Positions 1-64,000 of a stretch of 64,000 nucleotides of DNA are shown here, one piece after another. Position 1 is the stretch's first letter, and the number at the start of each line of letters is the position of its first letter. Source of the DNA: Alloascoidea hylecoeti (lineage: Eukaryota); the NCBI GenBank assembly GCA_001600815.1, contig BCKZ01000004.1, positions 1,019,566-1,083,565 on the forward strand, written 5' to 3'. The position numbers and the translations under genes are program-made. Below the pieces are notes generated by a model. It did not search any database. It had not been told where the DNA came from and saw nothing but the letters and a program-made list of their open reading frames with translations.

Positions 1-734
1 AAATACATAATTAAATGGTGGGACGTGACTAGTAGAATTCCGTGCTCCTACCAACACTTATAATTCATAGCTACAGTGTAATGTAATTAGCTTCGGTACC
101 CAGACAAACATAAATTATGCAATTCGGGAAATTTTATGATAATATATCAAATAACAGAATCATGTATACTTTCTCCTACAATAAATGAAAAGTTCTAACC
201 CTCCATGTAAAGGGTGGATATTTGGTCTACTTTTTTAATTGTTTTTTAACCAACGTAACAGTGATTACTCTGTAACTTTTCAAACTTATTTACTTTTGTG
301 TATAGTAAAATCACAACTAGATTAATTATTCATGTGTTCATAAATTGTTGGTACTCGCCAAGTTTTCTTTAGTAATAGGAAAGATATTGAGATGGGGCTT
401 CCATCAATTTGTGCCAAATTACTTTTACTTTGATTAGTGAAATCTTTTGCTATGACTGATAAATATTCAGAAGTTTTATCCGAATACAACACAGGTGTCA
501 GATATATTCATTTTCTTAAGCTCGTCTATCACTCGAAGGCATTAATGAAGAGGGGATATTAGCTATATATAGCTCATCATTGCTAATTACATCATTAAAT
601 AAATAATAATGTTTATTGACGCTGGAAAATGTCCAGTTGTAGTTCTATAGGTTATAGAGTTCAACTAGATAAGTGAATAGGCCAAATTAGGTATTCATCC
701 GTCTCGATAGTTTGGTCATTGATCCGTCATTTCT

Positions 735-1294
735 TCAAATAATTTTAAGGACGAAATCCTGTGGTTTGGACGTCTTGTACCAGGCTAATGAAGTCCGAAG
801 ATTAGTTGATGAAGTCGGAAAGTTGAGGGGTAATGATTGGTGAGGGTCATTCATTAAAAATGTCTTGTTGGGGTTGGAATGAACTATTTTGGGACTCTTT
901 ACTCGGAGCTTTCTTGGAGTGGCGTTGGCAATAATTACTTTTTTGCGAACTTGTGAAGATCTGCTCGCTTTCGGCATGGTTCGTTTGGGAGAGTGTCTCG
1001 GACTGTCTCCGCGCCATTGGTTAAGGGAGGTTGGAATATAGAACTATAGATAACGATGATCTCATTTATAATTGTATTCCATAACGTTAGCCAGCAGCAA
1101 AGCACATAAGGCCTTATATATATTAGATCTAGATACAATACATATAATTATAAGTATATATATATGAGGCGGTATAAATTACAGTATACTGCCTGGAGCT
1201 CAGATCTAGAAATGAACGTATTAGGTATTACGTAGAGTCATATTCAAAACGCTGATTATACATACGACAGTTTTATTTAAGTTGTAATGTAACA
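735..1294 (-). mobile_element. Possible LTR-retrotransposon 5' remnant (LTR, PBS-like motif, start of a gag-like ORF)
   Basis: Minus strand reads ...TTAACCA-A-TGGCGCGGAGACAG (CA end at 1018, TGG at 1016), then an ATG ORF 977..735. Upstream AT-rich segment has TATATAAG and a TGTTAC candidate start at 1294. No second LTR or TSD seen. Confidence 0.3.
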
Positions 1295-2532
1295 AAGTCA
1301 GTGTGGGGATTGGGCAACGTGCCATCGCCGAACCCGATTTCTCACCATTTAGGTAACAATCAACGTATTTATGCCTTCAGCTTTCACGAAGTATAATACA
1401 TAAGTACTTGCGTTTTTTGTTGTTGTTGCATATAGCGCTAGCTATAAGGTTATAGAATATACATGCTATAACTTATAACATATATTCTTCATATTTGTCC
1501 ACCGTTATCTATATAAATTTAAATCATACATTTTTGATATATGTTAAGAGTTATCAATAAGTTTCACCCTCTAGATGTTTCAAGCAAGGTTGAATATGAA
1601 TTTAAAAGAGGGTTTTCGGTTCTAGATTTGCTTAAAGTTTATCTATTATTATACCCAATAAATGGCATAATCTTCTCAGCCGGCTCTTCGGAGGTTCTTG
1701 GAATTCATGGTCTGTGCAAATTTAATATAAGGACTCGGAAATTTCAAGAGTTATTACCAGATTAGGTATAATATGATCACATGATCGCGTTTACGTCAAT
1801 ATTAACAATAAGGTAAACGAGGAGTTGCATATGAAGAATAGTCAACCATTCATTTGAGATCCAACCTCCTCCCACCACCCTTGTCCACTCTGCTGGAAAA
1901 TGGTAAGTCTCGGTGATTATGAATTTATATAGGTTGCGATTGCAATTTGTAGATCAATTCGAGATATTGCATAGCGTATGAGAAAACGGTTGATGGTTAG
2001 GACGCGTACGCAGTCTTAGCAATATAACCAACAACATTAAACTATGGTCTGTGGTTTATCTTCGTTGTCGACTTGCAAGTATTCTCTGAACTATATATGG
2101 ACAAAAATGGGTTGTCGCAACTCTCGTTTATCCGGAATAATAGATATCGTCATATCGATGTAGAGAGAAATACTTTGTGTTAGGCCTGCGTCGAAGATAA
2201 ATACGAACCATGCAACATTTTTCATTACATTACTTCCAACATGCAAGGGTTTTGTCCCCCAGCTTTCTACAAATTCTGACTTAAGTTCATCTTCAATCAC
2301 AAAGTAACCAAAGAGTGGGGTCATACTAGATCTATCGACACGTGCGCACTTATTTCAGTATATATACTTAAGTGAGTCTCTTTCTTTTCATGATATTTTT
2401 ATTTAAATTACAATTACACACTTGAAACACTTTTTCTTCGAAAGAGAAAAAAAAAATTCTGTAGCTTAAAAAAAGTATGATCCTAAGGAGATAAATCTAA
2501 ATTTATAAATAACACACACATATATTCATTCA

Positions 2533-4227
2533 ATGGAAACAAACAACAAGCACAATTTAGATTCACCCCCAGGATCTCAAGGTATTAATGAACACCAAAT
2601 ACAGAATCATATTCATGAAAAAGACTCATTTTCTTCAAACTCCTCACCAGAATCACGCCGAATCGGTGTAGTAGATACGGTTAAGAATGATGAGTCAGGA
2701 CCAGATTTAAGCCCAAAAGCTATACTGAACTATTTAAAAACAAGAGTTACAAGTTTGATTATCCCCAAATCAAATCTTGAAAATTTTGGAGAAAAAATGA
2801 ATCTTTATAGAGATTTAAAAATTGTTTCTCGTAGACAATGGTTATTTATTTGGATCGCAATTGCTGCTTGGACATGGGACGCTTTTGATTTTTTCATCGT
2901 TACTTTAAACATTTCAATGATTGCTGATGAATATAATGTTAGTATTCAAGCAGTGACATGGTGCGTTACAATTGCAGTTATGATGAGAACAGTTGGATCA
3001 ATTGGATGGGGTTATGTAGGTGATAAGTATAGTAGAAAATGGTCAATGGTTTTCAATCTTGCCGTTAATCTTGTTATTGAAATTGGTACTGGGTTTGCAC
3101 CAAATAAAACAATATTTATGGCATGTCGTGCACTTTATGGCATGAGTACTGGTGGTATTTTTGGTAATGCCACTGCTACTGCATTAGATGATTGCCCAAC
3201 TTCTGCAAAAGGTGTGGTATCTGGTTTACTTCAATGGGGGTTCCCCTTGGGATATCTATTATCTGTTATTTTTACCAGAGCATTAGCCAATACAACAAAA
3301 CAAACCTGGAGAAGTATGTTTTGGTTTGCTGCAGGTATCCAATTTCTAATAATGGTTGGAAGATTATTATTACCAGAAACAAAAGCATTTTTAGAAAGGA
3401 AAAAAGTCCTTCAAGAAGAAATTGAAGTGAAAAAGACATTAGGTATTGAAGATGTTAAAACACCAATTTTAAAAACGATTGGTCATAGTGTAAAAATATA
3501 TTGGCTTTTAATGCTTTATATGTTTTTGGCATTTGCTGGATTTAATTTCTTATCTCATGGTTCTCAAGATATTTTCCCTACATATCTTTCACAGCAGTTA
3601 CTTTTTAGTGAAGATAGATCAACAGTTGCAAATTGTGTTGGTAATCTTGGAGCAATGTTAGGAGGAGCAATGTTTGGTCATTTCTCCAATATTTTTGGTA
3701 GGAGATTATGTATGTTGGTACTTTTTGTTTGCGGCGGTTCAATGGTTTATCCATGGATTTATGTTAAAGGTACTGGTCAATTAGCACCTATATTTTTCTT
3801 TCAGTTTTTCGTTCAAGGAGCTTGGGGTGTTATACCAATCTATATGTCCGAATTATCACCGCCAAACAATAGAGCATTTGTAGTTGGATTATCATATCAA
3901 TTAGGAAATTTAGCTGCATCAGCTTCTGGTACAATTGAAACAATCTTAAGTGAAAATTTCCCAATAATGGTTGATGGGAAACCAATGACCAATTACGGGA
4001 AAATAATTGCCATTTTCACAGGCGCTGTTTTCGTCTTTTTAATATTTGTTATATTTTTAGGACCTGAGAATATAAATTCAGATTTAAACGCTGATAATAA
4101 AGAGCATCTACATATGGAAGATATTGATTTGTCTAAAGCGGACCTTCATCCAACAAGTTCTCATGTAGATTTGGATGGAAGAGACATTAATGATAAAGAT
4201 CAACGAGTTAACGAAATTATTGCTTAA
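2533..4227 (+). CDS. JEN1: Jen-family carboxylate:H+ symporter (MFS)
   Basis: 564-aa multi-TM ORF with WTWDAFDFF and the Jen signature NxxSHxSQDxxPT (NFLSHGSQDIFPT). Jen1 vs Jen2 not resolvable. Confidence 0.85.
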   Translation: METNNKHNLDSPPGSQGINEHQIQNHIHEKDSFSSNSSPESRRIGVVDTVKNDESGPDLSPKAILNYLKTRVTSLIIPKSNLENFGEKMNLYRDLKIVSRRQWLFIWIAIAAWTWDAFDFFIVTLNISMIADEYNVSIQAVTWCVTIAVMMRTVGSIGWGYVGDKYSRKWSMVFNLAVNLVIEIGTGFAPNKTIFMACRALYGMSTGGIFGNATATALDDCPTSAKGVVSGLLQWGFPLGYLLSVIFTRALANTTKQTWRSMFWFAAGIQFLIMVGRLLLPETKAFLERKKVLQEEIEVKKTLGIEDVKTPILKTIGHSVKIYWLLMLYMFLAFAGFNFLSHGSQDIFPTYLSQQLLFSEDRSTVANCVGNLGAMLGGAMFGHFSNIFGRRLCMLVLFVCGGSMVYPWIYVKGTGQLAPIFFFQFFVQGAWGVIPIYMSELSPPNNRAFVVGLSYQLGNLAASASGTIETILSENFPIMVDGKPMTNYGKIIAIFTGAVFVFLIFVIFLGPENINSDLNADNKEHLHMEDIDLSKADLHPTSSHVDLDGRDINDKDQRVNEIIA

Positions 4228-5864
4228 AATTTTATTTATATACATATTTGATTTAAATATACGTATAACGCATTATGATAACAATTTTAAAAGAAGTTGG
4301 TATACATATCCAGAGAAGTCGCTAATTAAGTATATGTACCTGCAATACAATTCAATCGTGGAGTACACAAGTGTTCACTTGCTGTTAACGAGCCTCACAT
4401 ACTTATACGTAGTTAGCAGTTATCTCAAAAATAATAGATATCATAATATAAGCCATAAAGAGTTGACAAGTTGCTAAACTAAAATCTCAAAGAATCAGTC
4501 TTAAAAGTTATGCAGCTTTAAGCCTAGCTTTATAATTACATGAAGGCTACTTGTCATCTCTTTATGATCTAATATTTATTATTTTTGAATTAATAGTTTT
4601 CTATATGGCGAGATATTCAAGACCTTTATTACGTCATTTATCGAAAACGAATGTCAACCAAACGACGAAATAAATTGAAGCAGAGTAACGCACTATCTGT
4701 CATATGATACGAACTCTTTCTTCTACATAATGGCAAAACTATAATCCTTACATCTGTCAAATATGATGCGAAATATATTCCAAGCAGATGACTAAATGTC
4801 TCAAAGCAGCATAGCGAGAAATTATGTTAATCTAACAACTAATCAATAATTTCAGGTATTCCGAAAACGTACAGTCACTTTATTGACGAAAGTAACTCTC
4901 CATCGTTGCGAAAATTGTACATTCACGTTAGGGAATTTTCTGCAGCTACAGAAAACCTAAGTTTGACTACAATATTTGATATCTGAAAATAGGTGATGTA
5001 ATTCTAGAAAACAGATATATCTCTAAGTCTTTGGAATAATTGTCTCAAATATCACTGTAAGACTTCTAAACGAATCTTGAATAATCAGATAAGTGAAAAA
5101 TATAAACGCAACATTCAGCAAAATTTAACATGGTTTAGTGATTGGAGCATCCATTACAAGTTGGATTAAAATAATGAGAAAACATCCTGAAGTTGTACAT
5201 TGACTACGACGATTTAAAGCATTTCTTCGGCCAGTTGTCATATAGGTTTATTGCTCAAATTTAAAAGGAAAAATTTCTGAAAGATAATTCAGAGGAAAAA
5301 TGATATCCGGATATCCAAATAGATGGTTTAAAGGCTCTTTATTCGGAAACTACTTTTAGCAGCCCTAGACATACGGTTAACTTAGCAGGATTATTACCAC
5401 AGTTGATAAAAATGAGCACTTAATCAGTGGTACTAGTGATTATAAGTTAATCAGTAAAAAAACTCCCAATATTTCTGGGCTAACACTTGAAATGCCGAAT
5501 TTTTTTTTTCGTTTACCCACCTTGATAAAAGGGCAATTGAATAAACTGAAACTTACTAACAGATAAAAAGAAGGAAACTGACATAAATTAGAGAAGGTAA
5601 TATTTATTTGACTTTGAATGTTTATTTATAGGATATTTATGAATTTCTCATTCCGATCATTCTTTTTTAGATATAGAAACAAGGAAATGAATAAAACTAA
5701 AAGTTCAAAAAGTACCCCTAAACTACTATAGAAGGCGCTACAATTATAATCACATTTTATGATTTTTTCTTTGTTTTGTAACGGCGCTCAGTCTGAGAAT
5801 TTAGTGATTATTGTCAATGTCTATTGTAGTTAAAACTCTATACTTAAACTTTATATATGACACA

Positions 5865-7088
5865 TTAAGAGTATGGATCATCCACCATCTCATATTTAAC
5901 CCATTGTTGTAAACAATTTTCTTTTTGTAAATCAGGAATACCAACAAATTTGCCAGGTACACATCTTTTGCATTTTGGGCTATCAGGACAATTGAAGTAA
6001 GGATAATGTTCATAACCAATATCTCTAAACCAATGAATTTTTGATTTATCCTCGAATAAACCTAAGCCAATGGCATGAACAGGAGCATCTCCCCATCTTT
6101 CATAAAAAAATCCACCTGATTTATCTAAATGTTTAAAATATTCATTATAAGGTTTAGATCTAAAAAAATCCATATTACCAATTTCAAAATTTGACCAAAA
6201 ATGACAAGTGGAATAACCGTTTGTTATATCATTTCTATCTTTTAAATTTTGATTTGTTAACCATGAAAATGCACCATTTTCATTAAGATAATTTGGATGT
6301 AATTTTATAAATTCTAAAGTTGTTGTCCATAATGATCTAACACTTTGTGGAGAATCATAAATATTAATATTAAAACCATAAGTTTTGTTATGATCTTCAA
6401 GATATTTAAAAACATCATAATCAATATTACAAAAATAATTTGTTTTTGGTTCAACTCTCCAATACCATTTAAAGTTTTTTAATCCTTCATTATTATAAAA
6501 CATTCCAGAATTCCAACGACACATTCTATGATATGATTGTTTATTTGAATATTGTATATTTTCACTCATTAATTTATCATTTGATGCAGAAGATAATGAT
6601 GGATCAATCCATGATGGTTCAACCCAATGATCATTTGAAATCTTTTCAAAATAAATCTTTGAATTGGTATATTTTGAAACTTGAGTTTTAAACCTTTCAC
6701 TAAATTCTTCATCATTTATAAAAGTCCAAGGGTAATTAAACTTATTATTAAAAGTTGATTCGATTTGTTTCATGGCACTTATTATACCTCGTAGTTCTTG
6801 ATTACGAACTAGGGATAATAGAGTAGCGTTGGCGCGTTCGTACTCATCACCAGATCTTCTTAATATACCATTTGGTTCTCCTGTAATTTTTTTGTTTATG
6901 ATTTTATTTATATCGTCTGTTGATAAATGAGCATTTGGTGAATTTTCAAGCTGGCCGGTTGATGAAGGCGGAGCTAACTGTATACGCTGAATAGTTGAAT
7001 GTCGCACAAATATTAAGGCCAGTGTGATTGTGGTAGTGACAGCCAGAAATAGTGTTATATATCGTTTATATGATCCTTTCCGACTCAT
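5865..7088 (-). CDS. KRE2/MNT1 (KTR) family alpha-1,2-mannosyltransferase, GT15
   Basis: Type II N-terminal anchor; SYHRMCRWNSG, WYWRVEP, CHFWSNFEI, GGFFYERWGDAPVH motifs. Confidence 0.92.
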   Translation of the reverse strand: MSRKGSYKRYITLFLAVTTTITLALIFVRHSTIQRIQLAPPSSTGQLENSPNAHLSTDDINKIINKKITGEPNGILRRSGDEYERANATLLSLVRNQELRGIISAMKQIESTFNNKFNYPWTFINDEEFSERFKTQVSKYTNSKIYFEKISNDHWVEPSWIDPSLSSASNDKLMSENIQYSNKQSYHRMCRWNSGMFYNNEGLKNFKWYWRVEPKTNYFCNIDYDVFKYLEDHNKTYGFNINIYDSPQSVRSLWTTTLEFIKLHPNYLNENGAFSWLTNQNLKDRNDITNGYSTCHFWSNFEIGNMDFFRSKPYNEYFKHLDKSGGFFYERWGDAPVHAIGLGLFEDKSKIHWFRDIGYEHYPYFNCPDSPKCKRCVPGKFVGIPDLQKENCLQQWVKYEMVDDPYS

Positions 7089-7257
7089 AATATAAAGAAG
7101 CTAAGTTATATGTTTTCATGGGAAAAGATATAAGGTTGGTTGGATGTCCGGTATTGCTATGTGTTGCAGCAAGCCTTAACTATGCTAAGCCTTAGAAACG
7201 TCGTTACACAAAAAACAAATGTTTCATTAAATGCTATGAATTTATATATATGTCTAG

Positions 7258-8685
7258 TTATTGAATGTTACGATTGAGAGGAACCGATGCCTCCTCCTCT
7301 CCATCGATCGCTATAATTTCTTGTCCCATGGGGAGTTCTTGCTCCCGTGTGTGTTTTGCCTCCGTCTGTCTCCTGCCTATCTGGCTAATAAGGGTCTCTG
7401 TTCTAGGAGGTGCCTGATAAATTGGTTGGGGATTTCTAACTCTTTGCTGTTGTTGTCTGCTCATTCTGTATCGTTGCCAGCCATCTTCTTCTTGTCTTGT
7501 ATTTCTCATTACTCTATCCCAAACATCCGGATTGATTAAAAATTCTGTCCCATTACCAAGTTCCTTTGGTACCAGTGGAAGGAACCATTCTATTCTCTTC
7601 CTACCCATAATTTGTCTCCAATTTTCTTTACAACCCAAATCAAATATATTCCCAACTGATTTTGAATTTGGAGGTTGATTGAATCTAAATTGATTCGAAG
7701 GTATTGTTGATTTATATCGTGTTGTTTCCATACTTTCCAATGTCGTTATATTCCTACATAACAAGTAAATTGAGTAACCATCGAATATTCCAACTGCAAA
7801 TATAACAGCGATTGCTATAACAAATAAGAAAACCCATTTTAATTCCAAATAAGCATCATTGTAATCACCTTCTACAAAGAATGATGACATTACAATACCA
7901 CTACTTATAAGGGAAAATAAAGCCCAAAACCAGGTATAAGTTAAAAATTGAATGAAAAATTTCCTATTATGAAATCCAATACAAGTTGCAAACCATGGAC
8001 AGTGATGATCCATTAATAAAACACATTTGCCACATGATGAACAGTGATGTGTTCGATCTGGTTTCCAACAACGGCATTTATGGCAATACCGTGGTTTACC
8101 ATTATCTTTTGCCATTATTGAATTTAATATTGATGCTGGGGCAGGTGGTAATATCCATTCTTCCATTTCATCGTCTTCTAGGTTGCCATCATTATGATTG
8201 GTATTGGGATTTGTTAATTGAAGACCTCGATGTATGGGTTTCGCCCCATAACCTTCTAGGTCTAATGGACTTCCAGGACCGGTAAGTACTTTGAAATATG
8301 CAATTACAGCTAAAGCATTGATGAACAATCCAACTACACCAAGAAACCAACCTGGAAAGCCCTGAATTATACCCCAACATATACCGCTATGAATATAAGC
8401 AGTTGATAATAGTAGACCAATACATAAGGCTCTTGGAAATGTCAAAGTGAAAAGGAAAAAACATTGTCTTGTCCTTAAACAGCACCTTGCCGTTAGTTTC
8501 CTCGGTGTCCGTGGTATCCTAACGGAAAATCTTGGTGGTATCATTATAGTTGATGAAGTTAAAGACGTTTGAGCAGTTGGTGTGATTGAAGAAGATGTTG
8601 TAACTGGATTTATATTAATGGCTGAAGCAGCTTCTGTAGAGGAAGAAAGTAAAGGTTGAGATTGTTTTGCCGTGTGAAAGTCCAT
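7258..8685 (-). CDS. PFA3: DHHC palmitoyltransferase, Pfa3-like
   Basis: CHKCRCWKPDRTHHCSSCGKCVLLMDHHCPW domain, TTLE motif, four TM segments. First ATG at 8685. Confidence 0.85.
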   Translation of the reverse strand: MDFHTAKQSQPLLSSSTEAASAININPVTTSSSITPTAQTSLTSSTIMIPPRFSVRIPRTPRKLTARCCLRTRQCFFLFTLTFPRALCIGLLLSTAYIHSGICWGIIQGFPGWFLGVVGLFINALAVIAYFKVLTGPGSPLDLEGYGAKPIHRGLQLTNPNTNHNDGNLEDDEMEEWILPPAPASILNSIMAKDNGKPRYCHKCRCWKPDRTHHCSSCGKCVLLMDHHCPWFATCIGFHNRKFFIQFLTYTWFWALFSLISSGIVMSSFFVEGDYNDAYLELKWVFLFVIAIAVIFAVGIFDGYSIYLLCRNITTLESMETTRYKSTIPSNQFRFNQPPNSKSVGNIFDLGCKENWRQIMGRKRIEWFLPLVPKELGNGTEFLINPDVWDRVMRNTRQEEDGWQRYRMSRQQQQRVRNPQPIYQAPPRTETLISQIGRRQTEAKHTREQELPMGQEIIAIDGEEEASVPLNRNIQ

Positions 8686-8931
8686 TTGAATACTAAACAA
8701 ATACAAACTAAATAAATGAAATAAACAAAATATACAAGAAAGATAAAATTAATCAAAAAAAAGCAATCTTTCTGGTGATTTTTTGGATATTTCTAATATT
8801 AATTGTTTAATTAGGTCCCCACCAGCCAGCCGGGTAAAAATAAATATATCCACCAACAAGGTGTAAGGTTGTACACACCAAATATTCACTTTCCACTTCT
8901 CGGGAAATCTCATCACTTCTCAATATTAATC

Positions 8932-10898
8932 ATGACTTTCACCAAAATCCCTTTCGGGGAAATTAGTGTTAAAAATAATGATAAAAGACGTATGTTTATA
9001 ACAATTCATTATTATTATTATTATTATTATTATGATTATAATTTTTGATATTCTAACTATTTTTCTTTTTATTTATGTCTAGGCGTGGCATATTTCTATG
9101 ATTGTAAGTGACATAGGAAACTATAATCATACGAAATATATATTAATATTTGTTATTCAAAATTAGCTGATGTTGGAAATTATGCTTATGGTGCTGGTCA
9201 CCCAATGAAACCTCATAGAATAAGAATGGCTCATTCTTTAATTATGAATTATGGTTTATACAAGCAGATGGAGATTTACGTATGTTCTTTCAATTCATTA
9301 TCATTTTTATAATTATCATTTCCCATTTATATTCTAACAATTATATTAAATGATTTATTTAGAGAGCTAAACCTGCAACAAAGCAAGAAATGTGTCAATT
9401 CCATACCGATGAATATGTTGATTTCTTATCCCGTGTAACTCCAGATAACGTTGACCTTTTCCCAAAAGAAAAGGCAAAATTTAACGTTGGTGACGATTGT
9501 CCAGTTTTTGATGGACTTTTTGAATATTGTGGTATTTCAGGTGGTGGATCAATGGAAGGTGCCGCAAGATTAAATCGTGGTAAATGTGATATTGCAATTA
9601 ATTATGCTGGTGGTTTACATCATGCTAAAAAATCAGAAGCTTCTGGGTTTTGTTATTTAAATGATATTGTTTTAGGCATTATTGAATTATTAAGATTTCA
9701 TCCAAGAGTTTTATATATTGATATTGATGTTCATCATGGTGATGGTGTTGAAGAAGCTTTTTATACAACTGATCGTGTAATGACTTGTTCTTTTCATAAA
9801 TATGGTGAATATTTCCCAGGAACTGGTGAATTACGTGATATTGGTGTCGGTAAAGGAAAATATCATGCTGTTAATGTACCATTACGTGATGGTATTGATG
9901 ATGAAACGTATAAAAGTATTTTTCAACCAATTATTACCCATATTATTGAATGGTTTCAACCAACTGCTGTTGTTTTACAATGTGGCGGAGATTCGTTATC
10001 TGGTGATAGATTGGGTTGTTTCAATCTAAGTATGAAAGGTCATGCAAATTGTGTTAACTTTGTTAGAAGTTTTGGCTTGCCAATGATGGTTGTAGGAGGT
10101 GGTGGTTATACAATGAGAAATGTTGCAAGAACTTGGTCATTTGAAACTGGTTTATTAAATAATCAAGTTCTTGGTCCTGAATTACCTTATAATGATTATT
10201 ATGAATATTATGGTCCTGATTATAAATTAGATGTCAGACCATCAAATATGTATAATGCGAACACACCTGAATACCTTGATAAAATTCTATCATCAATTTT
10301 CAAAAATTTAGAACATACTAAATTTGCACCAAGTGTACAAATGCAAGATGTACCAAGAGATGCTGAAGATTTAGGTGATGAGGAAGAAGATACAAAAGAA
10401 GCAATTGATACGAGAGGTGGATCTCAAATGAGAAGAGATGAAGAGGTTGTTGCTGATAATGAATTTTATGAAGATGAAGATATTGCACATGGAAACCCAA
10501 AAAATGGTGGTAGTACAAATGGACTCAATTATAGGAATATTATGGATCCCATAAAAAATGAAAATAAAAATTATGATGAGATGGTAGAAGTATTAAAAAA
10601 TGCAAAAGAAGTTAAAAAAGTTGAGCAAAATGCAATTGAGGAACCCGTAAAAAATACATCAATAGAACCAGAAAAGGAAGCAGAACCAGAACCAGAGGTG
10701 ACAAAGGAAAAAGAAGAAGCTGCAATAACAACAACAGAAACAACAAAGAAAGAGGAAATTATTCCTGAAGTTGAAACTCCAAAACCAGTTCAACCAGTTC
10801 CTAGTGTTCCGGTTACATTGCCTATAAGTTTCCCATTACCAAAAAGGGTGAGTACAAATGCTTCTGATAAAGATGAAGATACTGTAATGAAGGATTGA
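8932..10898 (+). CDS. RPD3: Class I histone deacetylase Rpd3; exons 8932-8989, 9083-9103, 9167-9279, 9363-10898
   Basis: Three GT(ATGT/AAGT)..AG introns restore [34 protein letters not shown]. Core [16 protein letters not shown] and [15 protein letters not shown]. Confidence 0.96.
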
Positions 10899-11031
10899 TT
10901 GACATAAATGGAGAGAAATTAATATTTTCTAATTGTATAGTATAGTAATATAATTTTAGAAGCTTGGTAATTAAATTTATAAATATTCAGTCAAATTATT
11001 AGATACACCCATTCCTCCACCACCCTCAAAT

Positions 11032-11594
11032 ATGGTAAGTTTTCGATATAGAGCTAAAACTCTAGATTCAACCAGAATATTAATGATTTGATTTAATTTA
11101 GGTGCTTCTATTTGTAGCTGGGCTTGGGCTGACGTTTATTGCATACACAGTAAGTATTATTTATTGCCAATGTATTCTAGCTGAACTTACATTGAATAAT
11201 ATTTCCCGTTGTTTATAACGTTAATACTAAATATTGAAATGATTTTTATAAGGCAAGATCAGGTATAAGAGCATGGTCAAGGTATAAAGCAATCACTGCC
11301 GCATCATCCACAACAAACTTCTACAAAGAAATGCCAAACAATACAATACTATTCTATAGAGGAGGATTTCAAAAGAAAATGACAGCAAAAGAAGCAATAT
11401 TAATACTAGATCTTGAGGATTATACGGATCCAAAGGGTAGGAGAAATGGTAGAAAAGTTCCACAGAATATTTTAAAACGACATCATAGAAGATTGATGAT
11501 GATTAATCATCCTGATAAAGGAGGCTCGGTTTATATTGCTTCGAAGATCAATGAAGCGAAAAATTTAGTAACGAGTGATGGGCTTGTTGAATAA
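11032..11594 (+). CDS. MDJ2: Mitochondrial inner-membrane J-protein Mdj2/Pam18 family; exons 11032-11034, 11102-11149, 11253-11594
   Basis: Spliced product [25 protein letters not shown]...[18 protein letters not shown]...[19 protein letters not shown]; two GTAAGT..AG introns keep the frame. Confidence 0.8.
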
Positions 11595-12581
11595 ATATAA
11601 AAATCAAATTTAACGCAAAACAAAATATGTATTATTTTATAATCTTTTGTCTATAGAGCAATTCATTCTAATCTATATTGATATATTGGATATCTCAATT
11701 AAATTATCCTCTTGTCAAAACTGCATATACCATACTTACAACCATCTATAGCTAGCTACAAAGGATCTAATTATAGGAAGATCTTTAGAGATCATAAATC
11801 ATTTATAAAATTGGCTCAGTATCAGCGAATGCGCTCTTTTATATCTTCAAATAAATGTAATATTATACTAAATATCTTCATTCTTCTTTGGACGTATCCC
11901 CAAGTTCTAATAGGTAGCAATAAAATCGGAGTGACACGTTCCATTTCCTTTTTAGCACAGGATAATTCCTTTAATATATCTCGAAAGAAAACCTTTGACG
12001 GTTGTGGTTTTGTACTAACAAATGGCACAGGATTCTTACATGTACGTTTGATCTTGTATAATTAATTAAAATTTGATGTCTCCAGAAAGCGTCAACGTTA
12101 GGATTGGTACAAAAAAGTTAGTTCCCTCAAGTTCCCAGAAGATTTAAATGTGATAAGGAACTATTTTTATGTTTACTGGATTTTCAGTAACGCATTGCAA
12201 TTGCGTCGTTGGCTGATATAACTACGGAATGCTGCACATCACTCATAATAACTAAGTTCTATCCAGATTAGATGATATTATGATGAACAAGATTGCAATA
12301 AATTAGAGGGGGTTGGTAAAATTATTGTTGATGAGAGTACTCCGCTGTTATTCTAAAAAAGAACAATATGAAGAAGAAAGAAAAATGCGGTGATATAAAC
12401 GAAATGTGGCTATGGTTATGGCCGATACTTAGTAATGAGAAGGGCCTAAATTAAATACACTTCCTGTACACATCATTGATTACTCATCTGTTGTATTTAG
12501 GTTACATAATAATAACAGCCACGCCTATTAAAAACCTACAAATTTGTCACTTTTCCCCACCACTAGACTAGGTTTCAAGAA

Positions 12582-15500
12582 ATGCGCTATAGGACTGCCA
12601 AAATAAAGTGGTTGACCCTACACAACCATCCAAACGCATCCTCGTCCCCCAAAAATGCTGCTTCTGAAAACGGTTTAGTAGAGGATAAAGCCTTAGGTTT
12701 GGCGTCAGATCTGTACCATGAATTATTTCATACTTATGAAACTTTGGATTCTGACAAGTTTATTTCCATTAGGCCTCAAAGTATCGGATTATCTTCCAAT
12801 ATTGATAGGACTTTAATATTCTCAGCATTTCATGATCCCTCATTGGATCCACGTTTCATTACAATCCCTTCTTTTGTATATCCACAATCTGCAAATTTTG
12901 AAACTGTTTTATTATCAAAAGTAACTCCAACGGTTATAAGTAATGTCATTGTTGGTTTAAATGAATATCAATATTCAAAATTGAAGAACTTAGATTCTGA
13001 ACATATACAAGCACAAGACTTAATATTACCAAGGAATAAAAATTCAAAAATTATTAGAAGTGGAGAATCCATGATACTTGGAAATGCACATGCAAATGAA
13101 AATAATCATAGAAACAGAAATAACAGTGGAAATGAAAATGAAACTATACAGGTTTTAATGTGTGAACCTGTTGACCAAGGTTTATGTCTGAGAGATGTTA
13201 CAAAATTTACAATTGTTAAATTAGAAAATCAATCACTTAATGATTTTTTAAATAATCCTGATGGTTCAATTATCAATAATCAAAATGAAATTTCAAATAA
13301 TATTAATGCAGATGATAAAAATAGTAATAATAATACTACAAATGGAATTGAGAGTATAAATAAATTACAAAATGATGAACAATCATTAGATTTACAAATT
13401 GAACAATTATTAGGATTAGATGATGATTTAACTGATCCAAAAGAATCAAAATTTTTAGTTGATATTTTACCACCACCTTTTAGATTTAATCAACCAATTA
13501 AAAGAACTTCAAGTATTAATAAAAGTGGTCAAAATGGACAAAATGATGATTATGAAATGCAAGGTTTTATTAAAACTGATGATTTTGCAAAAATTGGTTG
13601 TTTTGCGGGTGATGTTGTATCAATTAAATGTATTAATGGGAAAAATAATAATCAATTACAAAAATATATTAGAGTATTTTCATTCCCTGAACCATCAAAT
13701 TTTAAACGAAATACTTTATACATTTCACCAATATTATACCATAATTTAAATCTTCCATTATCATTTTCTAAAAAAATTAAAAAATCAGCTAATAATGATC
13801 ATAATCCTAATGTTATTATTAAACCTGTGTTACCATTAGGTACAACATCATTTACAAATCTAATACCAATTGGTAAAGAGGTTACAATATCTAGAATTGC
13901 TTCTCCTGTAACAATGGATAAATCTTTACAGCCAGCTTTTTTAAATGCTTTACGATATCATTTTGAAAAATGTTTAAGAGTTGTAAGTATTGGTGATATT
14001 ATTGCATTACCAATTGATACAATTTTATCGAAAAGTATTGAGATTAATATGAATGAAAATTCAACTGATTTAAGTGAATTTGGAATTAATAAACCCGATA
14101 CAATGGCTTGGTTTATGGTTGTTTCATTACAAGCTAAAAAACTACCATCTACACAAAATGATGATGATGAAGTAAACGGTGAAAAATCTATTATTAATCA
14201 AGTAATTGTTGATCCTATGCAAACAAGAATGATTCAATCAGGTATTGTTCAAGCTAATCATATATCAAGTTTAATACCATGGCGTGAATATTTTGGATTA
14301 CCTGCTTTATTTCCATATTATTTACATCAAAATGATACTGATTTTTCTTATGCAAATAGATTAAGGAAATTATTAAAATCTGCAACAAAATCATCATCAA
14401 ATTCATCATCAAAAAAGAAAGGGAAAAAAGCAAGAAAAAATGTTTCGACATCAATTTTATTAACTTCATCAACACGTGGTACAGGGAAAACCAATGTTTT
14501 AAAATCAATTGCTTCTGAACTTGGTATTTATATATTTGAATTAGATGGTTATGAATCATTACAGGCAACAGATTTAAAAACAATTGGTTTCATAAGAGGT
14601 AAATTAGAAAAAGCAAAAGAATGTAAAAATTCAATTTTATTTATATCACATATTGAATCATTAGCAAGAAAATCTGAAACTGATGGTAAAGATGAAAATA
14701 TAAATGTTAAATTGAAAGATTTTTTAATTGAAATGGAATCAAATGGTGTTATCATAATTGCAAGTGTTTCTGATATTGATAAATGTGCTGAAACTTTAAG
14801 ATCATTTTTTAAATTTGAAATTGATGTTAATGTACCAAGTGAAATTGAAAGAAAATCAATTTTTGAATTTTTATTAAAACAATTAATTTTAAATCAAAAT
14901 GTTTTAATGGAAAATTTAACTGGTAATATTGAACTAGAAGGTATATCTGGTATTAGATCTGATGTTTCAATATCAAATTTGGCTTTACAAAGTGCTGGCT
15001 TAACTCCAAGGGATATATTAACTATTGTTTCAAATGCAAAAGGTATATCATTAGATAGATTACAATCATTGGTAGATATTATTGATTCCAAAGATTTAAA
15101 ATTAAATGATTTATTATTAGCTTATGGTGGTAACATTAAATTAATACCATCTGATTTTGAAATTGCAATTTCTGAAGCAAGAAATAAATATAGTGATTCA
15201 ATTGGTGCACCAAGAATTCCAAATGTTAAATGGGATGATGTTGGTGGTCTTGATAATGTTAAAGATGAAATTATGGATACAATTGATATGCCATTAAAAC
15301 ATCCTGAATTATTCGTTGGTGGATTAAAGAAAAGAAGTGGAATTTTGTTTTATGGTCCACCCGGTACTGGTAAAACATTATTAGCCAAAGCTATTGCAAC
15401 AAATTTTAGTCTTAATTTCTTCAGTGTTAAAGGTCCTGAATTATTAAATATGTATATCGGTGAATCAGAAGCTAATGTTAGAAAAGTTTTCCAAAAGGCC

Positions 15501-16490
15501 AGAGATTCAAAACCATGTGTTGTATTTTTTGATGAATTGGATTCAGTCGCTCCAAAAAGAGGTAATCAAGGTGATTCTGGTGGTGTAATGGACAGAATTG
15601 TTAGTCAGTTGCTTGCTGAGTTGGATGGTATGTCTGGTGGCGCGAATGGTGAAGGAGTTTTCGTTGTTGGTGCAACAAATCGACCTGATTTATTAGATGA
15701 AGCTTTATTACGTCCTGGTCGTTTTGATAAAATGGTTTATTTGGGTGTTTCTGATACTCATCAAAAACAATATAAAATTTTACAAGCACTAACAAGGAAA
15801 TTTGCACTAAGCCCAAATGTTTCTTTAATGAATGTTGCAAATAAATGTCCTTTTACTTTTACAGGTGCTGATTTTTATGCTTTATGTTCAGATTCAATGT
15901 TAAATGCAATGACAAGAGCCGCAAATGCAATTGATGTTAAAATTAATTCATTCAATGATAAAAGAAAATCAATGAATGAATTACCTGTTACAACTCAATG
16001 GTGGTTTGAAAATATAGCTGAACCTGATGATTTAAAAGTTTTGGTAACTGAAGAAGATTTCGCAAGATCACAAAGAGAACTTGTTCCTTCTGTTTCTAAA
16101 GACGAATTAGATCATTATTTAAGAGTAAGACAGAATTTTGAAGGTGGGAAAGAAGCTGCTCAAAAGAAAGTTCAGCAACCTTTAAATGGTAATGAAACTT
16201 TTGTGCCAAATGGTATCATAATAGGAAATGGAAATAGCAATGGAAATGTAAATGGAAATGTAAATGAAATATCTCAACCGTCATTGAGCCAAGTTGTTAA
16301 ACAAGCAGAAGATGATGGGCCCCCATCAAGTGACTCATCATGGAGCCAAGATTATGAAGACGACGGTATTCCATCATTTGGAAATGGAAAGGCTAAAGTG
16401 ATTGAAGAAATTCCGGAAGGAACAGTTATCGAAGAAAATGATATACCAGGAACAGTATTTACGGGAAAAGGAAAAGGAAAAGCCAATTAA
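12582..16490 (+). CDS. PEX6: Peroxisomal AAA+ ATPase Pex6
   Basis: SIGAPRIPNVKWDDVGGL, GILFYGPPGTGKTLLAKA, NQGDSGGVMDRIVSQLLAELDG; degenerate first AAA domain. Confidence 0.96.
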   Translation: MRYRTAKIKWLTLHNHPNASSSPKNAASENGLVEDKALGLASDLYHELFHTYETLDSDKFISIRPQSIGLSSNIDRTLIFSAFHDPSLDPRFITIPSFVYPQSANFETVLLSKVTPTVISNVIVGLNEYQYSKLKNLDSEHIQAQDLILPRNKNSKIIRSGESMILGNAHANENNHRNRNNSGNENETIQVLMCEPVDQGLCLRDVTKFTIVKLENQSLNDFLNNPDGSIINNQNEISNNINADDKNSNNNTTNGIESINKLQNDEQSLDLQIEQLLGLDDDLTDPKESKFLVDILPPPFRFNQPIKRTSSINKSGQNGQNDDYEMQGFIKTDDFAKIGCFAGDVVSIKCINGKNNNQLQKYIRVFSFPEPSNFKRNTLYISPILYHNLNLPLSFSKKIKKSANNDHNPNVIIKPVLPLGTTSFTNLIPIGKEVTISRIASPVTMDKSLQPAFLNALRYHFEKCLRVVSIGDIIALPIDTILSKSIEINMNENSTDLSEFGINKPDTMAWFMVVSLQAKKLPSTQNDDDEVNGEKSIINQVIVDPMQTRMIQSGIVQANHISSLIPWREYFGLPALFPYYLHQNDTDFSYANRLRKLLKSATKSSSNSSSKKKGKKARKNVSTSILLTSSTRGTGKTNVLKSIASELGIYIFELDGYESLQATDLKTIGFIRGKLEKAKECKNSILFISHIESLARKSETDGKDENINVKLKDFLIEMESNGVIIIASVSDIDKCAETLRSFFKFEIDVNVPSEIERKSIFEFLLKQLILNQNVLMENLTGNIELEGISGIRSDVSISNLALQSAGLTPRDILTIVSNAKGISLDRLQSLVDIIDSKDLKLNDLLLAYGGNIKLIPSDFEIAISEARNKYSDSIGAPRIPNVKWDDVGGLDNVKDEIMDTIDMPLKHPELFVGGLKKRSGILFYGPPGTGKTLLAKAIATNFSLNFFSVKGPELLNMYIGESEANVRKVFQKARDSKPCVVFFDELDSVAPKRGNQGDSGGVMDRIVSQLLAELDGMSGGANGEGVFVVGATNRPDLLDEALLRPGRFDKMVYLGVSDTHQKQYKILQALTRKFALSPNVSLMNVANKCPFTFTGADFYALCSDSMLNAMTRAANAIDVKINSFNDKRKSMNELPVTTQWWFENIAEPDDLKVLVTEEDFARSQRELVPSVSKDELDHYLRVRQNFEGGKEAAQKKVQQPLNGNETFVPNGIIIGNGNSNGNVNGNVNEISQPSLSQVVKQAEDDGPPSSDSSWSQDYEDDGIPSFGNGKAKVIEEIPEGTVIEENDIPGTVFTGKGKGKAN

Positions 16491-16605
16491 TCATCTCATC
16501 TATATACATATATATCATAAATAGTTCAAACCATAGCATATATTATCCCGTTCATAAATTACCACTAATTCAAAAGTATTTGATTTACTGTTTTTGACGT
16601 TGTGG

Positions 16606-17100
16606 TTATGCCTTGAATATTGTAATGGAGCTCCATGTTGCATTTTGAGCAGTTTCCCATGATCTATCATCAATTTCTACTTGTATTCCTAAGGTAATAT
16701 TATCAACTTTCACCTTATCCCATCTTAACCAAATATCATATTTATTATTAATACCACCTCCTTTTTCATCAGGTTCACCAAAGTTTTCCACTAACTCTTT
16801 ACTTGTAGTTTTAAGCTTCAAATTTCCGGGAAGCATTGTTTCAGAAACTGTCGTATATCTTTTTTGGATCATTGAATTTGGAATATTTTTATAAAGATCA
16901 AAACTATCAAGTATTAGAGATTTATTTGAATTCGATTCTGTTATAAAAGTTAAAGAGATTCCTTTATCATAGATATTATAACAAACATGACTCTTAAATT
17001 TTTTCTTGTCTGCTTTGGCCAAATCGACCCCTATAGAAATGAGATATTTATTTAAACTTATATCATTTTCGTTTTTCCCTAAGTACGATTGTAATATCAT
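16606..17100 (-). CDS. Uncharacterised protein, ~164 aa
   Basis: ATG-initiated ORF with globular-like composition (FGEPDEKGGG...DIWLRW) filling the PEX6-SRP68 gap. Confidence 0.7.
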   Translation of the reverse strand: MILQSYLGKNENDISLNKYLISIGVDLAKADKKKFKSHVCYNIYDKGISLTFITESNSNKSLILDSFDLYKNIPNSMIQKRYTTVSETMLPGNLKLKTTSKELVENFGEPDEKGGGINNKYDIWLRWDKVKVDNITLGIQVEIDDRSWETAQNATWSSITIFKA

Positions 17101-17220
17101 TTTGGTACTATTTTTTATAGATAATTGAAGAAGATTGGGTGGGTGGATGTTGGTGTCTGATTTTCTCACCCATTATTTTATTTGGACAAGTGGAACACTA
17201 CACAGTTATTACAATTTATC

Positions 17221-19071
17221 ATGGATTCCCCTTTGAAAACAACTCTTGGACATAGAAATACAGCATTGCTGGAATCGGCAGATGACTTCCATCATTATCG
17301 TCGACATTTGACTAATAGAATTGTTAAACTTCGTCATGATTTGAAAATTCAAACCAAGAATACTAAAAATTATCAAAAAAGTCAAGAATTGATCTCGAAG
17401 AAATTTTTCTTGGATTCAGAACAAAACGATAAAAATTCAAATTCAAAAGATGATGATATTTCTATGGGTTCAGATAATAATAATTCATCATCTAGTTTTC
17501 TTGATTCAGATAAATTTCAAAAGTTTTCATTATTATTGTTATTAACAGCTGAAAGAGATTGGGTTCATGGTCTTGAAACTAAATTCATTTTAAATGTTAA
17601 AGGATCAAAAAGAAGAGAAAAATATTTGGATGCAAAATATAAAAAATCATTGAAATCAATTCAAACATTAGTTAAATTTATTGAAACTACTAATACAAAC
17701 CCAGTTTTATCACAAAGTTCAAAATTGGAAATTTATGCTTATCAAGCGTTAGTTATTGGTTATTTAAAAACAGGAGTAAGAAATTGGAAAGCTGCAACTG
17801 AAGCCTTTTCAAATGCTATCATTATCTTAGCTTACTTGAATAGAATTAACCCATCTTCGACTGAATTATATAAAGAAATTGATAAGTCTATTGAACCAGT
17901 ATTAACTGTTGCAGCCTTTAACCAATTCTCTACGTTTTCAAGTGATTTATTTGGTATTGGTGCTAAAGGATATAATCCTTCTAATCCCGCTATTATTTCC
18001 ATTCTAGCCGAAGATCCTGATTTCATTAAAACAAGAGGGCGTGGAATTGCAGGTTCAGAGGAAGAAATTGAAACAGAAATTACTTGGAGAGATCATCATG
18101 CTCAGTTATATGATGATGGTGTAGCCAGATTATTAGCTCGGGCCAAAACAGCACAGAAAGAATTAACAGACAAATTGGAAAACCCAAGTAGTGAGGAATC
18201 AAAGGAAACGTGGTTTGATCCTGTTATTGAAATATGGTCGGATGCTTTAGAAGCTCATAAGAAAGAAATGGAACAAAGTGCAGAAACTATTGATCAAAAT
18301 GATGATTCTGAACAACATAGACAAATTGTTTTATCATTTATAAAATATCATATGCTTTTTGTAACTATTCAAAGAGCACAGGTATTGATCAATAGTAATT
18401 TAATTGATGAAAAGAAAACGAAATCTTCAAATTCTAAAAAAATTGAGAAGAATAAAGATATTATTAGATTACAAGAATCCATCTCAGCTACACTTGAACA
18501 AATTAATGACTTACCTGGTGTTTATTCAGACGATGATTTATTTTCTTCTTTAAATACATTTGCTCTTTATAGTAGAATCAGACGAATACTGACAATTGTT
18601 GATAGTTATACTATTTCAACCGATGTCACTGATGCTACTGTCAAATCATTAGCTCTTGCAAACAAAGCAAATGAATTATCAAAAGACCTTGGTGAAATAA
18701 AAGTTGTATTTCCTGGAGATATTATAACTACTAAGGATGTAAATTCTTTGAAATCCGAAACCAGGACTTTAACAGAGAAACTACATTTATTAGCCCATGT
18801 TGAAAAAAGTAAACCTACAAATAAGAGTGCTATAATTGGAAATGATATTAGTATATACCCAACTGGAACCCCTGATGAAATTCTGAATAACATTATACCT
18901 TTAACACCAAAAGTTGAGCCTGTTTCTGTTAAACCTGTTTTGTTTGATATTGGATTTAATTACATTACTTATGATGGTCCAGTAAGTGATAGTCTTGATG
19001 AAATTAAACACGAAGAAGAAAAACAAAATGAAAAGAAGAAGGGTTTCTTTGGAAGTATATTTGGCCGTTAG
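17221..19071 (+). CDS. SRP68: Signal recognition particle subunit Srp68
   Basis: N-terminal DFHHYRRHLTNRIVKLR, LLLLTAERDW, C-terminal KPVLFDIGFNYITY...KKGFFGSIFGR. First ATG at 17221. Confidence 0.9.
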   Translation: MDSPLKTTLGHRNTALLESADDFHHYRRHLTNRIVKLRHDLKIQTKNTKNYQKSQELISKKFFLDSEQNDKNSNSKDDDISMGSDNNNSSSSFLDSDKFQKFSLLLLLTAERDWVHGLETKFILNVKGSKRREKYLDAKYKKSLKSIQTLVKFIETTNTNPVLSQSSKLEIYAYQALVIGYLKTGVRNWKAATEAFSNAIIILAYLNRINPSSTELYKEIDKSIEPVLTVAAFNQFSTFSSDLFGIGAKGYNPSNPAIISILAEDPDFIKTRGRGIAGSEEEIETEITWRDHHAQLYDDGVARLLARAKTAQKELTDKLENPSSEESKETWFDPVIEIWSDALEAHKKEMEQSAETIDQNDDSEQHRQIVLSFIKYHMLFVTIQRAQVLINSNLIDEKKTKSSNSKKIEKNKDIIRLQESISATLEQINDLPGVYSDDDLFSSLNTFALYSRIRRILTIVDSYTISTDVTDATVKSLALANKANELSKDLGEIKVVFPGDIITTKDVNSLKSETRTLTEKLHLLAHVEKSKPTNKSAIIGNDISIYPTGTPDEILNNIIPLTPKVEPVSVKPVLFDIGFNYITYDGPVSDSLDEIKHEEEKQNEKKKGFFGSIFGR

Positions 19072-19267
19072 ATATTTTATATAATATAAAAAGTTTAATA
19101 TTTTTCAATGTATTTATAAAAATAATTAATTAAGCTAAGCTCACGTGCTTGATCACAACCACCTCATATAAGCTTACATTATCAGTATAATCGATAGCTC
19201 ATAGCTTTATAATACGTTCCTATTTTTGCAGCTGTTTTAACTTATTTATCATTAATAAATATTCAGA

Positions 19268-20920
19268 ATGTCTTCAGCCATTCCCGGTCAATTTCCAGAT
19301 TTATTAAAGAGTAATCATGAAGAATCCACATCATCCATCCTTAACGATCCGGAGAAACAATGCTGGATATGTCTAGGGACAGATTCAGAACCACCACCTT
19401 TAAACAACCCCAAAGGTCATGAATGGATACATCCGTGTAGATGTTCTTTATTAGCACATAGAACGTGCCTGTTAGAATGGATCAATGAACTGGAGAAAAA
19501 CAACGGGAACGAAACCGATAATGTTATAGTAGCCAATGATGAAATCAATCATTCAACTCAAGGAAAAGGTCCTTTCTTTATCAAAAAGGATGAAAACACA
19601 TTTATCTATTCAGGAATAACATGTCCTCAATGCAGTCAGCCTATTTATATCACTATAGCTCGAAGTAAAGTATTAACAACAAGGAAAAAGATAGAAAATA
19701 CTATTTTAACATCGAGTTTCTCTATTCTGATGTCTACTCTTGCCACAGGTACTATCACAGTCGTTTACTTCATACTAATGGGTGCTGGTGCCAGTGTGAC
19801 TGGAGTTATGTGTTCTCAAGATACTTTTCTACATGTTATGGGGATTAGAAGAAGAGCTTATATTTTTGATACTTATCCTTCAACTATTTCCTATGATATC
19901 TTACCACCGAGTTCCCCACAAGCTATTCGAAGAGGTTTACTCATTACATGGATCCCCTTTTATTTATTAACAATCAGAAGACCTTTGGGGTTTAATTTTT
20001 CTAATATAACAACATTTATTTGTCCTTTAATGTTATATGATCGTCATGATTTATCACCAAAAAGAATCTGGAGACTTGGAGGGCCTCGTTTACTTTGTGT
20101 TGCAGTTCCTTTCTTGAGATTGGGATATAAAGTCTGGTATAATTTTGTAGTCAATTATTTTTACTATAAATTGGCTGTGACTGTAAGACCACATCTTCTT
20201 GAGAACGATATCGAGAACAATAGTAATGCTGGTGCAGTTCTTAACGATGGTGAAATAGTTGAAGTCAATCAGCAACCATCACTCGTTCAACGCTTATATA
20301 ATAACACAAAGAATTTATTAGGTCGATTGTTTACTATAAATCATGGTAGTTTTGCAATACTTCCAAGAACTTATTTTTCAAAATTGATTCATAAAGATTA
20401 TTCTGATTATTTTTATAATTCTACTATTCTTTTCAATTTGGCAAGTACTTGGATTTGGCCCTATGTTGGTTCAATAATTGGAAGAGCTATATTACCACAT
20501 ATTAAAATTCCCAGTATTCTATTAAAAAATCCAACATTTAACAGTTTTAGGAGGAGAATTTATTCTAATTATGATAGAGATTTTACGTTTACGAGAAATA
20601 TTATTGGTTGTTGTTTAGTAGTATTACTAAAAGATGTAGTTAATGTTTATACTGCCTATAAGAAAGTTGAACAGATTAAAAGAAGACAAATATTGAAATA
20701 CAAATCCGAAGATTGGGAAGTTGTGGATGATATTTCAAAAAATTATCATAAACGATTGAACAATGCTAACCCCATTAATAATAATATTGGTGATAATATT
20801 AATAATGATAATAATGATAATAATGATAATAATAATAATAATGATGGGTTTGATAATATCAATGATGATGGTATGAGGAATATTCGATTTGGTAATCTCA
20901 ATATACGTCTAAATTTTTAA
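19268..20920 (+). CDS. RING-CH (RINGv) membrane E3 ubiquitin ligase, MARCH5-like
   Basis: CWIC...WIHPCRCSLLAHRTCLLEWI...CPQC followed by several hydrophobic segments. Confidence 0.8.
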   Translation: MSSAIPGQFPDLLKSNHEESTSSILNDPEKQCWICLGTDSEPPPLNNPKGHEWIHPCRCSLLAHRTCLLEWINELEKNNGNETDNVIVANDEINHSTQGKGPFFIKKDENTFIYSGITCPQCSQPIYITIARSKVLTTRKKIENTILTSSFSILMSTLATGTITVVYFILMGAGASVTGVMCSQDTFLHVMGIRRRAYIFDTYPSTISYDILPPSSPQAIRRGLLITWIPFYLLTIRRPLGFNFSNITTFICPLMLYDRHDLSPKRIWRLGGPRLLCVAVPFLRLGYKVWYNFVVNYFYYKLAVTVRPHLLENDIENNSNAGAVLNDGEIVEVNQQPSLVQRLYNNTKNLLGRLFTINHGSFAILPRTYFSKLIHKDYSDYFYNSTILFNLASTWIWPYVGSIIGRAILPHIKIPSILLKNPTFNSFRRRIYSNYDRDFTFTRNIIGCCLVVLLKDVVNVYTAYKKVEQIKRRQILKYKSEDWEVVDDISKNYHKRLNNANPINNNIGDNINNDNNDNNDNNNNNDGFDNINDDGMRNIRFGNLNIRLNF

Positions 20921-21251
20921 AAGTTTAAGAATATCATGATCATTATAAATAGATATAGGTATATAAGCTACTATGTAATTAGTTAAACTCGATTGTATTC
21001 AGTTAAATAAACTAGAAATAAAAAGAATAACAATAGAAAGATAGCTCACATTAGAAAGGACCTCCTCTCGACTGCACATCCCGACAATAATTATATAAGT
21101 ACGATTAAATAAATGTGATAAAAAAAATATAGCGGTATTCCTCAATATTGCGAACTACATATATCATCACGGATATTAGCGCAAGAAAAATCACCGGTAA
21201 TCTAGCTGAATTAGCTACGAATTCTTGTGTAGAAATTCCTGTCTTATAACT

Positions 21252-21470
21252 GATATCTCTGAGATTTTGTGGAGTTAATTACAGGGTAGTTTCGAAAGGT
21301 TTGATCATCACCACAAAAGTCATACACCCCTTATAACCTTATTACTAAAACAATAACATTTTTTTTTTGATTTGTTCTCTATTCGCCTATATCCTAGTAA
21401 TTTAGCTCGGTGATATATTGTGATCATAGTTCGTTTTGTTTTATATACATGTATATGGTTAGTAATAAAA
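21252..21470 (+). repeat. Diverged direct repeat, copy 1 (copy 2 at 29061-29290)
   Basis: 30-bp identity GATATCTCTGAGATTTTGTGGAGTTAATTA, then collinear blocks TTTGTTCTxTATTCG, TAGTTCGTTTTGTTTTAT, TTAGTAATAAAA. Confidence 0.8.
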
Positions 21471-22045
21471 GTGAGGAAATATAAATAAATAAAAATAATT
21501 CATATTGATACAATTCAAGTTTCTTTATTTATATTAAGTAGTCTAGTTCATTGAGAAGGTAAACTCGACATAAAGTTTGTTTGGCTTTTCTCAAATGTTG
21601 GACTTACTTAAATATCTAACTAAAGTTCGGAAAAAGTTCAAGAATTTCTGTATCATTCATCATTATTAACCTTTTATGGTTGATTTTGGACTCTAATCGA
21701 AGTACCCGATTTCCGTTCCCAAGAATTCACGATTACTTAGTATCATCATCATCTTAGCGCGTCTGTTACCCTAACACAGACTTACTGAAATGAAATATGG
21801 CTGGCAAAATAATTTTCAAAAACTTCATCATCTTTTTGTCTATAGACTAGGGTGAATTTCTAGACATCCATTTGGTGAACCTGAAGTTGGAAGAACATGA
21901 TCAAAATATTCACCATAAGCAGCAGCTTCTTGAATAGGCAAGTCTTTAAAATCTTGATCTCCGAAAACAACACCTGTAACTACAGTTCCAAATTTTGGCC
22001 AATCATTATTATAAGCAACTACACTTCTTGGAAGTAAATTAGATA

Positions 22046-23198
22046 TGTTAAAGTTCAAAGTGCCTGTTCTCCCAGTTGCGCCATAATTTCTCTTGACTAA
22101 ATGAAGCTAACTTTCTCATATAAAAATATGGAGTCTGATTAAAAGATTTAGTTGCTAGGAGAAACCTGGGTACATCAATTCCCTCGACTTTATTCAAGCT
22201 ATGACTATAGTCGCCTCGTGTCATGATCATGAAGAATTGAAAGTAAAATGCATCAGTGCAATCGTTGATATTCTGACGACGAACATTATTCAGCTCGCAA
22301 ACTGAGATTTTTACCCTGCGCATTGCACTAAGAGTCAAATTTACAAAGAGTATCGAATCAATTAAAGAAGAACCTCGAATCATATGATATTCAGGTCTAC
22401 TGAAATCTACTAAGTCAGCATTTGATGATGCATCTAAGTCAATCCGTCCATTCTTTAATTCAATATCTTCAGACAAAATTCTCTTGTACAAGACATTGTT
22501 TTCACCATCCTCTAACGCTATATTCAANTCTNNCNGTCNNNNNGNATNNNNNNTANTNTNTNTCNNANTNNNNNTNNNNANNNTNNNNNNTNNANCATNN
22601 NNNNTNANNNNNANNNNNNNTNANNNNNNNTNNNNNTNANNNNNNATGNTNNANNNNNNANNNTNNNNANNNNNANTNNGANANANANTANNNNNNATNC
22701 NNNNNGACNGNNAGANTTGAATATAGCGTTAGAGGATGGTGAAAACAATGTCTTGTACAAGAGAATTTTGTCTGAAGATATTGAATTAAAGAATGGACGG
22801 ATTGACTTAGATGCATCATCAAATGCTGACTTAGTAGATTTCAGTAGACCTGAATATCATATGATTCGAGGTTCTTCTTTAATTGATTCGATACTCTTTG
22901 TAAATTTGACTCTTAGTGCAATGCGCAGGGTAAAAATCTCAGTTTGCAAGCTGAATAATGTTCGTCGTCAGAATATCAACGATTGCACTGATGCATTTTA
23001 CTTTCAATTCTTCATGATCATGACACGAGGCGACTATAGTCATAGCTTGAATAAAGTCGAGGGAATTGATGTACCCAGGTTTCTCCTAGCAACTAAATCT
23101 TTTAATCAGACTCCATATTTTTATATGAGAAAGTTAGCTTCATTTAGTCAAGAGAAATTATGGCGCAACTGGGAGAACAGGCACTTTGAACTTTAACA
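22046..23198. repeat. Long inverted repeat: arms 22046-22527 and 22717-23198 (482 bp), 189-bp N-masked loop
   Basis: Arms are reverse complements with one visible mismatch (22296 vs 22948; E/K in the mirrored 159-aa ORFs). Confidence 0.9.
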
Positions 23199-23499
23199 TG
23201 GTAGCGGCGCCGCCACGAGAGGCATCAGGTTCGAGTCCGCCGTAGGACAGTAGTTTACATCAGTCTAATTGAGGCTTACTAGGGTAACGCGTAAATGGCC
23301 CGAAAGTAAAATGTCCGAGTCAGTCTGCAAGAAGTCCGAAACCCGAAAAATCACGGGGGTGAGCAGATATGGCGATTAGTAAAGTGACCTGCCTAAGGTT
23401 GGGGGGTGTGTTGGATATATTACACTCTTGGAACAGTTCACTAAAGAGTCGATTGGCTTTTTGGCGCAACTGGGAGAACAGGCACTTTGAAATTTAACA
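22046..23499 (+). mobile_element. Non-autonomous miniature LTR element with an inverted-repeat cargo; 5-bp TSD AGATA
   Basis: AGATA at 22041-22045 and 23500-23504; TG...CA termini; PBS TGGTAGCGGCG at 23199; PPT GGGGGGTG 23401-23408; LTR TGTT...AACA 23409-23499; last 38 bp of LTR repeated at 23161-23198 and inverted at 22046-22083. Confidence 0.85.
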
Positions 23500-24433
23500 A
23501 GATAATATGGGGCCAGCTTTTAATCCAACGTCTTTAAATTTTAATTTTTCAACTGGTGGATATTTTTCATTTGTATCTCAATATGGTAAATATTAAGCAT
23601 ATTTTGAAAGTTGATGTTCTGTTTTGGTACTGTTAATTTACAATCTTTAACGTTTGCAGTATCATCATTTTCTTTCCAATTACCGTTGAAATGATTGGCT
23701 AAGTCATACAGTTGGGCATTTTTGTGATAGATCAAGCGTTTGAAAATTTAGAGTAGTGGAAGATCTAATTTTTCTTTTGCTGGATCAATTAACGGATTGG
23801 ATAAATTATCCGGGTTTTGTCATGATAATCCGTAAGACATGTCATATGCATATGCACATTGCACATTTCACACTTTAATAAATACTCTACGATCAAGAAA
23901 CATTCGTTTTCTATTGAAAACCCTGGAACTTTTTGAATTTTGGTGTCGTATATAAATTAATTGTTACGGGATAGATTACTAATTTATTAATATTGACACA
24001 CCAGCCCTAAAACTTCTATGAACTTTTGAGTATGAAGTAGTATGAGTACAATGAATACTCCAATGAGTACATTGGAACATAGTAAATGTTAACATCAGCC
24101 ACAAAGCTGATGTTGCGATTTAACTTTACGATTGCGTGTTATTTATATGTACCTTCGCAATAATTACTCTTATTACCTGCATTTTTCCCTCTTCTAACAT
24201 ATCAACATAAGCTTACATGTATATAGCTATATTTCTATAAGTTTAATGGTACTTAATAGTATGTGAAAAATGCCAACGGCTCATAAATATTCAAATAAAT
24301 CAATTATGCATACAACCGATATTGCGTCACATAACTTATACTAAAGACAGTTTAATATGGTTTCACTATAAAAAGAGATGAATGGAATATTCCTTCTGGT
24401 AACTACTTCATTGCTCATTTCTGATTTCTACTA

Positions 24434-26065
24434 ATGTCTAATCATTCTATTGATGGGAAAAATTCAGTTGTGAATATTCAAAGTATTCCCAGCGATAGTG
24501 AAAATAAAGGTGCTGAATCAACACAAAACAAACAACATAATGATAATTTTATTTCAAAAGATGGTCAACTAATCATAACAGAAAAACTTGATAATGTTTT
24601 TAAAGATCCAAATGTTTATTCTTATTATAAAAATGTTTATGAACGTTGTAATTATGAATGTAGACATTTACTTGATCCTGATTTTGAATGGGATAAAAAA
24701 GAAGAAAAAGCAGTTGTTAGAAAATTAGAATATAGAGTTATTTTTTGGGCATGTATGATGTTTATGGCTCTACAAGTTGATAGAGGAAATCTAAATCAAG
24801 CAGTATCTGATAATATGTTAGATGATCTTAATATGATTACAAATGAATATAATCATGGTAATACTATTTTTTTTGCAACTTTTTTAAGTGCTGAACTACC
24901 ATCTCAATTGATTTCAAAAAAAATTGGTCCTGATAGATGGATTCCTATGCAAATTACTCTATGGTCAATTGTTGCTATTTGTCAATGTGCTATAACTGGT
25001 AAAAAAATCTTTTTATGCTACAAGAGCTTTACTTGGTTTTATCCCTGATATTGTCTTATGGTTATCATATTTTTATACAAGTGATGAATTACCTATTAGA
25101 TTAAGTATCTTTTGGAGTGCCCAATTTTTAACTATAATTTTAACTTCAATTCTGGCTTTTGCAATTTTAAGAATGAGAGACATTGCTGGATTAGAAGGTA
25201 TATTTACATTAACTATTGGAATTTTTTCTTTTTTTAAAATGACACCATCTGCTGTTCAAACTAAAACAAAATGGAGACCAAAAGGTTGGTATACAGATAG
25301 AGAAGAAAAAATTGTTGTTAATAGAGTTTTAAGAGATGATCCTTCAAAAGGTGATATGAATAATAGACAACCTATTACACCACTTGAATTATGGCATTCA
25401 TTAACAGATTATGATTTATGGCCATTATATATGATTGGTTTAATTGCCTATATTCCAAGTAAACCATTAAAGAATTATTTAACTTTAGTTTTAAAACAAT
25501 TATGTTTTAGTACTTTTAATACAAATTTATTAACAATTCCTTATAATGTACTTGAAATTATATTATTGTTATTTGTGAGTAAATTATCGGTGATATTAAA
25601 TGAGAAATCTTTAATTTGTTTATCTCAACCATTATGGATCTTACCAACAATGGCTGCGTTAAGATGGTGGCCAGGTTCAATGGTTAAAGTATGGCCAACA
25701 TATATTATTGCAACATTATTACTTGGTGCTCCTTATATTCATGCAATTCTTGTTAGTTGGTGTTCAAAAAATTCCAAATACAGTAAGATCAAGAACAGTT
25801 TCTGCATCTTTATATAATATGATGGTTCAATTAAGTTCAATTATTGTTTCAAATATTTATCGTATATCATAGAGGTAATACTCAATTATTTATAATAAAT
25901 ATTGTTGTTATTATTCTTTTAATTTTAACTAAAATTTATTATATATGGAGAAATAAAACAAGAGATATTAAATGGAATAATATGAGTCAAAAGGAAAGAG
26001 AAGATTATTTAGAAAATACAAATGATAAAGGTAATAAAAGGTTAGATTTTAGATTTTCTCATTAG
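24434..26065 (+). pseudogene. SOA1: Soa1/YIL166C-like sulfonate transporter (Dal5/allantoate permease MFS) pseudogene
   Basis: YECRHLLDPDFEW...DRGNLNQAVSDNML...AELPSQLISKKIGPDRWIP...NRVLRDDPSKGDMNNRQ...GNKRLDFRFSH broken over three ORFs by frameshifts (~25005, ~25775) and short deletions. Confidence 0.85.
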
Positions 26066-26444
26066 ATCAGTATCTTGTTTTTATGTATTTATTTGTGTAA
26101 TTTATTATATTTTATAAAATTTAAATCTATAGTTCAAAACATACAAGGAATTACATTAAACATTAAAATCAAAAGAACATTCAATAATAAATTCAAGCAG
26201 TCCTTTTAAATATCCATTAATTTCTTCATCTGGAAATGATTCAATAGGCACTTCCACAAATATATAATTTTTTAGATCTTAATTCAGCGGCAGGAAGATT
26301 TTGAACGAGTTTTAATTAAACAACTACTAATTTCATAAAATTATCCCAGATACAATATCAACCATATCAACTTCAGTTGAGTTTTAAATATTGATTTTTG
26401 TTGATTATATGTAAGAACATGGTGGAACAAATTTATAGTTCATT

Positions 26445-26813
26445 ATTTTATTTCTAGTCCTAAAAGTTTTTCAATGTAATTGATTTGAACTGATTCTTTT
26501 TGTTCATGTCTTCTTCTTCTAGTGCCTCTTGGCAGTATTATATTCCCTTCATTGGTTGAAATTAATAAGTTTTTCGGAATATGTAATTCTTCANCATCAA
26601 ATGTNNNNNNTNNNNNNNNNNNNNNNNNNNNNNNNNNNNNNNNNNNANNNNNNACATTTGATGNTGAAGAATTACATATTCCGAAAAACTTATTAATTTC
26701 AACCAATGAAGGGAATATAATACTGCCAAGAGGCACTAGAAGAAGAAGACATGAACAAAAAGAATCAGTTCAAATCAATTACATTGAAAAACTTTTAGGA
26801 CTAGAAATAAAAT
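26445..26813. repeat. Inverted repeat of copia RT sequence: arms 26445-26604 and 26654-26813 (160 bp), 49-bp N-masked loop
   Basis: Arms are reverse complements, with a mirrored N at 26594/26664. Confidence 0.88.
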
Positions 26814-27766
26814 TAACTAAAAACAATGAAAATTTAAGATGCTTATTAATGAAGAAAGAAGGAGCAATAAAAGAAATCGGATTAGAATTAGATCTTGGGG
26901 ACGAGACAAATAATAAAATTATGAAAGCTTTAATTCCTTACAAAGCTAATAACTTTATAAGAAAAGAGGAATTAACAATGACAAAACTCAAATTTGACTA
27001 TAGAAGGGTTCTAGGTATGATAATGTATATATCTAATTCCTATTTTTGTTCCTTCTCCTGATGTAAACCCAATACCTATAGATATGACATAACCTATATT
27101 TGCAATTATATCAGCAGATACACAGATTACAAGTGTAAGGAAACATCAGAGATGTTAATTCAACTTGGAAGATACTTAACAAATACAAAAGAATTTGGCT
27201 TAAAAATCAAAAAATCTCTGAAATTTATTTCTGGTCTTGCAAGAATCGATTTTTATATTGATGCAGATCACGCTAATGATAGAGATGATAGATATAGTAC
27301 TTCTGGTGCTTTGATGTTATTGAACAACAACATTATCTACTATCATAGCAAATTGATGAGAATTGATGTCAAGAGTAGTTCAGAAAGTGAACTTTGTTCG
27401 TTAGATTTATCAATGGATAAAATAGACCGATTAAAGACACAAATATCTTGGGGTTATTTAAAAAGGTAGAAATAAAAATTTATGAAGACAATATGCCAGT
27501 AATTCTTTGGATCACTGGAATAAAGAATTATAAGATGAGAACAAAAACCTTGGATAACAAGTTGAAAGTGTTAAGAAGGAGATTTAATAAAGAATCCAAA
27601 TCAAAAGATGAGGTAGATTCATGGAATGAAAATCTTATCAAAATTGATGGTAAACTGAATCTAAGTGATTATCTTACTAAACCCATACCAAAGGGTGAAT
27701 TTCTATCATTAAGAGATAAATTGAACAACTCACTTTAAGTGACTTGAATACACAATTGAGAAGGAG

Positions 27767-28018
27767 TGTTGATTATATGTAAGAACATGGTGGAACAAAT
27801 TTATAGTTCATTATTTAGATTAACTAGACTAAATAGTTTTTGGGGATTCCATAATTTATATGGAGGAATTCCTACATTTTAGAAAGTATCGTAAAAATAT
27901 AATATAATAAATATATTCATATTTAATTTCCAAGAGTTTAAGAACAACGTGTTTATACAATCTGAGGACATCAATTAACAATGAGCGAACAAGAATCAAC
28001 ATCTAATTCTATTCAACA
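27767..28018 (+). repeat. Copia 3' LTR, 252 bp
   Basis: TGTTGA...TCAACA termini directly after the PPT; first 50 bp identical to 26399-26448. Confidence 0.92.
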
Positions 28019-29060
28019 ATTTTAACATCAATTGGTAATTTATTTAATATTTCTTCATTACGACCAAATCCAGTGATCTTTTTAGCACCAAAATGACGTT
28101 CCATTTGAATTGACAATTGACCACTAGCACGCACTGGTAACTCCCAAAATACCTACTGTGAAATTGGCAGGCAAAACATCTAATGATTTAACTCTTCCTG
28201 CTAAAGCCAAATAAGCAGACATGCTGGATTAGTCAATGCAGTGATCTTTGCATTTTTTCGGTGGTTAACCCCTTTGGAAGAGGTACTATGCATACAACGT
28301 TTCAGCTATCACAATATTGTGTATATATATTAACATTTAATTTTGACTACTTTAATTTGTACATTAATAAAGATATCCAATATTGTTAAATAAGAACATT
28401 TTATTTGCTTTTAAGGATAATCAATTATATAATATTGTAACGCTTATAGAGCAATCGTAACGTAGAGCTTATAATTAACTAACTTCATATCTTTACGGAG
28501 TTTATAATTAATATTATTATAAAGGTGTATAACTTATATGTAAGCTTATATCATTGTATTTATAACTTTATAGTATATGGTTCTTGGTCTTTGAGTTTTA
28601 TTAATGTGCGGAAACTTGGAAAAAGGAGGCCGTAATTTACTAGTAGAGTATTTTGATTAAGTTGATGAGCAGGAATTAAGATTATGGGTTTACAAACGGT
28701 GTAGAAATGAAAGAAAGATTTATCTTTTGAATCTCTTTCAAAATACTGGAACTTTATAGAATTGGAAATCATTGATAATCTGATTAATTTCAAGTCTTGT
28801 ACAATCCATTTTGTGGTAAAGGGCAGCTAACACTAGTAAAGAGTAGATTTAAAATTTTTGTTATATATAAACTAATATAATCTTTAGTATATACCATTTT
28901 AAGAATAGTTTAAGATCTTATAGAATATTCAGTGGCTGGTTATATTATTGCCATCCCTTTTGAAGGGTGCCCAAAAAAAAGTGGTTCCGGTTTAATGTGT
29001 TAGGTGTTGTACATCAGTGAGCTGACTCCTTATGTAGAAACTTTCCTTAAACTTGTAATC

Positions 29061-29290
29061 GATATCTCTGAGATTTTGTGGAGTTAATTAGTTTTGAAAT
29101 ATTTATCCATCACTCCACAAGGGTTATTTTATACACTTTATATTACTAGAATATCAGGTTTTATTTTTATTTGTTCTTTATTCGATTTGATTCTCAGCTG
29201 CAGTAATTTAAATGTTGTGTTAGAGGTGCATATTTGTTGATATATATTAATAGTTCGTTTTGTTTTATGGTTAGTAAGTTAGTAATAAAA
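29061..29290 (+). repeat. Diverged direct repeat, copy 2 (copy 1 at 21252-21470)
   Basis: Same 30-bp identity and collinear downstream blocks as copy 1. Confidence 0.8.
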
Positions 29291-30985
29291 AGGTGTTGTC
29301 TTTTTAAATGTTATCATAATCTCTAGAAGTGCTAAAAATCTTAGACACTCAACTAAGCTGGGTATTAAAGGATTTTATAATTTGACTATGATTAACAACA
29401 CAGTTATGTACCAGTAACAATGGACTTGTAACGGGTTAGATCACATGACAGCGCATGATCAGTAGATATAAAAATTGGTTATTGGGGAGAAGCCTAATTC
29501 ACAACATTACAGAAAATATTGAGTAGTTTGCTAATATTGACAATTGACAATTGATAATTTGACATGCAAATTTACCAGTATTAGCAGAGAGAAAACTGAA
29601 AGTTTTAATTTACATGTATAGGATAAATTACTACCATATAATATATTAATATTCATTATTATTGTAATACAATAAACGATTGAAAAACTAATTGAAAAAT
29701 AAAAATCTTGAATTAATCATTTTGATTTTTATAATAACATGATATTACTTTTTATATTTTAGATATGTCTATATTTGAGAATCTTAGAATGAATCATAAA
29801 TATTAATGATTTTCAAAAGATAATCAAGGGAATGTGTTGAAATTATGTTTTCAAGATGCATTTATTTATCTCATTTCATTTAAATATTTACACCAAATTA
29901 ATTAATTAGTTATTATATTTCCATTCAATCCCCAAAATGGAAAATCAGCAGAGCAAAAAAAAAAAAAAAAAAAAAAAAAACAAGTACCGAACGTACACTC
30001 TTCCAAATGTCCCATTGATACATATCACTCACTGCCCAGTGCCCATTTCGAGAGATCAATAAGTAAACACTAAAAAAGGTATTTTGCATATGACATATTT
30101 TCAATTGGTCAATTAATAATTATCTTATGTTTAATTATTCAAAACAAAAACTTTAAATTTTGAGAGAATATCTAATTATATCTCATTGTTCCTGTTATTC
30201 TAGGATTATTGGAATAGGTATATTGTTATTTTTCGATTAAGAACCTGGAAATTACGATGGTAAGTTCCGTAATTAACATAAATTAAAGCTTTTTTTTCCA
30301 CCTCAGTATTTCTTTCATATGGTATGGTGGGCTGATATGAAACTAATATAGATATTATGTCATACTACAAGTCAAGTTAACTGTTATGCATGGTATAAAT
30401 ATTTAGTGGCAAAGATTATGGCAGTGGCAAGGATTGTAAGGTGAGACAAGGCAAAAACGTTAACGGCCTTAATATTTCTATTTATAACACATAAAGATAA
30501 ACAAACGATTTCCTAAGCTTTTTTAGGAAATATAATTAAATAATAAGACCCGATTAATTCAGTATAGGGATAATGATGGATGAGCCTTCTTCTCTGGTTT
30601 TACTACATAATATCTATTAGTAATGTATACTTTTTGATATGTGAAAATTATAATTACGATATATAGTAATTCCACTTAATTTCGACCACTTGATGGCACA
30701 TTTGGTGGAGCACGTAAGTTCATAATCAAAAAAAAAAAGATAATATATGTAGTTCCAATTCTAAAATATATCTCTTTTTGTAGTTACTAACATGTACAGA
30801 TGTTAATCTCTCAACGATATACTATCTATTACTCAGTAATAATATGTTTATGTTATTTTGCAGGATATTAATATTATTATATATATAGTTCAAGTTAAAT
30901 ATACATAGTTTTATATAGGCCGATAAAATGACAGTAATAAAGGTATAATTTAATGTAAAATCCAAAATTTGTATAAAAATTAGCC

Positions 30986-31017
<32 letters not shown>

Positions 31018-31063
31018 GAGCAATAAAAAATTCATTTAGAATCATTGAAAATAATAATAATTG

Positions 31064-31105
<42 letters not shown>

Positions 31106-31164
31106 AAACTGTCGTATGGGTTATAAAAGAAAAAACTGTACAAGAAATTTTAAAAAAGATGTGT

Positions 31165-31753
31165 TTAAGTACCAATAATAATCCCAACGATTATTCCAAT
31201 TAAACATAAAATTATAAAACAAATTGATATTAAACCAGATATCAATTTATATTTATTTTCGACCATACCAATTGTATTATCTAAACAACCAAAAGTAATT
31301 AATAATAATAATGGAGGACATGTAAAACTCATACAAAAAATTAAAGAAATTGACATATTTGATGGACATTTTTTAATAAAATTTTGATAATTATTATCAA
31401 TTTCTAATTCTTTATCTTTAAAATTATATATAATTTTTTTTTTTTTTTTTAATAATAATTTATTATTATTTAAAGATGATGATAAAATTGGTGGGAAATA
31501 AGTTGTTGGTGGATAATATTTATAAGAAATATATGATTGATTTTGATTTAAATTTAAATTTAAATTTAAATTTACAGTTGATAAATCAATTGATTTTTTT
31601 TTACTTCTTGTTATTGATAATGAATTTTTTATATTAATTTGTTGTTGTAAATTTAAATTTAAGTTTGATTTTAATCTAGTTTTTGAATGATTTTCAAATT
31701 GTGGTAAATCTAATGATTCTAAATCATTTTCAATTTCAATTTCAATTGATGAT

Positions 31754-31790
<37 letters not shown>

Positions 31791-33582
31791 CTTTTATATT
31801 TGATTTTAAACTTGTTTTTGAAATAGATTTTGATTTTATAATCATTGAATTAAAAAAATTAAATGGTGGTGATGATTGAATTTTTGATATTAAACTATTA
31901 TTATGTTTTAATTTATCATCATCTTTAATATTTATATTATTTGCATTGGTTGAAATTGTTGATTGTAATTGAAGTTTTAAACCAAGATCATATATTGTAA
32001 ATTCAGGACTGTTTAAAGGAAAAGGAAATGATGGTGTAATACTTGAATTTGATAATGATGAAACATTAGATTTTGGAGTTGGGATTAAATGAGGTCTTAA
32101 ATTTGATGATGATGATGGTGAATTATATGATCTTGGAGATGGAATAAAAATTGGAGGACTATTATGATTATTAATGAAATTAAATTGATTTATATATGCA
32201 GATGATTTCTTATTATTAATTGGTTGATAATTATTTAAATCAGATGGTGATGGAGGATATAAAGAAGGAGTTTTAAAAACAGGAGTATTTGGTAATTTTA
32301 TTGATGGTGTTATAAAAGTTGATGAATTTGGAGTAATTGGTAGTTTTATTGATGGAGTATTTGGTGGATTTATAGATGGTGGTAATGATTTTCTTGAAGA
32401 TTTTAAATTTTTAATTTCATTATCATTATCATTATCATTTGTTTTAGATATCATTACAGTTGATAAAGGTAAACCTTTAATACTTAATCCTAAACCATTA
32501 CTAAGATTACTATCAATTATTAAAGATTTTCTTGTTGAAGTTGATTGTATTCGATTTGGAGAAGTATGAATTTGATTTGTTGTTTCATTAAAATTATCAA
32601 TTAATTTAATTGATCTTCTTTTAATTGAATTATGATTATCATGTTTTAATGGTTGTGAAGGTGATTCATATTCAGATTCAGATTCAGATTCAAATTGAGA
32701 TTGTAATTGTGATTGTAATTGTAATTGTAATTGATTTTGAAATTTGTTATGTCTTAGACGGGTATTTGATAAACGTTTTGAATCAAATGGCCAGATTGAT
32801 TTTAAAGAATCATCACGATTTGAAATATTCATATTCGTATTCATAACATTATAATTATTATTAATAAAAGGCGGTTGTATTAGTTGGGACTTATTATGAA
32901 GATTTGATATTGATAAATTTGAAACCGATTGAAACAGCATTTCTGTAGGGACGGTTTCCAGAGTATCAGAAATTAAGGAGGAAGAAGTGTTGCAGTGTTT
33001 GTACTTTAGATTCTGCAGATTTTGTATACCTGCATTATTATCCAATGAGCTATTCAACGGACTGCTCGAAGACTTTGGAGGTTTTGTTGGATAGTAAGAA
33101 ACAGTTGGAAAATGGCTTACAGGACAGTTCAGTTTTGCTTTTCCAGCCGAACGTCTGTTCACATTTAAGATTGGCAATTGACTTGAATTAAGTTCAGTGA
33201 ATCCACTACTGAGGTAGACGGGGATATAGGCTTTGTTGATGTTGATGTTGTTGTTGTTGATGTCGTTGTCGCAGTCGTCCACACGTCGCAGCCGGAGGGT
33301 GTGAGGAATGTTCTGCGCCGGGTGGGTCTTGCCAGCGTCGGAGCCGAGCAGACCCAGGTCCGACAGAGACAGCTTGGTCTCTTTTTTTTTTCTGAGAGCG
33401 GCCGGAGTCGACATATGCGAGCAGCCAGCGGGGGGGCAGCCCTCGTCAGCGGGGGGGCAGCCCTCGTCAGCGGGGGGGCAGCCCTCGTCTGGGCAGCCCT
33501 CGTCTGGGCTGCCAAAGCACAGCGGCTGGATCGTCATGCTGCCCTCGTGGATGGAGATTCGGTTCAGGGAAGACACCTCCAT
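31165..33582 (-). CDS. Low-complexity protein with C-terminal two-TM hairpin, Bud8/Bud9-like
   Basis: Long S/N/P-rich region, then IFCMSFTCPPLLLLITFG and a terminal LIGIIVGIIIG segment, as in Bud8/9-type tails. Start codon uncertain (first ATG 33582). Confidence 0.55.
33426..33513. repeat. GC-rich minisatellite: 3 x 21 bp CAGCGGGGGGGCAGCCCTCGT plus shorter 15-bp variants
   Basis: Units at 33426, 33447, 33468; encodes (DEGCPPA)n on the minus strand. Confidence 0.92.
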
Positions 33583-33640
33583 TCGCAGTTTCTTTCTAAC
33601 AATACACGCAACGGTGGAAAACAATAAATTAAATTAAAAT

Positions 33641-33756
33641 AAACGCGCTGTCCCCCCGGCCGGGTAACCCGCGCGAGGACACGCAGACACGCAGACTCGC
33701 GCAGCCCTGGCCTGCATCCACGCAGCTCCACGCAGCTCCACGCAGCTCCACGCAGC
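33641..33756. promoter_or_regulatory. Candidate UPRE-like array upstream of HAC1
   Basis: Six CACGCAG copies (33680, 33688, and 4 x 10-bp CCACGCAGCT tandem 33718-33756) plus GGACAGCGCG on the minus strand near 33644-33653; TATTTATA at ~33862. Confidence 0.45.
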
Positions 33757-33955
33757 ACCGGACATGCGCCCGCGGTTGCCGTTCTGGGCGGGCCCGAGTC
33801 GCAGGAGTCGCAGGACCCGGCCGCTCCTGAAACCCGACAGATCCAGCCGGCGCACTGAGATTATTTATAGGCGCCTTCTTCCCCCAATTCCTCCTCCTGA
33901 TTTCTTCTCTTCCAGCTTTCCTCTGTCTTCTTCCTGCTTGCCTATCTCCTCCACA

Positions 33956-35104
33956 ATGTCTGACTCGGAATCAATGTCTCCTTCTGCCTCTCCCGAACCC
34001 TCTTCGTCTCCCTCCCCCTCCTCAATCACCGTCACCGTGGGCTCGGGCCCTAATAAGCGGAAACAAACCATCTCCCTGCCCCTTCCCCCTGGCTCCCTGC
34101 CTCCTCGCAAAAGGGCTAAGACTAAAGATGAAAAGGAACAGAGGCGCATTGAGAGAATCATGAGAAACAGACAGGCTGCCCATGCGTCGCGCGAGAAAAA
34201 GAGAAAACATGTTGAGAATCTTGAAAAGAAATGTGTTGATATGGAAAATGAAAATTTACATTTAAATGAACAATTAAAACAAACAAAACAAAAGCAAAGA
34301 GAATTGCTAGGTCAGCATTGGGTCATGATGGAACAAATTAAAACTTTAACGGGAATCATACAACAAACAACTGGTATAAATGTTCCAAACTTGGATTTCA
34401 CAACATCATGTATTTCCATTTCCAAAGATGATAAGAAATTAGAAAATTTGGAAATTTTGAAAAATCCCTTAGTTATTTCTACTTCTGAAATCATCAAAAT
34501 TAAAAATAAACGATTTGATGAAGAATGTTTATTAAGTCCAAAATCCTTACATTCTTCAAATTCTTCATCTGAATCTTCACCCCTGTTATCTGCTTTAGAT
34601 ATTCCATTACCTTTAAATTTCAACTATAAAAATGTTAATGATACAATGAAAGATTCAACTGATTCTCCAATTATTACAAATCCAAGTATAAATACAAGTG
34701 ATTTAGACTTAAATATAATAACAACAAATAATAATAATGATAATAATGATAATGAAATTGATGAATTACCAATTGATAATGATAATGATAATGAAATTAT
34801 TAATCATCATCATCATCAAGTTAAACAAACGCATTATCCAGCAGTGATAATGTTTACCAATCCGCAGCGTTGGTTAACGATGATGATGATAATTCTATAT
34901 TTTCAAATCAATCATCAAATAATAATTCTTTATCTTTGGATTATAATTCCTTATCAATTAAACAAGAACAAGAAGATGATTTATTTCAATCAATATCAAT
35001 TAATGAAGATGATGAATTATCATCAAAATTATTTAAATTTATTAATGATAAAGATTTAAATTTAAATTTAAATTTAAATTTAGAAATGATTAATACAACT
35101 AATG

Positions 35105-35177
<73 letters not shown>

Positions 35178-35310
35178 TAATAACAATAATAATAATAATA
35201 TGAATAATATGAATAATAATAATAAAGTTATTAAAAATGAGGAAAATGATTTAAATTTTCATTTTAATGAAGATTTTTTATTATTAGGTACAAATGATAT
35301 AATGGTTTGA
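33956..35310 (+). CDS. HAC1: UPR bZIP factor Hac1; induced form joins 33956-34841 and 34865-35310; unspliced form stops at 35059
   Basis: LPPRKRAKTKDEKEQRRIERIMRNRQAAHASREKKR bZIP; removal of the 23-nt intron shifts into the acidic/Asn-rich frame 34870-35310. Confidence 0.95.
34842..34864 (+). other. Ire1-cleaved unconventional 23-nt intron
   Basis: Twin hairpins CATTATC-CAG|CAGT-GATAATG and ACCAAT-CCG|CAGC-GTTGGT with 7-nt CNG|CNGN loops. Confidence 0.93.
35101..35223. repeat. (AAT)n microsatellite, poly-Asn in spliced Hac1
   Basis: Long AAT run with a few AAC/GAT/ATG interruptions. Confidence 0.95.
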
Positions 35311-35462
35311 AAAAAAAAAAAAAAAAATTGATCTTTTAATAACATTACATTACATTACATGAATGAAGAAGTGTTATTTTAAAATGATGAAATTTCTTTT
35401 CTCTCTTTAATTAGATGATGAAAATTAATTTGATATTTCAAATTCAATACTGTTGCTCACTG

Positions 35463-35508
35463 ATTAATTAATTTCAAGGCGCGTTCTTTTTACTGCGACT
35501 GGTTAATA
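35463..35508 (+). promoter_or_regulatory. HAC1 3'-UTR bipartite element (3'BE)-like motif
   Basis: GGCGCG (35478-35483) and GCGAC (35495-35499) in an otherwise AT-rich UTR; flanks ATTAATTA and TGGTTAAT can pair with G:U. Confidence 0.7.
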
Positions 35509-35706
35509 AATGTTGAAGCATGATTGAAGATTGAATATTAAAGGTTTGGATTGATCTTTTTTTTTTTTTTTTTTAACCGTTTTATTGTTAAAACATATAA
35601 TATTCATTTTTGTTTTTTCTACAATTTTAAAATTTATATTTTATCATTATCATATATTATATTATTATAATATTTATTTCTTTATCATTAAAAAAAATTT
35701 ATCTTT

Positions 35707-35750
<44 letters not shown>

Positions 35751-35806
35751 TGTTGATTTTGATTTTTTTTTTGTCCTCCGGTTATTAGAAATTTTATAAA
35801 AAAATT

Positions 35807-35909
35807 NNNNNNNNNNNNNNNNNNNNNNNNNNNNNNNNNNNNNNNNNNNNNNNNNNNNNNNNNNNNNNNNNNNNNNNNNNNNNNNNNNNNNNNNNNNNNN
35901 NNNNNNNNN
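35807..35909. other. Assembly gap with overlapping duplicated flanks
   Basis: N run; ATTATCATATATTATATTATT...GTCCTCCGGTTATTAGAAATTTTAT occurs on both sides and differs mainly in homopolymers. Confidence 0.9.
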
Positions 35910-38900
35910 ATTATCATATATTATATTATTATAATATTTATTTTTTTTTTTTTTTTAATTTTTTTTTTTTTTTTTTTTTTTTTATATTATACTTGTTGAT
36001 TTTGATTTTGATTTTGTCCTCCGGTTATTAGAAATTTTATAAAAAAATTGAAAGATTAAATTTGTTATTTTTTTGGGGAAGGTGAAAAGAGTTTTGAATT
36101 TTATATATTTTATATACCATATTTCATATTTCTTATATCTATCTATATATTTATTTGTTTATGTTTTTACTTTTCTTACTTTATTTGTTTTTGCTTTTTG
36201 TTTGTTTAAATTTATTTATATATGGGATTTATCAAAACAAAAAAAAAAAAACAAAAAAAAGAATAGCTTTACTTATTTTATTTCATTTTTAAATTTTGAT
36301 TATATTAAAGAAGGATTTTGTTTATATTTTCTTGTCCTTTTTTTGAATTATTATTCAATTGTATAAATAAATCTATCTGCATATGAAGAAAAAAAAACGA
36401 TATATATATATATATTTTTATCATAATTATTCAATAATGTTTGTATATAAAAAACTAGAAATTATAATAATAAAATGCATTTAAATTCAGATATGCATAA
36501 AACAAACCATTTTTTTTTTTTTCATCATATATTAATCTAGGACCGAGATGGGCTTAAAACAAAACCGAAACAAAAAAAAAAAAGGAGTACATGTAAAAAA
36601 AATATAATATCAGAAACATATTTATGTTTGAATTTTACATCAATCATGAATTATTTGAAATTTCAATTAATGAATTTTCTATTTCAATTGAAATTGTAAA
36701 ATTTGATTTTCTTAAAAAATGTGTAAAATATGTAGTTTCCATGATTGGTAGTTTTCTCCATTCACATTCACATTCACATTCACAATCTCAAATTAAAAAA
36801 AAAAAAAAAAACTTAATACATTATCAAAGATAACAAAAGTGGGTAATTTAATGTTAAGAAATTTCAGATTTGACAAGCTAATCGCGTTAAAAGACTTACT
36901 TCAAAGTTCAAAACTCGTGTGTAGATGGAACTTTGTTTTGGTTTGGTTTGGTTTGAAACTCCGCGATATTCTTAACACTAAATTTTAAAGGTAAGATGGT
37001 ATTTCTAATAGTAGAATATGCTTGTATTGTAATAGGCAAATAGATTATTTAAAAGCAGTTCCAGAATGACATAAAACTGCCCGTTGATACCCTAATAAGG
37101 CGGACCCAAATACCACACACAACCACCTCCAAACACGCTCACATTTTATACTTTATATAAAATTCCATTTTTTATCTTACTTTAATCAATCAAATTCCTT
37201 CTTTGTGCTTTGTCTTTTGTTTTTGAGTGAAATTTGAAACTTAAAGCCATTATATAAAATCAAATCAAAGTTTTGAAGAAAAAGTCAAACGTTAAAGGTT
37301 AAAATATTCCTTGCAATTTGACAGAGGAAAATACAGAATATCACGTGAGAGAGAAACTTCCATTTATTTTTGATACATTTTTACGAGGTCAAGTGGAACA
37401 TTTGTTATAATAATTATAATTATAATATATATATTATGTAAGAGATTTTATAAGAGACGTAACTGTCAAATTTAAAAAAAGTCTTTAATTTAATTTAATT
37501 AATTATTGTCGGTCGGGGATGTGGCCGACTTTCCTCATCTTTCTTGCATGTTTATTATGTGATTTTGCATTGAATTTTATGATCATATAAAATTCATAAT
37601 CAGGAGATTTAACAATTACTCTCTTTCAATTGATTTTATTCGTCCTTTAAATTTAAGAAATTTCATGATCATGATATTTAATACCTATATTTTCTGTTTT
37701 AAAAAATCTTAGGGTTGCAATTGCAATTTCTAATGAAGATCCGGAGTTTTTGTTTTTGTGAAATATTAAGGGGGAACATTTTAATTCATGCATATTCCGC
37801 CGCCCTGTGAACAAAAAACCCAATCATGAATATTAATTGTGGTTGTAACTTTATATAATACCAAAGATGTCAGGCTGATGATATCACGCTGAAAAAAATC
37901 ATGAAAAATCGATTATAATTTGATAATTGACTTTTGAAATTATGATGATTGAATATACAATTTTTCATGTGGGATGAGTTTTATAAAAAAAAGTCTGGGG
38001 TTAACCAGGTGCTCTGCCATGTGGGCACGGATTTATTTTACTTTTTAATTAGTGTAGCATTTATGGCATATACCCGATCTTCCTTTTTTTCTTTTTTTTT
38101 TTTTTAATTTTATACCTTCAATTCATAAATCTATGATAAAAAAAAATACAAAATTAATTGAGAAATGTAATTTAAAAAATATTAATGAAAACTCGTACAT
38201 CAGTTACCATTAAATTTATAAAAATTGATCATGAAAAGATTCCTTAAATTCTTAATCAAGTTTATTTTTCTTCTATTTTCAATTATGTCAACGTTTTATG
38301 TTCTATATTAATTTAAGTTTTAAGGTTAATTTTCGTATTGTTAATTGTATAGTACTATTAATAAGCAGATACGTTTATCTTATGAATCTTTGGTTATCTT
38401 CTCTACCTTCCATCCATATGGCTCTATGCATATGAAAATAATGGAATATTAATGGAGATTTTTTAGAACCTAGATCTATAAGGACACACATGTTCTGATC
38501 ACCAAGCTTAAATTAAACAGCGGTTTAATCAATTAAAAAGAATTGATATTTAATTTTATTATTTCTATTGAAATATAATTATACATGTTTATTAAATTAC
38601 ACTATTTGTAAATGTACGGCGTACAACTGTAATTGTATTTGATCACTGAAAAAAAAAAAAAAAAAAAAAAAACAGCTAGATTTCATTCAACAAACACGAT
38701 CGTGAAATCAAAATTTCATCTCATACCTAGCTATATAAATTGGACTAGCGCTGTCACACAATATTTATGCATATCTCTATATTACCTTAAATTAAATTCC
38801 ATATGATACATCGATCGCGATTTATGAAATTACTGCCCGATTATGTATGCCCATCAATTATAACTTATATAATGCTTCACAATTAATATCAGTCAATTGC

Positions 38901-40781
38901 TTGTGTTGGAATTTCCCTGGCTACAAAAGAATTAATATATCTCTGTTATAATTATCAATAATTAGTACTAGTAGTTACAAGCTATAAGATTGGTATTAGT
39001 AAAACTTTATCTGAAAAGTTTACATCAAGGAAAAATTGGCGTATATTATTTAACAATGGAAAATTAGAGTTGTATATTAAGGTTGCTATATCGTGCAAGT
39101 TCTTAGAAGTTGGAGCAATTACAAGCAGGTACCGGTTGCTACAAATATTAGAAATAGTATTTAGATTATATATAAAGAGTAAATTATCCTATCTAAATGG
39201 GATGGATATCAAGAAAGATTATTAGAATTGTGTAAATTTTACAATTTGTGTGTGTCTTATTATTATTTTGTTATAATTAACATTAAGTATTTACAACGTA
39301 TTACGTATTGATCTATTATCTAGAATACATCATCGTGTACAATTACGAATTTAGAATATATAAAATTTATACCAAATGTGGAAGCTGTATTTAAACTGTA
39401 CAAACTTACAGTACATTTACAAGATGGAATTCCTCTTTTTACTTAAAGAATATAATCGTTTAGATTCATACCACAAACAATCTAAATATCGACATCTATC
39501 AGATATGTATGTCAAATTTAAAGATTGCATATATGTGGGCTTTTACAAAAACAATCATTTCGCAACAAAATACATTAACTTTTTAAGTCAGTTATACAGA
39601 AATTGTTTTGAATGTTGGACCATAACTGCAAATTTTATATGCGCGGCCGGGCAAAGAATAAGCTTAAGCTTATTTTTTTTCGGGTCATCACTATAAATAA
39701 ACAGGTCCAGAATACAACCATCCATCGAGGACCTCTAAAAAACTTCTTAAAATGGTGTTTCCGTAAGTTCTACAGATTCTACTGGTCTATATAAAATGAT
39801 ATCTTAGGTTTAATATTAGTGTTAGCGCCCTTAACGTCATAAACGGCATTCTAAATCCTAGTCTATACCATCAGATTTACAGACCCAGAATTTCATATAT
39901 TCATTTGGTTCTTCTCAGAAATGGTCTTTACAAGCAAAAAGATTCAATATCCATGCTTTTTAGAATGGTTCTTAGGGTGGGGTCTTTGCTTGAAAAAAAA
40001 GCATAAGTTTAATCTTGGACCTGGCAGTATATAAGATCTTATAGTGTGTGAATGCGTAAACCTTCTGATAAACTTCTCATCGAAACCTTAATAATATTTT
40101 ACTATTTCGAAATATTTTACACGAAAACATATTATACCTATACTAAAGATACCTTTGTAATGAATCCAAATGCACAAACCCATTGGCACTGTAGATTAAC
40201 ATATTTGGCTGTTACGGAGAAGCATTCAGGGAAGGACTAAATGAGAAGTGTATAACCGGTAGCAATATATACCTTTTACTCAGGCTCTTGAAGTGGTATT
40301 TTTCAATAGAACAATACTCCAATCCATAAATCAAAAATATTGGTTGCTGTTGCAAAAGGATATGTTGTTGACAACTGGGATTGTATCTAGTGATACTTAG
40401 ATAGGTTAGGAGATGTTATCATATATTTTTTAATAATATTATATAAGAATGAACATATATTGTTAAAGTTACGCATGTTAACTTACTTCCCTTAAATTTT
40501 CGTTGAAGATACGGATGCCCACTCACAAATCATTCTTGCGTATATGTTTGATCAGAGCAATTATACCTTTTTTTTATTACCTATTGGATCGTGAGCGGAA
40601 CTACTAGCTAGATAGGTCGAACCCTGGACCCGATACCGATCAGAAAAAAATATTTATCTATATTGAGCTTAGCAATTACTTCAACTAAAAATTTTGTTTT
40701 ATTTTATAATTGTATTTAAAAGTTTTCTATATTGCTATTTTCAGTTAAGAGTTTCTACATTTCTTTTGTGAATATGAAATT

Positions 40782-40864
40782 GGTAATCTGGCCGAGTTGG
40801 TCTAAGGCGTCAGGTTAAGGTCCTGATCTCTTCGGAGGCTAGGGTTCGAATCCCTAGGTTATCA
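40782..40864 (+). tRNA. tRNA-Leu(AAG), intronless
   Basis: GGTAATC/GGTTATC acceptor stem, TGGCCGAGTTGG A-box, TCAGG-TTAAGGT-CCTGA anticodon arm, long variable arm CTCTTCGGAG, GGTTCGAATCC B-box, downstream T-tract. Confidence 0.96.
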
Positions 40865-41861
40865 TTATATTTTTTATCATTTTTTTGGATGAGCGCTCCA
40901 CAGCTCGACCCTCCGTAGATCAGCTGTGGTTAAAATTTATTCTCTCGTACCATTCTCAAATTGTTACCTACAATATCCGATTCGATTCTCATTAGTGCAT
41001 TATATATACCTTCCTCACGTTCCGTATAATGACAAATAAATTTGAATACTTTGTCCGTATAAATAGGGTTTTAATGGGTATAATACTGTAATTGATTGAG
41101 AGAATCTTGAGCTCATAAATAACTGAATTGCCCCTGGAACACTAAAATTTATTTTGATTATATTTGATTGCTTAATTAATGTCATCACAACTCCAGGAAT
41201 AATCATATATTCATGCATATACATATGCATTTTCTCACACTCTTCCCACCTATTAATAACGCTATTAAAGAAAATAATCAGTGATAAGTCTGGGAGTTAA
41301 TTGGCGTTGTTTCCGTAAATTGATTAGCCTTCACTTTGAAAATTAGTTAAAAAAATTCAGATATAATAAATAATTGGTGATCTTTATAATTATTCTTTTC
41401 TTAGAGGATTTTGGTACTAATTAACCATATGTAGTCACAAGTTGGCGTTATATTCGAAATTTATTTAAATAATACGATGGTAATTAATTAGCGCTATGTT
41501 ATCAAATTACTTAGGTGATCGGTTTGGATTAATATACCAGTATAACTTATATAGTTAGTCACTTTTTCGAAATTTAACTAGTGCTGTATGCGAAATATAA
41601 GGTTACTTATATGTGCTTTTTTGGATCACAATTTATAAACATAAAATCCTGATTTAAAGCACCAATTCATAGGGGAATTATTACTAAATATAATAAAAAT
41701 CAACTTCACTAAATTGTCTAAATATCACTGGAGACAATTTTATTGGTCGATATTGATATTCCTTCTCTTTTCAGTTACAACCCGTTTTAATCGCTTTCCC
41801 ATGAATCCTCTAAAAGGCGATGAAGAACATTAACATTACCTTTCAATATAATCTCGGAAGC

Positions 41862-42910
41862 CTAGAATTTCTTTAAAGCAATTTTATTTTCTATTTTTTC
41901 CTTTCTGTCTTCAAAAGGATTAGATAGACTTAAGTTTTCTTCATTTGAAATAAAAGTCCAATCACCTTTCTTTAATTCTTCAGAAGCAAATTTTAATAAA
42001 ACTTTTCTTCTATTCTCAACATATTTTGAAGCATCAAGCATATTAATCTTCAAAGCTTTCAATTCATTAACTAGTTTCAAAAGCATCTCAGCCAAATTAT
42101 CAACAGCTCTTTCTAAATCTACTTTATTAAATAGCTGTTAAGTTTTTATTCCTTGCCAAATAAAATGCAAAAGTATAGGGCAATTTTAATGTTTGCCTAC
42201 ATTTCGTTAAAATATCCATTGATTGCTGTAAAAATTGTACATTGACCCATGGCATACCATCATCTAAACACATTTTCATTTTCTGTCGTATATATTTCAG
42301 TAGTTTCATATGGATTTTACTAGTTCTTTTCTCTGCTTCATTGATATTACCTTCAACAGTATAAAAATTATTACATTTGTATTCATTCTGTCGACTTCCA
42401 TGAGAATGCCAAGGAGCAAAACAAAGCCAACAAAATTGATGACAACAGGATTGACATGTCATAATATTTCAACCCCCATTTTTCTCTAGCTAGCATTTAT
42501 AGGCAGAGGAAAGTATAAGTTTCTATTCTTTTTCTTTGCCATACCTTTAAATATGTATTTAATTTATAAGTTTCAGACGTGTGTATTATTACACCAGGTA
42601 CTCCTCTTTTGATATAATCTTTACCCTAAACATTTTTCAGATCAGGTATTTAATTAATATAGATTTTAATTAGATTCTGTGCAAAACAAATTATAAACTT
42701 AATTTATCACCAAACTATAAAAACTTGATATCATACACAATATCCTTAACAAAAATTCTATTGCGATACTATTGTTCCAGAAATTTGGATCAACTGTCAT
42801 TCCCATTTCAAAATTAGGATACATAATTTTTATCAAAGATAAAGGATATCTAATTTAGGAGTTTCAACTATGGCTTTACAACTGCACTCATAACTGTAAT
42901 TGCCATGATG
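41862..42910 (-). pseudogene. Ariadne/Hel1-family RBR E3 ligase pseudogene
   Basis: EKNGG*NIMTCQSCCHQFCWLC (RING2), LTKCRQTLKLPYTFAFYL, DLERAVDNLAEML, YVENRRKVLL (Ariadne domain), broken by stops and frameshifts. Upstream limit approximate. Confidence 0.75.
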
Positions 42911-42932
42911 ATGATTATTATCTTTATATGCA

Positions 42933-44503
42933 TTAGTATTTCTTCCATGAAGTGAAATATCTTGAAGTTTCAACGTTAATTCTTAATTGCTGATCATTAT
43001 CAATGTCGTTATCAAGCATATTTAAGAAGTTTATCTTGGAAACACATAACAGTTGAAAATCATCAATACGACAAGCATTAAAAAATTCGTCATCTGAAAT
43101 TTTCCAATTATAATGGATTTTGAACAAATTTGAACTAATCATGATACTCTGGGGAATAAGGAGATTGTTATTCATTTGGTATTGCTTTTTTAAACCAGGA
43201 TATTTGATCTTGCCTCTTTAATCAGGGCATTCGAAATGTTCGTATCCTATGTTCAAACACCTTTGGGTCGTAGCTGATTTTATATTTACCTGAGTATTCA
43301 CCATTAGGAGTTTTGAATACTCATCAATAGTAAATGTCCACAGTTTAAACTTCCCGGAACATGAGATGAATGCACCCTGACTAGTATTAAAGTATAAAAA
43401 TCGGATATTTGGATTTTTAAAGCTGCAATTGATAAAGTCTCAAAAATAAGTAGATCTGGATTCTCGTTAATGTTGCCTCACAATTGGATTTTAGCTTGCT
43501 ATACCATTGAGGATTGTAATTGATAATGTTCATGAACTTTAACATTACTGGTTTTTTTATAGCATTTCATGACTATAGGTCTCTATTTTCCAGTATGATC
43601 CTCGAAACATTGATTGAGATTAAATACTTTCCAGAAGTGATTATCATTAAGTTTTAGGTATCTCTCAAATGTTAATACTGCGTTTGATTCTGCGAACTCC
43701 CATTGCTTTTCTTTCTCTGCTTTTAAATAATATAGGCAACCAACTTTTCATAATGATTCTTAGGTTGATTTAAATATAACTGTTCAGAAAAATTGACAGG
43801 CGATATCCAATGGCTAGTTCGAGAACTAACTTTAACTTCAATAGGGATAACATTTTCCCAATTGAATTGATTTAATGGTTTATTAATTATTGCTAAAGTT
43901 TGTGGGTATTCTGTACATAATTTATTGACCAGTGTTTTCGATTTTAAAACTGGTTTTGTGTATTGCTGAAAATATGTAGATCTATTTGACAAATTTTTGC
44001 AAACGATGAACTCAATGAAATTATATCATCATCGGGATGACGATCATGTTCGATAATAGTTGTGTCAATAACGTATTTTTTTTCGACTGAAGATGGTTTT
44101 AAAAGTCCAACAAGCGAAAAGTCTAGAAGATATAAATCAATATATTCCTCTTTAGTTAGTAGAGTAAAATAGTTTACTTGACTATATTCATACAAAGTGA
44201 AAGCTTCCTTGCTATTTTCGATTATTTTGACGTTTGGTTCTTCGAGTGGAATGCAATTAAACAGATTCAGAGTTTTAACAGGTTCATTGATCAAGCTCTG
44301 GATCATTTTGTTTTGTTTGTATTTTAATGATTTGATGCTCTTTCTTTAATTCCCTTTCGTGAGTGAATCCATTATAACAGCTGCATATTGTAATAGGTGA
44401 GGAACAATCCATTCCTGGTATAAGCTGAGGGCTTTGACCGGAGAAAGATGCTCTTCGATGAGAATAATGATATTATCTCGAGGAATGTCTACCAAATTCA
44501 TAA
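42933..44503 (-). pseudogene. Fragmented coding relic with F-box-like N-terminus
   Basis: Four co-oriented ORF pieces with protein-like composition; begins MNLVDIPRDNIIILIEEHLSPVKALSL. Confidence 0.4.
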
Positions 44504-44912
44504 TGACAAAGTAAAGAAAATGGTGCTTCGATCGCGAGTTCAAATTAATATATTCGTGCCGTAGTCCCAGTCAGATACACTGTTACAAGAGATATCGATA
44601 CATATTTACATACCGTTACGTACACACTAGTGATACCATGATATTTTAAATTCCGGAGATTTCTGATTTTGTGTGAAATTTATATAATTATAAATTTATC
44701 TTTTAAATTTGGGGTACCATGCATATGCAATTTTATTTAACATCATAATAATAAAAGTGATTCTTTTTACTCTTAACTACTAATAATATATTGCCCAGCA
44801 GAATAAATATAGTAGTACTTTATGCTTTCTAGTATTAATTACTCGATAGACTATTAATCACTGGGATCCTCTATGAGATGAATTTTTATCAGTGGCTCTG
44901 TTTCTTCCATTC

Positions 44913-46355
44913 TTAATTTTGAGGTGAACTAGAACGATTATTAGTTGCTGATTCTTGTGAAGAGAATGGTTTTATTACCGGGACGGGAAGCTTTCTATAT
45001 TTAGTCACAGCCCCACCAGGATTGATTATAGCTGTGAAAAATGAATAAAACTCTGCCATTATATTAACAACTTCAATTATATCAAGAAGCTGTACATTAT
45101 ACTGTTTCCACCATCTATCTGGCAATCTTACTTCTCCGATATAGGCAGCATAATAAATAGCAGCAACAGCTAAGGTGGTGAAATTATGGGTTAAGCATAA
45201 TGTCGTCCTAGTTGATTCATCAACAAATATCCAAGCTACATTTAGCTTTTTCAAGTCATCGACAGAAGGATTTAAATCACGACTTATATCAGTTAACATT
45301 TCATATGGGCTATCAATCTCAAGATCAAAGCATAACGCTTCGAGTAATTTAATTTCATGATTTAAAATAAGATCCCTCCATTTCCAAAACTCTTTGGTTT
45401 GCTCGTCTATTTGAAGTTGAGGATTTTTAGAGGCTATCTTTGCTGATATTCTAATCAAATCACGAAGTTTTCTATGCGATTCTTCAACCTTTGTAGCTAA
45501 AAATACAGCTGTAGCAGCTAATTCATATTGATGAACAGTTTTAAAACTATTTCTCATATAGAATCGATGGAAGAAAACCGAAGCAGTTAAAATCGACATT
45601 CTAGGTAATTTAATTCCGGTACATATTGCTATGATAAAATTTATTCCTTTCACTCTTATTGCTTTCTCATACTTCCCCGACAAGAACCCATCTTTAATAG
45701 ATGGGGTATTTAATTGGACATCACTTGATCGAAATAACCAATTAATATGAGGTACGTCAATCACCGCAGGCCAGAGATCATTGCGATTTAATCGTCTTGT
45801 ATGTGAACTACTTCGTGATTTATCATCCCAATTATGGGAAGGAGATTGATTTGTTTGTGTATTTGATATCATATCTCCATTTTGTTCTTGTGTGTATGAT
45901 GGTGGAGGAGGGGGATTGTATTCGTCCAATGGTAGAGGTGGTTGTGTTACAACTTGTGGATATGATTCTGAGGTGTTGAGAATATCGGTTTTCTGATCTA
46001 TGACATTCTTGTTAAGGGAATTTGGTGTTAAGTTATCTGTTACTTTTATTTCAGTGGACCTTTCTTTGTTGAATGTTTTATCTTCGCCTTCGTCTTCTTC
46101 CATCATAATCGTGTCATTGGTAATGTTGTTTTCTAGAGTCTCATCATTATTATCATTAATCAGCTTTTCAGGTTGAGTTTCCGATTCTCCATTGATGATC
46201 CCATTTTTTTGTTCTGGTATTGATTGTTTCTCATTTGCAGTATTAACCAGATGCTGAGTTTCGATTTCTGTTTCCCGATTAACTGTTAGACCATTGCTAA
46301 AATTAATATCACTTAGGTGTGAGTTATGTTGAATTTCCCGAGAATTAATGGCCAT
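44913..46355 (-). CDS. Transcriptional cyclin T/K family (Bur2/Pch1-like)
   Basis: TPSIKDG, TASVFFHRFYMR, LATKVEES, KWRDLILNHEIKLLEALCFDL. Confidence 0.88.
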   Translation of the reverse strand: MAINSREIQHNSHLSDINFSNGLTVNRETEIETQHLVNTANEKQSIPEQKNGIINGESETQPEKLINDNNDETLENNITNDTIMMEEDEGEDKTFNKERSTEIKVTDNLTPNSLNKNVIDQKTDILNTSESYPQVVTQPPLPLDEYNPPPPPSYTQEQNGDMISNTQTNQSPSHNWDDKSRSSSHTRRLNRNDLWPAVIDVPHINWLFRSSDVQLNTPSIKDGFLSGKYEKAIRVKGINFIIAICTGIKLPRMSILTASVFFHRFYMRNSFKTVHQYELAATAVFLATKVEESHRKLRDLIRISAKIASKNPQLQIDEQTKEFWKWRDLILNHEIKLLEALCFDLEIDSPYEMLTDISRDLNPSVDDLKKLNVAWIFVDESTRTTLCLTHNFTTLAVAAIYYAAYIGEVRLPDRWWKQYNVQLLDIIEVVNIMAEFYSFFTAIINPGGAVTKYRKLPVPVIKPFSSQESATNNRSSSPQN

Positions 46356-47143
46356 ATCGCCAATCAGTTATATTTTTTAAATATTACTTCCTTTTTCACT
46401 TATCTGAAGAGGATTTTGTTTATAAGCTGAGGGGATGGTGCACCGTTTAAGATTGAAAAATATGTTTCCGACAAGATATAGTGCACAAATTTATCCAAGT
46501 ATTTATCGCTATTTTTTTGTATTTTGAAAGAATAAAGTCCACCGATTATAAAAAAAAAAGCTAGTAAACCTCAATTAGTTAGTTCCTTTGAACTGTTTTT
46601 TTCTTCCCTTATATTCCCTTATATTGACTTAGACTCAAAGAATAAGCAGATAATTTAGACCTTATAATTATGATGAAAGTAATATGTTCCTGGGAAAAGT
46701 AGGGTAAATCACCAAAGTTTGGATTTCTTTCTTTTCTGCATGCCAAAAATCCTAAAAATTTAAAATTTACCATAAGCTACAAGAATGAAAAAAGAAGAAA
46801 AATTGACTTAGCTGGTGATTGCTATATTGGCTTTCTATGACTATACTTTTATATTTTAGATCAGTCTCACATAATCTGACCTGAGCGTTCTCAGTGTTAA
46901 TAAACTTAATTATAATACATTGAGGTAGATAAGAGTTATTATAAATCATATACCAATAAATTTAAAGAAAAAAGTGCCAGCTGATTAAACAATAAACAAC
47001 AGTGTGTGAGACATTACTAGTTGTTTCATTGTCATTTGTTATTACCAGATTACAAACCAAGATCGAAATTGCAACACATACTACATGTTATAACAGAAAA
47101 TTATCATGAGGAATAAATATAGCTATGCGTATTAATTAAAAAT

Positions 47144-50100
47144 TTAAAATATATAGTCATCCATATCTATCTTACTGAATATTTTTGTCATTGAATCAAT
47201 TAGTAGATCCAATTCGCGTGCAATAATTTTAGAGGCCAGTACAAATAAATAACATAACACAAAATCATCATCATCATATTCAAATTCAGTTCCAACCTCA
47301 CCTCTTTTAAACTCATTCAATTTAGCCAACATTCTATCTCTTGCATTAACAGTAGAAGCTGGGGTCGCTGGTATCGGGAATCCCAATCTAATAGCAGATG
47401 CTAACATATAAAAAACAAGAAAGATACGATTTTCAAGCTCTCTACATTCCTTTGATGTATACTCAAGAAGTTTTATTTCTTTGGGTGAAAGAGCAGGCGA
47501 AAGGGTAATCATTGTATTAAGATTCTGCAAGGCATCAACGATACGTTGAGTTCCTTTTAATATATTTCGATAGTTTTCTTGTGGAAACTTTCCCTTTATC
47601 CTAACTTCTAAAGGCGCTTGACTCAATAACATTTCTAATTCAAGAATCATCGCCTGTGAGCGACTGATATCTGCCACACCTTTCAACCTATTCGTACTAT
47701 GGGCACTGACATCAGAGGAATAAGATAAGGGTCCAGCTTTCACGGAGATTCCTAACTGAAGCCACAGAGCACAAAGACCTTGTCGTAATCTCTTTCTTGC
47801 TGTATTCGGCAAAACACAGGTGGTAATAATAAGCGCCCAGATAATACCAACCATTACCGCAACAAAACGATGGAATGCAATTTCCCCAATGTAAGGATGC
47901 GAACCACCTTCTCGATCATCTTCTTCATCGTCTTGGGATAAACTATACGAATATAGAGCCGATAAATTGTAGGTAAGCAGAATAAACCTCCCGAATGCAT
48001 TTTGCGATTTCCAATATAATATAACATGAAAGCAAGGAATAGATAACAGGAATCCCATAAGTGCCAGGACACAGGGATCCCCTTCAAATAAAGTCCAAGT
48101 TATATAGGCAGTCGTTGCCCCCATAAATGTACCCATAACTCTCCATTTAACTGTCATGGATGTACCACCTAGAGATTTATTCATGATAATAGAGTATGTG
48201 ACCAATGCCCATTCGCCTCTCCAACCACTATAAATTGGATATAATGAATCCAAGAATGAAGGGAGAGCTAAAAAGAAAGCACCAAACCCTACTCTGATAC
48301 CAAATTGAATATCAACCCTTTTGAAAGCACGTAAGAATTTGTAAAGCCTAAAGTTCCATGGCTCTTTTTCGTTCTCAAACGTTGTGGAATTATGAACAAA
48401 TGTGTTAAGCCTAGAGATTACTTTTGTTATATCGGGATCTCCTCTTTTAGAATGAGGTGGTGGTGAGGGTTTGCTATGTATATGAACATAGGTAGTCATA
48501 TGATTTGCCTCTTGATTTGTTAGATTTGTTAGATTCACATGTGATTGATTTCTTGAAATCACTGAAAAGATATCATCTTCAGAATGTCGTTTCCAAAACT
48601 TCATCCAATTCCATGATTTTCCAGCTTCTCGAATATCATCGTATTCATCGATTAAAGATAAAAATGTATCAAGCTCAGCCCCAAATTTTTGTAACACTGC
48701 AGAAAAGTTCCCACAACAAGATGCCACCTCTTCTTTATCTGCGATAGTTCCAACATCAACTTCCATTTTATAGACATCTCTAATATGTTTATAAACTTCT
48801 TGAACTGCTGTAGACCTTGCAGCTGCAAATAAATCCTGTGCTAAAAATAAGTTTTGACGATAGTGATGATTTTGACGCAACGAATTTTGTTTATCAAAAG
48901 AAATACCATCTAATATATCGCACATTGTATAGCAATATGATTTCATGGGTCCACCAAGGAAGTACACAAAAACATTAAATAACTGTGGTGGATCCACGAT
49001 AGATGCATTGGTTAAAGAAGAATCATTGCTTCTTGAATTTTCGTCATTAGTATTATGTTCTTCTGTGATTTTGGCTGCATATTCCTGAAGCAACTCCCAT
49101 TGATTTTCAATACTACTTTTAAGACCGCCAGAATGTTGGGATAAACGACATAGCGATCTATATAATTGATTAACAACATTGAGTTCATTTTCTCGACCTT
49201 GGAGATATAACTCATACTGTGCTTCTTCAACACTTAGTTTAAAACGTTTAAGCAATGCTGTTAATTGGGTTCTCAAAGCATGATATTCAGGAACATCGAG
49301 ACTTTCACCTTTTAAGAATGTTTGACAAATAATTTTTAAAAGACCACCACAACAATCAGTAGATTTATCAAGAGTTATTTTTAGTTGATCTGTAGCATTA
49401 GTTGGCATGAAGGTATAACAAATCAAAACTGACGTTGTGATTCCTGCAACAATAACCGAATAGACATTTTTTATTCGAAAGAAGGGGATTTGACCAGAAT
49501 CTACACTGCCTTCCTTCACAATAACAGAAATGATGGTAGTAGCAGCAAGAGTACATGCAGTGTTAAATGTTTGCTTATTAACTTTTTGTTTCATAAATGA
49601 AATAAAGGCCAGACCTAATGATACAAATATAAGATCAACTGTATCGCTTATTCTTTTATGTCCTGAATTGAAAAAATATGATGAGGTTGTCATACAAAGA
49701 ATAGAAACAGTAAGACTATATATCATTGAACAACAAACAAACATTATAGACTGATGCATACTACCTTTTGTGCGAGCAGGGTGGAAGTACACAGCAGTCG
49801 TAGCTGCTAAATGTTTCATATCGCTCTTACCCAACTTTTTTGAAAAAACGGAATAATAAACTGCCATTGAAGCCAGAAGGTATGCTATACTGCACTTTAA
49901 AATACTCATATATTGGGGGTTTTGAATGCACTCATAAATCTTGTTAAAACACCCATAAAGTCTTGAAGTTCGATTTCTATGATTGTAATTTATTTCGTCC
50001 CCATCTTCATTGTCGTCGTCTGAAAGTAGGGGTGAAGTTTCTTCAATAAGACCTGGAAGCCTGTTTGAACTAGACAAAAAAAGTTAGTTTATTTAACTGA

Positions 50101-50364
50101 CCAAAAAAGTACCGTTAGTATTGAAAAGCTTTTTGTCAATACTTACGATCTGCTCATAATCCTCTGTAACCGTTCTCCAGTTTCAGCCATTATAACACTA
50201 CTTTGCCTTACTATTCTGCGTGGAAAACCACTAGGGCCGCTAGAGTCAGTGCTACACGTAGGGTCATATTTGAGTTTATTACTTCCTCCGGCCTGAAGAG
50301 ATGTCACCGGTCTGATATTAGTATAGTTTGTTGACCCATAAATATACTTGGGTGGCGTACTCAT
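47144..50364 (-). CDS. Aromatic-acid-exporter / FUSC-like membrane protein; exons 50364-50147 and 50069-47144
   Basis: KCSIAYLLAS, AVYFHPART, WRGEWAL, RFILLTYN, IAFHRFVAV; 77-nt GTAAGT..TAG intron joins the two ORFs in frame. Confidence 0.82.
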
Positions 50365-51060
50365 CACGAAAAATTAGTGACCCTGACGGTGTTGCGGGGA
50401 GGAGTATACTTATAATAATATTGATGATAATAATGACGATGTGATAATTTATAGTGTAACATTTGAAAACTTAGATTTAACCTTGACTAGCGTTCTCACA
50501 ACAACAAAGAAAATAACTAAATTCGGCCACCGAATCAATTTTATTTGGTTAAAATGGAAACATTATATTGCCGATTGTAAGAATAGTTATTGGAAGGAAA
50601 CCCAAGCAGCTTCATAAAGCTAGAGTGAATCTGAGTGATGAATACCAAAAATACAATTACCCTTAAACGGTATCCAGAATAGAATATTTGTGTCTCACAC
50701 TCTAACTAGTAACTATTCATGATAATTTTTCCACCGATATTGTGGTCGACGTCTTCAATACGCTGAAAATGTTTGATCTAGCTATAGGTAGGGGGTTTAG
50801 TAAACGTAAACTTTCATTCTCGGATCCAGAAAATTCTTTTTCCAGCCACTCATTTCGAGGGTTACTGTTTGTTTATGAATTTTCAATCTTTTATGAATAA
50901 TGTTTTGTGTATCATTGGGCATATGTCTACGGTTATAATTATGATATCATTAAAGGAAGGTGTGGCTAAGGAAACTCAGTTGCGATCCTACCTGGAATAT
51001 ACACTATAATAGCTATTTCCTCATAAGTTTGAATTATAATTATATAGTTTATACGCATAC

Positions 51061-54000
51061 TTAATCATCTAGTTTTTTAAAGGTAGAGCTGAATTTTTTG
51101 AATACCTCTCCGAAATAAGAATCCCAAGTAGCCGTATCAACTGCTGAAAGTTCCGAAGCACCTAAAGAATCAGTTAAAGAATCACTTGAAACATCATTTA
51201 GATTAATATTAATATTAACGTTATTGAATTTTTTGCTAAGTGTTTGTGTATTTCTAATTCCTAAAGTTGAAGAAATTGATAGAACAGAATCGGTATTTAG
51301 ACCTTCCCCATGAATATAAGAAGTTATTTGATTTATAGATCTAATAACATTTCTTATTAATTCTGATTGTTTTTCAATTTCTTGTTTAATTGCAGTTTCC
51401 TTTAATTTTTTATTTAAAACAGCATTAAATTTTTCAATTAAAAGATTAAGAGGTGCAACTTCATCATCCATATTTGTTTCCAAGATTTTAACATCAAGAT
51501 AAGCTAGACGACCAATAATCACAGTGCTTAAAATAAGAATTTCATGATCATCTGATAATCCAAGTGTAGCAACTTTGAAAAATAAATCACGAATATTGAT
51601 TACATATCGGATTTGTTCTGGAGATAAAGCTGTAACTAGTGTATATAAAGTTTCAAATGCTGTTTTTCTTAGTTCAAGACCATCGTCGATATCATGTTTA
51701 AAAGGCCCCATCTGAATAACTCTAACAAACTCTTGCCTTTTAGGAAGTTCTTTATACACCAAAGGTAGTAGTGAAGGAAGAAGTGACAACAAGAGATACG
51801 GTTTATTATGAATTGCAGATATTAGTGCACCTAATGATAATTGCCTAATTCCCATATCGCTATCTTGTACTAAAGATAAAAAGTCAGAAAGAACCGGTTT
51901 TAATAGATTATCATATTGATTTGAATCAGAGTAAGTGAGAGTAAATTTAATGGCAGCGATGATTGATTTTCTTACAGATATATTGTTGGTGTTTAATCTA
52001 TTTTTCAAGTCATTTAAAAATGTTTCTGGGTGCAAAACAGTTAATCGACCAATACATTCAGCATAAGCGGCAGCTTCATTATCATCTATTTCAGTACTCT
52101 CTTCTTGGGCACTGAACAAAGCATCCCATAAAATAGTAGCAGTCCTTGTTTCATCAATATTTAGTGTTTCATTGGCTAATTTATAATCATCAATATGTTC
52201 AAGTTTTATTGAGATTTCTTGTTTTAACGCAATAAGTAGAAGATATCTATTCTTTTTATCTTGTTTCAATCTAGATATCAAATCTTGTAAGTGCATTGAC
52301 ACATTATTTGAAATAATATTTCCCAGAGTTATAGCTGCAGCAAGACGAATAGATTCATTTTCACTCTCAAAATGTTTAAAAATAAGATCTAATGGAATAT
52401 CTAAATTGGGTTTTAATCTTCCGATATTTCCAACAAGAAGAAGAGTAGAAAGAATATTTCCTCTATCAGTCTCTAAATCCTTTTTAAATTGAGTTATATA
52501 ATGTTCTAGATTCCCGGAAACAACAATAGCAGCTAAAACTTTTGCAACAAGAGGATAAGAGGCTTCACGATAGCTAGAATCGATTATATGATAGAAATTT
52601 TCAGCTGAGTAATTTAAAGATATACAGCCTGCTAAAGTAATCAAAGGTTGAAGAGAAGAAGGCTCAATTGATTGTTGGGTTAATTTTTTTATAACATTAT
52701 GGATTAAATTTTCAGTAACATTTTTATTTGAACTAGCCAATGGGTAAACAATAGATAATACATTGATGCTTTCAGATAATATTTTTTCATCATCAATTGG
52801 TAAATAAGTAATGATTTGATTTATAAGTTCAACAATAATATCTGATTTTTGATTATTTAAATGAAATGAAATATTTTTAAGAGCTTTATATGTTCTTAAT
52901 CTTATTTGTTTATTTCCCAAATTTAGAAAACTTTCTAGTCCGTTTATAACTGTTTTTAACCATTGAATAGGAAATTTTTTAATAACACTATCTTGTGAAG
53001 TAATTACAGTAACAGCTAAAATAGATGGATACCTAGTAATTTCTCTTGGTAAACAAGAGGAAATAATCTCTAAGGCATCTTTTAATTCTTTTTCAACAAT
53101 AATATTTTTTGAAATTAAATTTGCAAGTGAATGAATAGCTTTTGCTTTAGCTTCACTATCAGTAGCAGTATCAACAATTTTTTTAATAAGTGCAGTTTCT
53201 AAAGCTAATGTTTTAACAAATTTACCTGAAAACGAAACTAATACGTTTCCTAAGAAAACAGATGTATCAATAGCATCTAATATTGCACCATGTGTTGATG
53301 CTCCAATAATACCTGAAACAATATCTTCAGTAACTAATGGTAAAAATTGTTTTATTGCTTTATTATCAACTACCGTTTTCAAAATTTCCGAATAAAGCTT
53401 AAAAATATCAGAAGTTAAACCATAGCTTGATTTAGCAACACTATGAATGACTGGGAATAATGTTGGAAATAATTCATCAATTCCTCCTAACACGTGAGAA
53501 AGATTAATTAACAAAAAAATATAAGCTCTGATAACTGTCTGAAGATTTGTTTTAGAAAGGTCTGCTACAATAGCAGCACCAAGAGGTTTCATAAAATAAG
53601 TCAACTGGATAATTGGTTCTTCAACCGAAGTCATGCTCGTATCTGAAGAACGTCGTCTCTCTGAAGCGTATAATTTTGATGAATGATATTCTCCTTCGGT
53701 TGAGGTTGCTTCTATTATTCCAGATAACGATGAAATAACTTCCAATTTAACAGCTTCTATTCTTTCAACCGTTCTAGAGAACAAACGTTCAAATACTTTA
53801 GTATATATTGAAGGTAGCATTGTGGGATTTGTCTTAACTAGAATAAGTGATAATTTTGCAGCATGTTTTCTTAATCTCCAACTGAGATCTGAACTATCAT
53901 CATCATCAAAGTTTTCCTCATCTGTAAAATCATAATCATCATCATATTCATCACCATAAGCATTTGGGTTATTGGTTTCTCCATCATCATCAACATCCTC

Positions 54001-55002
54001 ATCATCCAAGACTCTATTTGGATCATAATCAAGAAATGAAATAATACTTTCAATAAATTTATCAAAATAATCTCCAAGTGCATCAGTACCTAAATAAGCT
54101 AGGTGTTCCAAAGCAGTAAATGCTTCATCTCTAACATCATCTAATTCAATATTTTCATCCATATCACCACCTAGTTTATCAATATATAAATTTTCAAAAA
54201 CAATCGGTGCAACAATAGAAACTAAATCAACAAGTTTTAAATGATCAACTTTACAAATAGAAGAAAATAAAGAAATTCTTGTTATTGATGTTTTAATTTT
54301 TGTTCGTTTATCATTATCTGCTTTAATTGTTTTATCATATTCTGCATTAATAAGTTCTATAATATCTTTTGTCAAACTTGGAGAAGTATATCTAACTAAT
54401 GATCCTAATGCTGATATTGCCCGTTTGCTAATGATTCCTTCTTCTGTGAATGAAATATTAATTAATATTGATGTTGTTTTCGTAATTTGAGTTATGGTAA
54501 ATGTAGATCCTAGTCTCTTAATAACATCTGAAAGTAATTCCATCTTATCTAACGAGCTAGATAAGCCATTGGCCAGCAACAAGGGCAATAAAGAAGAACT
54601 TATTTTTTTTGCATTAGAGATAGTAACCGTGAAGTTTAAAAGAGCTGTTCTAGCTGCAGTAATTGGAATTGAAATGCCAACACTTGAATCAGTTGACAAT
54701 CTAATCAATCTCATTATGACTTCACATAATGTATCAACAGTTATTATTTTAACCAAAGGACGAAAACAAGTAATTGCTTGATTTTGAACTTCTGAATTGA
54801 GGTCTACTAGTCCTTGAAATAAACTCTCTAGAACTTTAGACACGACACGGGGGTACGTAAAGAATTGCTTGGATTGATGATCCATTAACTTATTTAAATC
54901 ACTTAAAGCCATGAACCTGTGATCAGGATCAATATCCCTTGTTCTTGATAGAATTGCGAATACTTCATCAGCACCCATTCGTGGGACTCTCATGTCCGAC
55001 AT
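51061..55002 (-). CDS. CAND1: Cullin-associated NEDD8-dissociated protein 1 (CAND1/TIP120)
   Basis: DPDHRFMALSDL, EVQNQAITC, DLSWRLRKHAAK, MGPFKHDIDDGLELRKTAFE; HEAT-repeat character. Confidence 0.92.
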   Translation of the reverse strand: MSDMRVPRMGADEVFAILSRTRDIDPDHRFMALSDLNKLMDHQSKQFFTYPRVVSKVLESLFQGLVDLNSEVQNQAITCFRPLVKIITVDTLCEVIMRLIRLSTDSSVGISIPITAARTALLNFTVTISNAKKISSSLLPLLLANGLSSSLDKMELLSDVIKRLGSTFTITQITKTTSILINISFTEEGIISKRAISALGSLVRYTSPSLTKDIIELINAEYDKTIKADNDKRTKIKTSITRISLFSSICKVDHLKLVDLVSIVAPIVFENLYIDKLGGDMDENIELDDVRDEAFTALEHLAYLGTDALGDYFDKFIESIISFLDYDPNRVLDDEDVDDDGETNNPNAYGDEYDDDYDFTDEENFDDDDSSDLSWRLRKHAAKLSLILVKTNPTMLPSIYTKVFERLFSRTVERIEAVKLEVISSLSGIIEATSTEGEYHSSKLYASERRRSSDTSMTSVEEPIIQLTYFMKPLGAAIVADLSKTNLQTVIRAYIFLLINLSHVLGGIDELFPTLFPVIHSVAKSSYGLTSDIFKLYSEILKTVVDNKAIKQFLPLVTEDIVSGIIGASTHGAILDAIDTSVFLGNVLVSFSGKFVKTLALETALIKKIVDTATDSEAKAKAIHSLANLISKNIIVEKELKDALEIISSCLPREITRYPSILAVTVITSQDSVIKKFPIQWLKTVINGLESFLNLGNKQIRLRTYKALKNISFHLNNQKSDIIVELINQIITYLPIDDEKILSESINVLSIVYPLASSNKNVTENLIHNVIKKLTQQSIEPSSLQPLITLAGCISLNYSAENFYHIIDSSYREASYPLVAKVLAAIVVSGNLEHYITQFKKDLETDRGNILSTLLLVGNIGRLKPNLDIPLDLIFKHFESENESIRLAAAITLGNIISNNVSMHLQDLISRLKQDKKNRYLLLIALKQEISIKLEHIDDYKLANETLNIDETRTATILWDALFSAQEESTEIDDNEAAAYAECIGRLTVLHPETFLNDLKNRLNTNNISVRKSIIAAIKFTLTYSDSNQYDNLLKPVLSDFLSLVQDSDMGIRQLSLGALISAIHNKPYLLLSLLPSLLPLVYKELPKRQEFVRVIQMGPFKHDIDDGLELRKTAFETLYTLVTALSPEQIRYVINIRDLFFKVATLGLSDDHEILILSTVIIGRLAYLDVKILETNMDDEVAPLNLLIEKFNAVLNKKLKETAIKQEIEKQSELIRNVIRSINQITSYIHGEGLNTDSVLSISSTLGIRNTQTLSKKFNNVNININLNDVSSDSLTDSLGASELSAVDTATWDSYFGEVFKKFSSTFKKLDD

Positions 55003-55325
55003 TATTGTATTTTGGGGTAGTTGAAGAAAAAAAGTGAATTTAAGAGATGGGTTGGAAGGAGGTCTCCACTTATAAATAATTTATTATGCATATTCCCAAA
55101 TGAATTTATGATTTAAATCTATATCGGGAAAGTCTAACTCATAGAAGAAAAGGATTTTATTTGGATATATTTTCATTCTTGTATTGAAATTACTCTATGA
55201 TGTATAACTTATATCTATAATAGAAAGTGGTGTAAGTCTATAGGGATTATAATAAATTTCAATTTAATAAAGAAACTTTGTCACACAATATAAACCATTT
55301 TAAGAATATAAACCTATATATTTAA

Positions 55326-56602
55326 CTATTTTTCCAAAGAATAAGTTATTAATTTCTTAATACCTTTAACACTTTCAAATAAATCATGAAATGTAACATA
55401 TTCACTAGCACCATGAGCAGTATGAATCGAACCAGGACCATACAAATACTTTTTAAAATTCCCACCTGTTAAATATGGTATATCAGTTGAATATGACATT
55501 GTTTCATTCTCAAATCCTGGAACATCAAAATCTAAAAATTGAGGTTTAACCATTGGGAAGATTTTATCTGAATTTTCACTAATTTTAGCTTCTGGATATT
55601 TTGAAATAATTGACTCAATAATTTGTTTAACTTTTTCTAAATCATTTGCAACTCTAATGAAAACTGTAGCTTCTGCATGGGCTGGTATAACATTAGATGC
55701 TACTCCACCAGTTATTTGACCAATATTTAAAGTAGAATTTCCTAATAAATCTGAATATGGTAATTCAGCTTCGAGGAGTTCTGCAAGGAGTTTGATTAAA
55801 ATTGTATTGGCGTTAACACCAAGTTGTGGATATCCTGAATGACTTTTATACCAAAATGTTAGTTTCCAATAATTTAGTTAATAATTTAATAAAATACATA
55901 CGCAGCTTTTCCTTCAACTTCAATATAGCAACCGTAAATTCCCTTATGTCCAACACCTAATTTTCGTTCAGTAGGTTCACCAAATATAACAGTTGACCAG
56001 CTTTTCAAATCATCAAGTTTTTCACTAGCAACTCTCATTCCGATACCATTAACTTCTTCACCTACAACAAATAATAAACTAGCATCACCTTCTTTAATTT
56101 TACCTTCTTTAATGAGCTCCAAAAATGCAGTTGTTTGTGCAGCTACTGAACCTTTATCATCATTAGAACCTCTTCCATAAATTTTATTACCTTCTATTCT
56201 ATAAGGGAAAAAAGGTGGAACTGTATCGACATGAGAAGTAACAAGGATTTTAGTTTGTCTTGTTTCTCCAATGTAAGCATATAAATTATTTCGTGGGGGG
56301 TTTTGTTGGACTGGGATCCATTCAACCGTTAAACCGTTACTTGTTAAATAATCAGCCAGATAATTTGTGACTTCGTCTTCGTTACTCGAAACAGAAGGAA
56401 TTTCGATTAAAGATTTATGAAATTTGATCAGATCAGACTTCGAAATCACTGGAAGGTTCTCGGTTGAATCTTGAGGTGATAAGGTAAGTTGGTCTTTCGA
56501 CTTGGTTGTAAAGAAAGACCAACCATTCTGATTAATACTTACTGGGAAACTGGCAACCAACGAACAGACAGGTAATATTTGAAGGATATTTGGGATTCTC
56601 AT
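55326..56602 (-). CDS. Signal-peptide-bearing M20 metallopeptidase (ArgE/DapE-like); intron 55901-55843
   Basis: SHVDTVPP, GRGSNDDKGS, VGEE, GEPTE; GTATGT..AACTAAC..AAG intron restores GKAAHSGYPQLG; C-terminal YGPGSIHTAH. Confidence 0.9.
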
Positions 56603-56734
56603 TTTCGTTATAATTATGTGATTTAAAAGAAATTGTGAATAGTTTTCGAGTTAGTCATATAAGCAATTTATATAATAAAATTCTCGGCCGTTTCTGCAGC
56701 TGTAACCTTTTTATTACTCCCCGCCATACATTAA

Positions 56735-57640
56735 ATGTTAAGATCTGTGGACTTACCCAGGTTATTTAGAATATCACCACAATTAATACGTAGACACTCG
56801 ACAATTTCAATGTCTCTACCGAAAATTGATGCCATAATAACAGACTGGGACGATACCGTTTCTGATATCGATACATTGGGATTTATGGCTGCTGCTGCTT
56901 ACGAATTAAAACCAAAATTTCCCAAACCATGGTCTTATTTTGGTCAAGTTTACACAACACATTACAATAAATATGAAAAGGAATTTGGACAACATAGCAC
57001 AATTGATTTAGAATACCAATTTCAAAAAGATTTAAAAGATACAGAATTGAGTAGTGTTAAGAAAGCAGAAGAATTAGAATTATTTAAAGGCGTAACAAAA
57101 CATGAGTTACAAAAACAGTGTAGTAATGTACCAATCAAAAATGGTTGGTGGGAATTTATTGATAAAGCATGGAAAAAAGAGTTGCCTATCAGTGTATTAA
57201 GTGTTAATTGGACTGGTGTGATAATGAAAGAAATCTTGTTACGAAAAGGGTACCCTTCATTAAATTCGGGTTCATCTCAACACATTAACGTTATTGTAAA
57301 TGAATTTGAATTTGATAGTAAAGATACTGCTACAGGTAGGCTATTTAAAAGTGGAGAAACTGGAATAAGAACTGGAATCGATAAACTTTTGATTATAAAA
57401 AAAATCTTAGAGAAGTTACATTCAGATGGATATAAAAATGTTTATTACTTTGGTGATAGCACAACAGATCTATTCTCATTATTAGAATCTGATATTGGTA
57501 TTATTGTTGGTAATAAATCTGCAAAACCAACTTGTGATGTGTTAGGTCTGAAAGTCGTTGAAGGTATAAATAATTATCAACCAAATGAGAAGGTTTTGTA
57601 TCATATCAATGATTGGAGTGAAGTCATTGATTTATTATAA
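56735..57640 (+). CDS. CTO1: HAD-superfamily hydrolase, Cto1/YCR015C-like
   Basis: DWDDT motif I, LSVNW, YFGDSTTDL..LLESDIGI. Confidence 0.75.
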   Translation: MLRSVDLPRLFRISPQLIRRHSTISMSLPKIDAIITDWDDTVSDIDTLGFMAAAAYELKPKFPKPWSYFGQVYTTHYNKYEKEFGQHSTIDLEYQFQKDLKDTELSSVKKAEELELFKGVTKHELQKQCSNVPIKNGWWEFIDKAWKKELPISVLSVNWTGVIMKEILLRKGYPSLNSGSSQHINVIVNEFEFDSKDTATGRLFKSGETGIRTGIDKLLIIKKILEKLHSDGYKNVYYFGDSTTDLFSLLESDIGIIVGNKSAKPTCDVLGLKVVEGINNYQPNEKVLYHINDWSEVIDLL

Positions 57641-57885
57641 TATGGTTGAATGGTTGAAATGATTTATCATCTTTCCACTTTTCACATCATAATCTTATCT
57701 TCAGACCTATGTTTCATTTATCGAAAGTCATCTTCCGATCAAAGTCAAAATGTTTGATCGGGGAGAGTTTTCATTCTATTTTAATGTATAGAAGACATTG
57801 CTTTTTTGGTATGTAATGTTCACACCCGAAAACTCAACTCATTTTTAGTGTAATATTATAATTATATTAAACAATAGATGTAGAA

Positions 57886-60028
57886 ATGTCAACTATAAAG
57901 CTTACCCCATCCCAAATACAGACTAAAACAGAAGAACTTTCAGGCTCTGAAACAGAATTCGAGGAAGACAGTGATGCGACAACATTGGATTCCCTATATC
58001 CGATAATTAACGAATCGCAAACAACTATAATCGTCCCCGATCAACAACAACAAAGCCAAGCAACACAGAAAATCGAGACTAATAAACGAAGAAGAGCATC
58101 AGATCTTCCCCAAAAATATGCTGAAAGGAAGATGAGTACTCAGAAACAAATCAATAAAAGTTTAACACCCAAACCAAGAGGAAGAAGGGCTACAAGTTCA
58201 AATTCAAGTTTTCAAAAACAAGATAAACCCCAAAAAGAAGAAGAAAAATTATTATTCAAAGATTTTACTTTTGGTATGCTCTTCATTTTATATAACTTTA
58301 TCTTTATATCTATTAATATTAATATTAATATTTTTGTTAGTCTTTATTCCAACTACACCATCAAAATCCCAAGCGTTTAAAGCCACCCGTTTCTCTGAAT
58401 ATGGTGCGACAATTTTATCATCTCCTAACAAAATAACATCAGAATTATACAAATCAAAGAATTTATATATATTAGTTGATGGTAGATTTGGATCTTCAAA
58501 AGTGAAGGAAATTCTCAAATTAGATGGAAACATATCTTATAATAGTTTAAATATTGTTAAAGATGCCTGGGCTTCAGATTGCATATCAAATAATCGAATA
58601 TTAGACTTTCAAAATAATGAAGTTGGTTATCGTGTTATAGAAACGAAAGGAGATTTATCTTTTATTGGAGTTGGTGGAAGTTCCGTGGATAATGGTTCTA
58701 CTATAATTAGTTCTCAAACACAAAGTGATAAAAAAGACAATTCTCAAGATATAAAACCAAATATCAAGAAAGAAGAAGAATTAGAAGAAGATTTTATATC
58801 TTTAGATCCTTCAGATCCCGAATATGAATATCAAAAAGAACATAAATCAAAAATCAAACGAACACCATGGAACACTAAACTTTTGAATCTCACCAAACCT
58901 AAACCTATAACAGAACTGCCAATTACAAATGAATATACAATATCAGTTCTTGAAGATTTAATGAAATACCATGAAAATTCAGGTGATAGGGACAGATTCA
59001 GAGTGGTGGCATATCGAAAAGCCATAGGTGTTTTAAGAAAAACACAAGAACCAATATTAACAGCATCACAAGCAATTCAAATTCCAGGAATTGGTTCAAG
59101 TATAGCACTAAAAATTGAGGAAATTGTTAAAACTAAAAGATTACAAAAGTTGGATGTTGTTAAAGATGATCAAAAAGTAAAAAGTTTAGAAGCATTTAAA
59201 AAGATTTATGGAGTTGCTAATAAAACTGCAGAAATTTGGTATGATAGTGGGTTTAAAACAATTGAAGATATCCAACAAAAAGCAAAATTAAATGAAGCTC
59301 AAGTTATGGGATTATTTTATTATGATGATTGGAATAAAAGAATACCAAGAGTTGAAGCAGAAAAACATATTTTAATTGTTAAAGATATTGCAAGAATGTT
59401 AGATGAAAATATAGTTATCTATCCCATGGGGAGCTATAGACGAAAAAAAAATTCATTAGGTGATATTGATTTTTTAATAACTGGTCTTGGATATACTGAT
59501 TTAGAAGTTTTACAAATATTTTTAAATAAATTACTTGAAGCATTATTTGATAAAAATTATCTGGTATGCTCTTTAACAAAGTTTTTTGATAATGGGTATA
59601 AATGGTATGGTGGAGCAAAAATTAAAAAAGAAACAATAAAAACGAATGATGGAAATTTTATTGAAATTGGAGGTATTTGCCGTCGTGTTGATTTTCTATT
59701 AGTCCCTTATCATCAATTGGGAGGTGCCTTTCTTTATTTTACTGGTGATGATATTTTTAATAGAATGACACGAGAACGTGCAAAACAAATGAAATATAGT
59801 CTCAATCAATATGGATTATTTAGAAATCCAAATCATGTTTCAATAGATGGAGAAAGGATAAGAGAATTAGAAAATGGAAGGAGAGGATGGAGAGAAAGAT
59901 CTGATCCAAAAAGAATTGCTATTCAAAAGCTATGTGGATTAGAGCTTGCTGAAGGACAATGTGAAAAGAGAATATTCCAAATATTGGGTATTCCATATGT
60001 AGAACCGAAGGATAGAACTAATAAGTGA
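57886..60028 (+). CDS. POL4: Family X DNA polymerase Pol4; intron 58274-58340
   Basis: BRCT-like region, FRVVAYRKAI lyase domain, GSYRR..GDIDFLI, RRVDFL, YFTGDDIFNR..SLNQYGL; GTATGC..TAG intron joins the two ORFs in frame. Confidence 0.92.
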
Positions 60029-62574
60029 TTAAATTAAGCATTAATATAACATTGATTCGCACAGCACTTCACTTATTCTCAAATTCCTTGTACCCCATTA
60101 TAATTATAAAATCAGAATGCCCCGGCATAATAGTTAAACAAAAACAATCTTAAATGAATTTAAAACAAGAAAGAACTTTTTTTTATCAAACTTAGTTGAA
60201 ATCCGTGCGTAGTTACACGATTACATATTCATACTGTAATCCATATTTACAGAGTATATTAATATAAAACTAACAAGATCTAGGAAGAAAACATATGAAT
60301 ATTTAATATAGATCTAGAAATTACCATTAACTCTCAGTTATTTCTTGAACATGAAGACATGGACAACGAGGACAAAGTATTGACTTATTTAGATGAATAT
60401 AATATATCTTATGTGAAAATCAAATATTCAACACCACATAACTTTCAAAGAAGATGATAATGAATTTAATACTGATAATGTTAATTATTAATATAATATC
60501 AATAGTAATTATAGCAAGAATGATATTGAATTTATATGAAACTATTATTATTATTATTGCTCTTTCTTTAATTACTATTGATATTACTATTGACAAAGTG
60601 ATGTGGTGAATATTTTTCATTCCGAATCTATGGATCGCTCCCTGTTAATTCTATTAAATATGCCAATCCTTTGTCCTCTTTGTCTTTGCTTTCATGTTCA
60701 AGGAATAATGGAGAGAATTAATGGTAATTTTTTTTGCTTATTAATTAATATTCATATGTTTCCCTTTTAGATCTTGCCATCAATATATGTGTTATTTTTG
60801 ATTCTTGTTGAGAATATGATAATTGCAGGAGGATTGTTTGAAAGGATTGCCCTTCATATTTGTTATTGCCAATTGCAGCCACTAAATATAAAGCAAGTAT
60901 GATTGCTAGTTATAATATAATTACTGAATATGTATATTAATACTGTATTACCCACCTAAGCAATGAAATATGAGTAAGATTCAGTTGGATGATATGGGGA
61001 AGATTATTCGGTTTAAAGATGTTCATTATGGGCTAAATTTTGGTTCAAATTGTGGCCCAGATTAAGTGGAATGTCTGTCCTTACCTTATATTTCGATCCC
61101 AATTACACTTCTCAATCAATTTTATTAAATTTATCCAGAATCAATATTAATAATGATCTCTAAGTCTCTCATCTTAATAATTTATTAAGTACAAGTTTAT
61201 AACTAAACGGCTTCTTTTTCATTCTAGAAAGGTAGCTATATAATAGAAAATTTGTTACACGTGATATTTCTTAACCCCAGATGCTTTGTAATAGGGTTGT
61301 TAAATCCGGGTAAATTAATGTTCCTACAAAATGGTGAAAATTTTGCGTTTTTAAAACTTTTTCTTTATACCCACGGAAGAAGAATTGCGATTCGAAACTT
61401 ACAAAAGAACTTGATTTTTATCTGGTTATTTAATGTTTTGGGGAAAGTCTCCGGTCAATATAAGTGGAAACACAATAAGGCATTGTCAAAATCAATCATC
61501 CTTATTGGAGTATTTATGTTAGTAATGGTTAAAAGGTAGTCTAATCGTGTTACAATGTTTCCTCTTGAAACTTTTCGGATTACCGGTTGTGCCACTTTGA
61601 GATTCATTTTGACTTTAAGTTACTTTCAGAGATATTCCTACGCATCTAACAATTTTGTTATTTGCACAAATTATTTAGACGATGGTTAATCATTTATCCA
61701 AGCCATAGTTATGCAATTGCTGGATTTTAAACAATCCAGTTACTCAATGGGGCTCAATCTCTTCTGTGGGGATCACTTTTCTTTTCCGAACTTGTCCTTC
61801 AGTGGATTGTACAGTCAAGTGTGCCAGGTTCTTTTGCTATTATTTTTCTTGTGGTGGTTTCCATAATTATAAATTTTCTCTTTCAAGAGCAGTATAGGTG
61901 ATGAAATATCATGCAAACAGAGTCAAGCTCTGAGATTAAATCAAGGACGAGAGTTGCTTTTTTAGCTGATATACTGATAATTTTATTATGGAAGCTTCCA
62001 CTAGAATGATGAATGGAAATATAAATCAAGGAGAAAATAAAAACATTGTCTTGTTGATGTATAAATTGCAACTTGCAATTGTCTATGGATGCTAATCTTC
62101 AACTTATGACCATGTAGCTAAAAGTACATTTGCAACTACTAACCATTTTTTTGTTCACAAGCTTACCTTTTTATAGTTAATTTTATCTTTTGCGGCAACG
62201 TTAACGTTTTTTCAATGAAATATAAGTTCTATATAGTGATCTTTTATTTAACCCCCGTACTTCGTACTTTAATTTATAATATTTCTTAATTGGATTATAT
62301 ATCTCTATATAAGAATGTACTTCTTCATAATAAGGTATCAAAATGATTAATATTATATATGTTGCAATTGATATGCATTCAATTATTTGAAATTTTACAA
62401 GAACAAATTTTAAATCTTAAAAATAAAAAAACATGAAAGTTTTTTATAAAATATCAAAAAGTAAAATAACATTTTTTTCTTTCATGAACAGGAGTTTATC
62501 ACAGTTAATATATTGAAATTGATTATAATGTATTGCTAATTGGAAATGATAATTAGAATTAATTAAGAATTAAT

Positions 62575-64000
62575 TTAAATTGATTTTTTCAAAGCTAATG
62601 GGACCTTGTATTGTTCATCATCACTTTCTTCATCATCTTCTTGAGGTAATAAAAATCCTCTATAATCCTCTGTATTTAGTTTATCATTAATTTCACCCAA
62701 TGAACCTAAATCACCAGGTGTCATTAATAAAGACCTATCTCTTGGTGATCCAACAACACTCAAAGGAGCAGTTAATTTTCTTTCTGGACCAGAATCTTCA
62801 AATGGATTAAAATCATCAGTAAATTTATCAGGGTATGCTCTCTTTAAAGCCAAACTACGGGCTTTAACATATTCCAATCCCATTCTTCTCCAATCTAATA
62901 AATCACTTAATCTTTCTGTTCTATTTCTTTGATTAATTCTTTGTCTTCTTGATTTCTCAGTAAATTCAAACATTTCATCACATAATTGATTAACTGATTC
63001 ATCCGCAGATTTGAATCTTCTATCAACGATATAAATACCATAATCCGATGAATTTTCAATTAGATCTTCCATATAACAACCAAAACCAGATAAATTAGTA
63101 GTAATTGATGGGACACCCATAACTGTACATTCAGCAGGAGTATAACCCCATGGTTCATAATATGAAGGGAAAACACCTAAATGACAACCTCTTACAAAAT
63201 CATCATAGTCTAAAGGTAATATAGGATTATTTGAATTCAAAAACTCAGGATGGAAAATAACCTTAACACGATCAGAAGGATGGTTAAACAATTGAACACG
63301 ACGAATTTGACTTAAGATTGGATCATTAGCATCATCTGTCATATTATGTGTGACGATTGGTGGTAAAGTATTTCTCTTTAATGCAAAAACTCTTCTTTTC
63401 AATAAAACTTTATCAGATGCTGTTAGAAGATCATCCAATTCTGGAACCTCCTGACCATGTTCTGAATATCTTGCACAATGCTCAAAGAGTCTTTTACCAA
63501 TTGATGATTGAATCTCACGAACTGTATCATCTAATGATTTCATTACTGCTTGTCCTTTTAATGTTTCAACTGTATATGAATGGGTTGCAGCTGGCATAAT
63601 GATAAAGGCAACAACTGTCATTTTTGAACCTGATGATTTTAATCTATAATTGAGACGAGCTAGAGATTCAATAAACATGTCAGCACCTTTATTTCTAAAT
63701 TCGTATCTTCCGGCAATGAAAAAGTAAAGTGTGTTTTCTAAATCGAAATCATAATGTCCATAGAAATGTCCTTTAATGAAAGAATTAATCTTCTCTTTAT
63801 TTTTAGCATGTAGATTTTGAAATTCATGAACTGCACTGAACTTAACGACATTAAGACCATTCGGAGTTATACCGTCTGGACGACGCTTCAGTAAATGCTC
63901 AGCTTCTAAAGCCGTTATATTTGATACTGTGGTGAAAACATCAGCCGAATGAACCGCAGCTCTTTCAATACAGTATCTATGATAGATCCCTCTTTTTCCC
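62575..64000 (-). CDS. GSY2: Glycogen synthase, 3' part (5' end lies beyond the window)
   Basis: [54 protein letters not shown]; frame runs to the window edge. Paralog naming uncertain. Confidence 0.95.

Follow-up and report, generated by a model that had tools for sequence, protein, structure and literature searches.

A miniature LTR retroelement copy that holds a virus-like nucleoprotein gene fragment as a hairpin in the yeast Alloascoidea hylecoeti, and its possible origin in one event

How might a fragment of a foreign, virus-like gene come to lie in a yeast chromosome as two nearly identical, oppositely oriented copies, each bounded on its outer side by the same end of a retroelement? 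The question is raised by an insertion in a 64-kb window, by which we mean the whole stretch of 64,000 nucleotides analyzed here (contig BCKZ01000004.1). A sequence-only reading had proposed a layout of AGATA, inverted LTR end, two arms, primer-binding site (PBS), internal region, polypurine tract (PPT) and 91-bp LTR, and both direct reading of the sequence and a repeat search confirmed it. The features, in the coordinates of the window, are as follows.

21840..22045, minus strand: host reading frame, downstream part (...SNLLPRSVVAYNNDWPKFG...), from ORF reading
22041..22045, no strand: left copy of the target-site duplication AGATA, from direct reading and the repeat search
22046..22083, minus strand: inverted 38-bp LTR 3' end, a terminus of the R-U5 type (TGTTAAAG...), 100% reverse complement of 23161-23198
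22084..22527, minus strand: left arm, 444 nt, with the cargo antisense on the plus strand and the nucleoprotein-like ORF on the minus strand; 99.8% identity with the right arm
22528..22716, no strand: loop, 189 bp, of which 127 are N; the called letters are mirror-symmetric
22717..23160, plus strand: right arm, with the cargo in mRNA sense; 148 open codons that belong to the nucleoprotein-like gene of a mononegavirus-like virus (phmmer, hhalign and fold match)
23161..23198, plus strand: R-U5 part of the 5' LTR, 38 bp; the 53-bp U3 part is missing, with cargo in its place (repeat search)
23199..23211, plus strand: PBS-like TGGTAGCGGCGCC, immediately 3' of the LTR end, from direct reading
23199..23408, plus strand: non-coding internal region of the mini element, 210 bp, from direct reading
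23395..23408, plus strand: PPT-like purine run AAGGTTGGGGGGTG, adjoining the 3' LTR, from direct reading
23409..23499, plus strand: complete 3' LTR, 91 bp, TGTTGG...TTTAACA (TG...CA ends), from direct reading
23500..23504, no strand: right copy of the target-site duplication AGATA, from direct reading and the repeat search

The palindrome spans 22045-23199 (1155 bases), and its sole failing mirrored pair is C at 22296 against A at 22948. The called arms, 22046-22527 and 22717-23198, each consist of 38 bp of LTR end and 444 bp of cargo; they form a near-perfect inverted repeat, identical at 481 of 482 positions, around the 189-bp centre. A 30-nt core of the LTR end occurs three times in the window (22054-22083 on the minus strand, 23161-23190 and 23462-23491) and not at all in 100 shuffles. 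Because the repeat search found the 5' copy to match the 3' LTR only from 23161 on (T T at 23158-23159 also match, while 23160 is mismatched), it is apparent that the first 53 bp of the LTR have been replaced by cargo on the 5' side, as had been claimed at the outset. The cargo junction lies at LTR position 53/54, and since ATATAT is found at LTR positions 7-12, ~41-46 bp upstream in U3, it could sit at a possible transcription start. The U5 of the arms differs from that of the 3' LTR by one base, which is compatible with the use of two templates and equally with a later mutation. Outside the arms the element is asymmetric: PBS, internal region, PPT and full LTR are present on one side only. 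The sequence TGGTAGCGGCGCC presumably resembles the initiator-tRNA primer sites of Ty1-type elements; no initiator tRNA gene is present in the 64-kb window, and Rfam gave no match to 23150-23520 at E up to 1.

At the base composition of the window, the chance that the 5-mer AGATA recurs at a given place is 0.0023, and when the element and one AGATA are removed the interrupted host frame continues without a shift from the right flank (...KFKDVGLKAGPI, beginning at 23505). The element has host genes to its left and right in the 64-kb window; the cargo is thus embedded in host chromosomal DNA, and no further copy of it is found elsewhere in the window. The inserted copy appears to be young, since its 148 codons are still open and its arms differ at a single position.

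The 189-bp loop described in the sequence-only reading holds as to its position, but not as a sequence that can be read: of the 189 positions, only 62 carry a called letter, in a mirror-symmetric arrangement. The called fraction is 33%, compared with the 27% expected if N stood for every disagreement between the loop and its reverse complement. The possibility that the loop is a rearranged piece of the arms was ruled out, and no other part of the window fits its called letters. The window has three N clusters, and two of them lie at exact palindrome centres, both adjoining LTR sequence. There is a second retroelement palindrome in the window, snap-back-like in form, within a copia-type element 3 kb away; only 2 of the 49 letters at its centre are called against an expected 27%, which is a poor fit to the 'two orientations' reading of N. 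Pfam found nothing in the three copia-like ORF pieces, and a PDB sequence search with a copia-like piece also returned nothing.

The cargo had been described as a foreign coding sequence that lies in mRNA sense relative to the element, with the left arm antisense, and this is borne out by its matches to a nucleoprotein-like family. Judged by homology, it is part of a gene from a mononegavirus-like RNA virus, the product of which belongs to a family of nucleoprotein-like proteins of ~305 amino acids. A phmmer search with the cargo recovered 21 proteins at E up to 1e-3; the best relative, P0002, is 87% identical (E 6.7e-55), and the other 20 range from E 2.6e-9 (P0003) to 4.4e-4, with lengths of 287-591 amino acids (mostly ~300-330). 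When the cargo was aligned to the family using hhalign the probability was 99.8%, with a profile that includes the 87%-identical P0002. P0002 remains homologous to nucleoproteins past the cargo junction (...EKLW/TSWVKG...LGLAGYRY, the slash marking the junction), which places the junction between LTR and cargo in a shared TGG.

In metagenome contigs, 199 of 229 candidate stretches encode relatives of the cargo. These relatives are located on contigs of 1.1-3.9 kb, the long ORFs of which are almost all on one strand (from the ORFs of 16 of the 80 loci that were kept). Across the 80 kept loci a gene-junction-like motif, A{5,}C, is present in 141 of 171 post-ORF regions, and its density is 4.16 per kb outside ORFs compared with 0.50 inside. 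Gene junctions of the mymonavirus type were considered for these relatives and rejected: AAAACTTAGG, which we take to be the mymonavirus gene-junction motif, is found in only 1 of the 80 loci, which have their own A{5,}C motif. No polymerase gene was seen on the contigs of the relatives, and a viral contig collection contained no confirmed relative of the cargo family.

At the level of structure, the AlphaFold model of the cargo (pLDDT 88.4) matches two ophiovirus nucleocapsid proteins, with E values of 1.8e-6 and 9.4e-5. Weaker support comes from comparison with the PDB using VIA-align, which produced long alignments only to the nucleoproteins of measles, mumps, Nipah, Lloviu and Ebola viruses, at Z 2.1-3.0, and none reached Z >=5. 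Foldseek detected no match for the cargo fold in the PDB at E up to 0.001, a PDB sequence search with the cargo gave none below E 0.37, and the ESM Atlas provided no usable match; Pfam returned nothing for the cargo, for 13 relatives or, above its cut-off, for 17 neighboring ORFs.

Whether the element belongs to a family, and whether its arms are truly duplicated, can be judged from contigs of three runs, X1, X2 and X4 (from three studies, one of them a metagenome), which were placed on 20000-22527. X1 is possibly the source sample of the window's assembly; the variants of X2 and X4 are identical, and a single strain may thus underlie all three runs. In the bin containing the LTR end, depth was 35479 in X1 (single-copy ~58), 3898 in X2 (~6.3) and 5505 in X4 (~10.4), that is, ~500-600x single-copy depth in all three, as is the case for a multicopy family. 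Thirteen X1 contigs run from 22083 into a canonical U3 (the normal start of the LTR), and the U3 part of 23409-23499 agrees with 28 of 30 letters of their consensus. Four contigs leave the element at 22079 and are candidates for copies that have non-LTR sequence ahead of R-U5. The true terminus of the family is evident from 19 X1 contigs with unlike flanks, which break at 22046 (9 contigs), 22045 (7) or 22044 (3). The element is best read as one copy of a very small and very abundant LTR retroelement, with 91-bp LTRs, ~430 bp overall, a Ty1-like primer site and a 5-bp target duplication, apparently non-autonomous and of the type mobilized by Ty1/copia elements. The LTR pattern had 0 matches in the metagenome contigs, and contigs of a related organism (run X6) had no match on 20000-22527.

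All three runs give about 2x depth over the arms (100.9 and 128.3 compared with 55.8-58.6 for single-copy sequence in X1, 8.77 and 13.7 with 6.3-9.1 in X2, and 23.4 and 16.9 with 6.9-11.8 in X4), and their duplication is real. A 195-nt arm contig stops exactly at 22527 in X1, X2 and X4, and a joint of 'opposite strands' in cargo-like sequence was found at 1x in all three. Support for the left junction comes from the assembly and from partial depth between 21955 and 22039, where the bin has 0.32-0.42 of the single-copy value in each run; among the 24 of 329 contig pieces that were listed, none bridges 21931-22054, an interval that includes the 22045/22046 junction, and none covers 21932 to ~22007. 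A second hairpin of the same viral gene, 14% diverged, is apparently present in the contigs of the same runs, represented by a contig that stops at 22428 and by a joint 22428|22527. P0002 was also considered as a 'type 2' (diverged) copy and rejected, as the two agree at just 4 of the 11 residues that are changed.

These observations can be combined in a model to which we assign a probability of roughly 0.6: strong-stop cDNA of the element jumped to a viral mRNA, snapped back, copied itself, was completed on the strand of a normal element and then integrated. Minus-strand strong-stop DNA, comprising the tRNA primer and the 38-nt R-U5, would have missed its transfer to the 3' R of the element RNA and annealed instead to the viral nucleoprotein-like mRNA through a short shared stretch, TGG (or possibly TGG-6 nt-TGGG). 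From there the cDNA would extend by at least 444 nt, probably ~630 nt, toward the 5' end of the viral mRNA. Once RNase H had stripped the RNA, the 3' end of the cDNA could fold back and prime itself, and the self-primed strand would copy the cargo, R-U5 and the 3' end of the tRNA, acquiring a PBS tail as in plus-strand strong-stop DNA. This tail could then undergo the second strand transfer in the usual way, with the minus strand of a normal element in the same particle as acceptor, and completion of both strands would yield U5'-cargo'-loop-cargo-U5-PBS-internal-PPT-LTR, which integrase would insert with a 5-bp duplication into the host reading frame. Since both termini end in ...AACA-3', such a molecule could be a substrate for integrase insertion with that duplication.

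A template switch followed by fold-back was already the proposal of the sequence-only reading; it is partly supported here, by the foreign viral cargo, the junction homology, the family context, the true terminus, the ~2x arms and the second, snap-back-like palindrome in the window, and the order of its steps is what we infer. As the palindrome includes the 38-bp LTR end and stops at the true family terminus, it would have formed after the fusion of LTR and cargo and before integration; the LTR end inside the palindrome, together with the AGATA copies that enclose the whole structure, also points to formation before integration. A copy-back defective viral RNA was rejected as the source of the hairpin, given that the arms include 38 bp of LTR, and the same property suggests that the fold-back took place on a chimeric cDNA. 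A transcript across the locus would be expected to fold into a 482-bp duplex that could feed RNAi against the virus.

An identical final sequence would result if two partial chimeric cDNAs (cargo-R-U5...) of unequal length had been joined head to head by end joining or recombination, in the particle or in the nucleus, and the dimer then inserted by integrase, with no self-priming. The asymmetric join would leave a non-palindromic centre, and the one difference between the arms (22296/22948) could mean that there were two molecules; however, this requires two independent switches at the same cargo nucleotide, or the prior duplication of one product, and there is no evidence of a join in a centre that is N. 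We consider such joining unlikely, although it is the least unlikely of the alternatives. Slightly behind it stands an inverted duplication of the DNA itself, by fold-back break repair or replication template switching, once an ordinary or chimeric element had been inserted, in which case AGATA would be a chance match or a remnant. Fold-back repair can generate palindromes, and the second palindrome 3 kb away could indicate a prone locus or genome. Against this, the copied arm would need to stop precisely at the final LTR base, which is the family terminus (9 X1 contigs), and also land beside a matching AGATA (chance 0.0023), and it is hard to see how a chimeric element that lacks a left LTR end could integrate with a duplication.

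We give equally low odds to an assembly artefact, in which the end of a contig was folded back next to a repeat and the real locus holds a single cargo-LTR copy. The N clusters at palindrome centres beside LTR sequence (two of the three in the window) and the left junction, bridged by none of the 24 listed of 329 contig pieces, speak for this. It is difficult to reconcile with arms at ~2x in three studies including a metagenome, with an arm contig that ends at 22527 in each and with the 1x 'opposite strands' joint in all three runs, and it would not make the outer edge of the spurious arm coincide with the exact LTR terminus and adjoin a matching AGATA. By far the least probable is an ordinary long-TIR (foldback-type) DNA element with arms that are merely LTR-like. 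It would account for the long, terminally inverted arms and central spacer, but the structure is asymmetric beyond the arms, where PBS, internal region, PPT and full LTR are confined to one side. The sequence-only reading had tied this possibility to all copies of the family carrying the same arms, and the copies prove to differ: 13 X1 contigs carry the canonical U3. With the arms at ~2x, the LTR end at ~500-600x and most copies continuing into a normal LTR start, this is not a long-TIR family.

With self-copying of a chimeric cDNA as the preferred origin, the copy reads as the apparent product of a single event that wrote a viral mRNA into the genome already as a hairpin, with junctions that are still legible (the R start, two U5 termini and the target duplication). 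The birth of hairpin loci has usually needed several steps, namely duplication, inversion and fixation; if confirmed, the event described here would offer a mechanism, open to testing, by which hairpin-RNA genes arise de novo. Viral RNA capture by the reverse transcriptase of LTR retrotransposons is known from insects and cultured cells, and RNAi-competent budding yeasts are known to have siRNA loci of the long-hairpin kind; in these yeasts Drinnenberg et al. reportedly described palindromic siRNA-producing loci in 2009. Our literature searches found no description of a comparable case, and if confirmed this would apparently be the first endogenous element derived from a negative-strand-virus nucleoprotein to be carried on an LTR element in budding yeast. 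If confirmed, it would also be a lead to an unrecognized group of mononegavirus-like viruses that infect yeasts.

A broader and much more tentative idea, which we think doubtful at present, is that snap-back errors of reverse transcription are a recurrent route from particle or cytoplasmic RNAs to heritable hairpin genes in this yeast lineage, with this locus and the diverged hairpin as viral cases and the copia-type palindrome as a case involving the element's own RNA. If this were true, and if the species has Dicer and Argonaute, such loci would constitute a sequence-specific antiviral and anti-transposon memory. This would be the fungal equivalent of the immunity that insects derive from vDNA and endogenous viral elements, and the route would account for the origin of palindromic siRNA loci in budding yeasts.

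Several known systems share parts of this architecture. Terminal-repeat retrotransposons in miniature have very short LTRs, a PBS and a PPT, no coding capacity and a high copy number; with a 91-bp LTR and ~430 bp overall, the family described here would be at their small extreme, and, unlike them, the present copy is without its 5' U3 and has acquired a foreign hairpin. In snap-back second-strand synthesis by reverse transcriptase, and in copy-back defective genomes of negative-strand viruses, a nascent strand copies itself to produce linked complementary arms; in contrast to copy-back viral genomes, the arms here carry 38 bp of LTR. In insect vDNA chimeras, as outlined in the parts of the source used here, a retrotransposon reverse transcriptase copies non-retroviral RNA by copy choice, the junctions are mainly in LTRs and the products feed siRNA (Poirier et al. 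2018, PMC5857290, citing Goic et al. 2013). As far as those parts extend, the shared features are a chimera of LTR retrotransposon and RNA virus and a junction at the LTR, and insect vDNA is mostly episomal (linear or circular), heterogeneous and somatic. The element here is instead a single integrated germline copy (in a unicellular organism) that is flanked by a target duplication, ends in U5 on both sides and contains its own inverted repeat, and it involves a yeast host and a virus of the negative-strand type.

Endogenous bornavirus-like nucleoprotein elements, and other endogenous viral elements derived from nucleoproteins, are presented, in the portions of the literature consulted, as processed pseudogenes made by host retrotransposon machinery, and a role as a source of antiviral small RNA has been proposed (PMC4574747, PMC4964890). 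To that extent the two cases share the reverse transcription of a nucleoprotein mRNA from a negative-strand RNA virus and its fixation in the host genome; the present one differs in being carried by an LTR element, in having its junction at the R start of that LTR and in the hairpin form of the insert. The palindromic loci of Naumovozyma castellii produce long-hairpin transcripts that account for 74.1% of siRNA reads (Getz et al. 2020, PMC7528652), and they share with the present locus a genomic inverted repeat in a budding yeast. The excerpts of Getz et al. 2020 on which this comparison draws do not state how those siRNA loci originated; at the locus described here, the origin from a retroelement is legible.

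The mini LTR retroelement copy at 22041–23504 lies in AT-rich sequence (window G+C about 30%) with budding-yeast-like gene content, and direct reading combined with a repeat search recovers the anatomy that the sequence-only reading had described:

22041–22045: target-site duplication, left copy, AGATA
22046–22083, minus strand: last 38 bp of the LTR, inverted
22084–22527, minus strand: cargo (captured foreign sequence), antisense, 444 bp
22528–22716: centre, 189 bp, mostly N
22717–23160, plus strand: cargo, sense, 444 bp
23161–23198, plus strand: LTR end, 38 bp
from 23199: TGGTAGCGGCGCC, directly after the LTR end
up to the 3' LTR: internal region, 210 bp, terminating in AAGGTTGGGGGGTG
23409–23499, plus strand: LTR, 91 bp, TGTTGG...TTTAACA
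23500–23504: target-site duplication, right copy, AGATA

The palindrome spans 1155 bp with a single failing mirrored pair (22296 C vs 22948 A). A 30-nt core of the LTR is found at three places in the window but in none of 100 shuffles, no further cargo copies were found within the 64 kb, and an AGATA match after the element would arise by chance with a probability of 0.0023. When the element and one AGATA are deleted, a minus-strand frame (...KFKDVGLKAGPI-L-SNLLPRSVVAYNNDWPKFG...) becomes continuous. The insertion therefore disrupted a host reading frame, which may be a gene relic given the stop shortly upstream. At least one paralogue of this frame exists outside the window, since contigs of 2.4–5.2 kb align to window 21506–21931 with 11–18 differences and small indels.

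The 189-bp loop of the sequence-only reading holds as a spacer between the arms but not as read sequence, since 127 of its 189 positions are N and 62 carry called letters. The called letters are mirror-symmetric and make up 33% of the centre, against 27% predicted from arm composition if N is assumed wherever the loop differs from its reverse complement; no other stretch of the window was found to fit them. In our reading, either the assembly failed to orient the loop or both of its orientations occur. Of the three N clusters in the window, one lies away from any palindrome centre: an ordinary run of 103 N at 35807–35909, flanked by long poly-T/poly-A tracts.

The right arm holds 148 open cargo codons in a frame that continues into the LTR, and a Pfam search with this cargo frame gave no match. 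Among 1.84 billion representative proteins searched, 21 matched at E up to 1e-3: P0002, a protein of 170 aa on a 14-kb NCBI contig, is 87% identical (E 6.7e-55), and the other 20 (287–591 aa, most about 300–330) share 26–39% identity (E 2.6e-9 to 4.4e-4). Profile comparison gave a probability of 99.8% against a profile that contains P0002. Of 229 candidate stretches in JGI metagenome contigs, 199 code for relatives, and the best 80 (loci L001–L080, on contigs of 1.1–3.9 kb) were analyzed. In the 16 loci with ORFs listed, nearly all long ORFs share a strand, and only 8 short ORFs among about 55 lie on the minus strand. The motif A{5,}C, typically ATAAAAAAACC, is present in 141 of 171 post-ORF regions over the 80 loci, at 4.16 per kb outside ORFs vs 0.50 inside and with 267 occurrences on the coding strand vs 72 for its reverse-strand counterpart; it also stands at the start or end of many of the contigs. 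ORFs on one strand, each followed by a junction motif, are the transcription unit layout of mononegaviruses. No polymerase gene was seen on these contigs, and 17 neighbouring ORFs showed no Pfam family above the cut-off.

An AlphaFold model of P0003, another relative of the cargo, was built from 21 input sequences (pLDDT 88.4). In BFVD it matched two ophiovirus nucleocapsid proteins (E 1.8e-6 and 9.4e-5), with many negative-strand-virus nucleoproteins among the weaker rows. Foldseek found no PDB match at E up to 0.001, and VIA-align against the PDB gave nothing firm (best Z 3.0), with measles, mumps, Nipah, Lloviu and Ebola nucleoproteins accounting for all alignments longer than 170 residues. 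Our conclusion is that the cargo, carried by the element in mRNA sense, comes from a nucleoprotein-like gene of a mononegavirus-like RNA virus; the earlier claim of a foreign coding cargo is borne out by viral relatives, junction motif and a nucleocapsid-like predicted fold. The metagenome loci themselves represent a large, apparently unnamed mononegavirus-like group in which almost every ORF is followed by a conserved ATAAAAAAACC-type junction motif and the nucleoprotein-like protein is about 305 aa long.

At its boundary with the LTR the cargo reads ...EKLW|RNWENRHFEL against ...EKLW|TSWVKG...LGLAGYRY in P0002, which keeps family homology beyond this point, including the invariant G-x-A-G-Y-R of the family; the crossover therefore lies inside a shared TGG. 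Judging from amino acids only (W-T-S-W-V), TGG-6 nt-TGGG in the LTR could pair with TGG-6 nt-TGGG in the viral sequence. The junction falls at LTR position 53/54, about 41–46 bp downstream of ATATAT in U3. This is a plausible transcription start, in which case the 38 bp would be R-U5, equal in length to strong-stop DNA.

Because the arms contain LTR sequence, stop at its last base and lie inside the duplication, the fold-back took place before integration, on a chimeric cDNA. A hairpin made from a copy-back viral RNA is ruled out by the LTR sequence in the arms, and folding back within the chromosome is unlikely. In the route we propose, strong-stop cDNA would jump to a viral mRNA, snap back, be completed on a normal element strand and integrate, which would explain every junction of the element; a one-base difference between the U5 of the arms (GAACTTT) and that of the 3' LTR (GAAATTT) would reflect two templates. 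Two cDNAs joined head to head would yield the same sequence; with the centre still N, such a join is a less probable alternative to snap-back.

Sequence from 22717–23800 is present in part in 7 of the 11 runs listed, four of which contain at least half of the sampled words; these come from three studies, with no RNA among them. Contigs of one run per study (X1, X2, X4) were compared over 20000–22527; the sample behind the assembly may itself be X1, and identical variants are seen in X2 and X4. The bin at the LTR end (22040–22124) stands at about 500–600 times single-copy depth in all three, with summed depths of 35479 in X1 (single-copy contigs 55.8–58.6), 3898 in X2 (about 6.3–9.1) and 5505 in X4 (about 6.9–11.8), which would mean a family unusually large for a small yeast genome or abundant unintegrated cDNA. 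In X1, contigs that differ in their flanks break off at 22046 (n=9), 22045 (n=7) and 22044 (n=3), and 13 X1 contigs run past 22083 into AAAAGCCAATCGACTCTTTAGTGAACTG, which in reverse complement matches U3 of the 3' LTR in the window at 28 of 30 letters. Together these results indicate that the family is large, that 22046 is its true terminus and that normal copies have full LTRs. An ordinary long-TIR element, with the same arms in all family copies, had been considered; the 13 contigs enter canonical U3 instead.

Arm contigs have about twice single-copy depth (100.9 and 128.3 in X1, 8.77 and 13.7 in X2, 23.4 and 16.9 in X4), and all three runs agree to the base on where the contig 22333–22527 ends, in keeping with arm identity stopping at 22527. 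None of the 24 contig pieces listed, out of 329, bridges 21931–22054, and depth in the bin 21955–22039 is just 0.32–0.42 of single copy, indirectly in line with a short flank-plus-LTR contig. At LTR position 58 (window 22079), other contigs (four in X1 and X4, two in X2) turn away from the LTR end into sequences unlike one another, and one links LTR position 61 (22076) to the first 15 bases of the LTR, which makes it a shortened variant of the LTR. Such contigs may come from additional family members that are chimeric or carry deletions.

The same runs contain a second, diverged cargo copy from another place in the genome (contigs aligning to window 22134–22527), 86% identical over 22168–22397 and at about twofold depth (105.7 and 123.1 in X1). 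Third codon positions hold 20 of the 32 differences listed (p = 7e-4); 27 codons are touched, 11 residues change and no new stop appears over the compared stretch. The two copies have therefore diverged largely under protein-level constraint, consistent with independent captures of a virus that was itself diverging or with selection acting in the host. A third variant is represented by P0002. One second-copy contig terminates at 22428, and a single-depth contig (62.8 in X1, 6.7 in X2, 6.3 in X4) connects 22428 with the opposite strand at 22527, probably the turn of a second viral-gene hairpin with a 99-nt loop; this turn begins at the cargo nucleotide where the window arms end.

The window also holds a truncated, degenerate copia-type element with an internal palindrome (26399–27875):

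26399–26448: first 50 bp of the LTR, left of the arms, identical to 27767–27816
26445–26628 and 26630–26813: palindrome arms, inverted pol arm and then forward arm
26594–26664: N centre
27767 to about 27875 (end probable): LTR, right side

LTR and arm share four nucleotides (ATTT) at their junction, and from the right arm the element proceeds through degenerate pol and a purine run to the LTR. Its pol portion shares 95% identity with P0032, a protein in which Pfam recognises the copia-type reverse transcriptase and gag families (PF07727 and PF14223). Such a palindrome would arise if the minus strand snapped back, then switched to plus-strand strong-stop DNA and ran off at U3 position 1. With just 2 of 49 letters called, its centre fits a simple two-orientation reading of N poorly.

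The interpretation of the element as a chimeric capture is supported in part and gains precision from its viral cargo, its family context and signs that the event was not unique; the order of steps is our reconstruction. Full-text searches of openly available papers yielded no account of an integrated two-U5 LTR element carrying a captured-RNA hairpin, or of a nucleoprotein element from a negative-strand virus in any budding yeast. Related systems are described: insect vDNA comprises retrotransposon–virus chimeras formed by copy choice, with junctions mostly in LTRs and a role in siRNA production (PMC5857290), and endogenous elements derived from bornavirus nucleoproteins are attributed to host retrotransposon machinery (PMC4574747, PMC4964890). 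In Naumovozyma castellii, 74.1% of siRNA reads come from palindromic loci (PMC7528652). The hairpin of the present element is plausible as a putative RNAi trigger.

Follow-up and report, generated by a model that had tools for sequence, protein, structure and literature searches.

Non-retroviral viral elements can originate through the reverse transcriptase (RT) of a retrotransposon, as in the cases of LCMV with IAP elements and of insect viral DNA with LTR elements, and such capture of non-retroviral RNA is usually inferred from eroded fragments. Mosquito endogenous viral elements have been presented as a further example of the same process. It has been reported that LTR retrotransposons capture mRNAs by microsimilarity-dependent template switching in yeast, plants and animals (PMC5131818); the yeast Ty assays of chimeric cDNAs (Derr 1991; Schacherer 2004; Maxwell and Curcio 2007) are cited in the same source (Tan et al., 2016). 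Among the captures described in budding yeasts are NUPAVs (Frank and Wolfe, 2009) and capsid genes of dsRNA viruses (Taylor and Bruenn, 2009) (PMC5499181, PMC2823675), and in filamentous fungi, phenuivirid N and MP genes have been endogenised (PMC12326667). Literature searches returned no report of negative-strand, bunya-like viruses or of their endogenous copies in Saccharomycotina.

Here we analyse a hairpin-bearing insertion in a stretch of 64,000 nucleotides (hereinafter, the window) from the genome of Alloascoidea hylecoeti (contig BCKZ01000004.1, positions 1,019,566 to 1,083,565). The hairpin is real and is a variant of the already known LTR-mediated RNA capture. Its cargo probably stems from an uncultured virus-like lineage, in which it would make up the first ~55% of the region coding for a nucleocapsid-like protein, and was apparently captured when a miniature LTR retrotransposon produced an aberrant cDNA.

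Anatomy of the Insertion

The insertion (22046–23499) consists, in this order, of an arm, a loop, a second arm, a primer-binding site (PBS), an interior, a polypurine tract and an LTR, and is flanked by identical copies of a 5-bp target-site duplication, AGATA, that can be read directly at 22041–22045 and 23500–23504. The complete 3' LTR is 91 nt long (TGTTGG...TTTAACA; 23409–23499, + strand), and given that the reads contain many different loose ends before 23409 and behind 23499/23500, i.e., many different flanks, both LTR boundaries are fixed. A polypurine-tract-like run, which presumably has this role, abuts the LTR (23395–23408, + strand). The LTR end is present in three copies, one of which, inverted, forms the left terminus of the insertion (22046–22083, - strand; LTR positions 54–91 at 97.4% identity, beginning with TGTT), whereas another one, recognized by comparison with the LTR, is fused to the cargo (23161–23198, + strand); the 38 nt in question probably correspond to R-U5. 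The termini of the insertion, TGTT...AACA, are both U5, i.e., the configuration is U5/U5 instead of U3/U5. Immediately behind the fused LTR end lies the PBS (TGGTAGCG then GCGCC; 23199–23211, + strand), which we take to pair with the initiator tRNA-Met; the tRNA scan of the window returned only a tRNA-Leu (40781–40865). The 210-nt interior (23199–23408, + strand; 52% GC) is multi-copy in the reads and contains no ORF, and an Rfam search over positions 21000–28000 of the window gave no match. With its LTR, adjoining PBS, purine tract and no coding capacity, this element (element 1) is a miniature, non-autonomous LTR retrotransposon.

Removal of the insertion restores the flanking frame, with 26 + 67 codons read through. 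The flanking 88-aa ORF, like the arm peptide, matches no Pfam family, and a search of the ESM Atlas with the interrupted host flank yielded only weak leads (under 0.9). Elsewhere in the window, 15 of the 18 large ORFs scanned with Pfam match ordinary eukaryotic families, PEX6, SRP68 and glycogen synthase among them. The insertion is surrounded by host genes in chromosomal DNA of the host and splits an open frame.

The two arms of the hairpin (22046–22527 and 22717–23198) are 482 nt long each and differ at a single position (A vs. G at 22948). The cargo part comprises 148 nucleocapsid-like codons in the left arm (22084–22527, - strand) and as many in the right arm (22717–23160, + strand). The + frame is free of stops from 22516 to the TAA at 23194–23196, and so is its mirror on the - strand between 22728 and 22048. 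When the N-containing loop is left aside, this amounts to 159 sense codons per arm (22717–23193); 148 of these precede the shared LTR end and 11 run on into the terminal 38 nt of the LTR. The original prediction, made from the sequence alone, was that each arm is open for 148 codons up to the LTR end and lacks an ATG at its loop-side edge, and the reading of both frames bears this out: the loop-edge codon is TTG, and the first Met of the arm frame is residue 49. At the composition of the arm, the stop probability is 0.075 per codon, so that 160 open codons have P ~4e-6 per frame, and in shuffles of the arm, any of the six frames was fully open in 1 of 20,000; hence the open frame is unlikely to have arisen by chance.

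The 189-nt loop (22528–22716) is written as an N-consensus of both orientations. Of its letters, 127 are N, and the remainder (33% of the positions) are exactly self-complementary, against the ~27% of non-N letters that base-composition arithmetic predicts when a sequence and its reverse complement are merged into one consensus, which indicates that the assembly left the orientation of the loop ambiguous.

The trinucleotide TGG at 23161–23163 is common to the cargo and the LTR, and LTR identity starts there; a 3-nt microhomology is short and, taken alone, weak evidence. A relative of the cargo, P0001 (see below), retains the same Trp codon and then goes on as viral sequence. With LTR termini, a target-site duplication and a microsimilarity junction, the insertion is a chimera of LTR-mediated retroposition. 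A read-through transcript from an upstream gene into a full LTR was also considered as the source of the junction and was rejected in view of the absence of U3 between the cargo and R-U5.

The Cargo Sequence and Its Relatives

A phmmer search of 1.84 billion proteins with the arm peptide gave 21 matches at E<=1e-3, the top full-length ones being ~305-aa proteins with 30–38% identity. A profile of this family (306 positions), made without the window sequence or P0001, detects both arms (E 1.5e-26 for the left arm, 1.9e-26 for the right one) and nothing else in the window. The cargo corresponds approximately to profile positions 20–170, and the alignment itself spans positions 42–170 (E ~2e-26), so the earlier claim that each arm represents an inner portion of a genuine gene holds as well. 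At the sequence level, the cargo thus displays the similarity by which non-retroviral endogenous viral elements are recognized. From the profile match, the loop is predicted to carry the ~20 missing N-terminal codons together with the 5' UTR of the donor RNA. If so, the loop should prolong the minus-strand frame of the left arm to an ATG, beyond which a 5' UTR of roughly 130 nt similar to those of the family would lie, and its far edge should show a few complementary bases at the point of self-priming.

The arm peptide had further been taken to be neither gag, pol nor transposase, in agreement with the lack of any Pfam match. A Pfam domain was found in none of the 14 family members scanned, and the cargo has no similarity to P0032, the Gag-RT protein of copia type to which the neighbouring element corresponds (best E value, 1.5); the idea that the cargo is the partner element's own ORF was rejected on this ground.

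There are 199 relatives in metagenome contigs; the 80 contigs that were fetched span 1.1–3.9 kb. Among the 31 cluster members looked up, P0001 alone is located on a contig longer than 7.5 kb, the others being on contigs of 1.0–3.1 kb, plus one of 7.5 kb, and no member carries a name beyond "hypothetical protein". A scan of IMG/VR with the family alignment produced five pattern matches, none of which was confirmed.

P0001, which another genome, deposited at NCBI, encodes on a 14-kb contig, shares 88% identity with the cargo. It covers more of the gene than the arms do, and its terminal residues are the translation of the beginning of an LTR of the same family (13 of 16 residues match), i.e., the same gene is joined to the same LTR family at another junction point. 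Furthermore, another contig resembling the cargo is present in the reads, with 7 of 95 nt differing (7% divergence), and the GC content of the cargo, 34.5%, falls under the entire range of the environmental relatives (minimum 35.8%, median 45.5%). These observations would be accounted for if the cargo, although ultimately viral, was copied from the transcript of an older endogenous yeast copy, with no virus replicating at the time of capture. Such a donor is a possibility that we take seriously but do not favour, given that the frame is fully open in both arms and that the GC3 of the cargo (0.32) remains well above that of the host genes (0.17). An endogenous donor would alter the source of the RNA only; the mechanism would stay the same.

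The nucleocapsid-like assignment comes from structure comparison. The AlphaFold model of the family member P0002 (pLDDT 87) has only two matches in BFVD at E<=1e-3, both to ophiovirus nucleocapsid/coat proteins (5.9e-6 and 5.3e-5). In 30 of the 80 contigs of the relatives, there is a conserved neighbour ORF, and the model of its product (pLDDT only 60) has four BFVD matches at the same threshold, all of them Ns/NS1 proteins of discovirids and related negative-strand mycoviruses. The fold matches carry low TM-scores (0.25–0.43), and those closest to the family itself are to the ophiovirus nucleocapsid, not to the discovirid NP, the discovirid Ns being matched by the neighbour ORF only. Searches of the PDB by sequence and by Foldseek (E<=1e-3) returned nothing at the thresholds used, the ESM Atlas had no usable match for P0002, and the best Z score obtained with VIA-align against 48,161 chains was 3.2, with mononegavirus nucleoprotein alignments of 144–205 residues appearing at uninformative Z. 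No RT, gag or integrase domain was detected in the 82 neighbour ORFs scanned (84 in all), and no polymerase gene on the 80 contigs. The discovirid S segment is 1.1–1.2 kb long (ICTV profile PMC10770929), and contigs of the relatives that hold the nucleocapsid-like ORF alone are of matching size (1.1–1.25 kb).

Together, the fold matches and the contig sizes favour a viral nature of the family, and the donor lineage would most likely be a negative-strand RNA virus of fungi that is related, at the level of modelled folds, to ophiovirus and discovirid proteins. The original prediction had offered an RNA virus or another selfish element, such as a cytoplasmic plasmid, as a speculative donor. This proposal is favoured by the short environmental contigs and by the fold matches to ophiovirus nucleocapsid and discovirid Ns proteins. 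A tblastn search of the arm peptide against plasmids found no match.

Alternatively, the ~305-aa family could be non-viral, its sequences being transcripts, from uncultured eukaryotes, of a gene that is either cellular or carried by a plasmid. The uninformative names of all members, the lack of an IMG/VR match and of a linked polymerase in the 80 contigs, and the circular or concatemeric appearance of some contigs are compatible with this possibility. We nevertheless consider it improbable because two adjacent ORFs independently match the folds of negative-strand RNA virus proteins, the ORF-alone contigs fit the discovirid S segment, and only 1 of the 31 members is found on a contig beyond 7.5 kb.

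Terminal direct repeats are present in 7 of the 80 contigs of the relatives, and one pair is circularly permuted, features that are unusual for a bunya-like segment. A conserved A-run occupies 73 of the 83 inter-ORF gaps of these contigs; its interpretation as a mononegavirus gene junction was dropped after the match to discovirid Ns and in view of the circularly permuted and terminally redundant contigs.

Read-Derived Contigs and a Second Hairpin

The read-derived contig sets X1, X2, X4 and X5 represent three studies, with the run type presumed to be DNA. Contigs of the cargo with 0–1 differences are present in all four sets; in X1, X2 and X4, a contig over 22890–23190 crosses the cargo/LTR junction, and a contig stops precisely at the loop edge, 22717. 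Thus, on the presumption that the runs are DNA, the cargo is present in host DNA data from independent sources. The X2 set also includes the normal joint of the LTR end to TGGTAGCG. The right flank is represented by one contig only, which in X1, X2 and X4 shows the same 10 differences over 127 nt, compared with 0–1 for the cargo contigs, and accordingly the locus in these three sets may differ from that in the window. The A/G site of the arms looks homogenised within strains.

Three kilobases from the first insertion, there is a second hairpin-bearing aberrant cDNA insertion, of copia type (element 2; 26399–28018, + strand), flanked by the duplication ATTTT (26394–26398 and 28019–28023). It comprises the first 50 nt of an LTR (26399–26448), a left arm (26445–26593), a loop again written as an N-consensus (26594–26664), a right arm (26665–26813) that runs on into a frameshifted pol up to 27735, a purine tract (27758–27766) and a 3' LTR (27767–28018); the switch point is a 4-nt microhomology. 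Pfam detected nothing in the pieces of element 2 taken from the window. These pieces are 95% and 85% identical to P0032, in which Retrotran_gag_2 scores above the cut-off and RVT_2 slightly below it, and through this identity, element 2 is assigned to the Ty1/copia type.

Both palindrome loops are written as a symmetric N-consensus, the two palindromes lie within 4 kb, each beside repeats, the depth of the cargo is only ~1.5–1.9x that of flank-like contigs in a genome that may be heterozygous, and the reads do not agree with the window at the right flank. All this would be compatible with palindromes that arose in assembly or from chimeric reads of the repeated LTR sequence, with one copy of the cargo beside an LTR in the actual genome. 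However, the outer end of the first palindrome falls exactly at the U5 terminus, adjoining a matching 5-bp duplication, and that of the second one at LTR position 50, with the 4-nt overlap and, again, a matching duplication; misassembly would not place palindrome ends exactly on retroelement landmarks. Moreover, the halt of the contig at 22717 in three studies agrees with an arm that continues into two different sequences, and an ambiguous loop would be the short-read outcome when the arms exceed the insert size. An assembly artefact is therefore very improbable.

A Model of Capture and Its Implications

The 3-nt microhomology that joins cargo and LTR coincides with the expected start of the element RNA, which fits an aberrant strong-stop cDNA that switched to viral RNA and snapped back. 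We infer the order of the steps, the identity of the templates and the content of the loop as follows. Minus-strand strong-stop DNA, primed at the PBS, would have copied U5-R until the element RNA ended at its 5' side. Instead of being transferred to the 3' R, its 3' end would have paired, via TGG, with plus-sense viral RNA at approximately codon 170 and been extended along this RNA toward the RNA 5' end. The nascent DNA could then have folded back and copied itself, yielding the second arm, R-U5 and PBS, with the 189-nt loop remaining. The resulting hairpin strand might act as plus-strand strong-stop DNA, its PBS pairing with a normal minus strand of the element so that both strands are completed, and the linear DNA with U5 at both ends would be inserted by the integrase into an open reading frame, generating the 5-bp duplication. 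Under this model, transcripts of the LTR family would start at approximately LTR positions 54–57. As regards the snap-back, the arm ends of both hairpins fall on cDNA landmarks; the apices are hidden in the N-consensus loops.

Fold-back inversions occur in yeast, the arms are near-identical (1 difference in 482 nt) and the homogenised A/G site implies DNA-level exchange between them, but the least probable of the alternatives is that a simple chimera (cargo, R-U5, PBS and LTR) was inserted and its left part was later duplicated in inverted orientation by fold-back replication or repair, because the left terminus is an exact inverted U5 ending in CA that abuts the same 5 bp as the right LTR, a later duplication would not rebuild an integrase-type end with its duplication, a chimera without a left LTR end is no integrase substrate, and the second hairpin is built on the same principle, the template switch there leading to the start of the LTR.

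The locus retains the product of the capture in full: the PBS, the strong-stop junction where R begins, the fold-back, the two ends used by the integrase and the duplication. A single locus therefore suffices to follow the order of events, which is testable. It also indicates that fold-back cDNAs are integrable, with two cases within 4 kb, one of them through two U5 ends. If the viral assignment is correct, the locus is evidence of contact between a budding yeast lineage and a negative-strand, bunya-like virus.

Long perfect inverted repeats of viral genes are natural substrates for RNA interference, and a possible immune role of the hairpin is therefore directly testable. It is a long shot that the hairpin serves as a heritable antiviral trigger, such that an inverted-repeat transcript would form long dsRNA identical to the nucleocapsid mRNA of the virus and, in an RNAi-competent budding yeast, be diced to small RNAs directed at that virus. 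Should this be the case, the copia hairpin would likewise act against its own retrotransposon, snap-back reverse transcription would be a route to hairpin loci that record past infections, and the locus would be the first sign of budding yeasts hosting negative-strand RNA viruses.

Comparison With Known Systems

Terminal-repeat retrotransposons in miniature (TRIM) are the natural reference for element 1, which resembles them in the 91-nt LTRs, the PBS, the purine tract, the 210-nt non-coding interior and the multi-copy presence in the reads; unlike a TRIM, this copy lacks the U3 of the 5' LTR and has the hairpin in its place. With the LCMV/IAP and insect cases, the locus shares, under the viral reading, an RNA-virus sequence copied by the RT of an LTR element and fixed beside LTR-element sequence. 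It differs from them in the host, a budding yeast, in the preservation of the PBS, purine tract, LTR and duplication altogether, and in that the viral part is an inverted repeat.

The closest described process is LTR-mediated retroposition. To the extent that this process is outlined in the source cited here (PMC5131818), the features in common are a foreign RNA fragment, only partly captured from its donor, that is joined to an LTR element at a short motif, and a product with integrase-competent LTR ends and a target-site duplication. In contrast to the events outlined there, the switch in the present case would have taken place at the very start of R, in strong-stop DNA, with no second switch into the element but rather a probable fold-back that gave rise to the 482-nt palindrome with U5 at both termini, and the donor is virus-like instead of a host mRNA.

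Like the phenuivirid elements (PMC12326667), the locus would represent endogenisation of genes of bunya-like viruses in fungal genomes; those elements are found in filamentous fungi and, in the portion of that account drawn upon here, are described without retrotransposon junctions or a hairpin. Similarly to the NUPAVs and the dsRNA-virus captures, as these are presented in the cited sources (PMC5499181, PMC2823675), the locus contains part of a gene from a non-retroviral replicon within a nuclear chromosome of a yeast. In contrast to these budding-yeast captures, which come from dsRNA viruses and DNA plasmids, the fragment described here is nucleocapsid-like, apparently of the negative-strand type, and the retroelement vehicle is retained.

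The hairpin and its open frame

The palindrome extends over positions 22045–23199 and consists of a left arm proper (22046–22527), a right arm proper (22717–23198) and a centre (22528–22716) in which 127 of the 189 positions are N. The non-N letters of this loop are exactly self-complementary, as expected if a sequence and its reverse complement had been merged into one consensus. Each arm holds an open frame of 159 codons, of which 148 (22717–23160 on the plus strand of the right arm) precede the stretch shared with the long terminal repeat (LTR). The original prediction, which described 148 open codons per arm without an ATG at the loop edge, is correct, and the openness of the frame exceeds chance: at the local base composition, 160 open codons are expected with a probability of ~4e-6 per frame, and considering any frame, one was obtained in 1 of 20,000 shuffles.

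Six sequencing runs include part of the window, and four of them contain half or more of the sampled words. Four runs from three studies (X1 and X2 from organism A, X4 and X5 from wood-decay metagenomes) were compared with the window, all as contigs. The cargo is covered with no differences in X1, X2 and X5 and with one in X4, at a depth ~1.5–1.9 times that of flank-like contigs. In X1, X2 and X4, a 301-nt contig (22890–23190) spans the cargo/LTR junction and a 195-nt contig stops exactly at 22717. The arms differ only at 22948 and its mirror position 22296, where the right arm has A and the left arm G, a Lys-to-Glu change; the read contigs carry only A in the isolate runs X1 and X2 and only G in the metagenome run X4. 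Given this single base state per run, the arms look homogenised within strains, suggesting exchange between them, or else a dropped variant. As a point against the reading given below, the right flank (23503–23629) is represented in X1, X2 and X4 by one contig only, which begins at 23503 and carries no LTR sequence; its 10 differences over 127 nt are shared by all three runs, and the runs may stem from another strain, haplotype or paralogue than the window.

The cargo belongs to a family of probable viral nucleocapsid proteins

The cargo peptide has no match in Pfam or in the plasmid collection, and it shows no similarity to P0032, a copia-type Gag-RT protein (best E 1.5), which speaks against its derivation from a partner element's own ORF. 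An exhaustive phmmer search against 1.84 billion representative proteins yielded 21 matches at E<=1e-3. The closest, P0001 (170 aa, 88% identity over 104 residues), originates from an NCBI genome, on a contig 14 kb long; the others are mostly ~300–330 aa long and 26–39% identical, three of the 21 being longer (504–591 aa). The arms align with roughly residues 20–172 of the family proteins. A family profile of 306 positions, made without the window sequence and without P0001, recovers both arms (E 1.5e-26 and 1.9e-26, profile positions 42–170), with no further match in the window. No Pfam domain turned up in the 14 members scanned, and all members are named only 'hypothetical protein'. P0001 aside, the contigs that carry the members checked measure 1.0–3.1 kb and, in one case, 7.5 kb. 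JGI metagenome contigs contain 199 relatives, and the 80 contigs retrieved are 1.1–3.9 kb long; a scan of IMG/VR for the family found none.

An AlphaFold model of the family member P0002, built with an alignment, is confident (pLDDT 87). Compared with predicted viral structures, it gives two matches at E<=1e-3, both to ophiovirus nucleocapsid/coat proteins (E 5.9e-6 and 5.3e-5, probability 1.0, TM 0.41–0.43), and most of the weaker matches are to nucleoproteins from further negative-strand viruses. Among solved structures none is significant; the top Foldseek match is a phenuivirus nucleoprotein (E 0.65), and the best VIA-align Z is 3.2. On 30 of the 80 environmental contigs, a conserved ORF of ~350–480 aa accompanies the family ORF on the same strand, upstream of it in 29. 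Although this neighbour could be modelled only poorly overall (pLDDT 60), the model has four matches at E<=1e-3, every one to an Ns/NS1 protein from Penicillium discovirus or a related negative-strand mycovirus. No reverse transcriptase, gag or integrase was detected in the 82 neighbour ORFs scanned (of 84). Ten of the 80 contigs are shorter than 1.5 kb, five of these being 1.09–1.25 kb, and the 1.1–1.25 kb contigs examined carry the family ORF alone. Their size is like that of the discovirid S (nucleoprotein) segment, 1.1–1.2 kb; the M (Ns) segment is 1.7–1.9 kb (ICTV profile, PMC10770929). We consider it quite probable that these proteins are the nucleocapsids of negative-strand RNA viruses from an uncultured lineage, whose hosts are probably fungi, with the reservations that the fold scores are modest and that no polymerase linked to the family was found.

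As further reservations about this assignment, terminal direct repeats are present in seven of the 80 contigs, with units of 2.6–2.95 kb, contig L016 is a circularly permuted version of L017, and a conserved A-run occurs in 73 of the 83 inter-ORF gaps. The repeats and the permuted pair suggest a circular or concatemeric replicon whose Ns-like and nucleocapsid-like ORFs share a strand; L042, L044, L047, L063, L071 and L079 also look circular or concatemeric. In contig L005 (461–907), the upstream ORF weakly matches Mycovirus_RNAse (PF20614; E 8.6e-4, under the family cut-off).

The cargo is joined to a miniature LTR element

The terminal 38 nt common to both arms recur at 23462–23499, as the end of a 91-nt 3' LTR (23409–23499, TGTTGG...TTTAACA). 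The LTR boundaries are fixed by read-derived contigs, with many different sequences preceding 23409 and many following 23499/23500. Directly 3' of the right arm lies TGGTAGCG, which we take to be a primer-binding site (PBS) of the initiator-tRNA-Met type, followed by a non-coding interior of 210 nt with a higher GC content and then by a purine-rich run that borders directly on the LTR. The normal joint, LTR end to TGGTAGCG, was seen in one run. On the strength of these parts, element 1 is a miniature non-autonomous LTR element. In the reads, the summed contig depth of the LTR family is about a thousand times, and that of the element's internal region tens of times, single copy; the window holds this one element only.

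The whole insertion (22046–23499) starts with TGTT, ends with AACA and is flanked on both sides by AGATA in the window assembly; its left terminus is an inverted U5 end. LTR identity begins at a TGG (23161–23163), LTR position 54. P0001 has the same Trp at this junction and continues with family sequence including a conserved Gly-Tyr-Arg motif, so that the TGG is common to donor and LTR. U3 (LTR positions 1–53) is missing between the cargo and the LTR end, which rules out a read-through transcript as the source of the joint. The template switch would thus be placed where the element RNA should begin, and a putative TATA-like run lies within the LTR ~40 nt upstream.

The surrounding DNA is AT-rich nuclear DNA of the budding-yeast type, and 15 of the 18 large ORFs scanned match ordinary eukaryotic families, among them PEX6, SRP68, a DHHC palmitoyltransferase and glycogen synthase. 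Once the insertion and one AGATA are deleted, a minus-strand frame runs through the flanks (26 + 67 codons); Pfam and further searches gave no name for the interrupted gene. Further along, a transporter-like gene with a weak MFS match (24425–26065) is split into three overlapping frames (24425–25048, 24996–25817 and 25835–26065), reflecting either a pseudogene or base-calling indels. An 822-aa open frame (31165–33633, minus strand) without a Pfam match lies where the GC content of the window is highest (41%); close to its start it repeats a short Pro-Ala-Asp-Glu-Gly-Cys motif, and it has long stretches of low complexity. The 103 N at 35807–35909 mark an assembly gap.

A second probable fold-back insertion

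A second palindrome (26445–26813) has arms of 149 nt without N or mismatches and an N-consensus loop (26594–26664). It lies in element 2, a copia-type insertion (26399–28018) flanked on both sides by ATTTT (26394–28023 with the duplication). The insertion comprises, in order, the first 50 nt of the LTR (identical to 27767–27816, with a 4-nt overlap with the left arm at the switch point), an inverted pol segment, the loop, frameshifted pol, a purine run and a 252-nt 3' LTR. The pol pieces have no Pfam match and are 95% and 85% identical to P0032 (869 aa, with copia-type gag and RT domains). Here, snap-back of the minus strand would have taken place within pol, followed by a switch to the beginning of the plus-strand strong-stop DNA. 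The case supports the reading of the first hairpin: two apparent fold-back cDNAs, both ending exactly at element landmarks and both bearing a duplication of their own, argue against the palindromes being assembly artefacts or having formed later.

Proposed mechanism and donor

We propose that minus strong-stop DNA of element 1 was extended from the PBS to the 5' end of the element RNA and transferred illegitimately, via the 3-nt match, onto a plus-sense donor RNA at about codon 170, with synthesis then proceeding toward the donor 5' end. The strand would then have turned back and served as its own template for cargo, R-U5 and PBS; PBS-mediated transfer to a normal element minus strand would allow completion of both strands, and integrase would insert the product via its two U5 ends. 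This six-step path would yield all the observed parts in the right order and orientation. The predicted loop is continuous with the left arm and would hold ~20 N-terminal codons and ~130 nt of 5' UTR; in short family contigs, ~80–225 nt separate the contig start from the match, compatible with this length. Retroviral enzymes self-prime strong-stop DNA in vitro. Template switching of LTR retrotransposons at short similarities is established, including in yeast assays (PMC5131818).

The reads contain a second cargo variant, a 95-nt contig at 22817–22911 with seven differences, so that the genome contains at least one other, diverged cargo copy at a different place. The C-terminal 16 residues of P0001 match the translated start of the element 1 LTR (13/16, E 5e-7); hence, in another genome, this gene also borders on this LTR family, at a different point. 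In view of these two observations, the donor may have been either a replicating virus or, less likely in our estimation, the transcript of an older endogenous copy. The GC3 of the cargo (0.32) is higher than that of host genes (0.17), and its GC content (34.5%) is below the lowest value among the environmental relatives (35.8%; their median is 45.5%).

Comparison with known captures

RNA capture by LTR-element reverse transcription is known (PMC5131818), and bunya-like genes occur in endogenous form in filamentous fungi (PMC12326667). Searches of an open-access literature collection found no report of a negative-strand-type nucleocapsid element in Saccharomycotina or of an integrated fold-back retrotransposon cDNA. 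The captures known from yeasts (PMC5499181, PMC2823675) are of dsRNA viruses and plasmids, whereas the cargo described here is probably a nucleocapsid of the negative-strand type.
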